Below are positions 1 to 58,871 of a stretch of 58,871 bases of DNA, piece after piece. Made by a program: the position numbers and the translations under genes. The first letter of the stretch is position 1; every line of letters starts with the position of its first letter. Under the pieces are notes generated by a model. It was not told the origin of the DNA. It saw nothing but the letters and a program-made list of their open reading frames with translations, and made no database searches. Source of the DNA: Fonticula alba ATCC 38817 (lineage: Eukaryota > Protista > Nucleariida); the NCBI GenBank assembly GCA_000388065.2, contig KB932205.1; one strand, written 5' to 3'.

Positions 1-3000
1 GCCGGCGGGCCTTCGCGTGTTTATAGGCCCGACAACGCGCGCGACCACTCTCCCTGGCCCAGGGGTCGCCCGGAGGCGGCGGGCTCTCGCCGAATTGCCC
101 CAATGGCCACGTTGCTTCGCCCGGGGCCCCCGGGCGCCGGCCCCGGTGTGCCCCCTTGGGCGGACGCTCCGCCCGATGCCGCAGGACAATGGTCCCGCCC
201 GCCGCACAGTGCCGGCGAGGCCCCGAGCGCGGAGCAATATACCGCGGGCGAGCAGGTCGCCGGGGGCTCTCCGTGTCCAGGGCAAGGCGGGGCCCGGGGG
301 CCGTGGGGTGGCCACCACGGCGGCGTCCCCCCCGGCCCCCACTCCGGTGCACACGCGTGCCCGCCCGCCCAGGTCGATAAGCTACGCCCGGGCCAGCTGC
401 TGTGGCCGAGGCTCTCCGTGCCCCTTTGTGCTGGTGCTTTGCCTGGTCGCATCGCGGGTGCTTGCCCGCGCGCGGTGGCGATTTGCCAGGATTTGGTAGC
501 CACGCACCGGTGTGTGGTGGACGTATGCGCGCGCGCGCGCATGTGCCCGCGGCGCACGCCTGTCGAGAGAGAAAAAGAGAGAGTGGACCCTGGAGGGGGG
601 CGGGGTGTCGTGGCCACGGGCGGACAACGGGGGCGGAGGGCCTGTTCTAGCGGCCGGCGCTGAAACAGCCTTTCCACCACCATCGCTGACCTCTGTTCCG
701 GGCATGGTCCCCGGCCTCTCGGCCCGGTGCCACCATTGTTGCTTGGCTCATGCTGTCCCTCGGCCCGCCCCCCCCCCCTGCCCCGCGGCCGCGCGGCTGG
801 GCGCATCTCTCCGGGCAACGGGAGAACGGCGTGACGGAGGCCAAGCCCCGGGCATGTGTGTGTGTGTGCGTTCCTCGTCCCCTGCCCGCGCGCCGGCCAA
901 CCGGACGCCGGGGGCCCCGCCCGGGGCGCCCGCCCGCGGAGACGCGGCGCCGGTTGGCCGGACCCAGGAGGCCAGGCAGGTACCGCTGGCCGGCGTGCCG
1001 CCAGCACCACCGGGAACCGGTCGGCCCCTGTGTGGCAGGGCCTCGCCCGGGAGTGCGGCGAGACTTGCCCAGGGGCCCGGCCGGCGCGAGGGATATTAGG
1101 CTGCCAGGTTGGCCCGGGCGTCGCGCCCGGGGCCCCGGCCGGCCCCCCCCCCTCCCCCCCGGGGGGACCTCCAGCCGGGGGACGTCGGGGACAGCCGACG
1201 GGATAGACCTCAATAACCGATGGGGCCTGGTGCATGCGCGCGCGCGCGCACGGAAAGAGCGACGCGGCGACGAGGACCGGCCAAGTGAAAGGCCGCCGGG
1301 GAAATCCCACACCGCACCCGCGCCACGCCCGCGCGGGGCCTCCCGGGGCGGCTGGCCGGCGAATCCTAGGTTGCTGGGCCGCGGCCGACAGGCTTCCAAG
1401 GTGCGCATGCGCCCCGGGGCCCCGGGAATCCGAGTCCCCCGGACGTCCTCCGGCCGGGACGAGGGCGCCAGCCTGGTGGACTCGGCCCTGCCCCGCGTGC
1501 AAGGCACACTTCCGCGAAGCGGCTCGCATGGTGCACTTTCTTGTCGCGGGCCCAAGCGGTCATTTGGCCCCCGCCCCCGGTCCCCTGTCCCCGGGCCCGC
1601 GCGGCTGTGGCACCTGGGGGCCGGGCGCCTGGCGCCCAGCGCTCCGGCTCGTCAGCTCGGCAATTTCTTCGGCGCCCCGGGGCCCGGCGGCGTGAATGAA
1701 TCCCAGAAGCTCATTAGTCGGGCGCCGGGGTTCACACTGCCTTGGGTCGCTCTGTGCACTCCCCCCCCCCCTGTCCCCCGCGCCCCCCCCCCCCCCTGGC
1801 CGCGCGGCGCTGGTGGCAGCCTTCTTCGCACGGCCGCCCCCAGGGCGCGGCCGCGGCCGCGGCCGGGCTTCCGATGCTCTTCCCGGAAGAGGGGCCTTCG
1901 GCCGTCGTCTGGTATTCCTGGCGCGCGGGCATGCGCGCGCGCGCGCGCGTGCGCCGAGCGGACGCCCCAGCGACTTTGGGCGTGCCGGGCCGAGAGGTCT
2001 CAGCAAGAGCAGGTCCGCCCCCCCCCCCCCCTATACCCCCCGCCCCCCCTGGTATGCCCCTTCGTCGTCGCGCCCGACCTCGCGGCTGCAGGCGACGCGG
2101 CGGGCTGTTGCATTTTTCCTGCACCGCCTCGGGCCCGGAAATTGTCTCTCCCGTCCTCGGAAGTATTAATCGTGGTCTGTTTTTCCAGCGAAGGCATGGA
2201 CAACCCTGCCAAGGGGGCGGGGGGCGGGGGGGGGGGGGGGGGGTGACCATGCGCCTGTCCATCCTCTTCCCGTGCACACGCGCGCGCGCGCACACGCGCA
2301 CACGCTCGGCAGATCACCGACCCCGAAAGCGCGATAGAGAGAGGGAGATCGGCCAGACGCCGAGGTGCATGCTTCCAGGCGGGCCTCCCGAGGAGGCAGA
2401 GGTTCCCAGGGCGAGCTCGGTCGGCGATGGGCCGGGTTCGCCAGCCGTCGGAAAAATAGCCCCCGAGTATGCCCCCCCCCCCCTGGCTCTCTCCTCCGCG
2501 CCGGTGCCGGGGCCGCCTCCAGGTCCATGGGTACGTGAGCGTTCCTACGAGAGCAGCTCGTTCCAGAAGAAGGCGTGGGCGCACAGGCTGGAGTACCGCC
2601 TGCCCTGGCGCCGGCCACCGGCGCCCCCCGCGCCCCAGGGGAGAACCGGCCCGTGGGGCGCCGGCCTGGACACGGGGGAGGGGCTGGGGAAACGGCCAGG
2701 CCCGGGGGTCCACCCGCACGCCCACTCGCACACCCACACACACACACACACACATACACACACGGAAAGGCGGAGGGCACCTCCCCCGCGCACAACATAC
2801 ATGCCCCTCAGTCGCGGCAGGCCGCGCCACTCCGGCCAGGTGGTGCGCGCCCGAAAGCCAAGCACCCCACACACACGGGCCCCCGGCCCGTCCGGGGGCG
2901 AGCCACTCTTAACAGAGCCACCTCCAGGGGCGGCCAGCGCGGCCGCCGTCTCCGACCGGCCGTCTGCGCCCCCGCCGAGCGAGCCCTCGTGCCCCGTTCG

Positions 3001-5758
3001 TTTTTCCCGACCGGCGATTGAACCAGGCACGACCCCCCCGGCCCGTGAAGCGCCTGTGTCCGCACGAGCCCCGGGCCTGTGTGTGCGCATGCGGGCACCA
3101 CCCACTCCGCCGGGCCTCTCCCCCCTCCCGCCCCCCACACAAGGGGGCTGGGGGGCGGGGGGGGAAGACCACCAGACGGGCCCCCGCCCCGACACTCCAT
3201 CTCCCCCCCCCCCCCCCCCCAGGGGCGAGGGAGGGGGAAGCAACAGCATCTGGATCAGAGAACACCCTACAGGCGTGCTTGTGCGCGATCTCCCCGCCGG
3301 CCGGAGAGACATGCCCGGCCTGGGGCCACCCCCGGCTCCGAGGCACTTCTCCAGAAAGGCCCACCCCTTGTGGCCTCCGTCCGTCTGAGGGAGGGGCACA
3401 ACGAGGGGGTGGGGGGGCTTACACCGGAAACGCACCGCACTGCCCGGGGTTCGGCCGCGCACCAGGCTGCCGCTCCCTTATGCTGTCCGGCCCTCCGGGC
3501 CTCTCGCCGCGCGGCGGAGCTCACACGCACGCGCACGGCCGAAGGGCCAGCCGGCACCAGGCCGCCACGCACACGCAGCCGCCAGGGGGCCACAGGGCGC
3601 TTTGCCCGCGCGATTGATTGCCAGGCACCGAGCCGTGGGCCGGAGATCCCCGGGTGCAGATCGCTCGCGCGCCACCCGCGCCCTGCCGGATCCGCCCCCC
3701 TCCCCCGCCGGAGGCGGAGGGATGTCCGTGGCCGTGATGGGAGCCATGAAAGCTTGTCGTTCTTGTCCCGCGCGCCTGCGCCCGGGTCTCGGATCCGCGG
3801 TGCCCCCCCCCCCCCCCCCCNNNNNNNNNNNNNNNNNNNNNNNNNNNNNNNNNNNNNNNNNNNNNNNNNNNNNNNNNNNNNNNGGGCAGGGCAGGGCAGG
3901 GCAGGGCGGGGCGGGGCAGGGCGGGGCGGGGGCGGAGGACGCGGGGGTCAACACAGCCACGCCCACACACCCGCGCCTGTGTACGCAGATGTGCGCGACA
4001 CCACTATGCCGCCCATTGTGGGCCGAATCCCCGGCAGGAATCGGTATCTGCCTTTGCACACTCCTCTCACCCCCCGGCCCCCCGGCTCCCCGGCCCCGAC
4101 GAGGAGTAAGGCGCGTCTTTCGCGACTCTTCCCCCACACCATCCGCGCACCTGGGCGCTTGCAACCACCACCCTCCCGAGGCCCTTGCGAGGGAGTTAAA
4201 GAATTGCTCCCACACAGGCACCCCGCCGGGAGGAGAATACACACCACACTCCGGGTTCCTTTACCTCCCCTCTTTCGTCCGCCTCGCGCTCGCATTCCCC
4301 CATTCCCCCCCCCCCCCCATATACACACGCCGCCTCGCACGCGCATCTCCGTGACAGGTAGCTCGGGATCTCAACCTCCCCCCATCCATCTTCCTCAGCG
4401 CCCCTCGCCGCTCTGCATCTCCTGCCTCGCGGTAAGTCCCCTGCTCATCCCCCTTGTCCTGTGCGCCCTCTCTCCTGCCCGGTGCTAACCCGTCACCCGG
4501 GGCCGCAGTCCATCGTGTGTGCATCCCCATCTCCCCCCCCCCCTCCTCTCTCTCTCTCTCCTCCTCCAGAGCTTGCACTTGTGCATCCCCTTCAAGGCAA
4601 ACAAGTGTGTATGAGTGCCTCGCTCGCACGCCCCCTGCCCTGACCCTCCTTCCCCCCCNNNNNNNNNNNNNNNNNNNNNNNNNNNNNNNNNNNNNNNNNN
4701 NNNNNNNNNNNNNNNNNNNNNNNNNNNNNNNNNNNNNNNNNNNNNNNNNNNNNNNNNNNNNNNNNNNNNNNNNNNNNNNNNNNNNNNNNNNNNNNNNNNN
4801 NNNNNNNNNNNNNNNNNNNNNNNNNNNNNNNNNNNNNNNNNNNNNNNNNNNNNNNNNNNNNNNNNNNNNNNNNNNNNNNNNNNNNNNNNNNNNNNNNNNN
4901 NNNNNNNNNNNNNNNNNNNNNNNNNNNNNNNNNNNNNNNNTTTTTTTCTCGCTCGCGCACGCCCGTGCCCGCTCCTTGTCCCCTTTCCTCCCTTCCGCAT
5001 GTCACACCTCTCGGTGGCGGATCGAATCGCACGCGCGAGGGTCTGCCCCATGCCCCCCTCCTGAGGACACGGCGACCAACGAACACGGGCTTCTCCGCCG
5101 AGCACACACACACACACACACGCACATCCGCCCGCGCGCGCACACACTTGTCCTGTCTTGCCATCCCCCCCCCCCCCATCCCCCATCCCCCATCTCGCCC
5201 TGAGTGCTTCCTCGTGTCTTGAGGCTGCTCTCCTTCCCCTTCTCTCCCCTTCTTTGGCTGACTCGTGTAACCACCTGCTCTTCCCCCTACCGTCGTCGCT
5301 TTGGGCCTCGGTTGACCGGCTGGCCACTCGCCCCCTCCTCCCTCTTCCGCCCTCCTCCGCCCTCCTCCGCCCTCCTCCGCCCTCTTCGGCCTCTCCCTCC
5401 ACAACCGTACGCATCGTCCCTCTCCTCCTCCTCCTCCTCCCCCTCCTCCTCCCCCTACCCCAGATTGTGTCTGTGTCCGGTGCAAACTTTGTGAGCGAGT
5501 CAACAAGTGGGTGTGTGTGTGTGTGTGTGCACGCGTGCATATCTCCGTGAGCGAGTGAGTGAGTGCGTGTGCGTGTGCTCCCGTCCGGCCTCCACCCCTC
5601 TCCTATCCCCTCAAGGGAGCACCCCATCGGGTCCGCCCTCGTGTGATACACATCGCCTGTGAGAGCGCATGCGCGCGTGCCCCCCTCCCTCGCCTCCTCC
5701 TCCTCCTCCTCCCCGGCACGGCTCGTCTCCTTTCCCCCCCTTCGCTGCCACTCGCGGC

Positions 5759-8700
5759 ATGCTCTTCCCCTTCACGTCGCAGTCGCTGATCGCCGCGGCC
5801 GACTCATTTCGCACGCAGTCACCCCCCTCGACTGCCATTGAGCCGACCACCAGCAACCCACAGCTCCGGCCAGTCTCCTCCTCAGTCAACACTGACCCTT
5901 CCAGCGCTGTTGCCTACTCTTCTTCCTCCACCGCCTCCACTTCCGCCCCATCCTCCTCTGCTGCGCCTCCTCTCGCCATGGTCGATGCTGCCCCTCCCCC
6001 CATGACGGCTCCTCGCTCGCCTGGCCTTCTCCCCACGGTCCTGGCGGTGGCCATCGGCGGTGCTTCTTCTTCACGGACACCCGCCTCCCTGCCCTTCGCC
6101 ATGGCGGCCCCCCTGGCCTCGACCGCCTCCTCCACCGACTACATCGATGATGATGACGACGACGACGATGACCATTCATTGGTCCTGCTTCCGGCATCCA
6201 TCGATCCGGCCACTCCCCCGGCAATCGCCCCGTCCGCCCCGCTGTCGGTCTTCTTCTCTCCAGCTCGCTCTACCAAGGTCACCCCCTACCGTCAGGTGCC
6301 CTCGTCCTTGGTCACCTCTCCTGTGGGCTCTCCCCCTCTGGCTCCCTCTGAACAGCCATCTTCATCGACGACGACGCCGACGACGACGTGTCCCCCGTCT
6401 CCGTGTCCCCCTTCCCCGTCCTCCCCCCCCTTGCAACACATGAGGCCGACGACTCCCGATTCTGATACTTGTTCTTTGTCATCTTTTCTGGAGTCCCTTT
6501 CTGCCGAAGACCCTGCATCTGGCGTTGACAGCCTAAAGAGCCCCTCCGACAGAAGCAGCATCCACAGCGGCGCCCTGCTTGAGGACCCCGCTAGCCTGGA
6601 CCCCAACTACCACCACCTGTCCTCTTCCTCCTCGATTGCCGCCCTCCCCGCGGCCAACGACGACGGGCCCGCCTCCCTCTCCGTGCGTGGTCTCCACTCT
6701 CTGGTCCCATCTCGGGACTCCTTCCTCCTCCTCCTCTTCTTCTTCTTCTTCTCCCTTTCCCTCTCGCTCTCCGCCCTTCATCCCGCCGTATGTCTGTCCA
6801 CCTTCGTGCTTACCCATATGTCCCCCACACCGCATGCCGGCCGGCTCTCCACACCTCCACACCTCCACCACCACCACCACCACCCCAGCAGCGTGGTAAC
6901 TCCATCTCCACGGTCAGCCTCGCATCCAGCACGGCCACCGGCTCATCGCTCAATCTCCAGCACCTGCCCACTCGCGTGCTGGTTCGCTCGCCATCCATCG
7001 TCTCCTCGGCGTCCACCTGCTCGGCAACTTCCACGTCTTCCTCCTCCTCCGGCAAGACCTCCTTCCTATCCCGGCGCAAGCAGGCCACCGTTGGCATGCC
7101 TGTTTCTCCGGCTGCCAGTAACAGCACCATTTCTAGCCTGGCCAGTGGTCCCACCGTCAACGCCGCCACCAGCACCAGCCACAGCACCAGGATGCACTCG
7201 GCATCTTCCACCTCCTCCATGCACCTGGATTCGCCGGGCGGCGAGCATGCCGGCGCCGGCACGCATGCCCTCCCCACGGCCCCGACCTCCAGCCATGGGT
7301 CACCGACCGGGGCCTTCGGCATGACCAAGCAGTCGGCCTTCAACCACAGCGAGGACTTTACCACCGCCTCGACTCCGGCCTCGGCGCCCCAGACCCCCAT
7401 CCGGCCCAGTCACCTGCAAGTGTCCGCCAACGATGCCATCCTCCGGGCGGAATCTTCACCGGGGCTGGCGCCTGCCTCGGCGGCTGCCGGATCGGCGGCC
7501 GCCTCCATGCCCGCCTCGCCGGCCACCAGCAGCCAGTATTTGGCCGCCGTGACGGCCTCCACCCCTGGGGGTGGGAATTCCACCCCCGGGTCACGCTCGA
7601 TGTCGGCCTCGCCCTCGATCAACTTTTCGATGGAGCGCATTTCGTCCTACGACACGCGCTCCGAGCAGGCCATGGGCACCATCCAGCGGGGTGCCCGGTC
7701 GGTCAACATGTTCTCCATCAACCGGAAGATGATCACCGACAAGCTCTTCAACCGGTCCATGATGAAGTCCCCGGCCGACATGCTGGACTTCACGGTGGAG
7801 GATGCGGTGCTGAATTCCGACCTCCGGGCCGCGCTCATTACTTTTGCTTCGTCGGAATTCTCCGAGGAGAATGTCATCTTCCTGGGGGATGTCATTTCGC
7901 TGAAGCGCAATCGCGACTGGCACCGCATCGAGGAGATGGTCCGCGAGTATATCCACACCGACTCGCCGATGGCCCTGAACATCGAGTACAAGACGCGCGA
8001 CACCATCCTCAAGCGCGTGTCGCTCTTGACACCGGAGTACCTGGATTCCATGACCGATGACGATGACATCACCCTCTTTGATACGGCCTTCAAGGAAATT
8101 GTCCGCCTGGTGGAGACCAATGTCTTCCCGCGCTTCAAGGCCCAATACTTGGCCGCGCGCAATGTCAAGCCCATGGTCGATGTCATTGACCACACTCGCC
8201 GCGTGGTCATCGTCGGTGGCGGCATGGTTGGTGCTTATGCGGCCCTCCTGCTGGACCAGATGCCTCGGTTCCATGTGACCCTCATCGATACCAAGGAGTA
8301 CTTCGAGTTTACGCCCGGCATTACGCAGGTGTTCGCCGATCCGAGCAAGGTCGATCGCTTCCGTCTTCCCCATGCGTCGTACCTGCGCAATGGCCGCATC
8401 ATCGTTGGCCATGTGAATTCCATCACCCCGACCAGCGTGCGGGTGGAGAATGTCGATCACCCGTGCGATTACATGATCTTCGCCAGTGGGTCTTCCTACA
8501 ATTCCCAGATCAAGGGCCGCAACGTCACCACCGCCTATCGGACCAAGAAGGTGACCAATGAGTTCCAAATCCTCCAGCGCGCTCGGCGGGTATTGATCAT
8601 CGGCGGTGGTGCTGTCGGTGTGCAATTGGCCGCTGAGTTTGCCGAGAAGTTCCCCGAGAAGAAGATTTCCCTTGTGAGTTCCAATCCGCTGCTTTTGCGG

Positions 8701-9330
8701 CGGTTGCCTTCCTCGGCTCACCAGCTGGCCAAGATGTACCTCCAGTCCATGGGGGTGCAGCTGATCCTCGGAGAGCGTGTCATCGGTATCGATCAATCTG
8801 GCACCATCCTGCAGACCGACAAGGGGACCATCCTCGAATGTGACAAGTTCTACCTGGCCGTCGGCCTCATTCCTCAGACCAAGTACCTGCAAAATTCCCT
8901 CCCCTCGCTGGTGGATGAGGATGGCTTCATCACCGTCACCAACACCCTGCAGGTGGAGGGCTATTCGCACATGTTCGCCGGGGGTGATTCCTCCAATCTC
9001 CCATGCGAGAAGCTGGCCATCGCCGCTGCCTCCCATGGTGTTACCATTGCTCGGAATATTTGCCGTCTAGAAAAGGCCCGGCCGCCGCTGGTTCTCGGAG
9101 AAAAGGGCACCGCCTCCTCCTCAGATCGGCCCATTGCCCAGATCGTGTCGATCGGCGGGCAAACGGCCATCTTCGCCGTGCGCGGCATGCAGGCCATGGC
9201 CAACAAGAAGTTCCTGAAGACCAAGGACAAGTTCGAGCGCGATATGATCAACTCCCTTCACCACAAGGCCCCGATCCATGTGCTCCTCGGCAAGCCGCCG
9301 CGGCCACTGAAGGCTGGCCCCCGTCCTTGA
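5759..9330 (+). CDS. RGS domain + AIFM2/FSP1(AMID)-like FAD/NAD(P)H oxidoreductase fusion protein with long S/T/P/A-rich N-terminus (~1121 aa)
   Basis: Exons 5759-6682 and 6889-9330. The phase-0 intron runs GTGCGT (6683) to CAG (6888), with an alternative CAG at 6891. RGS box at ~7786-8150 (TFASSEFSEENVIFL...EYIHTDSPMALNIEYKTR...LFDTAFKEIVRLVETNVFPRF). Reductase at ~8197-9327 with two Rossmann motifs (VVIVGGGMVG, VLIIGGGAVGVQLAAE), TLIDTKEYFEF, YMIFASGS and HMFAGGD. The start codon is uncertain; upstream exons may lie in the gapped region. Confidence 0.85.
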
Positions 9331-11265
9331 TGTTTATGTATATGTATGCGTGTGCATGTGTATGTATATATTTGTGTATATATATGTATATACGCGCACA
9401 ACCACGCGACATCTCTCCCCCCCTCTTCCCCCTCCCCCTTTCTCCCTTCGCTTCGCCATGGGGCTTCTCCTCTGTGGGATGGCCAATTGCATGTGCCGCG
9501 CGCGCCCCCGTATCTAAGTGTGAGAACGAGAGGGGAAATATGGGAACGAGGCGGGCAGGGCGGGGCACATGTCCGCGTGTGCGCGCGGGGGTGCACCTGT
9601 ATGTCTTCCGCTCTTCAGCATGTCCGATGTCGCCGCGCGCTGGTCCCCGGGGCCTCGGACTGTGTGTGTCCCCATGTACAGCGCCCCGTCATCCTCCTTC
9701 TCTCCCCCTCCCTCCCTCTATGTGAGGTTTTTGTGCCCTTGGAGGAGATCAAGCGTGCGCGTGTGCACATGGATATTTCCGGCACCTGCCACTCCCCTCC
9801 CCCTCTATCTCTCTGTCTGCCCCTATCTCCTCCTCCTCCCTCTGGTGTTCGCGTGTGTGTGTGTGTGTGCGCGCGCGCGCGCATTTCGCCCTGTCGTGTG
9901 TACCCTCCCCCGCTGGCAGTGTCCATTTCCAACCACCACCACGCGCACCAGCACGGGCAGTCTCCCCCTTCCCCCCCCCCCTTCACAAGCAGGAAACCGC
10001 GCGGGCTGTTCGCGGATCCCTATATATAGATCACCGCCCTCCCCTACTACCTTCCTTCCCCCTCTCCCCCCCTATTTTTCCCTGCTCCCTCCTGAACACC
10101 CGATCTGTCTTCCCTTCCCTCCCTGTGGTGATTCCGACGTGATGTGCCGTGCACAACACCTTGCTCCCATTTGAACTACAAAATACTCTCTTCTCTTTTT
10201 CTCCCTTATATACAACTTCTCTTTTGGCGGTCATGCGTGGGCAATGGCAATGCCTTTCTTCCCTTTCGCCTCTCTCTGCCCTTCGAAAAAATTTTGTACC
10301 TTCCCTGGTTTCTTTTCGATCTGTGTATACCGTGCCATCCGCTTTCCCTTGGGCACATGCCCACCCGAGCATGGTGCATGCCGGTATATGTGCATGCAAT
10401 CGAGAGGCAGAATATGTACATCTCCCGGTTATGTATATACAGTTACATATATATATATATATATTTTTATACAGTTTATATTTACGGTTATATATTTTAC
10501 AGGTGTGCAGCCACCCACCGCATGAGATACCGTCTCCCTACTCCCTGCTAGTGGCCCTCCGGCGCTTTTCCTCCTCCATCCCACGCGCCGGCGGAAGCAC
10601 ATCTGGACAATGTCCGCCAGTTTTGGCCCAACCTCCAATCCATAAAGACAAGCGAGATACTCCTCGCCGTGCTCTCTTGTGGGGTGGGGGGGGGGGGGGG
10701 AGGCGCAAGAGGTGTGGGCCACCTGGGCCGAGAAGTTTGCGGGTGGAGGGGGAAGCCAGGGACCCCGGGCATATGGTCGCCTTCGGATGACCAATGATCC
10801 GGCTGCCCTGCTCTTCAACGAGCCATGCCACCGCACCATCCTCAAGTCTCCTCAACGGGGGCGTGTTTTGCTGATCAACATAGCAACGATCTCGCCGTTT
10901 GGTTGACGATCGGACAAAGGCCAGAGTGTGGGGTGGAGAGGATGCAAGTGTACCATGCCTAGGGTGCACACATGCTTCGATAAGCTCAGGTGTATGTATG
11001 GGTGGGGGAGGGGAGAAAGAGAGAGAGAGAAAGAGAGAGATAACGAGAGGAAGAGAGGATGAGAGAGGGCGAGAGGGGGTGAGGGGGAGGTGAATCTATC
11101 AAAAACAGAGGCCAACGGATGAAGAACAGGCGGTGGCACCAGGCCGGAGCCCTGACAGACTGGTTGAGCCACTGTCTCGGATAGGGGGAGAGGCAGGGGA
11201 TCGCACTCGAAAAGGCACCCGCGGACAAGAGCCATCCCTCATGAAACAATGGCAGTAAGGGCATC

Positions 11266-11267
<2 letters not shown>

Positions 11268-11308
<41 letters not shown>
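11268..11308. repeat. (AG)n microsatellite, about 20 units
   Basis: Directly visible pure run. Confidence 0.95.
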
Positions 11309-11310
<2 letters not shown>

Positions 11311-11971
11311 AAGAGGAGGCCTACTCATGGCAAGAAATGCTAGCACTCCCCCCAGAGGCGACAGGGGGCCGTTGGACCCCGCCTGGCCTCCACTGGGGAA
11401 GAAGAAGCATTTCTTCTGGCCAGCTTGCGCCACATGGTGGCCCAGCACACGCCTCAGGGCATGCCGGCCACTCCGCGGCTGTGGACCGGCGAGATACGGT
11501 GGGAAGCCCGCCTTGCCTGCCGTGCTCCATGGGCCCTCCCCGGGGTCAGGTAAAGATAGCCCGGAAAAGGACACGGCTACCACCATGGGGCATCACTTGC
11601 CAAATATCAACAACGCGGGAGCCAACAAGATGATGCCCCGAGGCCTGCCATGGCACATATCGGTACAAGAGAGGAGAGGGGGGGGGGAGGCGTTTGTATT
11701 GTATCAGGAGGGAAGGGGCGATGGGCGAGCGACGGCGCATACGCGCCAATGCAACGGGTACGCAGGCGCCCTTGTATGCGCGCGGGTGTGATGTTGTGTG
11801 AGACAGGAGAAGGAAGCGAGAGGCATGGGAGGTAGGGGAGAGGAGGGGAGGGGGGAGAGAGAGAGGGAATTCTCCTCCTCCTCCCCCGCCCCCCCCCCCT
11901 CACCGATGCCAACATCACCACCGAACACCGGGAGAATGCCTCCCAAGGAGGCTACCAGCACTTGTGGCTAT

Positions 11972-12345
11972 TTAGTGCTGAGAGTGCTCCTCCTTGACAC
12001 CGAGGACAGACTTGAAGTAGTCAGACTCAGCAATGAGGGCGGCTGGATGGACGCACGTGCGTGAGTGTGTGTGTGTGTGTTAGAAAGGGAGGGAAAGACA
12101 GACAGCGAGACGGTCAGCCACAAGGCATCAGGTGGGGGGGGGGGGGGGGGGCGAGGGCGGACGCATGCTGCCAGGAGGAAGCACGAAGCGAGGAGAAGGG
12201 GGCACCACATGCCCAGGCTCAGGGGGTACGCACGGTTCTTGGCAGCAGAGAGCTGGAGCTTGGTGATGAAGAACATGGTGACAAGACCACCGGCGAAGAA
12301 GGTGCCGGCGTGCTTCATGCGGTTGAAGAAGAGGGAGGGACGCAT
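11972..12345 (-). CDS. ATP18: Small single-TM protein, probable mitochondrial ATP synthase subunit j (ATP18 / 6.8PL-like), 60 aa
   Basis: Exons 12345-12234 and 12042-11972 (GTGCGT...CAG, phase 1) give MRPSLFFNRMKHAGTFFAGGLVTMFFITKLQLSAAKNPALIAESDYFKSVLGVKEEHSQH*. The FFAGGLVTMFFITKLQ segment resembles the PFFxGG/AG...YxxxK TM of fungal subunit j. Size matches and codon usage is optimal. Family assigned from recalled similarity only. Confidence 0.55.
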
Positions 12346-15343
12346 TGTGGCTGTGGTGTTGCAAGGAGGCAGAGGAGGTGAGAATGCGTGACACTGTTGG
12401 AGGAGGAGCGTAGGGACAGGGGCCCCAGGGGAGGAGGGTGGGAGAGTAGGAGGAGAGGAGCAGAGAGAGAGAGAGAGATGGGCAATGGACTGGCACGCTG
12501 TTCTGTCCACAAAAGGGACGGCGGGACGCCGACAAGGAGTGCTTTTCCGGGTGAGGGCATGCCACAAGGAACAGCCACAGGGGGGAGGGATGGACGCGCG
12601 CACGCGCATGCACGCGCAGTTGTACACCATTCGTATGAGAGGCCGCCTCCGGTTGTCGGGAGGAGAAGGGGGGGGGGGCAATTGCACCATCGGAGATGTG
12701 GCCGGCAGAGGCCGGCCGAGAAGGAACTGCTGAGCAGCAACTCCCCCCTCTTCCCGCCCCTCCGGCAGAGGAGGAGAACGCGGCGGCAGGTGACTGGATG
12801 TCTGGCGCGGCCCTGTCTCAACAGCAGGTGACAACATGCGCGTGGGCGTGTTCCCCCCCCCCAGCAACGGGGGCACCATCGAACGCCCCTGTCGCCGCAT
12901 GGCGGCCATGCGCCGCATGGCATAAGGAGAGGAGAGCAGGAGGAAGGCGAGAGAAAGAAAGGGGAGGAGGGAAAGGAGAGGGAGAAGGAGAGGCGCAGAG
13001 AGGATAAGCAGAGGGCGAAGAGAGGGGGGGGGGCGGGTATGCACAGTGGAGGGAGACGGGAAGACCAGCGGGAAAGATGGAGATTCACGTTCTGTGGCGG
13101 GGATCGGCTGCGCAGCCCGGACACCGGCGATGTTTTCTCCCACCCCAGCATGGTGTTCACCGGCGAAGGGGCACCCGGCCGAGAGCGAGCCGGGGATTGC
13201 GCGGACTGACCTATGGGCCGGAGTGTGCACACAAGGGACCCCCCACGACTGGACGGCCACAGAAGCCCACGGGCCGCGGTCCCGTCGCCCTCGCCGTCCC
13301 CGGGCCCCGGAGCCAACCACCAAAGGGGCCCTGCCTGACGGACGACGCCTCGCGCCACACCCAAGAAGCATGCTATTCAGTCGGCAGATGGTCACCCGCC
13401 CCCCGCCCCCCGTCGTCCCCCTCCCCGCCGCCCCCCGCAAGGGTGCCTCTGCCCCGGCCGGGAGGGGGGCCGGCCAGCCGCGGCTGGCCTGGCGAGACAG
13501 TCTCCGTGCCCTATGGATGGAGTGTCGCCCCAGCCGCCTGCCCAGGACCACAATGCCCCGGAAAGCCCGCGCGCAGGCACCAGTTCCCAACAATGCCCAC
13601 CCCCTCCCCCTCAGCATCCCCTGCCGCCCTCGCAAGGAGGAGTAACGAGCGAGAGCGATGCGCGAGCCGAAGGAGCAGCATCCCAGACGGGTGAGCCTCC
13701 CGGGGTTTAGGGTTACCTGCGTGATCATCGGTGGGAATGGTATTGTTGTCTGCTCGGCGTGATTGCCCAGCGCGAGATGCCGAGTCGACATGGATGTCCA
13801 GAATTGCCCTGCCTCACCACGGTCGATGGGCACGCGCCGTTTGGGAGGCGAGAGGGCGGGGCCTCCGCGAACTCCTCCAAGGGGGGAGGGGGAGGACGTC
13901 GACTCCCCTTGTCCCCAGCCCCCTGCCCGCGCCCCCTCGAAAGGGGCCGGCGAGCTACGTCGCGTCCCATCGGCTGTTTGAGGCCTCGCGTTGGTTGAGG
14001 CCCGTCTAGAGACGGGCCACGCATGTGAGGCAGTCGGGCTAGTGAGAGCCAAACGAGAGGGACACAGGGCATGCCGGCCTGCCCTTGTGCCGCTTGTCCC
14101 AGACGCCCGCCAGGGGCGGCCCGGGCCCCATTAAAGATGCTTTGAAAAAGCCTGATGATATATCAAGGGTTCCGGTACTGGTGTGTGTGTGTGTGTGTGT
14201 CCCCTGTCGTGGGCTCGTTTGCTTACCAAACACCTGCGCAAGGGTGGGCCCGCCCCTGGGTGGGTACTCGCCTTGTGGGATTTTTCGCCGCGCCTTGCCC
14301 CCCCCCTTCCCCCCGTCTGGCGGCGCCTGAGCCTTGCACAGGGCATCAACTCGGGTGCAGGCACACACACGACCATGGCCTCATGCGCGGCTGGCAACCC
14401 TGCTCGCTTCGCACGCCTACGCACACCGAAGCATGCACGCCCGCGCGCCCGCACCTGCGGTGGGGGGGACGTGCGAGACCGGGCCCGACACACGGCCCCC
14501 TCCTGGGCCTATCCCCCCGACGGCGCCCGGTCGAATAGCCCTGGCCGGCATTTTTAGGTCCTTCGTTGCCGACGAGCCCCCGGGCCGGTGTGTGCGCCTG
14601 CTGTGGCCATCCGGGCGGGGAGTGCGTTGGTGTCAGAGGGGCAACGCAACCACCCGTGTGCGCGCGCGCTCAGGCGGCCGTGTATTATTCCGCGCACGCG
14701 CGTGCGCTAGCTAGCTAGCCAGCCTGGCACTCGGGCTGGGGCCCGAGACTGGGCGGCCATGGTCGGAGGGGGGCGGGGAGGGGCGGAGCCAGGGCGGCGT
14801 CGGCCGGCGTGTCTCCTGGCGGTGCCTCGCATTTCCCCTATGACAAGCCGAGTCCCGCGGTGCCGCCGCGAAGACTGGCCCAAATCCGCTTCCCCCTCCC
14901 CCCTCAGACCACCCCAAACTCCCGGGCCAGGCGAGGGGCTCCCGACGGTATCCTCCCCGCGCCCAGCCATTGGTCCCGCCGCGCGGAGCGTCCAGGCAGG
15001 AGGGGAGAAAGACCGAACGAGGCAGTGGCGGGGGTGGGGGCAGGGAGGGCATGACTGCGTTGCTCTCGGGCCGGCGTGCCTGGGCCAAGGGCTCCGAGGG
15101 GGGTGGATACCAAAAAAGGTCCCATTGACTTGACCTGCCCGCCGGGACGCTCGCCCTCGGATCTCAGGCTCAATTCCCCTTTGCTTGTTTTTCCCACTCG
15201 TAAGTCCCGCTGCCCCTGCCTCCTTTTACTCGTGCTCTTGCTCCCCGTCACACTCTCATGCTTTCCCCGTGGCAACTGACCAGCGGCCTCCCTCCGCCCC
15301 CTCCCTCCCGCCCCCACCATGCCTCGTCTGTGCCAGCCCAACA

Positions 15344-18300
15344 ATGTGTGCGTGTCCTTCTCCTCGCTGGTCTTCTCTCTCTCTCTCTCTCCCTCTCCCT
15401 CTCCCTCTCCATCTGGCTCGCCTCCTCCCAGGACCTCCTGCTAACCTTCTGCATCCCCCTTCGTCCCTGGGCACGCCGCTTACACACGCACACACACACA
15501 CACACACACCAGCCGGTCCCCAGGCTAACCCCTTCCAGAAGGTCCAGCAGGACCTCGTCGTCGGCGAGAAGGCTTTCAAGTACTTCTCCATCCCGGCCCT
15601 GAACGACAAGCGTGTCGAGCAGCTCCCTTTCTCCATCCGTGTGCTGCTTGAGGCGGCCATTCGTAACTGCGACGAGTTCGTCGTCAACTCCTCCGATGTC
15701 GAGAACATCCTTGACTGGGTCAACACCAGCGAGAAGGACATCGAGATCCCCTTCAAGCCCTCTCGTGTGGTCCTCCAGGATTTCACGTGCGTACCCACGC
15801 CGCTCCTCCCCCCCCCTTGCTTGCCCGGCCCTGCCCCTGGCCCTGTCGCTGTCTCCCTTCCCCTCCTTCCCCCTTCCCCCTCCCTCCCCCGCACGCGTCG
15901 ATGACTCACTCCTGCCCCTCCCCATGCCCACAGTGGTGTCCCCGCTGTCGTGGACTTCGCCTCCATGCGTGACGCCATGACCCGCCTGGGTGGTGACCCG
16001 GAGAAGATCAACCCCCTGGTCCCGGCTGACCTGGTCATCGATCACTCCGTCCAGGTCGACTTCTTCGGCACGTGCGTCCGCTGTCTCATCTCCTGCCTCG
16101 CTTTGGCCCATTTGCCGGCCTCCCCCCTTTTCTCCCGTTCTTCCCCCTCCGCCTTTCCCACCCTTCTCTTCATCTTGCCCCCGAAATCCACCCCCACTCA
16201 CAATGCCCCTCCCCCCTCGCCCCCCCCCCCCCGCTGTTCCCTCCTCTTCCTCTCCCCCTCCTCTCCCCATGCGCACAAACAGCGGCGACGCCTACCAGAA
16301 GAACATGGACCTCGAGTTCGAGCGCAACATCGAGCGCTTCCAGTTCCTCAAGTGGGGCGCTGAGGCCTTCAAGAACATGTTCATCGTTCCCCCCGGCTCC
16401 GGCATTGTCCACCAGGTGAACCTGGAGTACCTCGCCCGCCAGGTCTTCCACGACTCCGAGACCGGCACCCTCTACCCGGACTCCGTCGTCGGTACCGACT
16501 CTCACACCACCATGATCAACGGCCTCGGCATTGTTGGCTGGGGTGTCGGCGGTATCGAGGCCGAGGCCGTCATGCTTGGCCAGGCCATCTCCATGGTCCT
16601 GCCCAAGGTCATCGGCTTCAAGCTGACCGGTACCCTGAGCGCCACCGCCACCGCCACCGATCTGGTCCTGACCGTCACCCAGATGCTCCGTGCCAAGGGT
16701 GTCGTCGGCAAGTTCGTCGAGTTCTTCGGCCCCGGCTGTGCTTCCCTGTCCATCGCCGATCGCGCCACCATCTCCAACATGGCCCCGGAGTACGGCGCCA
16801 CCGTGGGCTTCTTCCCGGCCGACGGCAACACCATCAGCTACCTGCGCCAGACCGGTCGCGATGAGGAGCGCCTGGCTTACATCGAGGCTTACCTCAGGGC
16901 CCAGAACCTCTTCCGTGACTATGCCACTTCCGGCTCTGCCGAGGACTCGGTCGTCTTCACCGATGTCCTCGAGCTGGACCTGGCCACCGTGGCCCCCTGC
17001 CTGTCTGGCCCCAAGCGCCCGCACGACCGCGTCCTGCTGAGCGCCATGAAGCAGGACTTCGCCTCCTGCCTGACCAACAAGGTCGGCTTCAAGGGGTTCG
17101 GCATTGCCGAGGAGAAGCTCGCCACTTCTGTCCCCTTCCAGTATGAGGGCCAGTCTTACGACCTGACCCACGGGTCGGTGGTCATCTCCGCCATCACCTC
17201 CTGCACCAACACCTCCAACCCCGATGTCCTGGTGGCGGCCGGTATGCTGGCCCGCAATGCCGTGGAGGCTGGCCTCTCGGTCAAGCCCTACATCAAGACC
17301 TCCCTGTCTCCCGGGTCCGGTGTGGTCACCAAGTACCTGGAGCACTCCGGCCTGCAGACCTACCTGGACAAGCTCGGCTTCTCCGTTGCCGGGTACGGTT
17401 GCATGACTTGCATCGGTAACTCCGGTCCCCTGCCGGAGGCCGTGTCGGCCGCCATCGAGGCTGGCGATCTGGTCGCCGGTGCGGTGCTCTCCGGTAACCG
17501 CAACTTCGAGGGCCGTGTCAACCCCCACACCCGTGCCAACTACCTGGCCTCGCCGCCCCTGTGTGTGGCCTACGCCCTGGCTGGCAACCTGAACGTCGAC
17601 TTCGAGACCGAGCCCATCGGCACCGGCAAGGATGGCCAGGCCGTTTTCCTGAAGGACATCTGGCCCTCTCGCGAGCAGATCCAGGCCGCCGTCAAGGAGC
17701 ACTTCCTGCCCAGCATGTTCAAGGAGGTCTATGATGGCATCACCACCGCCAACGAGTCCTGGAACAAGCTCCAGCCCCCCACCGGTCGCCAGTACGCCTG
17801 GGACACCGAGTCCACTTACATCAAGTGCGCTCCCTTCTTCGATGGTGTCAAGGGTGCCGACACCGAGCCCATCCAGCCCATCATCGGTGCCCGGTGCCTG
17901 CTGAATGTCGGCGATTCCATCACCACCGATCACATTTCCCCGGCCGGGTCGATTGCCAAGAACTCGGCCGCCGCGCGCTACCTGATGGAGCGCGGTGTGG
18001 CCCCTCGTGACTTCAACTCCTACGGTGCTCGCCGTGGTCATGATGAGGTCATGGCTCGTGGTACCTTCGCCAATGTGCGCCTGGCCAACAAGCTGGCCCC
18101 GGCCGTCGGCCCCAAGACCACGCACTTCCCCTCGGGCGAGCTGCTCGATGTCTTCGATGCCGCTGCTCGCTATGGCTCTGAGAAGGTGCCGCTTGTCATC
18201 CTGGCCGGTGCCGAGTATGGTTCCGGTTCTTCTCGTGACTGGGCCGCCAAGGGTCCCTTCCTGCAGGGTGTCCGCGCCGTTGTGGCCGTCACCTATGAGC

Positions 18301-18584
18301 GCATCCACCGCTCCAACCTGGTCGGCATGGGTATCATCCCCCTGCAGTTCAAGGAGGGCGATTCCGCTGATGCCCTTGGCCTGACTGGCAAGGAGACCTT
18401 CGACATTGCCCTGCCCGATGACATCCGCCCTGGCATGGACATCACTGTGGCTGCTGTGGCCGATGACGGCCAGCGCACCGAGTTCCAGGCTGTCCTGCGC
18501 TTCGATACCGAGGTTGAGATTGTCTACTTCCGCAACGGCGGTATCCTGCAGTACATGCTCCGCAAGCTGCTGACCGGCAACTAG
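15344..18584 (+). CDS. ACO1: Cytosolic aconitate hydratase / iron-regulatory protein 1 (AcnA/IRP family), 905 aa
   Basis: Exons 15344-15347, 15513-15786, 15934-16071 and 16283-18584. Begins MSGPQANPF with no mitochondrial presequence. Motifs: [56 protein letters not shown] and [12 protein letters not shown] (three 4Fe-4S Cys), [22 protein letters not shown]. Confidence 0.97.
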
Positions 18585-19063
18585 ATCAAGGATGCTCTCG
18601 GGGCTGTTGGCACTTGTGCGCGTGCGTGATGTGCACACATGTATGTGCACCAGTGTGCGAGGAGGCGGCGTGTGCGTGTGCATGGTGCAGCACACGATGT
18701 TGCCAGTGTCTCTTTTTGCTGCATGCGCGCGCGCCCCCCCCCCCCCCCCGCCCATATCCTCTCTTTCTTGTGCGGATCTCTTCCCCCCTTCTCCCGGTTT
18801 TCTCGTGCGCTCGCCTCCGTGTTCGTTCGATCTCCGTGGATTTGCGCGAAGGAGGAGGGTAGCCGAGGCAGGCTTTTTCCTTCCCCTTGTATGTGCATTC
18901 GCGTGCGCGCGATCGCGCGGGAGAAATACACTTCCATTTGGGATAGGACCCCTTTCTCCTCCCTCCCCCCGCCCGCCCCTCTGCTCTCCTTTTTCTTGCA
19001 TTCTTTTGGGATGGGGATTTCCTTCCCCTGCGTGGCCGTGGAAGCAAGCAAGCTGGCAGGTAG

Positions 19064-19101
<38 letters not shown>

Positions 19102-19313
19102 GTGTGCGGGCACGTGTGGTATGCATCTACTTTTGATTGCTTTATTGTCGTTTCAAGGCAGGAGACATGGTTTGTGTTTTGAGCACCGGGGGATAGGCTC
19201 CCTCAGCATCATACGAGGTCGTGGGAGGGAGGGCGAGAGGGAAGACAGAGGGGAGGAGGACAGACACAGCCGGACCCAACGCAGGGACGAGAGCAGGACT
19301 TCCTCTGTCTCCC

Positions 19314-19652
19314 TCACTTCTTATCCCCGTTCAGCGGAATGATCAGGTTGTCCGGATCGATGAGCTTGTACTCCACTGAGAGAAGATGGAAGTGCCGCAG
19401 GAGCACGCCCTCGGGCTGTGGCACAAGCACCGAGAGGGAGAAGGGTTGTCAGGGTCACGGGAGGGAGGGAGAGGAAGAGAAGAAGGGAAGGGGCACGGCG
19501 AGAGGGAAGTGTAGGAGAGGGAGAGTCGCAACACACGTCGAAGTTCCAGAAATCCTGGGGATGGTTGAAGTAAACGTGAGCCAGAATACGGTACAGACGC
19601 CGGGATGTAGAGGAGAAGTGAGCATCAGCCGAGGACTGGGACACCGTCACCC

Positions 19653-19721
<69 letters not shown>

Positions 19722-20794
19722 GCGTGTGTATGCACCGAGCACCGGCCGAGAGAAGGGGCGTCAGATGTCAGGCAATGGTGGGCGAGATTTGTCCGAACAG
19801 GGACCCGTCCGAACGTACCGGGAGGGGAAGTACTTGTTGTTGTGAAACAGGGCCGACGTCGAATCCAGGAGATGGTTGATGTAATCAATAGCGGGGCACT
19901 ATGCAAAAGTAGAGACGCAGGAAAAAAAAAGCACCCATCGGTGTATGTATGAATATGCGCGTGTTTGGGCGTGAGATGGAGAGGTCAGCACCGCTGTGTG
20001 TAGTGGAAAGGAAAAAGGAGAGGCAGCAAAGGAGAGGAGAGGAGGGCGGCTGCGAGACTCGGCGTGTGTACCTCCTTCGGCCGGGTGTGCGTCGCACACA
20101 GGTATAGTTCATTGGGTGTGGCAAACATCTGCTTGCAGGTGGCCGGGGTGCAGACATCCACCAGTTTGGCGGCCAGCAGCTCCAGCTGCATGCAAATATA
20201 CCTGTGTGGCGGGTGCGTGATAGGGCGGTCAGCCATGGGGAAGGCGCGAAAAGAAAAAAGAAGCAGGATCCACACATGGCCACCCGGGCCCCGAGGCATC
20301 CAACTATGGCCGAGTGGGACAAGGCAAAGGCGCAGTCTGCGCACCTCAGGTGCTCGTGGATCCAGACATTCTTGTCCACATCATCCGGGCAGACAACCGC
20401 GGCTTGCACATTGACCTCCTCTTGCCGGAGGAGATCCTGAATGTACTCTTGCAGGGCAAAGGGGCTGTCCAACTCGGAGAGATTGCGCACGGGCCACTTG
20501 TACGCATCCTGCGTTCGTGATAGGAACCCCACAGATGGGCAGGCAGGGAGAGAGAGAAGGCGAGAGGGGGAGGGGAGGGGGGGGGAGGAGGAGACAGAAG
20601 GAAAGAACATTGTCAGTGATGAAGGCGGACAAAGAGGAAACCGGATATGCGTGTGCACACGCGCGCCAGTCGGATTCGGCGCGCCAGGGTAGAGCACCAC
20701 CAAAACGAAACTCACGGCAGGATGTATGAAGGCAAGGGGCACGAACATCAATGGAGCAGCCGGGCCGCAGGCGACGGCAGACCTGGTCGGTCAT
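19314..20794 (-). CDS. MOB4: MOB-like protein phocein (MOB4/Mob3, STRIPAK subunit), 212 aa
   Basis: Exons 20794-20747, 20508-20345, 20201-20072, 19898-19819, 19651-19537 and 19415-19314. Motifs: RRLRPG, YKWP...LDSPFALQEYIQ, VWIHEHLR, CTPATC...LCATH.RPKECPAIDY, NKYFPSR, RRLYRILAHVYFNH (Zn ligands CxxxxC and HxxxxH), NLIIP. Confidence 0.93.
19656..19716. repeat. (GT)n/(CA)n microsatellite, about 30 units, next to the acceptor of MOB4 intron 4
   Basis: Pure dinucleotide run directly visible; the acceptor AG is at 19653-19652 on the minus strand. Confidence 0.95.
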
Positions 20795-21781
20795 CGGGAG
20801 GGGGGTAGAGGAGCGAAGGGATGGAGGGGAGGGGGGGGGGAATGTCCGGCAGCGAGGATCACGGAGGGCAGGAGGGGCAAAGAGGGGTAAACAGGGCGGG
20901 GATTCGTGGTTGGGATGTGAGCGGCTTCGTCGTCCGCACGAAGCGGTCGCCGATTGGCGCCCCTTTAAGACACTTCATTCCGCCCCGATCACGCGACATG
21001 GTCACCAAACAGTTATAACCAAAATGCGTGGCAGCGGCGGGCTTTGCCATCTTAACTCGGGCAATTGGGCGGCGTCTGGGCGGGGCCTTCCGCCCTGCCA
21101 CCCGGGCGGGCCCTCGCCACGAAGCAGGACCTTCGCCGCTCCTCCTCTGTGCGCCGGGCTGTGCAAGGGACTGTCTGCCCACGGAGCGTGTCTCCCCTCT
21201 ACCCCCTCCCGTCCTCTGCCTCAAGGAGAAAACATTCCAGGCCTACACGAGAGGTTTCCACCGAGCCATTGTGCTGCTTTATCGGGTGTTCATTTTTGGG
21301 AAGGGGGGGGGGGGGGGCGGGCGCCTCTGCACGCCGGGGTACGGGCGCACTGGCACCACGGTCAGCAGGAGCATTCATAGTCGCGGCTCAAGGCAAACGG
21401 ATGTACGTGGCAGTGGCGGCGATAGCGGTCTGTGTTGATGGGCTCCTCCTTCTGGGTGCTGTGAGCCTCAGTGCTTCTCTTTCGGTGGTTGAGGGAGGAA
21501 AGAAGAAGGCACACGCAAGAAGACACGTCGCACGCCGACAAGGCAGGGCACACGTGCCCGCCAGTGCTGCCATCTCGCCGAGTCCCACACGGCCCAGTCA
21601 CAATGCATCGGCTGCATATACATGCGCCGGTCCTTGAGGAAGGCATGCCTGAGAGGGGGGTCGGCGCGAGCGGCGCATCCCATGCAAGGGTGCACGCGGA
21701 CTGTTGTCGGGCACCGGCACACGGGCTCGGTGTGTGGCCGGATGCACATGCCCGCCCGAGGCCTGGATGCAAATGGGATGC

Positions 21782-22761
21782 CTAGCGCGAGGCCAGATCC
21801 GGCCACTGCTCGGGGAAGAAGGTCCGCAGACGCTGGGCCCGCGCGGTCTTCTCCTCCATGGAGGGGGTCTGCCGGTACTTGTCAAGGGAGGAAGTTCGCC
21901 CGGCGGCTTCCTCCAGAGAGAGCGACGGATCTTCCTCCATGCCTGCCAGCATGGCGGCGACTTCGCCGCCCTCGGCCTTCAATTGGCGTAGGATCTCGCA
22001 ATTGTTGTGCTGCAGGTGGACATACATGCTGTCATCGCGAATTTCCTCCGTCATACGGGGCAGAATGTGCGCATGGACATGCTGGGCATGCGCGTGTGTC
22101 AGCATGCCAGGTGGGCCGGGGGTACAAGCACATTGTGTCACGCAGCAGGGCCAAAGACGCACATGAATCGACTGCCCGGAGAAGGGACCATCCTGCACAG
22201 TCATGGAGTAGGAGTTCATGGCCGGCTCGGCAACCTTCAGCGCCTCGGCAATGATGTTGACCGAGTTGAACAGATCCGAGATCTCCTCCGGGGTCAGCTC
22301 ACAGAGAAGCCTGACGCCGCGGCGAGGAATCACCAAAGAGTCTGGGCGGGGTGTGAGGGAGGGTGGTGGTGGTGGTGATGGGAGGGAGAGAGAGAGAGAG
22401 AGAGAGAGGCAAAGATATTGCCCCTGCCAAATGGGCAAAGGGGGAGACACCTCAGGCAAAAGGATGGGGCACGCACGAAATGGCAGCAGGGGATAGGCAT
22501 TCAGAAAGCTTGATCGTCCGCATCCAGCAGGAGGGGGGCAGGCGGTCAGGGGGGGGGGAGTATTGGGATCAGCTTCTTGGAGCCAGGCAGGGCAGGCTAG
22601 GTCATCCGGCTCCTGTGTACGCACCCCAGAGTCAGGGGAGTCTGGTAGAAGATGTTCACAGCGCGCACGGTTACCTGGCCGAACTTGACAACCTTGTCGG
22701 GGCAGAAGAAGTCCTCATATTGGACATTGAGGTTGTGATCGACCGGCAAAATGTCGGACAT
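21782..22761 (-). CDS. FHIT: Bis(5'-adenosyl)-triphosphatase, FHIT/Hnt2-like HIT hydrolase, 215 aa
   Basis: Exons 22761-22625, 22508-22477, 22341-22163 and 22081-21782. Motifs: KFGQ, FLNAYPLLPFHSLVIPRR, ELTPEEISDLF, VQDGPFSGQSIHHVHAHILPR (intact HxHxH triad) and C-terminal SMEEKTARAQRLRTFF. Confidence 0.9.
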
Positions 22762-23467
22762 GGTGCTGGTGGAAAGGAGCCTGGACAAGGGCAGGCGAAT
22801 GAGGGGACCGGTGTGTGCGGAGAGTCGGCAAAGGAGAAGAGACATGCACAGGCGCCGGGTTGCAAGGGCTGGAGGAAGGGGGGGGGAAAAAAAAGAAGCA
22901 GCCGGGCAAGTTGATCGAAGTCGGCAGGCCCGGGCTTGGTAGCAGCGGCAGCCTGCCCAAAAATGCCGCCAGTGGGACGGTCCGTTCAGCGCACGGCTTG
23001 GGCGGGCCATGTCCGGCATCCGCCGCTTTGTGGAGCCCGGTCGGGGCGGCGACTGTGCGGGGTTCTGTGATCGCAGAGGGCATCGCGGCCGAGTGGCAGC
23101 CTGCAGGATTGGCACCTGGCTGGTCTTTTTATGCCGGGGAGTTCACCGGACATATTTCCTCTGTGGCCGAGGTGTGTGTGTGCTTGCGCGCGTGTGATAG
23201 TGAGGGGGGGGGGGGGGGGAGTGGCGATGCTAGACAGCCCAAAGCAGGGCAAGGGAGGGCGACAGAGGGCGGGAGGCTCCTGTCCCTGACACTTGACCGC
23301 CGGCCGCGCTTTGGGCGGATCATGGTCATCCGCTGGGTGTTTTCTTGATAAGCAGCCGAGAACTCGGGGAGGCTCCTGCACCACGGGCAGCCACTTCTGT
23401 GACCACCTGTCCTGCCGCCTTTCCGCCTCCCCCCTCCCCCCTCCTCCACCCGCCCTCCCTGAAAACC

Positions 23468-24182
23468 ATGTCCAAGATTGTTCGCGTCCCCTCGCCGGCG
23501 GAGTTCGACTCCATCATGGCCGACCTGGCTGACGAGCCGCTCGTCTTCGTGGTGTTCATCTCCAGCGTCGCCCCGGAGACCGGCGAGACCTGGTGCCCCG
23601 ACTGCGTGATCGGTGCGCCTATTGCATGACCCCAGTGTACCCCTTCCGCCTCTCTCCTTCGTGCTGTGCCATTGCTTACCTGCCACCTGTTGGTCCCTCA
23701 CCAGCCGACCCGGTCATCCGCAAGACCGTTTTCGAGCTGAAGAATGCCATCCTTGTCGAGTGCCCCGTCGGTTCCCGCGATGAGTACGTCCTCCTTGCCG
23801 CCTTCCTTCCTCTGCTCTGGGCTGCTTGCCCCGGTTGTTGACAGTTCCTCGTGCGCTGGCGACTTCACCCGAAGGTACAAGAACCGCCCGGAGCACCCTT
23901 ACCGTGTCCACCCGAAGATTCAGCTGCGTGCTATTCCCACGCTGATGCGTTGGAAGGGCGATGTGCGTTTTGCCCTCCCACCCGCTTTGCCATGGCTCGC
24001 TTGTACCTCCCTGGGCCCCCGGCCTTGCCATGTTTCCCCCCCCCCCTCCCCCCTTGTTTGTTGACATCCTTCTCGGTCGCTGTCCTGGCCGACCGCCCGA
24101 TGACCAGGGCCCAGTTGGCACTCCCCTTGTGGAGGAGGGCTGCCTGGTTCCCGAGGACATCCACAAGCTGGCCGAGCTCTGA
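23468..24182 (+). CDS. TXNDC17: Thioredoxin-related protein of 14 kDa (TRP14), 128 aa
   Basis: Exons 23468-23612, 23705-23783, 23875-23962 and 24108-24182. WCPDC active site, ADPVI, VECPVGSRDEYK, IQLRAIPTLMRWK, LVEEGC. Confidence 0.93.
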
Positions 24183-24404
24183 TGGTCTCCCTCCGTATGT
24201 CCCTTGCCTGGCCGGGGATTGCGCCCCCCCCCCCTGGGCCTTTCAAATGCACATCTATGTCCTCCTGTCTATTGGCTGACGCGTCGGCTGGCGCGTCAAG
24301 GTGTGAGAACGCTTCGAGAATCGAGACAAGGAATGGGTGCCCTTTCGGCCGGGCCACGCCGGCCGGGAGGCTGTGTACATGGATGGGGCGGGGTGTGGTA
24401 TCTC

Positions 24405-24856
24405 TCAAGGACAAAAGGGAGGGAGACGGCTGCCCACCGGTGATGAGCAGGCAGCAGGCGGGACGATGGGTTCGGCGGGGAGCGGTGGCGCCTCCTGGAA
24501 GGTGCCCTCCTCGGACTGGCCGACCTCTTGGGCGCTTGCGGCGTGGGTGCTTTCGCCGCCGCCGCCGCCGCCGCCGCTGTTACTGGCGGTATCGCCATCG
24601 CCATCGCCATCGCCATCGGTGAAGATGAGGACCTTGGCCGGGGGATCGACTGGGTGCCGGTCGATCGGCGAAGGGGACGCCAGCAACAGGGCCGCCCGGG
24701 TCAGGGCGCTTTCACTAGGCGACTCGGACCACTCATCCGAATGGATGTGGCCGAGCTCGGGTGAGTTGAAGAGCTTTTGGGTGGGCGAGAAGAAGGGGTC
24801 AGGCCAGAGTCATGGAGAGGAGGAGGAGGAGGAGGGGCGGTGCACATATACACACA

Positions 24857-24892
<36 letters not shown>

Positions 24893-25833
24893 TTGGCGAA
24901 AGCAATGGGCAAAAAAAAGAGAAGCAAAAAGCCAAGAAGAGAGGAGAACGAGGGGGGGGGGGGCACATGTCGGACCTTTGCTCGTTGGATCAGCGCATTC
25001 AACAGAAGCATGGGGGATTGATCAGCGGCCGGTTCGCTGGCCGCCACGCCGGCAGCGCCGGCAGGCGCAGGCACATCGCCCCGGGTGAGAAGAGCCGCCC
25101 GCGGGGAAACCCAATCTGGGCGGCCCTCCGCGGAAATGACCGACCGGCCAGCCGGGGTGGCTTGTGTGGGCGCGCTGGCCGGAGCATCCCCGGCCGTCGG
25201 AGCAGCGGCCCCCTCATCCGAGGCCTGCTTGGCGAAGGTGCTCTTGAGCCGAACCGCGCGCAGGGCGTCCAGCGAGACGGCCAAGCCGCCGGGGGCGGAG
25301 CGCTCGCGCGGGCGCAGCCGCCCCTTGACCGGCGGTGTGGCTGCCGACGATCGGAGCTTCACCCCGCGAATCATGTCAATCGAAACGGAAGGCGGCCCGC
25401 CAGCCTCATCGACTCGGGCCCGGGGCTTGCGCGGGCTGGCGCGTGTCAGCGTCAGCCCCGGGCGCTTCTGGCCGAACCCCGGGGGCGGGGGCGGCGGAGG
25501 CGGTGGCGGTGCCGCCCCCCCGGCAAACGGCAGGGGCGGCGGGGCCGGGGGCGGTGCTCCACCGGCACTCGGCTGGAAGCTGGCGCCGAAGATGCCGCCA
25601 TCCGGCTGGTACGCGGCCCCGGCATACAGGGCAGCTCCCCCGGCCTTGGCTTGGGCGCGACGCATGCGGCGGAATTCACGCTCCACCTGAGCCAGGCGCT
25701 GCTCCACTTCGGCAATGTACGCTTCAGCCCGGCGAGCTCGTTTGAGGAAATACACCCAAGGGAAGAGCAGGAAGGCAATCCACTGGATGGTGGACCAGAA
25801 GGCCTGTGTGTCCATGTGTCCATATATTTGCAC

Positions 25834-25867
<34 letters not shown>

Positions 25868-26637
25868 ATGCGCATGTGTGAGAGGGGGAGGGGTCGAAGC
25901 AGAGAGTGGGAAAAGGAGACGGCGGAAGGGCTGGACAAAGGGAGGCACCGAATGTGCGGCCAAATGATGCATATGGCTGGTAAGCATGGTCGTACCTGAT
26001 TGAGAACCAGTGACCAGTGTGACGCGGCCCAGCGGAGGGCGCGTAGCCACCGGCGCACAGCGGCGCGACAGGCCTCAACACCCTGCCGGAGGGCAGCCGT
26101 CACGGACGCCACCACGCGCCCCGGCAGCAGGACTACCCAAACGACCGTCGCCACGACGGCCGCATACACGTCACACCAAAACTGCGCGAACGACCGGGCC
26201 GCGGCCTCAACCCGGATGATGGCACGAGTGAGGCTACGCCCGAGTCCGGAGGAGGGGGCGTCAACGGCGGGCGCGCTGCCAGCCGGGGCGTCACGAGCAT
26301 CCTCGAATGCGTCATCCGCCAGCATGGCCGAGGGGGGATCCCCCGAAGCCGGGACCGGCGCTGGTGCTGAGACCGGGGCCGCGCGCGCCAGCTCCCCGGG
26401 TGCCAGTTCATCTTCACCATCGCTCTGCCTCAGGGAGAAGGCCGACATGGCCCGACGATCGGCCACTGGAAGGGGGGAAAACAGGATGCTGGAGGTGAAG
26501 GAGCTCGGTACAGTCTCGGAGGTGGCGACCCCCGGCCCCGGAGCCGGTTTGCTGACGAGTCCATCCCCATCGGGAGATGCGCTTGTGCACGACGCGTCGC
26601 GGGGCTTCAAATTGCGGCGTTTCTTCGGCCGGGCCAT
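24405..26637 (-). CDS. PRR11/MTFR-like proline-rich protein with coiled coil and two WH2-like motifs (~612 aa)
   Basis: Exons 26637-25996, 25803-24976 and 24773-24405, all phase 0. Order of elements: basic N-terminus MARPKKRRNLK; Trp-rich hydrophobic segments; coiled coil AEAYIAEVEQRLAQVEREFRR; poly-Pro; SVSIDMIRGVKLRSS; AVSLDALRAVRLKST; LLNALIQRAKLFNSP. This matches the recalled order in animal PRR11. Confidence 0.7.
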
Positions 26638-26765
26638 GGGTGTATGCGCGCGTACGTGTGCGTGTGTGTGTGTGTTTCTCCCTCTTTCTCTCTTTCTCTC
26701 TCTTTGTCTCTTTGCGAGCACACGTGAGTCTATTCAGACGGCAGGTGAGAAGAAAGCAAGTGCCG

Positions 26766-26800
26766 TGCTGTGCTGTGCTGTGCTGTGCTGTGCTGTGCTG
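26766..26800. repeat. (TGCTG)7 pentanucleotide microsatellite
   Basis: Directly visible, upstream of the PRR11-like ATG. Confidence 0.9.
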
Positions 26801-27173
26801 TGTGTGTGTATGAGGGTACGAATGGGAGGGGAGTGGGTCTGTGCGGTCAGAAGAAATGGGAGGCGAGGTGAGAAGGGGGGGGGAGGTCAGGAAAGGGACG
26901 GAGATTGCCCACGGCAGCGGCCTCTCTTCGGCCCTGCGCTGCCAGATCATCCCACCCTGGAGGGCGCTCGTCGCCCTTGCCTGAGCCCCCCTCCCCCCTC
27001 CCCCCTCAGGGACCTCATATGGGCCCGCACGCGGGGCAGGATCGCGCCTTACCTCCCCCCGCCCCCCCTGCTCGCAACCACCCTGCCCCGTCCTCCCAGA
27101 CGGGGGAGAGACGCGCGGCCGAACTTCAAATTTAGCGGCCGTTGCGAGGGAGCATATCCCCCAACGGAGTGCG

Positions 27174-27269
<96 letters not shown>
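27174..27269. repeat. Poly-C run (96 nt), probably partly a sequencing/assembly artefact
   Basis: Homopolymer followed by a degraded copy of the sequence ~171 nt upstream. Confidence 0.6.
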
Positions 27270-27270
<1 letters not shown>

Positions 27271-27454
27271 AGGGGGGGGGGGGGCGCGGCCCCACATCAA
27301 AATTTGCGGCCCCTGGCGGGGGGCACATCCCCCCCCGGGGGGCCCCCCCCCCCCCCCCCCCCCCCTCCGCGCCCTGTCCCGCCGTGCCCCTTGGTCAATT
27401 GCCGCGCGCGCCGCCCAGGGGCGAGGTGGGAGTGTATTCACATGTCATCACGTG

Positions 27455-29094
27455 TTATCCGTAATGGTGCGCGGCCAGCCGCAGGCCCAACTCGAAGGCG
27501 GCCCGGGTCCCGGCATCCGGGAAGGCGTCCACGAAAACAGACCCAGTGCACCAAGGACAGGCCGGGTGCGGGGGTGAACCAGCGGCCCCGGGTCCAGCTT
27601 CAGCGAAGGCGGCCCCGGCTACCGCGCAGCCGTCCACCTCCTCGCAACCCAGGCGCTGATAGAGGGCATAAAGATCGGCCGGAGCGGCGGCAGTGGCGGC
27701 GGCGACGGCGGCGGCGGCGGGCCGGTGCTTGTCGCCAGCCAGGCGACTGCCATGGCAGCCTCCGACTGTCGAGCGCCCGCCGCCCAAGGCGACGCCACCA
27801 CTGCCAGAGGGAGATGGCTCATCCGGGAGAGCTATCGAAAAGACCGAGCCCGGCAGGCCGGCCGCCGCCAGCCGACAGAGAGACTCACCAATCGAGCGGC
27901 CGTCGGCTGGGGCGGAGGACGTAACCCCGCGGGCTGGAGCCGGCGAAGAGTCGGCCGACGGATCGCTGTGATCGCTCTCCACCTCGCTTTCGATGTCCTC
28001 TTCGTCGGCATCATCGTCATGGTCATTGGACGTGGCGGCCGCCGGTCGGTGTGCATGGCAGCCACACTGGCCTCCCCCCGATGCCAGTCCATCGCCGTCG
28101 AAGTGCGTGCTCACGGTGGAGTCCAGGCACTGGTGGCTTTCCCCCTCTTGATGGGGCGAGGCGCCCTGGGGCCCGGGTGGCGGGGGCCCCTGAACCGAAG
28201 CAGCCCACGTGCAGCAGGCAGATGCACCGGCTGCTGCCGCGGCGCCCCCGGAGCCACTGCCGGGCGGGAAGAGATGGGACGGCGAGGCGGCGGCATCGAT
28301 GTTGAAGGTATCCACCTGCGGGGGAAGCGACGATCCGGCGGGGGCCGAGTCGGTGACCAAGTGCGAAGCATTCTTACATGCGAGTGAGGAGGCGCCACCA
28401 CAGGGGGGCGTCGCAACCTCGCCACCGTCGCCCGAGGAGGGCCGACTGCCCGGCATGTGGCCCGGGCGCCGCCGGGTCCGCGTCAGCACCCGGAAGTCCG
28501 ATACTGAGGGTTCGGTCGCGCCGGCCGTGGCAGTTGCCGCGAAGCCTGGCCGGGGGTCTTTGCCACGCGCCGTGACGGCGACGGCCGCAGTGTCCGCCAC
28601 CACGGGCGATCGAATGCTCCCATCGTCGTCGGCATCTTCGGTAGTGACAAAGGACCCGGCGCCGCCATCCCCCCGCCGGGGATGATGGAGCTGGCCAAAC
28701 AGCGGCGTCGACATGCTCCGGTAGTCCCCGGGGGATCCGGCCGCGAAGGGCACGGCCTCATGGAGATCCAAGGAGCTGGTCGAGTTGAGCTGGTCGGTCC
28801 CGGTGCAGGGGCCGCCACCGGCGGAGCAGGTCCCTCCCCCGGGCAAGGCCGGCCAGGTGGGCCGCACGGGCTGATCCCATTCGGACCAGTCGAGGTCCGT
28901 GTCATCGAGGCGGACTTGCTCCGGGGGGGTGTCATACCGGCCGTAGTTGAAGTATTGTGAAAAGTAGTGCACGGTCTCCAGGAGCCCCTGGCGGAGGCCG
29001 AACTGCGGCGTCCAGCCGAGGAGATCATGGGCGCGCCTTCGTGACCGGGGGAGGAGGGTGGGGGGGGGGAGGGAGAAGACAGGATGATCCATCG

Positions 29095-29127
<33 letters not shown>

Positions 29128-30995
29128 CGTGTGTGAGGGGTGTGAGCACTCGGGCATATGTGGGAGAGAGAGAGAGAGAGAAAGAGAGCACGAGGGAGAA
29201 TCCATCGGGGTAGGCTCGATGCGTACTGGATATCTGGCCGCCGCTGCTTCGGGTCGTCCACCGGTGAGGGGAGATACACGACGCCGACATTATCGCGCAG
29301 ATGGGGTGACCGGTCCATGTTCAACATGCTGACGGTCGAGAGGATGATTTTGGAAAAGTCCCCGATCTGGTACTCATCCGGATTGCCGATGTTGATGGGC
29401 GGCAAGGCGGGCAAGCCATCAGCCTCATGATCCGAAGGGGTGGCCATTAGGTCGATGAGCCCGGTGATCAGGTCGTGGATATATCTGCGGAGGGTGCGTA
29501 GATACGAGCGTGCGTGCGTGCGTGCGTGTATGTGTGAGAGAGAGAACGGGGCAAAAAGAGAGGGAGGGCATTGGTCACCGAGGTGGCGGGCAGCGGAGGG
29601 CCGATCGGGTGGACGTACTGGAAGGAGCGTGTCTGTGTCCCATCGCCGTAGACCGTCAGGGGCCGGCCGGAGAGAGCCTGCACGCAGAAGTTGCTGACCA
29701 CACGGCCATCATCATGGGCCATGCGCGGGCCGTAGGTATTGAAAACCCGCGCCACACGGACATCAACCCCATGCTGCCGAGCATACGCATAGGCCAGGGT
29801 CTCGGAGATGCGCTTGCCCTCGTCGTAGCAAGCTCGCGGGCCAATCGGATTGACAGATCCGTGGTATGTCTCCGGCTGGGGGTGGACTTCGGGATCGCCG
29901 TAAACCTCTGTGGAAAAAGGGGATGCGCGGGTTTTGTCGGGGGTTCGTTTTTCCCCCGCCGGAAATCCGCCCAGGCACGTCAGTGGCCATGGAGCGCGGG
30001 CTGGCATTGCCAAGGGAGAGGCAGCGAGCGGCCGAGAGTGGGGCAAAGGAAGCGGAGGAGCCAATGGGGGCGGGTCCCTACGCACCACTGGTGGAGGCCA
30101 GGAGAAAGCGCGCGCCCGAGCGCTTGGCCACGCCGAGCATGTGCATGGTCCCCAGGACGGCGGTCTTGACCGTGCGGATGGCATTCCCCTGATAGTGTGG
30201 CGGAGAGGCCGGACAGGCCAAGTGGAAGACCAGATCGCACTTGCCCACCCCGCGCAGGGGTTTGGCCACATTGTGCCGGCGGACCGCGAAGTTCGGGTGC
30301 CCGCGCCAGTGTGCCAGATTCCGCCGGCGGCCGGTGGACAGATCGTCAATGCAAAGGACATGGTGCCCGGCCAGCAGGAGCCGGTCGATCAGGTGGCTGC
30401 CCACGAAGCCGGCACCGCCGGTGACCAAAATCCGCAGCGGGGTGCAGCCGAGCTGGCGCAGGTCCCGGACCTCCGGCAGGGGGGCCAGCGCGGGGGGGAT
30501 GGCCCCGGCTTGGGGGCCCCGCCGGTGGAGAGGCACCCGTCCAGGACGCGGGGTCTCGGCCGGATCCACCCGCCGGGGCATGCTCCTCCAGAGGGGGGCC
30601 TGCTCGCGCAGGGCGCACTCCGGGCAGCGGCGGGTGCGCGTGGCGCCGGCCGATGTGTCGGGCTGCGCGGTCGACCGGCCGCACTCGCCAGTGCGGCAGT
30701 GCTGATCGCCGGTCGGGGAGCCGCTGTCAGGGGGCGCCGAGGCGTCGGGCGACAGGATCCGCCGGACCTGGTCTTCCTGGATGAAGGTCAGCAGGAGCCC
30801 GGAATCCGAGGAGGAGCAGTGGTGCTGCGGGGGGAGGTAGAGCCGACGCAGGCGCTCCAGCTCCACAACCAGTGGCGGCTCGCCTGGGGCCAGGGCCGCG
30901 CTGGAGACCACGCTCACCAGCGGCGCCGATGAGGGGAGGGGAGGAGTGCCGGCTGGTGGCCGGCCACTCGCGGGCGAGGACGGCTGAGCACTCAT
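27455..30995 (-). CDS. UXS1: UDP-glucuronic acid decarboxylase (UDP-xylose synthase) with long N- and C-terminal extensions (~1012 aa)
   Basis: Exons 30995-30086, 29907-29619, 29484-29227 and 29036-27455. Motifs: [43 protein letters not shown] (YxxxK), [10 protein letters not shown]...[35 protein letters not shown]. The start codon is uncertain. Confidence 0.9.
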
Positions 30996-32196
30996 GTGCC
31001 AGTATTGCGCATCAGCCGCGGAGGGGGCGTCGGGTTGAGGGACTGGGTTATGGGGGGGGGGGGGGGGGGGGGGGCACGGGGAAGCGAGGGCCGGGTGCAG
31101 GGGGAGGTTTGTGCGTGTGTGCGTGCGAGGGCAATGTCGGACGAGAAGGGAGGGGAGGGGGGAGGTGTGGCTGGGATCCGGATCGGGGGATGGCGCGAGG
31201 CCGCGCGAAAAGGGGCGCAAGAGCCGCCACTCCTGCTACTGCCCGCCGATCTGTGGAGGCGCGCGTTTGGGCTGCACCCCCCGCGCGGCGTGTGTGGAGG
31301 GGGAAGGTGGCCTGGCATGCCACCCATTCTGTCGCCTGGGGAGTACACGACTGTGTAATGTCCCCCCCCCCCATCCTCGGTCGGGTCGGGGCTTTCGGAG
31401 ACACCCCCCGCATTGGGACAGGGGGATTAATCCGTGCGCGGGGCGGGCGGTGATCGGCCAGGCAGGCGCCGGCAGCCTGGGGTCTTTTGCCCCCCCCCCC
31501 CCCCCCCCTCCGGGGGCCGACTGTCCGGGAGTTGCCAAGACGTCGGGGCATGCGTGGAGGGGGCATGTCCGTGTGCTGTCCTGGGCAGCCTGGGCAGCGG
31601 GCTGCACGCGGGGCGGCAGTCGCGCTGGCTGGGTCTGCCCGCTCTTGTTGATGCGCCGGATGCCCGGGGGTGGCGGGGCGTGTTGGGCGGCTTACAGGCG
31701 GGCCGATGACACACATCCCCCGGCCCCTCGCCCTGGCGGCGGGAGTCCAATGCTCGGGGGGTGTCCTTCTGGCGGGGTCCCGCAAGCCGACAGATACCAA
31801 TGGATCGCGCGGGGCGTGTGTCCCCCGTTAGGACACATCCGGGTTGCGGGGCGCAAGCGTGCGCGCGCGCGCGCGGAGAAAAAATGGAGGGAAAAATACA
31901 CCGGCTTACGGGCCTGCTCTTCGCACGGGGGCCAGGCCGCGGTGCAGTGGCGCGTTGGAACCCGTCCGAGGGCAGGCCAGGCCACAAGGGGGGGGCTGGG
32001 CAGGGGAGGTCGGGGTGATCGTGGGACCGGACGCAATCGACCCAGGCTAGACCCTGCCAGAGTCGGCGCGGCTCGGGAAACTGGTCCCCTTGGCCCTGGC
32101 ATGCTGGCGCATCCCCCCCCCCCTGGTGGATCTCAGGAGAATGCGGCACTCGCCCTCCCTGCGCCCCGGGGGATTCGGGGGGGGGGGAGGGTGGAA

Positions 32197-32231
<35 letters not shown>

Positions 32232-32830
32232 TGTCGGCTGGCGAAGATTGAACTATTCATTTTTCTTCGCGCGTTAGTGGGAGTTCTGCAGCGGCGCCGC
32301 CACGGAGAATGTCATTACGACAAGTGTGCTGTACTCCGGCTGAAGGGATCGCGTCCCACGTGTCAGTGCATTCGACCGTTGGCACATACACACGTGAGAG
32401 ACATTGGGCGATATCAGGCGGTTTCCATTCGCCCATCCGCCTGTCTTGCTGTGCCTGGGGGATAACTAGCGGGTGGGAAGTGGCGACGAGAAGGTGCGGC
32501 TGCTGCCTGTGTGTGAATGTGCGCTTGCGTGATGGATTGCGTGGTGTGTGCATGGTTTCGGGCTCGTGTCCCCCGGCCCCCCCCCCCCCCCCTCCTCGCC
32601 CCCAGACGCCTGGCAGCACCCGGCTGAGGGGTGCCGTGGGGTGGTTTGCTATTTGTGTGGATCCCATCCGGCGGATGATGCAGCAGCCTGGGGGAATAGC
32701 AAGTGTCCTCCTGCCCCTTTCTCGCCCGCCTTTTGCCCATTCGCCTGTTGCCCTGCCTCCAGCCCTCCCTCCGGCCCCCCTCTCCGTGGTGATCCTCTCG
32801 TGCCCTGGCCGCCTTCCGTCGCCGGCTCGC

Positions 32831-33310
32831 ATGACAACCGAGCGCCAGCACTCGGGATGGCGCCCGAATGGGCGTAGCGCCCACAGCGCGCCGACACCGG
32901 TGCCGGAGACATCGTACCAGATCTCGGCTCACATGCTCCGCCGGGATCTGGCTCACATGTGCGCGACCGGGCATCTCCCCCGCCCCCNNNNNNNNNNNNN
33001 NNNNNNNNNNNNNNNNNNNNNNNNNNNNNNNNNNNNNNNNNNNNCCCCCTCCATCGCCCGGCCGTCGTGCGGTGCCGCTGCCAATGCTCCCGTATCTGAC
33101 TTGAGGTTTCCCTTCCTGCCTTGTTCCCCGGCGCTGCCCACCCGCCCGTCAGGCATGGGAGCCTGGTGGACTTTCTGACAAGCTACTCGAGCCTGTCTCC
33201 GTCGGTTCCTCCGGTGCGTCGCTGATTATGTGCCCGGCCAGGTGGTGCTACCAATCGTCCTGGCCTTGTGTGCTGCCTCGGCCCCCGGCCTGACAACCTC
33301 CCCGCTGGGA

Positions 33311-33374
<64 letters not shown>

Positions 33375-35690
33375 TCTGCTCCTCTGTTTCCCCGCTCGCC
33401 CTCCTGCGAGCAGGCCAATCCCTCGCTGTTCGAGTCCCTCAGGCAGACACGCCCGCAGTCGAGCCTGGCTCGGTCGATGCAGGACATCCTGGACGAGCCG
33501 ATGCTTTCGTGCTTGCAACCCGTGCCGCGGCCACCGACTCCCCCGCCAGTCACACCCGTCCCTGAGGCCGCCGGTGCCGGCTCTCCCTTTGCCTCCGCTG
33601 TTGATGCCGAGCTCAGCGCCGGGAGCGCTGTGGACATCGATGCCGGCACCACCGTGGCCGCCTCTCCTGACACTGGGGCTCCCACCGGGATGGGGCCTGC
33701 TTCTGATGGCGGGCCGGTTGTTGGCACTTGCCCGGAGGCTGGTAATGGGTCTCTGCCAGCTGGCGACGCGTTGTCTGGAGCCTGGCCGAATCAGGACACC
33801 CAGTCATCAGGGTCGGCTGGGAAGGGTGACTCCTTCGAGGAGTCGCTGCTGGGCAAGCCGGAACTTGGTTTGCCGAGCCTGCCGCAGTATCTGGCAACGT
33901 TGAGCCGCCTGAGCAAGGTACTTTCGCTGTTGGCTTAGCGGTGCCTCTTGTACTTGGAGCGCGCCTTCCCGCTGACGCATCACTCTCCCCTTGCAGCACA
34001 TCTTCTCCCTCGGGCCGGTGTCCGCGGATTGCATGTCGCACATCACCCTCGGCCTGAACCGCCTCTCCACCTCGGTGCAGGATATTTACCAGGTGGCACT
34101 GGACTTGTATGCGGAACTGGTGCACGTGGGCGACAGTTCGTCCGAAGACCCGGACCAGAGCATCGACCTGAACCACCTGCTGTCCGTCTTCTCGTCGATC
34201 GTTGTCAAGTCTGTGGTGCGTGTGCCGCTGTCTTTGGGATTCCCCCCCTCCCGGCATGCCAGGGCGTGTCTGCCCTGCTGTTGCTTCTCCCGGGGGGGTT
34301 TCCTTTCCCCGCTGACATTCGTCCCTCTGCCCCGCGCGCCCCTCCCCCCTCCCTGCTCCCGGGCCAATGGATGCCCTCGAATGGCGCCCGCTGTGCCCTT
34401 GCTCGGGTGGGCTGCCTCCTTTCCGATCACCATGCACGCATGTAGGCTTTGGTCCTTGAAGGGACGCCGACCTTGGAGCGGACCAGTGCGGTGGCCAGTT
34501 TCTTGGCGACCGTGCTGTCGATCTGCCACACATCCAAGCCGCTGGTGGAGCCGGTTTCGGCCCAGGAGTGCGCGTTCCTGCGTCTGCCGGCTGGGGTGCC
34601 TCCCCCGGCGCCGGTGTCCCTCCTGTGGGCTTTGCTGCAGGGGATCGTGGGCCAGCATTCGCCGCGGGCCGTTTGGTCGCCGCTCTGGCTGCTGGTCGAT
34701 GTGTTTGGCATGGAGCGGCCGGAGGCCGGGGCCGCCGGTGCCGCCGGTGCCGAGGGCCCGGCGCTCGAGGCCTTCGCCGATGGCCATCCGTTGGTGGATT
34801 ACCTCGTGTCGCGGGGGCTGACCGGGTGCGGTCCTCTCGGGCCGCCGGAGCGCATGGCCGCGATCCTGCGTCGGGAGGCGGGCAAAAGTGCGGTCCAGGA
34901 TTTGCCGAGTGGCAATCCGGCCGATTCCACCGAGTCCCCGACTGCCCGCAAGACCCTGGCCCTGACGCACCTGTATCTGTCGGTGGTGTGCCATCTGGAT
35001 GGCATGTTGCTGGAAATGATCGAGGATGCGAAATATGGCGAGGGGTCGGGGCTGGCTGGACCCTCGCCGCTGACCAGCGCGGACGCCCTCCTGTGGCAGT
35101 GGCTGGCTGGCTGGGGGAACTCCCTGCAGGCATGCACGCTTCGGGATGGTACGGTTGTGTCACAGCCGGGCCAAGTGGCCACGCTCAATGGCCGGGTACA
35201 TCTGGCTCAATTGGCGGCCATGGTCCTGGCGCCGGTGGTGCGTACCCTGCACAACCGGACTGACGACGGTGTGGCCGACGAGGACGATGTGGCCGACGAG
35301 GACAACGAGAGCGACGAGGACGATGTGTTTAATGTGGATGATGCGGATGCCTTGGACCGGTTGCTTATTTCCTGCGCTCAGGCCATGGCCAACTACGATG
35401 GGACCGGGGCCCCGGCCTCCGGGCATCTGGTTGGGAACGCGATCGTCTTCTTGCTCCAGGCGCTGGGTGAGTTGCAGAATGCTCGGCCTATGTGGAGGTC
35501 GGCTAAGGCGCCGACCCTGGCCTGGCACTCTCCACAGACAGCGCTGCATCCCCATCCCATTGCCGGGAAGGCGCTGGACTGTTTGGACCTTGGGACATAC
35601 TACACGGGCTTCCTGGACGCCGGGGAGCCCGAGGGGGCGACATGCCTACTGTCGTCTGACCTGGATTTCCGTCTAGAGGAGGACTCCTGA
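32831..35690 (+). CDS. Uncharacterised multi-exon protein (~718 aa), helical segments separated by low-complexity linkers
   Basis: Exons 32831-32958, 33153-33213, 33414-33917, 33997-34215 and 34446-35690 join in frame through canonical GT-AG sites. Contains Leu-rich amphipathic stretches (LPSLPQYLATLSRLSKHIFSL, YQVALDLYAEL, LALTHLYLSVVCHLDGMLLEMI, LLWQWLAGWG) and an acidic DEDD patch. I recognised no family motif. The first two exons are less certain because a gap lies in intron 1. Confidence 0.7.
33312..33373. repeat. Poly-C run (62 nt) inside intron 2 of the uncharacterised gene
   Basis: Directly visible; lies between donor 33214 and acceptor 33413. Confidence 0.8.
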
Positions 35691-35704
35691 GAGAGTGAAC
35701 AAGG

Positions 35705-35735
<31 letters not shown>

Positions 35736-37881
35736 CGCGTTGGAGTAAAAGTCCATGGCGGCTCCAGGCAAAACGTTCCCCTGGCCATCCTTCTTGGGCC
35801 TTTTCTCCCTCTTCTTCCTCTTCCGCTCCTGCTGCTTTTCTCCTTTCCTTCTCTTTCTCCCTCTCCCTGCCCTCTTCCCTCCATGTGACGCACCGCCCTG
35901 GTGAGGAATCGACTGGCGAAGGCCCACACTGGTCGGATGTTGTTGTTGTTGTTGTTGTAAGGGTGAATGGGGCGCATTGGTGGGGGCGGGGGCGGGGGAG
36001 GGGACGTTCTCCTTGCCCAGCAGCGGCTCCCAAAAAGCGGAAGGGGCTCGAGTGCCAACGATACGTCCACCCATTCTAATCCAGTCGATTCTTGTGCCAG
36101 TCGCCGGGCGCGTGTACACGCGCCCTCTGAGGCTCACGCGCTTGGGCGCGCTATATTGGGGTGCGTGCTGGCGGCGGTGTGTTGGACAAGGACTCTTGTC
36201 TGGGGGCGGGGGCGCGGAGGGGGGGGGGGGCTTGGCGCAAGTGTGTCCCGGCCCCTGTGCCCGTCGAGGGGTGGGGCCCGGGGGGGCGGGCCACGCATGC
36301 TGCCAAGGATCGTCGGTGCCAGCCGCCGGGGACCGTGGCCCCGGACGTTGGCCAGCAGGTCGCGCTTGGGGGTGGGGCAGGGGGTGGGGGGCAGGGGGAG
36401 GACGTGTTTGCCTGTGCGTGCGTGTGTCTGGAGGTGTGTGTGTCTGGAGGTGCAGGTGTCTGGGCTTGCGTGTGGGTGTGTTGTGTGCGAGGATAGGTCT
36501 GACGAAGCCCGCCCAGGGCCGGGGTGCTGATGGTCACCCAGCCCCAAGGTGGGGGAAGTCTCCGTCGGCGGAGGCGACGCCTTGGGGGGATCCCCGGTTC
36601 TGCGCTGCCAGGTGCACATGAAGGGGCACGACCGTACCGGCGCACACCGTCGGGATGAGCGGGGGGGGGGGGGCGGGCCTTGCCATGGGCCCCACATGCA
36701 TGAGCAGGGTGTGCGAGATGGCGCCGCGGGGCAGAGGCCGGGTCGACCGCCGGGTGGAGGCCGACCGATGCGCAGCATCGGGGCCAGGAATGTCTTTGGA
36801 CTAGCCATCTGTGCGCCGGGGCCCTGAGTGCGTGGTGGTGTGTGCCCGAAGCCGACAACATATGCCCAGCCTACTCTCTGAGGGCGGGGTCCGGAGGGAA
36901 GGCATGCGCGGATTTTCACATTTCACACCAGGCCCCCCCCCCCTCCCCGGGTGCGGGGAAATACACGCGCACGCGCTGAAGGCCGCGGGGAGCGTGAGCC
37001 TCCGCGCCGCCCCGGACCGGCTGACGGTTGAGGGGGATAATCTCCCCTCCCCCGCCCCCCCTATTAATTTGGTCCGGCCCGCGCCCGCGGGCGAGGGGCC
37101 AGATGCCAACAGTCCTCGCTTTGGTGCTCCCCATGCGTACGGACACGCCGTCGGCGCCACCGCCGCCGCCGCCGCCATGGTCTTCCCCCGGCGTTCGTGT
37201 GGTGAGCGTCCGCACTGGCTCGAGCAGCGCGCTCTGGAGGCCGTGTCACCTGCGCAGGCCGGCGGCTCGGCGTTCACAACGCAGACATGTCTGTGGCTCT
37301 CTCTCTCTCTCCCTCCCTCTCTCTCTCTCTCTCTCTCGCACCCTGCGTCTCTCGGTTCATCCGTCGGGCGAGATACCACCCGGCGTGCCGGGGCGCCGCG
37401 GATGCTTTCATCCCCGTCTGCCGGGACCCTGGTCTCTTTTTTTTCCTTTCTCTTGCCGCTCGGAATATTCAGATCCCCACGACAGACCCGGCCGACCAAT
37501 CGACCAGCGCGGCCCCTCTCTTCTTGGGGTACGTGCGTGTTCACTCGGGCTCGAGGGCCGGAGTGACACTCCCCCTCCTGCCTCCCTCCCCCCTCCCCCC
37601 TGTGCCTCCCCCGTGCCGCTGCCGCCTCCGCCGCCGCCACCACCCGNNNNNNNNNNNNNNNNNNNNNNNNNNNNNNNNNNNNNNNNNNNNNNNNNNNNNN
37701 NNNNNNNNNNNNNNNNNNNNNNNNNNNNNNNNNNNNNNNNNNNNNNNNNNNNNNNNNNNNNNNNNNNNNNNNNNNNNNNNNNNNNNNNNNNNNNNNNNNN
37801 NNNNNNNNNNNNNNNNNNNNNNNNNNNNNNNNNNNNNNNNNNNNNNNNNNNNNNNNNNNNNNNNNNCTGTTCGAGGCCGCT

Positions 37882-40574
37882 ATGTCCGTCGAGGCGACAA
37901 AGTCGCGCTCCGATGGCAAGCCCACCTGGAAGGACTTCTACGGGCGACTGTTCATCCGGTTTTTGACGGTCACCCTGCGGACATGTCCCGAGGGCAGTGG
38001 CAAGATCCTGACGGAGCTCTGCCCGGCCGGGGTGCAGCCGTCTCTCACGGCGCCGGGCTTCGCGCGGCCCTTCCACGAAGGGCTTCTCAAGTCAGTCCCG
38101 ATGTTTTGCTATCCCGAGTCCGACCTAAGCCTGGCGTCCAGTTCCTCGTGCGTCCGCCCGACCATCCGCCAGTCGCCCTCTTCCACACCATCGTCTTTTT
38201 TTTCCTCCGTCTGCTGACTCCCCGGTCCTCGCCCTCCTGCCCCCCTCTCAGCGAGATGTACACCTTCACGATGACCGACGCTGATGGGCATCGTCTGTAT
38301 GGGTTCTGCCGGCGCCGGGACCTGGCCCGGGTGCGTTTCCCCCGGCCGGAGATCCTGCAGGAGTGTCTCTGCTTTGTGTCCTCCTTCCCCTGGTTCTCGC
38401 TCTTCCACTCTCTGCTGGAGGTGGTGGACCAGCGCAAGTCCGTGTACGAGTCGCACCCGGATTGCAAGCTGGAGAACCTGGACAACTTCCTCCTCGGTGC
38501 GCGCCCCCGCCCCCGCCCCCCCCCCCCTNNNNNNNNNNNNNNNNNNNNNNNNNNNNNNNNNNNNNNNNNNNNNNNNNNNNNNNNNNNNNNNNNNNNNNNN
38601 NNNNNNNNNNNNNNNNNNNNNNNNNNNNNNNNNNNNNNNNNNNNNNNNNNNNNNNNNNCCCCTTCCGCCGTGTGCCGGGCCGCGCATCCTGGCATGCGCG
38701 AATGTACACCCCCTCAGACGCAGCACACATGCCCCGCACCTCCCCCCCCCCCCTCCTTCCCCTCCCGGACACAGCCCTCTATGCGGTGTCCGTGCCGCAG
38801 AAGCCCGGCGAAACTTTCCGCGTGATCGCCGGCTCTTCGCAGGTCCCGGTCAAGCTCCTGCCGGAGTCTTACCACTTCCAGCGGCCGCTGTTCGCCACGC
38901 GGTACCGGTCGACCGGCCTCGGGCTGAGCCACAATGGCCCGGGATCGCCCTTCCTCGGGGGTGGCGGGGCGTCTGCCGGCGGGCCATCCTCCTACCTCGG
39001 GGGCAACAGCTACATGTCGGTGGCGGCGCAGACACCACCGCGGTCCGATGCCGGCGGGTCGGCCGCCCCTGGCGGTGGGGCTGCCGTGCGCCTGCTGGCC
39101 GAGCCCTTCGACCACATCGACTTTGGGGCCCTCTTCAGCTCGTTCGATGAGCAGGATCTGCTGGGGCTTCTGGCCTCCCTGATGACCGAGCGCCGGATCC
39201 TCTTCACCTCGTCGTCGCTGTCGCGGCTGACCGGGTGCGTGCACGCGGCGGCGGCCCTGCTGGCCCCGCTGGAATGGCAGCACATCATGATCCCGGTGCT
39301 GCCGGCGTCCCTGCTGTCGACGCTGCTGGCTCCGATGCCCTTCCTGATCGGGGTGCACTCCTCCCTGCAGGGGGCCGTCCAGCGGGAATCCCGGCACATG
39401 GAGTCCGTGGTGTTTGTCAATTGCGACACCGGGTTCGTCAACTTCTTCCGCCAGGATGTGGACGCGCTGCCGATCGACGCCACGGTGCGCTTGCGCCACA
39501 GCCTCCGGCGGTTCTACTCGCGCACCGGGGCCATGGCCCAGGCCTTGCACATGGCCAGCCTCGAGCAGCTCTCGACCGGCGGCGGCCCGCCCGGGGCCAG
39601 CCCCCTGGATCTCGGCCCGGGTGCCGGCGGGGCCGGTGCCTCCTCCGGGCCCCACGGGACAGCCCACAACCCCGGGGGCGACCTGGCCGATCCGCCGGTG
39701 CCCCTGCTGAACGCCAGTAGCCTGGTCCCGGCCATGGTGAAGTTCTCCACCGCGCAGAATGTGACCATCTCTCGCGCGGTGATTTCCTTCTACAGCCTTT
39801 TCTTGACCAACTACTTTTGCTTCTACAAGCCCGGCACCACGACCCTCAACATGGAGGAGTACAAGCTGAGCCTGCCGCGCGGGTCGCACCAGGTGCGCCA
39901 ATGCCGGCACCCCCCGGGGTGTGAGCACTCCCGCTCGCCCGGCCTGCCATCTTCACATGCCTCTCTCCTTCCTCCTCGCCCCCTCCCCCCTCCCCCCTCC
40001 CTGACACTGACCCCTGTCGTTCCCTGGCACTGCCCCCTCCTTCGGCTCGCGCAGATGCTCGACATCCTGGCCACCACTCAGCACTTTGAGCGGTTCATCG
40101 CCGAGCGCGGCGAAGAAATGACCCTCGATCGAGTCCTCCCGAGCGATCCCTGGACGTCATTGGACTCGGGGGCCGTGCACCCGGGTCCGGCCGCGACCGG
40201 GTTCTTCTCCGGATCCTCGCGCAGCTCATCATACGGCGGGACCGGGGCCGGGGCCGGGGCCGCCTATGGCGGGTGGTCCTCCAGCGGGAATGTCGGCAGT
40301 CCGTACACCCGCGAGGATATGGACGACGCATCGGCCGGGTCTGGCGGCTGGTCGCGGCTGGCGGTCTCCGGCCATGTGGTCACCAGGAAGATCCGCGCTC
40401 GCGCCCGGAATGCCATCCTCGGCCCGACGACGGTGTCCGGCCAGCGTGTGCCGGACCAGCAGCTCTTTTTCTCGTGCGTGCACACCTCCTTGCTGTCGCT
40501 CTGTCCTTTGCCTTCCTCTCTCTCTCTCTGTCCCTCCTCCCTTGCCTCTGGCCGACTGGAGCCTGGCTGACACC

Positions 40575-40613
<39 letters not shown>

Positions 40614-41857
40614 TCTCTGTCTTTCTTCAACCATCGATTCTCCCCTCTTCTCCCACATCTCATTTTGCGCACAGGCCCTTGCCACCCCCGCCCTCACGCC
40701 GGTCGGCTCGGTTCTCCTTCCTGATCGACCCGTCGGCCACCAACACCCTACCAATTGACATCAAATCCCGGTCATTGGTGGAACTCATGGGCACCAATCG
40801 GCCCCTGAGCACCATCGGCGGCCCAGGCGCCGACCCCTTCGGCGGGCCATCCCCCTCGCCGTCGGTCCAGTCCCTCCGGAGCTTGTCCGTCTCGACGTCC
40901 ACCTCCTCGCTGGCCAGCCTAGATTCGTCGGCCAGCCCGGCGCCGGTGTCGCCGGTATCCGGCCAGATGCCAGCCCCGGCGACTCCACTTGGCTCTGGAT
41001 CCGCATCCTCCTCCTCCTCCTTCAGTACTCCCACGCGGCAACTGTCGTCGCCCTTCACCGGCCGGTCGACCTCCTCTTCCTCGTCTCTCTCAGCGGCCTC
41101 GGTGTCCTCCCCGCTGGCGGGGCCCGTGCGACTGGCGCCGCCACCGCAGCAGCAGCAGCAGCAGCAGCCGCCGCCGCAATATGCCTCTTCGAGCCTGACC
41201 CAGGGTTCCGGCCAGTCGTCGGCTTGCTTGCTTGATTTGTCGGACTTTGCGCCTGTGGCTCCGGCGGCCCCTGCTCAGGGCGACCCATTCGGGGGCTTTT
41301 CGGCAGCGACCCCGGCACCTCACGCGCCCACCGCCGGTGCCTGTCTCCTGGACCTGGATCAGCTGGTGGCCGAGCATACGGGTGGCTCTGGCTCCGGCTC
41401 GGCGGCCGGCGCCGGTGGGGCCATCCCCCTGGAGCACCTGTTTTCATTCCTGTCGGACTACTCCATGGTCGAGGGGGAGAAGCCTGCTCCGATGCCGCCC
41501 CCGGGCAGGGCCGCGGCCCCGGTTGCTCGCGAGTCGCCCTTCGGCGGAACGCGGCCAGCCTCGGCAGCCCCCTCGACGGCGCGGACGGGCGCCTCGACCT
41601 CGGCCCCGGCTTCGTCTTCCGCTCAGGCGTCGGCGGGCCTGATTCCGCTGCTGCCGCCGCCGCCGAAGTCCCCGCAGCCATCGCTGGCCTCGCTCAGCTC
41701 CTCCTCGCTTCTTAGCCTCAGATCTAGTCTTCCGACGCCGCCTCCGGCGACCGGGGCCCAGTCGTCGGCCCCGGCGCCCGCCCAGTTCCACCACCAGGCG
41801 CCCGGCAGTCAGGCGGCCCTCTCGCCAGCCGAGTTGGAGGCCTTCCTTCAAATGTGA
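37882..41857 (+). CDS. DENN-domain Rab GEF, DENND1/connecdenn-like (~1076 aa)
   Basis: Exons 37882-38147, 38252-38496, 38775-39892, 40055-40473 and 40675-41857. uDENN: SVPMFCYP and YTFTMTDADGHRLYGFCRR. cDENN: LASLMTERRILFTSSSLSRLTGCVHAAAALLAPLEWQHIMIPVLP...MPFLIGVHSS. dDENN: TTQHFERFIAER. Disordered tail with DPF and LLDLD motifs. The ATG lies 15 nt after a gap, so the 5' end may be incomplete. Confidence 0.9.
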
Positions 41858-42599
41858 GGCCTCGACTTGACGCTTCTCTCTCTCTCTCTCTCTTGCCCCT
41901 TTCTTTGCCTCGGCCAGCCTCCCACCCGCCGAATGTTCACTTCGCCGACCCTTGCTGCGGTGCGTGCAACCAGCCGAAGGAGCAGGGCGGGCTAGAGGGT
42001 GCCTAGGTCGCGACAGATAAATACATCTTATCACTGCCTACACACGCGCGTCTGTATGTATGAATGTATGTATGCACACAACCCGGTGTAACCGCAGGAA
42101 AAAAAAGCCCCTAACAATCACAGGTGTCTGTAAAGTTTTGTCTCCAGCAAGCGGGAGGGGAGGGGGGGGGGGGGGGCTCTATTCCGTGTGTTTTCCCGGC
42201 ATGATCAGGTTACTGGGCCACAGGCCCGAGCTAGATCTTGGTAGACGAAAAGGAACTGCCTCCCGGCATGTGGGGGTCGCCCAGACCCTCCCCCTCCCCC
42301 TCCGGGGGCAGGACTGGTAGGGCTTCACGGCAGTGTGGTCGTGGGCTCCGGGCACGGAGAGGAAAGCGTTGGAAGCGATGTGCCCGTCGGCAGCCGTTGG
42401 CAACTCTCCCCCGGCCCCGAGCGATGCCCCGCCCCCTGGCGGACAGGCCGCCATGTTGGACCAGGACAATGGCCTTGCCCCGACTTGATGGCCCGGGCCT
42501 TGCCCGCAGGGCCGAGGGCGCCAGACGACCTCGTCCTTCGCTTGTTTACGCTGTCGACTCGCCCTGGCGGTGCGCACGCCCACCAGGCGCCCCCTCATT

Positions 42600-43368
42600 G
42601 CCCTGGTCTGCCCAAACACTATGCAGGTAAGCCACCTCCCTCGCCATGTCCCTCTGTCTTCCGCTCTCCCTGCCCGTGTCGATGTCCTCTTGCCCATGCC
42701 CCCCTCTCTCCTTTGCTTAGCTCTGTCCAGGGGCGCCCGGATGCTGGGCACCTGTGGTGAACCCGCCCCGCGCCTTTCGACTGGTCTCCAGCCCGCCCTT
42801 GTATCGCCCGGCCGCGGCACATCCGACAGCCGGCCTGCGAGGCTCTCATTGGTGTTGAATAATGAGAGCAGTGGCCGAGGGGAGGACCGAGTGACGTGTG
42901 CTGGAGTGTGGCGTTGCCCGGCTCGACTCGGCTCGGCTCGGCTCGGCTCGGCTCGGGTCGGCTCGGGTCGGCTCGAGGCAAGCAACGCATCAAGGTCGCC
43001 CTGCTGGTGGACAGCAAGCTGTTCGGCCGCCTGTCTCAGGTAGCCCCACTTGTCTCCCCTATTCGGCATGGAGGGTCCGACCGAGCGACTGTTGAAGCGT
43101 GGCCCTTGACAGTGGGCTCCTGACAGGCAGCCCGTGCCCTTGTGACGCGCGACATTTCCCTGCCAGTATCGCGCCCCGCAGCCGGCCTCTGGCGGTGTCT
43201 TGCCCGTTCCCGAGGCGCCGTATGGGGCCCGCGGCTCCAGGACGGCAGATGGCCCACATTCGAGGAGCCTGCCTGCCGGCATGCGCACTCCATGCTGGCG
43301 CCGCCACAGCCACCAGAACGGTGTCAATCCTCGAAGAGGGACACATTGTGCTCATTTGCGCCGAGTGA
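42600..43368 (+). CDS. Possible unidentified multi-exon gene (fragments only)
   Basis: Strong donors CAG|GTAAGC (42627) and CAG|GTAGCC (43041). Coding-like pieces GKQRIKVALLVDSKLFGRLSQ (~42978-43040) and ...RTVSILEEGHIVLICAE* (ends 43368). I could not build a full in-frame model. Confidence 0.25.
42920..42975. repeat. (GGCTC)n pentanucleotide microsatellite, about 11 units, a few degenerate
   Basis: Directly visible. Confidence 0.9.
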
Positions 43369-43574
43369 AAGAAACCTGGCCCCTCCCAGAAGAATAAAGT
43401 GCCAAGGTGCGATTGCGATTGGTTGCCCCGCTGCCCGCACCTGGGGACAATATCGAGGGGGACAGGGGAAGAGGCGTTTATAGGACAGGAAAAGCAGGGG
43501 AGGAGAGTCGGAAAGGGCCTGCCTGGATAATGGGGGAAAAGAGGTCAAGTCCATCACCAGGGGGAGGGGCGGCA

Positions 43575-43773
43575 TCAGCGGGAGGCAACCGAGGAACCGG
43601 AGACAGGCCGGTCTTGACGGCGAGGCCTGGAGCCAGGCCGGGCATCGGACCCAGGTCCAGGACCACCGGGCGCACCGGAGCCTTGGGCGCCGGCGGTCGG
43701 GGGTTTCCGCAGTCGACGGTTGGCCGACTGGCCGCCCTGCTGACCACGGGAGGATTGCTGCTGCTGCTGCTGC

Positions 43774-43820
<47 letters not shown>

Positions 43821-44997
43821 AGGTTGCGACTGCGGCTGTGATGTGGTGGAGTATGAAGAGGTGGTCGCGGGCACGGCAGCCGGCGCGACAGGCGTGACGG
43901 TCGTCGGGGCCGCGGGAGCATTGGCGACCGAGCGCTTGGCCATCGAGGAATATGAGAAGGAGGCGCGGGCCGGGGCCGGGGCGCCGGCTGGCTGGGCGGC
44001 GGCGTCGGAGGCCTTGGTGGGCCCGGCTGCCGCTGGGCCGGGGGGAGTGTCATTTTTGGAGGCGGAGGCCGTCGTCGAGAGGGAGCCGGAGTCCCCGGCC
44101 GCCAGGGGGGCAGGCACCGCGGGGTCCACCTCCCCGAGACCGGGAGTCGTGTTGCGACCGCCCAGAGGAGGCGTGCTAGATGTCGACAAGGAGGGCTCGG
44201 GGCTCGGGGAAATCTCCTGAATGGGGGGAGGGAAGGCAAGAGAGAGAGAGAGAGAGGGAGGGAGGGAGGGAGGGAGGGAGAGCAGGAACAGGGCGACGGG
44301 GGTAGATGATAGCAGGTCAGCAGGGCGGCAGGACAACAGCGCAGTGTGGCTGGATGGATGGCCAGAGGCGCAAAGGCCGCCGAGGCGGGGGCCGAACCTT
44401 GGGGGCGAAGAAAAAGAGGCTGTCCGAGTGGATCTGATACTGGTAAGGGTTGCCGGGAGTGGGGGCAATGTCGAAGATCTGGACAAATTTCTGGAAGTGG
44501 CCATCCAGGGGGGCGGCCGCGTCGCCGGTGCCGGCCGGGCTGGCGGCGGCGGTGGTGGTGCCAGTGGCCACGATCTTGAGCATGGTGCCGGCCCCGGCGC
44601 CCAGGCGGTTGGCGCGCAGATCGGTCAGGGACACGGCGCCCTGGGACATCTTGGTCGAGAAGAGGAGAGCCTCCTGGAGTCATGGGAGGGGGAGGGGGTC
44701 AGCGGTCGGGCGGGAGAGGGCACAGAGTGGGGCGGGGGGAGAAAGAGGCACGGGGTGCAGGGACGACAAGGAAAGGGCGGAGGCAGGGGATGTACACACG
44801 TCGGCCGATTGGGGGACGAGGGCGCCGGCCTTGGTCGGGCGGAAAAAGATGGCCGAGTCATCATAGAAGTGGCTCAGGGTCCCGGGCGAGCGGAACAGGC
44901 TCGAGTAGTACTTTGTCACGAAGAGGTGTGCCAGAGCGTAGGTGGCATCGGGTTTTTCCGACTTCGCGGCGGACCCGCCAGCTTCGGGCGGCGGCAT
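43575..44997 (-). CDS. NTF2-like domain protein (G3BP/Bre5/Nxt3 type) with disordered polyQ tail and no visible RRM, 371 aa
   Basis: Exons 44997-44800, 44673-44398 and 44216-43575, all phase 0. NTF2 start LAHLFVTKYYSSLFRSPGTLSHFYDDSAIF and end QKFVQIFDIAP...YQIHSDSLFF, followed by an A/P/S-rich region, a Q-run and an R/G-rich end. Confidence 0.8.
43755..43820 (-). repeat. (CAG)n tract encoding polyQ in the NTF2-like protein
   Basis: (CTG)n on the + strand, with one CCG interruption on the coding strand; it reads QQQQQQQQQQQQQQPQQQQQQ. Confidence 0.9.
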
Positions 44998-45999
44998 TGT
45001 AAATGCTGGGTGGGGCGAAGAGAGGAGGGAGGAGAGGCAAAGAAGGGGATGGGGGAGGGGGGGATGGCTGCCTGATCCACAATGTCGGGCGCCTGGCAGC
45101 GGCGGGGCTCTTTTGGGGAGGGGGTCACGATGAGACCCGGGGGGCATTGCGCATGAAAAGCGACTCCTACCGGTCCCCCCCCCCCCCCTTGCAGGTGCCG
45201 CTACCGGGCCACCGCCTCATGCGCCGCGGTCCTGGCTTGAGGAGCGACGCCGGCCACAGCCCCCATGCACCCGACGGGCAGACGCTATTGTCCGGTGGCG
45301 GAAAGGCCGGCCACAAGCAGCCCCAGATACGCTGACGGGTGGGCGCGCTGGCCACAGTCTGCCATACATCGAGGTATCCGGGGGCGCGCGGTCCCGGCGG
45401 CCGAGCATTAGAGAGAAACTATGCCCCAGCCCCGGTATGCGGCACTCCCCCTCCCGCCGCCGGAACCAGGAACAGGGGGGGGGGAGGGGGATATATGCTC
45501 CGTTGCTGGCTGAGGAAGAGAAATGGGTGTCTCAAGCACTTCGGGCCCATTTTCCGGCCAGGGGTCCATTTTCGCGCAGACACCTCGTGATGCGAGCATC
45601 AGGAGGGTGGCTCCCTGGCGGTCATGTAATGGTGTTCCGTCGATTTGCGCTAAGCTCTCCTCGTTTTCGTTGGGAGGCCCTCTTGGAGAAGACAACGCAC
45701 TGGGCTCTGCGCGTGGGCCCTCCTCCGCCTGGCCCTCCGGACGAAATGGGGCACTGACGGCTGGCCAAGATCGCGCGGAGGCAGGAAGGGGGAAGGGCCA
45801 CGGAGAAGAAAACACACGCCCTGATCAGGCCCCCAGTCGGCGGGCCGAAGGGGCGGCGGGCGCCCCAGGGAGAGAGGCCAATCAGCCCCGCGCACTGCCC
45901 AGCTTACATCCTCCCTCTTCCTGCCTCCATCTATCTCTCCCCCCCCCTCCCTCTTATCCTTTCTCCTCCGAGTACCCTCGCTACCCTCTGCCGCCAGCA

Positions 46000-47594
46000 A
46001 TGTCCTCCGACGAGCAGGACTTCTCGCCCATGGACGATATGTTCGAGGAGCCGAGCGACTACCACGCCCCGCCTCCGGCCCCGACGCAGCACACTGTCGC
46101 CCGCCAGGAGGGCTGCATTCCGGACGGTGCGTCGCTGGCCCGTGTGCCCCTCCCCCCCAGGACCCCCCCCTACCCCGTGCCTTCGCCCCACTTTCACGCG
46201 TCCCCATCAGGAGAGGGAGCCGACGGACGCTGACATGCCTTGCCCGCCTCTTCCTTTGTCTTGCCGTCCCCCCCCTGCGGGGTGCCTCCCTGCGGCAGGT
46301 ACCCCGGCCGCATGGGACCTGGTCCTGGTGGGCCATCACTCCCTGTGGGCGCACTGCCTATGGAATGCCGGGGTCTTCCTGGCGCATCACTTTGATGCGC
46401 ATCCGGAGTTGGTTCGCGGCAAGACGTACGACCCCCATGTATGCGCGCGCTGGCGTGCGCCCGTGAGTCCCGCCGGTGCATTTGACCTTTGCTGACGTCC
46501 TGCACGCTGTGTGATCCCCTAGGGTTCTGGAGCTCGGCGCGGCGGCCGCCCTGCCCTCCTTCGCGGCGGCCACCCAGGGTGCCGCGCTGTCCGTCGCCAC
46601 CGACTACCCGGAGAAGCCGCTGATCGACATGATTACCAACAACGCCGAGAAGAACCTCCCTGCGGCGGTTGCCAACGGGTCGCTTGTGGTGCAGGTGCGT
46701 GCGACCGCGACACCCGCTGGAGCGGGGGGACGGGGGTGTCTCAGTGGGCGCGCACACCCACGCACGCGTGTTTGTCCTCGGCCATGTGGGGGCCATGTGG
46801 CTGCACCTTGTCCCCCCTCTCCGCCGGGGCCGAGCCATCTTCCTTGTTCCTCTTTGGGCGCTTGGCTTCTGACCCCGCTTCGTTGCGTCCTTCCGGCAGG
46901 GCTACCTGTGGGGGGCGGACCCGCAGCCGCTGCTGGACCGCCTGCCCGAGGGCAAGACGCGCTTCGACTTGCTGGTCCTGGCTGACCTGCTGTTCAACCA
47001 CAGCGAGCATCATGCCATGCTGCGGTCGGTGCAGAACACCATGGCTGAGGATGGGCAGGTGCGCAATCCATGTCCACAGATGACTTCCTCCTGGGCTTTC
47101 TCCTTCCCCTTGTCTGGCGTGATGCATGGCTGACCCCTCCGTGTTGGCCCGTCTTCCTTTCCTCCCTCCTGTCCCCTCCCCCCGGCACATGCGGGTGGAA
47201 ATCCCGCGGCTTCACGTGTGAACGCCCTGGCTCGCAGGCGATTGTCATCTTCAGCTCGCATCGCCCTTGGAAGGCCGACGCGGACCTGGTACGCGCACGC
47301 ATGCTTATCTGGCTTGGATGGGCGTGTATTGGTGCTTGATTGAGCGCGCGGCCAAGCACACACTGACAGGATCCATTTCCCCCCATGTCTTTCCCCCTGG
47401 CGGGGTGGGTCGTCTGCTCTGAATGCGCGAAGAACTTCTTCAACCTTGCCAAGGAGGCGCCGTACCACTTCGAGGTGGAGAAGGTCCTGGAGACCAAGAT
47501 GAAGCCCATGTTCGAGAATGACCCTGGGTGCGAGGAGATCCGCTCGACCGTGCTCATGTTCTCTCTGCGCCATGGGAAGCCTGCGTCCGAGTGA
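46000..47594 (+). CDS. EFM7: Protein N-terminal/lysine methyltransferase EFM7 (Nnt1, Methyltransf_16 family), 265 aa
   Basis: Exons 46000-46126, 46299-46425, 46523-46694, 46900-47058, 47238-47288 and 47433-47594. Motifs: [96 protein letters not shown]. Confidence 0.93.
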
Positions 47595-47733
47595 GCGAGA
47601 GGGTCGGCAAATGCGTGTATAGCCATCCTGCCGCCCGGGCGACAGGGGTCGCACAGTGTGTCTCATCCAGCGAGGAGGAGAACAACGCATCGATCGACGT
47701 CACGAGATATACTCGTGTCTATGTGCATATCTT

Positions 47734-47777
<44 letters not shown>

Positions 47778-47907
47778 CGCGCGTATTTTGCACATGCCTG
47801 TTTGTGCCGGGCACGACCCGGAGGTACGTTTCCTCGGGCACAGGGGCGAGCGGGAGAGACCGCGGGGGGGAGGAGGGGAGGAAGAGGGGGCGCGAGGAGG
47901 CGGCCCG

Positions 47908-48171
47908 TTACCGGGGCCCTTCGGGTGTGTTTAGTTGGTGGCTGATTTGGGCCACCTCGCGGGACTCGCGCACCGCGAGCAGGGTGGCCACCGAGGCGCC
48001 GAGAGACGTGGCGGTGACTGCCTCGGCACGGGACTGCACGACGAAGCGCGAGTACTCCTCGGCCAGGGCGACGCCAGACTCCTCGAACCGGGCCACTGCC
48101 TGGCTGAGCAGCGCAAACGATGGGTTGCTGGTCGGAGTCGGCGAGCTGTCGGTGTGGGCGCTGGCCGCCAT
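47908..48171 (-). CDS. Small predicted helical/coiled-coil protein (87 aa), family unknown
   Basis: GC3-rich, coding-like ORF MAASAHTDSS...FALLSQAVARFEESGVALAEEYSRFVVQSRAEAVTATSLGASVATLLAVRESREVAQISHQL.... It is preceded by a (CA)n-CTCACAG splice acceptor at 48173-48174, one base before the ATG. Confidence 0.55.
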   Translation of the reverse strand: MAASAHTDSSPTPTSNPSFALLSQAVARFEESGVALAEEYSRFVVQSRAEAVTATSLGASVATLLAVRESREVAQISHQLNTPEGPR

Positions 48172-51100
48172 GCTGTGAGTGTGTGTGTGTGTGTGAGGGA
48201 TCTAAAGCAGCCAGGGGCGGGGCGGCAGGGGAGGGGCAGGGCGGCGGGGGAGGGGGGGAGATCGGGAGGCGGGAATGCCCGACGCCTTGGACCGGGGCTG
48301 CCAACTGTGCGCTGGCGGAAAAAGCGTCCGTTGCGATGGGCGCGCGGACGCACGAGACCATTGGCATGTGCCTTCGCACAGAGGTGCCCACCCGCGGCCG
48401 TGCGTGGCTCGCGTGCCGCCTCTGCCGGCTCCCCTGCCCGGGGGTCGGCGAGCGGCGAGGGCCGTATGTGCCGCCGAGACACACACGGCAGGCCAAGGCC
48501 ACGGGGCGCGCGTCTTGGTTGCGCGGTGACCGGCGAAGGGGGGGGGGGGGGGGGGGGGCCTGTGACAGGGCTCGGCCTGCTGGCGCGCGAAGCACGCTCG
48601 GGGCCGACCACGCCGGGCTTCCCTGGGTGGCCTCTTTTGACCTACCTCTCAAGGCATCCGCGGTGCGATATCCCTCCCCCGGGGGGGGCGGCGGCCTACG
48701 GCGGGCACATTAATTTCCCCTGCGGTAGTTCTGATGCCTGGAGAACCGACGGCCCATTCCAGTGGGGGAAAGGCCTGCCTCCGCTGCGCGCAGGAGCACC
48801 GTCCCGCGCGCGCGCGCGCGTGCGTGCCAGCTTCCCCGAACCCTAAAGCCCTCTGCCCCCCTCGCCCCCATTCGGCTGGGGCGAGTAGGTCACACGAGCC
48901 GCCAAGCAAGAGCGTCTGAGAGAGAAAGAGAGAGAGGGAGAGAGAGAGAGAGATGAAGAGAGATTCATTGGGGACGGCCTCTCGAGGCGGGAAGGACGAA
49001 TCCCGCGACCCTCGTCGTGCCTCTGGATCTCTCTCACGTACACGAGGAGACCTGTGCCAAGACGGCAGGGGAGTTGGCTGTGGGGCGGGAAGTCCCAGTG
49101 GCTAAAGAATAAGGCAGGTAGAGCTCCAGTGTGTCGGAACATCGTCAGGGAGAGAGAGAGAGAGAGGGAGAGAGGGAGAGAGCGAGAGAACGAGAGCTGG
49201 GCCGGCCCTGGGTTTATGTGGCCGCTCTGAATACGAGTCCCCAGCAGGGCGGGGGTGGGGGCCTGGTTAATGATAGTCTCAGGCGCTTGGCGAGACAGCG
49301 CGGGTCGCGCCTGCTTGTGCAGGCAACCGGCGCCGCCGGCGGGGGGGGGGCTGGCAGCAACAGCCGGGCGGCATGGCGGGGCCATCATGTTCCCTCGATA
49401 ACTTGGAAGGTCGATGCCGGACTGGCCACCACACACAAGCATGAGCCGGTGTGTCCGGCCGCGGGGCCTTCTTCGGGCGAAGCCCATGGTGGGGGGGGGG
49501 GGGCGCTGTTAGCTTTCCGGGGCCGGAAGCCCCTACGAACCAACGGCGCTGGCGGGAGGAGCGTGAATTTGGCCTCCGCGAGGGGCCGGGAGGTGGCAGG
49601 ACGCGGCGCACGCGGCNNNNNNNNNNGGGGGCGGGGGGCGCTTATGTTACTGACTACCGTAGCCACCCGCCTGGGCTTGTCTCCTGCCTCTCTACATCGA
49701 CTGGGCGAAAAGGGACATTCACGAAGGCCGGGCCCGAGGGGGCGGGGGAATGGATTAATTCAATATAGCCTGCGCCGTGGGCGCGGCGACGCGCACCAGC
49801 TCGGGGGCAGGCACCGGCCTCGGCTCCACTTCGCCTCGCCCTGACGGAGGGGCCCGCACCGCGGGCCATGCGTCGATGCGGTGTCAGGTAGCCCCGACGA
49901 GTGTCGGCCTCGAGACGAAGTAGGGGCCCCCGCCCCCGGGCGGGAGGAGGCCAGCATGACAGAAAGCCAGTCGGGCCCGGGGATGCATCGGAGGGCGGGC
50001 GGAGAGCAGCCGCGGACAGCTGGCGGACGGGCCCTGCAGCCGGGCGGCGGTGTGTTCCAGTGGGTGGGTGCCGCCCCTCGGGGTGGGGGGGCCCGGGGGC
50101 CGGGGTGACAGACGGGCATTGATGGCGGTGGGAACGCCAGCGGGCGGTGCTGCGGCCCGGCCGGTCCGGTCCTGGCGCCCGAGCGCCCAGGGTCAGATGC
50201 GGGCCGTTCTGGGGGCACGCCGGGACCGCGCCGGCCGGCCGGGCGGGAGGGAGGGGGGGAACATTGGGAGGCACTGTCGGAACGCGAGCATCCAGCCACC
50301 CCCGACTGGCCCCCACCGGCGCGGGGGGCTTGCCTTTTTTTTTTTTGGGGGGAGGGGGGCAAGAGCAACAACAGGACACCCGAAGCTTTCGCGGTGGTGG
50401 CCACACGACGGCCGCCACGCGCCGCGGGGGGCGCGGCCCCCGGGGCCTAGGGGAGAGCCGGGCGGCGAGGGTGTGGGGCCGGGGACCGGGCGAGGGGAGG
50501 GGCTGGGCGCCGGCGCGGGCGCTTCTCTAGGCGGAGGGCGCTTGGTGAACGCGGGCGCGCTCGCTATCAGGCGTGCCCCTAGCCCTGGGGCGCCGTCCGG
50601 CGAGCGAGCGCGTCCATAACCGCCCCGAAACTCGGGCCGGGCGCGAGCCGCAACTAGGAGAGCGCGACGGTGCGGGTGGGGCGGGGCGGGGCGAGGGAAT
50701 GCGGACATCTGAAGCAGGGCCCCCTTGGCGGCCGAACGGGTGGATCGTTGAACTCACCCAGCAGTAGTGCAGTCGCTTCTCGCCTCCTCCCCCTGCCTGC
50801 CCTCTCCCGCCCAGTGGTCCATCCCTCCCGCCCGCCGCTTTGTTTGCCTCGCCTCCCCCCCCCCGGCTTCGGCCCCTTCTCCTCCGCTGCTTCTCTTGCG
50901 TTGCATCGTCTGCCATGTCTCTCGGCCCTGTGCTGTCCCTCCCGCCCCCTGGCAAAGCACCGCCCACCGGGAGCCCTCACCTCACTCCCCCTCTCCCCCC
51001 CCCCCCAGCGAATACCTGCTTTNNNNNNNNNNNNNNNNNNNNNNNNNNNNNNNNNNNNNNNNNNNNNNNNNNNNNNNNNNNNNNNNNNNNNNNNNNNNNN

Positions 51101-51289
51101 NNNNNNNNNNNNNNNNNNNNNNNNNNNNNNNNNNNNNNNNNNNNNNNNNNNNNNNNNNNNNNNCCCCCCCCCCCCCCTGGCCACTGTCGCTGCTCCGGTG
51201 TCCCGGGCATGCCGCTCGCGCATTCCCTCTCCCATCCCCCGCAGGCCGTCGCCGCTCCCCTCACCTCCCTCTCTCTCTCTCTCGACACC

Positions 51290-52970
51290 ATGGTCCTTAT
51301 CCGCGAGTTGTACGCGTCCCTCCGGATGCTTGGCACAGACCAGCGCGCCTTGCACCCTCTTCTACGCATGTGACACACCGCCCGGCGGAGGCCGCCCACA
51401 CCCCCTCCTCACCCCTCCGGTTCTATGCCTCCCCTCCCTGCCCGCTCCCCTGCCCTTGCCGCGCGCCTCCTCGCCCAGCCGCGTCCCCCTTCCCATCACG
51501 GTTGAGGAGGTTCGTGCATCAGCATACGCGCACAGTGCTGCCTGCTCCTTGCCCTTCTCTCTTTCTGCCTCGCTTTCCCTGCCCGGCCCTCTCGCTTCCG
51601 ACTCACCGCCCATGCGCCGCCTGTCGTCGGGCAATCGCCCCCCCCCCCACCCCCCCACCCCGCGCTCCGCGCCTCCCCCCTGCCACAGTACCAGGTTGCT
51701 CAGCTCTTCTCTGTCATCGAGGTCTCGCGCGAGGCCACTGATGGTGACTCCGGTGTGGAGATCCTCAAGAACGAGCCCTTCGACGATGGCGTCAACAAGG
51801 GCCAGTACACCCACAAGATCTACCACCTCGGTAGCAAGGTCCCCAAGTTCATCGCCATGATCGCCCCCGCGAGCGCCCTCATGCTCGAGGAGGAGGCCTG
51901 GAACTGCTACCCCTACTGCCGCACCGTGCTCACTAGCCCCTTCCTGGGCGAGCGCTTCAAGCTCGTCATCACCACTCAGCACCTGCCCGACCAGGGCACC
52001 ACCGAGAATGTGCGTGTACCTGCCCTCCCGCTCCCCTCCCCTCCCTCCCCTCGCTCTGCCATGGGCGCCGGGGGGGGGGGGGGGGGGGCCTGCCCGGGCG
52101 GAGATTCGCCGACTGACCCCTCCGCGCGGCTGCTGGCCACCACCATCACATGCGCACGCATGCAGGCCCTCTCGTTGGAGGACTCCATGCTCAAGGAGCG
52201 CAAGGTTGTCCCGATTGACATCACCGTCGACCCGGAGGTGCGTGCACTACATGCATCCTTGCCATGCTGCGAAGGTTTGCCGCGCCTCCTACGTTCTCCC
52301 TGCCCCGCCCTGACAGCCTCCCTCTCTCCGCCCATGTCGCGCACGCACACACGTGTGCACACAGGAGAACTACGATGAGAAGTCCGATCCCAAGAAGTTT
52401 GTCTCCAAGAGCGGCCGCGGCCCGTGGTCCGGCAGCGACTGGATCGCCAAGTCCGCCACCATGACCTGCTACAAGCTGGTCGAGATTAAGTTCGCCGTCT
52501 TCGGCCTGCAGACCCGCGCCGAGAACTTCATTGCCTCCGTACGCCGCCCGCGCTTGGCCTCCCCCTGTCGGGGGCCATTTCGCCCTTCTCCTCCTTTCCT
52601 CTTCGCCCCTCCCTTTGCCGTGGTTGTGCTGTGTGCGCGCTGTGGTGGCGCCTGCTGCTGCTCCCCCACACCTCGAACGGTGGATGTGGCATTCGAGCAA
52701 ATGAACCCTGATTCTGACATCCGGTGGCGCCCCATATGTGTGTCCCCCTCCCCCCCCCCCTTTCTCCTTCTTTTTTTTTTGGCCTCCGGCTCCCTTGTGC
52801 ACGCGTGCCCCCAGGCCCAGGAGAACCTGTTCCGCGACTTCCACCGCAAGCTCGTCTGCCAGATGGACAACTGGCAGGGCCTCACCATGGAGGACATCCG
52901 TGAGCTTGAGGCTCAGGTCAAGATCGAGCTCGACCAGAAGAAGGCCGAGATGCAGCAGGCTAAGGATTAG
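51290..52970 (+). CDS. PITPN: Class I phosphatidylinositol transfer protein (PITP alpha/beta-like, START fold), 257 aa
   Basis: Exons 51290-51309, 51479-51509, 51689-52009, 52166-52237, 52365-52538 and 52815-52970. Motifs: MVLIREFRVPLPITVEEYQVAQLFSV, GVEILKNEPF, GQYTHKIYHLGSKVP, EEAWNCYPYCRT, DPKKFVSK.SGRGP, MTCYKLV, FHRKLVCQMDNWQGLTMEDIRELE. Confidence 0.95.
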
Positions 52971-54136
52971 ACTTTATCTGTGCGTATGCCGCCCTCCGCA
53001 TGTGCCATGTGCTGTCACATCATGCCCCGCTTGTCTGGCCCTCCCCTCCGGCTGGATTTCGATTGTTGCTGCGTGCCGCCGACTGACCGTTGCCCCTGCC
53101 TGTCGTTTGTCGCTCTCGGGGGGCCGATACTCTCCCCCCCTCGGCGGTCGGCCGGCTGGCTCTGCTTCTTCTTTCTTTTTTTTTTTTCTTCCTCCCCCTT
53201 CTTCTCTACACTCTCACCCCTGCTCCTTAGCCCGCATCCATGTCGTGTGTAAATACATGGGCATTGTGCCTTGCCAATGACCCACAAATAGTAGACCCTT
53301 GTGTGTATGTCCATGTTTGCGCTCACCAGCGCGCGCGCGCGCTCGTGTCTGTGGGGATGTGACTGCGGGGGCCGATGGGGGGTGACGGCGCGGCACAAGG
53401 GGGGGAGCACCCAGAGAGGGGGAGAAGGTTGTCAATTCCTCGGTGCTTGTGTGGGGCAAGAAAGAAAAACGCCACTGCTTTCGCCCGGGGGGGTCGCCTG
53501 GGAGCAGCTGGCCTCCGAAAGGCGGGGGCCAGCACACAGGGACACACCTGAAACTTCGGGCCTCGCGGGGTCCATGTAAACGCGGCTGATTGGGGGGGGG
53601 GGGGGGGGGGCGACCTACGCCCCCTTCCCCCACCCTGCCGCCTCCTTCCTCGCCGGGTAGTTAAGTCCCCACATTGTCACGCATCCTGTCCTCCGGTGAG
53701 CGTGCACATTTGCCCCTCCCTGCTGGATTGCCGCCCCCCTGGGTGCGTGCTGAAGGATCAGGCGCATTCGATGGCCGGCATCGAGCCATTTCTCCGCCGC
53801 GCGGCCCCTCTGTGTGGACGCACGCGGCTTCTTCCTCCTCTTTTCGCTTGGACGGGGAGGAGGGCATTTTGATTTGTATATTTATAAAAAACATGTGGGT
53901 TTTCTGAGTGTTTAATGAGAGGGAGAGAGAGAGAGGAGGGAAGAGGGAGGGGNNNNNNNNNNNNNNNNNNNNNNNNNNNNNNGGTGATTGTGCACACATG
54001 CGGCTGTGCGTGAGGGGGAGAGAAAGAGGAGGGAGAGGGGTGTAGAAAAACAAGTGCACGTGCAAACGCGGCGCTCAATGGGAAACGGGAGTATAAAAAT
54101 GGAGGGTGGGGAGGCTACTCGGGAAGTGGGAGGGGG

Positions 54137-54168
<32 letters not shown>

Positions 54169-55008
54169 AGAAGAGATGCACGCGTCTCGCATCGCCGTAT
54201 GCAGAACGCGAGCGGCAGGATGGAGAATCAAGCCAAAGGGAGAGGGAAGGAACAACTGAAGCATGTGAAGGCACGCGCGCACGCACGCGCGCGCAGGGGG
54301 AACACAGAGAGGGAGGGATGTACACGATGCGCTTGAAAAGCCACATGTGGGAGGAGAAGGGGAACCATCACCCGGCTGCAGGGCGCCAACAAAGGGGGAG
54401 AGAGAGAGGGAGAGAGAGAGAAGCAGCCGCATGTCGGGGCGCGCACAGACGGAACACCGTCATCACAGAGACACACACATACACATGCATACACGCATGC
54501 GTAGGCAGGTGTGCACGGGCGCGAGCGCAGGCGCGCCATTCCCTCCAGAGGGAAGACGGATCGTCCAATCGCAGGTCTAGGGGCAGATTGCGCAAGGGGA
54601 AGAAGAAGGGAAGGGGGAGGAGGGAGCGTGACGGCTGACCGCCAACAAAGGCCAACAGCCGGCACACCTGGCGGCGAGGGCGGCAAAAAGGAAGGGAAGG
54701 GGAGGAGGGGCAGGATGTCAGTCGGAAGGCCGGAGCGCTTTGTGGGCAGGGAGAGATGCGCCCCGCTGACCGATGGCTTGCCGACAGGCCACCAGGGCCC
54801 GAGGGCCTTCTCAAACCCAAGGGAACTAGCTAACAAGCGTACCTGAGGCTCATCAGGGGGGGGGGGAGGCAAGGGAGGAGAGAAGATGGCAGGATTGGTG
54901 GAGGGACCGGGAGAAAAGAGGAGGATGAAGCAGCACACAATGCACAGCACGCGGCGCACATGCAAGGCACCACCGCATGCGCAGCACTGGGGATATAAGG
55001 AGGCATTC

Positions 55009-55049
<41 letters not shown>

Positions 55050-55729
55050 GGTGTGTGTCAATATATATGCACGTGTGTGAAAAAGAGGAGGGGGGTGCTT
55101 GGATGCACATGGCCCGCTCTCCTGGATCGGCACAAGCACTTGTGCCCATAGTACATGACGGGTGCACGTACGCATGCGGAAATCCCTTGGCGGATTTCTC
55201 CCAGAGGCCCTCTCTTGCTCAATCCTGTGCGCACGCTTTCACATACACACACGGCGCAGGGAGGGATAGAGAAGGAAGCGAAGACGAACGAGGAGAAGAG
55301 AGAAGTGGGTGCGTGCACACGGAGGCCGAGGAGGAGAAGAGGCGCACAGGGGCACAGGGAAAGGGCAATGTCCAAGGATACACCCAGGCGCGGTGTGTCG
55401 GCCCAGCCCGTCCCCGCCGCTGGCACACCATCGCCTTCTCCTTCATTTGCTCACGTCACGGCCCCTACGGCCGGCCGGCCTGCCTGGACACTGTCGCTCC
55501 TGCTGCTTGTCTCGTCCCCCCACACCCCCGGCCTACGCCCTCACTCCTCTGGGGTCCTGCCCTCTCCAAAAGAATAAACCCTTCACACGTGGAACACACG
55601 AGAGAGAGAGAGAGAGGGAGGGAGAGGGGGGGAGGGGGAGGGAGGGCGAAAGAGAAAGAGCGCTGGGGGGAAGGCCAGGGAGAGGAGAGGTCACCTTGCA
55701 TGATGCCACACAACACGCCGAGGCGTGCC

Positions 55730-56935
55730 TTATTGGTCGGCCGTCCCGACGGGCATGTTGGTGGGGAAGATGGCACGGATCTCATTTTGAGAGAGGCCGG
55801 CATCGGTGAGGCGCTTGATGGTCTGAGGCACGGCGTGGGCCGGGATAAGGCGCATGGCCAGGGCCGGGCCGGCGAACTGAAGCTCCGTGGGAGTAAAGTC
55901 AAAGAGCTCCGGCAGGGCGCGAGTAGTCCGAGAGGGGGAGCCCCCGGTGCCGGCATCCGGGGAACCCTGGCCGCCGGCGGCCGCTGAGGAGGATGAAATG
56001 ACGTCGTTCGGAAGGCGGGTGCCAAACTCGCGGAGCTCCGCAAAGAAGGGATGGCTCATGGCCTGCATGGCAGACAGACGGCGAGAGGGAACATACTCGA
56101 GGAGCTTCTCCAGCAGGTCGACCGCCAGCTCGACATTGACCATGGCCGAGGGGGTGGCCGACGCCTCGCCGGGGCTGGTGCCGGTCAGGTGCGAGGCCGT
56201 GTGGAACAGGCGCTGCAGGGGCACCACCCGGACCGGGGTCAGCCGGGCCGGCAGCGAGCCGGAGGGGTTCATGGCGTGGAGCTGCTCGCGCGTGGGGGTG
56301 CCCAGCACGCGCATGACCTTGACCAGCTGGTCGATGCCGGACTCGCCGGGGAAGAGGGCCTCCCCGCGCATGAGCTCGGCCATGACACAACCGGCCGACC
56401 AGATGTCAATGGCCACGGTGTAGTGGGTGGCACCGAGGATGAGCTCCGGCGCGCGGTAGTACCGCGAGCAGATGTACGCCACATTGGGCTCGCTCTGGAC
56501 CAGGGCCTTGGCGCTGCCGAAGTCGCAGAGCTTCAGGATGCCGGTGTGCGGGTCGAGCAGGAGGTTCTGCGGCTTGATGTCGCGATGGCAAATGCCCATC
56601 TGGTGGATGTAGGCCAGCGAGCGAAGGAGCTGGTACATATAGAGCTGTGGGGGGGGCGGGGGGGGGGGGGCGGGCGAGGGAGGAGTCCGAAGGTGAGCGA
56701 GAAGGGTCGCGCGGGTGGAAGCCGGTGGGGAGAAAGAAGGAGAGGGGAGGGGGGGGAGGCGCAGGCGGAAAGCACAAACCTTAACATAGATCATGGGGAC
56801 AATCTGCTTGAACCGCGCGTAGTGGCGGATAGCGCGGTAGACAGTCTCGGGGATGTACTCAAGCACCAGGTTGAGGAAGATCTCGTCGAGCTGGGCACAC
56901 AGCCGCGGGGTGGCGAGGGTGTTGGGAGGGGGGGG

Positions 56936-56974
<39 letters not shown>

Positions 56975-57663
56975 AGACGACGAGGGAGATGTGAGCCAGG
57001 GAATCCGGGGAAAGGGGAAGCGAAAGAGAGGGTATTGCGAGAGGGAGACGGAGAGACGGATGCACCTTCTCGCCCTTGGTGTAGAAGAAGCACAAGAGCT
57101 TGACAATGTTCGGGTGGCTGACCATGCGCATGATGTCAAGCTCGCGGTTCTATGAGTGCGCGCACGGTGCAGGCGGGTATGTCAGTGAGGGGGAGAGCGG
57201 AGAGGCGAGGGAGGGGGAGGATGGGCCATGCATGGACCGCCGGAGGGGCACACAACGCAGATAGGACAGCGACTGTGATCAGCCACGACGGTACCTTGAA
57301 ACGGCGGTCCTGAAGGACCTTCTTGATGGCCACCAGGTGGCCACCCTCCACCAGGCGGGCCTGGTAGACCACGCCGAACGAGCCCTGGCCGATGGCCTTG
57401 GTCGGGGTGTAGCACAGCTCGAAGGTCTTGTCGGACTGGGCTTCGTTGGCGATCATGGTGATAATCCGGTTTCCACCGGCTACAGTGAGAGACACCGGGC
57501 GGCGACGATGGAGAGAGGGGGGGAGGGTTAGGGAAAAGGGAAGAGCAAAAAGGGAGCAGCAGGGGTGGGCGGGGAAGGGGTGGGGGTGGGGGAGGCGAAT
57601 GGGGCAAGGAAAAGAGCTGACAGGTAGGGGAGAGGGCGCACAGGAGGAGGAGGTGGTGGTCAT
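55730..57663 (-). CDS. GSK3: Glycogen synthase kinase 3 family Ser/Thr kinase (divergent), 438 aa
   Basis: Exons 57663-57642, 57479-57295, 57149-57066, 56890-56780 and 56644-55730. Motifs: [96 protein letters not shown]. Confidence 0.95.
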
Positions 57664-57749
57664 GTCTGCGAGGGGGCTTCAGGCGAAGAGAGCAACACTG
57701 ATCCCGCTCGAGAGGGTTGGGTGACACACAGAATGCAGGGGGGGGGGGG

Positions 57750-58404
57750 NNNNNNNNNNNNNNNNNNNNNNNNNNNNNNNNNNNNNNNNNNNNNNNNNNN
57801 NNNNNNNNNNNNNNNNNNNNNNNNNNNNNNNNNNNNNNNNNNNNNNNNNNNNNNNNNNNNNNNNNNNNNNNNNNNNNNNNNNNNNNNNNNNNNNNNNNNN
57901 NNNNNNNNNNNNNNNNNNNNNNNNNNNNNNNNNNNNNNNNNNNNNNNNNNNNNNNNNNNNNNNNNNNNNNNNNNNNNNNNNNNNNNNNNNNNNNNNNNNN
58001 NNNNNNNNNNNNNNNNNNNNNNNNNNNNNNNNNNNNNNNNNNNNNNNNNNNNNNNNNNNNNNNNNNNNNNNNNNNNNNNNNNNNNNNNNNNNNNNNNNNN
58101 NNNNNNNNNNNNNNNNNNNNNNNNNNNNNNNNNNNNNNNNNNNNNNNNNNNNNNNNNNNNNNNNNNNNNNNNNNNNNNNNNNNNNNNNNNNNNNNNNNNN
58201 NNNNNNNNNNNNNNNNNNNNNNNNNNNNNNNNNNNNNNNNNNNNNNNNNNNNNNNNNNNNNNNNNNNNNNNNNNNNNNNNNNNNNNNNNNNNNNNNNNNN
58301 NNNNNNNNNNNNNNNNNNNNNNNNNNNNNNNNNNNNNNNNNNNNNNNNNNNNNNNNNNNNNNNNNNNNNNNNNNNNNNNNNNNNNNNNNNNNNNNNNNNN
58401 NNNN
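57750..58404. other. Assembly gap, the largest of nine N runs in the window
   Basis: N run. Others are at about 3821-3883, 4659-4940, 32988-33044, 37647-37866, 38529-38658, 49617-49625, 51023-51163 and 53953-53982. Most abut C/G homopolymers. Confidence 0.99.
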
Positions 58405-58871
58405 GCAAAGGGCGGAAAGCTAGAGGAGGAGGGGGGGGTGGAGGATCAAAAGCGGGGAGCTGTCATTGCCAGGAGTGACACGATGGGGGGGCGGGGGGGA
58501 GGAAAGGGGAGAGGAGTTAATTGTCATGTCGGCCGGCGAAAAGGACAGCAGAAGAGGAGCGCAGGGGCGCCGGGGGGGAGCGAAGCGAGAGAACATGGGA
58601 GGGACGAACCAGGGGTGTGCGCGCCAGGAGGGCCTCGCGGTCGTCGGCGTGCAACATGGACAAGGTGACAGATCGCGTGAAGGAGACGCGCGCTGCCGCA
58701 AATGCCCAGGGCGGTGACAGTGACACCATCCAGTCCGGCAGTCTCCCTCCCGGCACAGGGCAGCCGGAGCCGGAAGGGGGCGGGGGCGGGGGCAAGGGAA
58801 GGAGAGTATCGCAGGCGGGGCAAGCTTCACGAGGAAGCACTCGGCATCATCATCACGCCCAATGGAGGGGG

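What the first reader, a model, noticed from the sequence alone, without database searches (positions are those of the whole stretch)
7780..9330. RGS domain fused directly to an AIFM2/FSP1-like NAD(P)H oxidoreductase, both in one exon
Seen: one uninterrupted exon encodes a complete RGS box (~7786-8150), a ~15-aa linker and a full two-Rossmann AIFM2/AMID-type flavoprotein (~8197-9327), so the fusion cannot come from mis-splicing. Known: RGS boxes are GAPs or binders for heterotrimeric G-alpha subunits; AIFM2/FSP1 proteins reduce CoQ or vitamin K with NAD(P)H, suppress lipid peroxidation and are linked to cell death. I know of no characterised protein with this architecture. Inference: active G-alpha could recruit the reductase to membranes, replacing the N-myristoyl anchor FSP1 uses, which is impossible here because the domain is C-terminal and the predicted start is MLFP. 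Alternatively, NAD(H)/FAD state could tune GAP activity. Either would couple GPCR signalling to redox or lipid-peroxidation control, possibly during aggregation.
Basis: partly seen in the sequence, partly recalled or inferred. Interest (0 to 1): 0.85.

Follow-up and report, generated by a model that had tools for sequence, protein, structure and literature searches.

The report
RGS box fused to FSP1-like reductase
A Fonticula alba gene really does encode, in one exon and one mRNA, a G-protein "off-switch" (RGS) domain joined to an FSP1/AIFM2-type flavin reductase; the fusion is not unique but belongs to an old, uncharacterised family found in early-branching fungi and some other protists.

Summary
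The window gene (CDS 5759-6682 + 6892-9330, + strand) matches an annotated 1120-aa Fonticula alba hypothetical protein exactly. Its last exon encodes an RGS box (aa 615-731), a ~12-aa linker and an FSP1/AIFM2-like two-Rossmann flavoprotein (aa 744-1120). RNA-derived contigs are spliced at the annotated intron and cross the domain junction without a break.

The RGS box is of the canonical GAP type. Its best sequence and fold matches are RGS1, 16, 8 and 2. The G-alpha contact residues equivalent to RGS4 S85, E87, N88, N128 and R167 are kept, and position 163 is Asn, as in RGS2.

The reductase matches FSP1 best by sequence and by fold and keeps the FAD and NAD(P)H motifs. In this paralog the catalytic Glu (human FSP1 E156) is Gln, and the C-terminal domain is not recognisably FSP1-like.

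The fusion is not unique. Fonticula has three paralogs; the scan flagged the other two on other pieces of this genome. The same architecture occurs in Parvularia, chytrids, Blastocladiomycota, Zoopagomycota, Mucoromycota and a cercozoan. A marine-protist clade carries a degenerate RGS. I found no paper on the fusion.

Most likely it is a G-alpha-binding GAP that tethers or gates a membrane quinone reductase. That mechanism is inferred, not shown.

The parts
5759..6682 (+). Exon 1 of the annotated model (aa 1-308): Ser/Thr/Pro-rich low-complexity N-terminus with a poly-Asp run and no Pfam domain
   Evidence: Joined to exon 2, its translation equals P0001. No Pfam hit. RNA contigs cover it only from about 6220 onward.
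6683..6891 (+). Intron, 209 nt, GT..AG
   Evidence: Sequence read. RNA contigs in four runs skip it: pieces end at 6682 and resume at 6898, with 6 ambiguous letters between.
6892..9330 (+). Last exon (aa 309-1120 plus stop): low-complexity region, RGS box, linker and reductase in one open frame
   Evidence: A single contig piece 6898-9321 with 0 differences and 0 gaps in each of four runs.
7810..8160 (+). RGS box (aa 615-731) of the R4-like, GAP-type
   Evidence: Pfam PF00615 36.9-37.5 bits against cut-off 23.9. phmmer finds RGS1 at 9e-8, then RGS5, 2, 8 and 16. The AF2 model has pLDDT 92, and its Foldseek hits ranked 1-42 are all classical RGS domains, led by RGS1/16/8/3/2/4, most with TM 0.6-0.8.
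7978..7980 (+). Codon of N671, equivalent to RGS4 Asn128, the Asn that contacts the G-alpha switch region in the transition state
   Evidence: Alignments to RGS1, 2, 5 and the RGS4 ranges. It is the only invariant column among 16 family RGS boxes.
8161..8196 (+). Short linker (aa 732-743). The N-[VI]-x-P motif shared with Mucorales (aa 732-735, NVKP) sits at its start
   Evidence: Alignment A1. Low pLDDT (about 47) in the two-domain model.
8197..9054 (+). FAD- and NAD(P)H-binding Rossmann domains of an FSP1/AIFM2-like flavoprotein (aa 744-1029). GGGMVG is at 8215-8232, GGGAVG at 8602-8619 and GGD at 8980-8988
   Evidence: Pfam PF07992 116 bits. FSP1 scores 1.7e-25 with the single sequence and 1.7e-40 with the family profile; the next family scores 2e-19. 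Foldseek finds hFSP1 8yo8 at E 7e-27, TM 0.77 by target. Motifs located.
8623..8625 (+). Codon CAA = Q886, at the position of human FSP1 catalytic/proton-relay Glu156 (GxGxxGxE)
   Evidence: Alignment to 8wik and the motif and residue table. The RNA contigs show no difference here. The same Gln is in paralog P0003; paralog P0002 and all fungal orthologs have Glu.
9055..9327 (+). Family-specific C-terminal domain (aa 1030-1120) with nearly invariant K1086, E1090, G1108, P1111 and L1114
   Evidence: Conservation in A1. No PDB sequence match. Model positions 452-480 (aa 1051-1079) have pLDDT below 50, so equivalence to the FSP1 CTD is unproven.

Best explanation
This is a genuine Fonticula alba gene for a two-module cytosolic protein. 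It belongs to an old eukaryotic family in which a GAP-type RGS box sits about 12-25 residues upstream of an FSP1/AIFM2-like NAD(P)H flavoprotein.

Shown here:
- Both domains lie in one exon and one spliced mRNA.
- The RGS box keeps the residues that RGS4 and RGS1 use to grip the switch regions of an activated G-alpha.
- The reductase keeps the FAD and NAD(P)H binding motifs.
- The family looks like the product of a single fusion.

Inferred: the RGS box binds a lipid-anchored G-alpha-GTP at the membrane. It thereby accelerates GTP hydrolysis and also brings the flavoenzyme, which lacks FSP1's N-myristoyl anchor, to its lipophilic substrate. G-protein activation would then be coupled locally to quinone or lipid-radical reduction. 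In this paralog the catalytic Glu is Gln, so the reductase may be slowed. It may then act more as an NAD(P)H/FAD-binding regulatory module than as a high-turnover enzyme.
For: - Gene and transcript.
- RGS identity: Pfam score above the gathering cut-off. The nearest solved sequences are R4-class RGS proteins. The AF2 model has pLDDT 92, and its Foldseek hits ranked 1-42 are all classical RGS domains; the one RGS-RhoGEF chain comes only at rank 43, and many top hits are complexes with G-alpha-i, -o or -q.
- Contact residues: S632, E634, N635, N671 and R722 match RGS4 S85, E87, N88, N128 and R167. N718 matches RGS2 Asn184. That Asn is visible in natural RGS2 bound to G-alpha-q (4ekc) and is Asp in the engineered G-alpha-i binder (2v4z).
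- The Asn128 equivalent is the only invariant RGS column across nucleariids, fungi and Cercozoa.
- Reductase: FSP1 is the top hit by sequence and fold. The D41, K43, G150, E160, G244, D285 and K293 equivalents are kept. These are the residues shown to matter in FSP1 (PMC10643123).
- No MG start, so no myristoylation.
- Family breadth and the single-fusion pattern.
Against: - No binding, GAP or reductase activity was measured.
- I could not confirm that Fonticula encodes a G-alpha, because no query sequence was available from the tools.
- Q886 replaces the Glu whose Ala mutant inactivates human FSP1 on CoQ1 (PMC10516921). Y296 is Ile.
- The C-terminal domain forms the quinone pocket and the dimer in FSP1. 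Here it has no sequence match to FSP1 and is poorly modelled, so the electron acceptor is unknown.
- Fungal orthologs have lost the D163 and R167 equivalents.
- A marine clade keeps the RGS-derived fold without N88 or N128. This shows the domain can be retained for something other than GAP action.
- AF2 gives no confident inter-domain geometry.
Confidence: 0.5

Rival explanations
1. Redox-gated GAP. The flavoprotein module works mainly as a sensor of NAD(P)H/NAD(P)+ or flavin state. Its conformation or dimerisation controls access to the RGS box, so metabolic or respiratory state sets the lifetime of G-alpha-GTP. Catalytic turnover is secondary.
For: - The catalytic Glu is Gln in this protein and in its sister paralog, while the cofactor-binding motifs stay intact.
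- The linker is very short and partly conserved (N-[VI]-x-P in nucleariids and Mucorales), which suggests tight mechanical coupling.
- One relative (P0164) has a fully degenerate reductase but an intact RGS triad.
- Mucorales orthologs carry a conserved KRRASL (PKA-consensus) tail, which points to integration with G-alpha/cAMP signalling.
Against: - Most family members, including Fonticula paralog P0002 and all fungi, keep every catalytic residue. That argues for real turnover in the family.
- Gln occurs naturally at this position in about 3% of bona fide NDH-2 enzymes (PMC5299459), so Q886 need not mean loss of catalysis.
- FSP1 dimerisation is reported not to depend on NADH, unlike AIF (PMC10516921).
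Confidence: 0.2
2. The RGS box no longer acts on G-alpha. It serves as a helical scaffold, for dimerisation, membrane binding or another partner, attached to an ordinary FSP1-like quinone reductase. This would resemble the RGS-homology domains of sorting nexins, axin or GRKs.
For: - The Picozoa/Amoebophrya/marine clade keeps a homologous domain (hhalign probability 97%) without the N88 and N128 equivalents.
- Fungal orthologs lack the D163 and R167 equivalents.
- The presence of G-alpha in Fonticula was not verified here.
Against: - In this protein five of six key contact residues are canonical and the sixth copies RGS2.
- The catalytic Asn is the single invariant RGS residue across nucleariids, fungi and Cercozoa. 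That is hard to explain without G-alpha transition-state binding.
- The structural neighbours ranked 1-42 are all classical RGS domains.
Confidence: 0.2
3. Annotation or assembly artefact: two neighbouring genes, an RGS gene and an AIF-like gene, wrongly merged.
For: The 5' part of the gene model is weakly supported. There is no contig coverage upstream of about 6220, and an unexplained loose end sits at 6276.
Against: - There is no stop codon and no frame change between the domains.
- Spliced RNA contigs cross the junction in four runs.
- The same adjacency with a similarly short linker occurs in two paralogs and in dozens of species from several phyla.
Confidence: 0.02

Closest known systems
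R4-class RGS proteins (RGS1, RGS2, RGS4, RGS8, RGS16)
   Same: The predicted model is all-helical with the RGS-box fold. These are the best sequence and structure matches. The RGS4 S85, E87, N88, N128 and R167 equivalents are present, and Asn sits at the 163 position as in RGS2.
   Different: R4 proteins are small, with an RGS box plus an amphipathic N-terminal helix. Here the box is preceded by about 600 low-complexity residues and is followed directly by a flavoenzyme. A 12-residue acidic insertion lies between helices 6 and 7. Trp92 is Leu.
FSP1 / AIFM2 (ferroptosis suppressor protein 1), NAD(P)H:quinone oxidoreductase
   Same: It is the top PDB hit by sequence (E 1.7e-40 with the family profile) and by fold (TM 0.77). 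Both GxGxxG motifs and the D41, K43, E160, G244, D285 and K293 equivalents are conserved.
   Different: There is no N-terminal MGxxxS myristoylation signal. E156 is Gln and Y296 is Ile in this paralog. The C-terminal domain is unrelated at sequence level. The fused reductases lie outside the well-supported clade of 24 unfused FSP1-like representatives.
[quoted passage not shown]
   Same: Same two-dinucleotide-binding-domain fold and the same GxGxxGxE proton-relay logic. They are the second tier of fold hits. Gln naturally replaces the Glu in about 3% of NDH-2s (PMC5299459).
   Different: Similarity is much weaker than to FSP1 (E 2e-19 against 1e-40). NDH-2 enzymes use C-terminal amphipathic helices for membrane binding.
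Multidomain RGS proteins that join a G-alpha-binding box to an effector or enzyme module (RGS-RhoGEFs, GRKs, 7TM-RGS)
   Same: The design principle is the same: an RGS box brings another activity under G-alpha control or to G-alpha's location.
   Different: The partner module here is a redox flavoenzyme. I found no described example of that.

Membership tests
RGS domain (PF00615), GAP-competent class | Profile match above the curated threshold | tested here: met
   36.9-37.5 bits against gathering score 23.9, E 3-5e-9.
RGS domain (PF00615), GAP-competent class | All-helical RGS-box fold | tested here: met
   AF2 model of aa 605-742 has pLDDT 92 and pTM 0.83. DSSP finds 7 helices there and 9 in the two-domain model. 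Foldseek hits ranked 1-42 are all classical RGS domains, most with TM 0.6-0.8 and rmsd about 2.3-3.7 A.
RGS domain (PF00615), GAP-competent class | G-alpha switch-contact residues (RGS4 S85, E87, N88, N128, D163, R167) | tested here: met
   S632, E634, N635, N671 and R722 are identical. Position 163 is Asn (N718), as in natural RGS2. N671 is invariant in the family.
RGS domain (PF00615), GAP-competent class | Binds G-alpha-GDP-AlF4 and accelerates GTP hydrolysis | not testable with these tools
   Needs biochemistry.
RGS domain (PF00615), GAP-competent class | A G-alpha partner is encoded in the same genome | not tested
   No tool-derived G-alpha query was available, and the literature look-ups gave no statement for Fonticula.
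FSP1/AIFM2-type NAD(P)H:quinone oxidoreductase | Two Rossmann dinucleotide-binding domains with GxGxxG motifs and the GD FAD motif | tested here: met
   GGGMVG at aa 750-755, GGGAVG at aa 879-884, GGD at aa 1005-1007. The D41, K43 and G244 equivalents are present.
FSP1/AIFM2-type NAD(P)H:quinone oxidoreductase | FSP1 is the closest solved relative by sequence and fold | tested here: met
FSP1/AIFM2-type NAD(P)H:quinone oxidoreductase | Catalytic/proton-relay Glu of GxGxxGxE (hFSP1 E156) | tested here: not met
   Gln886 in this protein and in paralog P0003. Glu in P0002 and in 25 of the 30 family members tabulated.
FSP1/AIFM2-type NAD(P)H:quinone oxidoreductase | N-terminal myristoylation motif (MGxxxS) for membrane targeting | tested here: not met
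   The reductase starts at aa 744 of 1120, and the annotated start is MLFPFT.
FSP1/AIFM2-type NAD(P)H:quinone oxidoreductase | FSP1-type C-terminal domain with K355 forming the quinone pocket and dimer | tested here: inconclusive
   No sequence match for aa 1030-1120. Model positions 452-480 (aa 1051-1079) have pLDDT below 50. Foldseek alignments of 374-377 columns reach into this region, but at rmsd 6.1 A. K1086 is a candidate equivalent only.
FSP1/AIFM2-type NAD(P)H:quinone oxidoreductase | NAD(P)H-dependent reduction of CoQ or vitamin K | not testable with these tools
   Needs enzyme assays.

The most novel reading that the evidence does not exclude
The RGS-FSP1 family is a direct physical coupler between heterotrimeric G-protein signalling and membrane redox chemistry. 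There are two possible directions. Activated G-alpha may recruit or switch on a quinone/lipid-radical reductase exactly where receptors fire. Or the NAD(P)H/flavin state of the enzyme may set how fast G-alpha is switched off. In Mucorales the orthologs carry a conserved PKA-consensus tail, so this could be a missing link between respiratory state and G-alpha/cAMP-controlled morphogenesis.
Probability: 0.3. Interest if true: 0.8.

Novelty: new variant of a known kind. Interest (0 to 1): 0.6.

Why it matters
FSP1 is the second main defence against ferroptosis in animals. How FSP1-like enzymes reach membranes and are regulated outside animals is unknown. RGS proteins are the main brakes on G-protein signalling.

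A conserved fusion of the two, probably of single origin and kept in nucleariids, most early-diverging fungal phyla and some other protists, implies a selected functional link between G-alpha signalling and NAD(P)H-dependent membrane redox or antioxidant chemistry. That link has not been studied.

It is directly testable with recombinant protein, and genetically in tractable Mucorales.

The natural variation offers ready-made separation-of-function variants:
- canonical RGS with Gln at the catalytic Glu (this gene);
- intact reductase with degenerate RGS (the marine clade);
- intact RGS with dead reductase (P0164).

Tried and rejected
- Trypanosomatid origin. I suspected this from the GC-rich, seemingly intron-less sequence. 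The exact match to a Fonticula alba protein ruled it out.
- Raw RNA-seq reads. Four 2026 runs listed under a 'same species label' (X6, X12, X13, X17) gave zero reads on 5400-9900. They do not contain this organism and are no test. Transcript evidence rests on Logan contigs of X1-X4 only.
- The 100-123 nt loose 5' end at 6276. Its 30-mer occurs nowhere in the 58.9-kb window, even with 3 mismatches. It may be an alternative upstream exon outside the window or a chimeric contig; this is unresolved.
- Literature. Ten searches found no paper on an RGS plus Pyr_redox/FSP1 fusion. Anantharaman et al. 2011 (Gene) and supplementary figure S6 of de Mendoza et al. 2014, which catalogue RGS architectures, could not be read. 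A passing listing there cannot be excluded.
- G-alpha in Fonticula. I had no tool-derived query sequence, and the papers and scan notes gave no direct statement.
- Sequence match of the C-terminal 91 aa to the FSP1 CTD: none.
- Gene neighbourhood. There is nothing related. The upstream ORFs have no Pfam hits, and an aconitase gene lies about 6.7 kb downstream.
- Inter-domain geometry from AF2. The linker has low confidence and no PAE is available, so no conclusion is possible.
Full report
**1. What is there**

The window is GC-rich (about 57-70% in this region). Position 6790-9330 (+) holds an uninterrupted 846-codon ORF.

Pfam finds an RGS domain (PF00615, 37.5 bits, cut-off 23.9) at ORF residues 341-450. 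Twenty residues later it finds Pyr_redox_2 (PF07992, 116.8 bits) with a nested Pyr_redox. Against solved structures the C-terminal part matches FSP1/AIFM2 best (E 1.7e-25). The next families (CoA-disulfide reductase and others) score about 1e-9. The N-terminal part matches RGS1.

A search of about 5.8 billion proteins returned a 100% identical, 1120-aa 'hypothetical protein, variant' of Fonticula alba, named 'RGS domain-containing protein' by UniRef.

**2. Gene model and transcription**

Joining 5759-6682 to 6892-9330 gives exactly the annotated protein. The intron 6683-6891 begins with GT and ends with AG. Both domains are in the last exon.

Contigs assembled from four RNA-labelled runs of 2012 (two samples) map as 6276/6405-6682, then 6898-9321, then 9402-9841. 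The intron is precisely removed. There are no differences or gaps across the RGS/reductase junction. The 80-nt hole at 9322-9401 has the same length in the contig and the genome; I read it as one of the repeat stretches the tool skipped, not as an intron.

The spliced state shows these contigs derive from mRNA. The fusion is therefore neither a mis-splice nor an assembly chimera.

The 5' end is less secure. There is no coverage upstream of about 6220. Two runs carry 100-123 nt before 6276 that match nothing in the window.

**3. The RGS box**

Alone, aa 600-740 hits only classical RGS proteins in the PDB, mostly of the R4 class: RGS1 (9e-8), RGS5, RGS2, RGS8, RGS18, RGS16. An AF2 model of aa 605-742, built on 16 family sequences, has pLDDT 92. 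Its Foldseek hits ranked 1-42 are all classical RGS domains, most with TM 0.6-0.8, and many are complexes with activated G-alpha-i, -o or -q. The first chain of another architecture, an RGS-RhoGEF, appears at rank 43.

I mapped residues using the RGS4 ranges reported (query 21-125 to 1agr chain E 73-169). The functional meaning of these RGS4 positions is from established knowledge of the RGS4/G-alpha-i1 structure, not from a tool result.

| This protein | RGS4 equivalent |
|---|---|
| S632 | S85 |
| E634 | E87 |
| N635 | N88 |
| N671 | N128 |
| N718 | D163 |
| R722 | R167 |

The one departure, Asn at position 163, is what natural RGS2 has. The alignments show 'lmeNNsyprf' in RGS2 bound to G-alpha-q (4ekc) and 'lmeNDsyprf' in the engineered G-alpha-i binder (2v4z).

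Across 16 fused proteins from nucleariids, four fungal phyla and Cercozoa, the Asn128 equivalent is the only invariant RGS column. The Glu87 equivalent is nearly invariant. This pattern is what one expects if binding the G-alpha transition state is the selected function.

**4. The reductase**

A family profile scores FSP1 at E 1.7e-40, against 2e-19 for the next family. The two-domain AF2 model (pLDDT 77) matches human FSP1 first (E 7e-27, TM 0.77 by target), then NDH-2 enzymes.

I compared the protein with the residues shown to matter in FSP1, namely the GxGxxGxE, WxxG and GD motifs and D41, E160 and K355 (PMC10643123). This protein keeps both GxGxxG motifs and the D41, K43, E160, G244, D285 and K293 equivalents.

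It does not keep E156. The motif reads GGGAVGVQ (Q886, CAA at 8623-8625). The RNA contigs confirm this codon, and the sister paralog shares it.

Human FSP1 E156A is inactive on CoQ1 (PMC10516921). On the other hand, Gln occupies this position naturally in about 3% of NDH-2 enzymes (PMC5299459). Activity is therefore uncertain rather than excluded.

The last ~90 residues are conserved within the family but have no sequence match to the FSP1 C-terminal domain and are poorly modelled. That domain builds the quinone pocket and the functional dimer in FSP1 (PMC10516921). The electron acceptor of this family is therefore not established.

**5. Distribution**

Fonticula has three paralogs:
- this gene;
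- H696_04656 (711 aa);
- H696_05598 (1042 aa), whose RGS box is split by a low-complexity insertion of about 450 aa.

These are documented. Other first readers in this scan had flagged the other two on other pieces of this genome.

An exhaustive profile search of 1.84 billion representatives gave about 28 clusters at 50% identity in which the match runs from the RGS box into the reductase. Named members come from:
- Parvularia atlantis (a nucleariid);
- Synchytrium and Cladochytrium (chytrids);
- Allomyces and Paraphysoderma (Blastocladiomycota);
- Piptocephalis and Syncephalis (Zoopagomycota);
- many Mucorales and Jimgerdemannia (Mucoromycota);
- two proteins of a Cercozoa MAG with Pfam RGS above threshold.

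These identifications rest. The ESM Atlas holds a 59-member Mucoromycota cluster with RGS in 98% of members and Pyr_redox_2 in all.

A further clade (Picozoa, Amoebophrya and marine contigs) has an N-terminal domain homologous to the family's RGS box (hhalign probability 97.2%, E 3.5e-11). It lacks the N88 and N128 equivalents.

In a maximum-likelihood tree of the reductase domain, 24 unfused FSP1-like representatives form one clade with 100% support. All fused proteins lie outside it, which is compatible with one ancient fusion. The four 'unfused' rows inside the fused part are short. One of them (P0185) shares a 90% cluster with the full-length Allomyces fusion, so I take these rows to be truncated models. 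The three Fonticula paralogs are monophyletic, and the two Gln-bearing ones are sisters.

No member from Dikarya or animals appeared among the top hits.

**6. Mechanism**

Both modules are under long-term constraint, and each can survive the decay of the other. The marine clade has a degenerate RGS with an intact reductase. P0164 has an intact RGS triad with a reductase that has lost D41, K43, E156, G244 and D285. Each module therefore has its own function, and the fusion couples them.

FSP1 must sit on membranes and uses an N-myristoyl anchor.

The most economical reading is that the RGS box docks on lipid-anchored, activated G-alpha. It would act as a GAP and place the flavoenzyme at the membrane. 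I give this about 0.5.

The main rival is that the flavoprotein reports redox state to the GAP (about 0.2). For this particular paralog the Gln substitution and the short, partly conserved linker favour it. A non-G-alpha scaffold role for the RGS box also gets about 0.2. An artefact is effectively excluded.

**7. Novelty**

Both domains are textbook families. The combination is already visible in public domain annotations. I found no description or experiment on it in the searchable literature, and two catalogues of RGS architectures could not be read. I rate it a new variant of a known kind: an uncharacterised, conserved RGS subfamily with a redox enzyme as its partner module.

Noticed in passing
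window 6220-6276: RNA contigs of runs X2 and X3 carry 100-123 nt upstream of 6276 that match nothing in the 58.9-kb window. No contig covers 5400-6220, which includes the annotated start at 5759. The true 5' end, or the isoform implied by the 'variant' annotation, may differ from the model.
   Followed up: partly
Alignment A1, columns ~880-900 (Mucorales orthologs P0008, P0009, P0012-P0015): The long C-terminal tails of Mucorales orthologs share conserved motifs: EHFTYG and LSPPPPKRRASLT. RRxS is a classic PKA consensus site, which suggests feedback from the cAMP/PKA pathway. Fonticula lacks these motifs.
   Followed up: no
P0003 (Fonticula H696_05598), aa ~180-630: The RGS box of this paralog is split between helices 6 and 7 by a low-complexity insertion of about 450 residues (poly-Gly, poly-His, poly-Ala). 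The window protein has a 12-residue acidic insertion in the same loop.
   Followed up: partly
P0164 (unnamed, 643 aa, from a 63-kb Logan contig): This relative has an intact RGS E/N/N triad, but its reductase has lost the D41, K43, E156, G244 and D285 equivalents. It looks like a natural 'dead-enzyme' version of the fusion.
   Followed up: partly
window 8161-8172 (aa 732-735): The inter-domain linker carries an N-[VI]-x-P motif shared between nucleariids and Mucorales, although AF2 models it with low confidence. It may be a docking or hinge element.
   Followed up: no
window 9322-9401: A low-complexity (TG/TA-rich) stretch lies just after the stop codon and was skipped by read laying. The contigs continue to about 9841, so the 3' UTR is at least about 500 nt.
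   Followed up: no
window 15990-18584 (+): An ORF with full aconitase domains (PF00330, E 1e-146; PF00694) is the next recognisable gene downstream. Large ORFs upstream (21-5651, both strands) have no Pfam hits and may be GC-rich noise or low-complexity proteins.
   Followed up: no
window 7591-9036 (-): A 481-codon antisense ORF overlaps the reductase-coding region. I take it to be a by-product of GC-rich coding sequence and did not test it.
   Followed up: no
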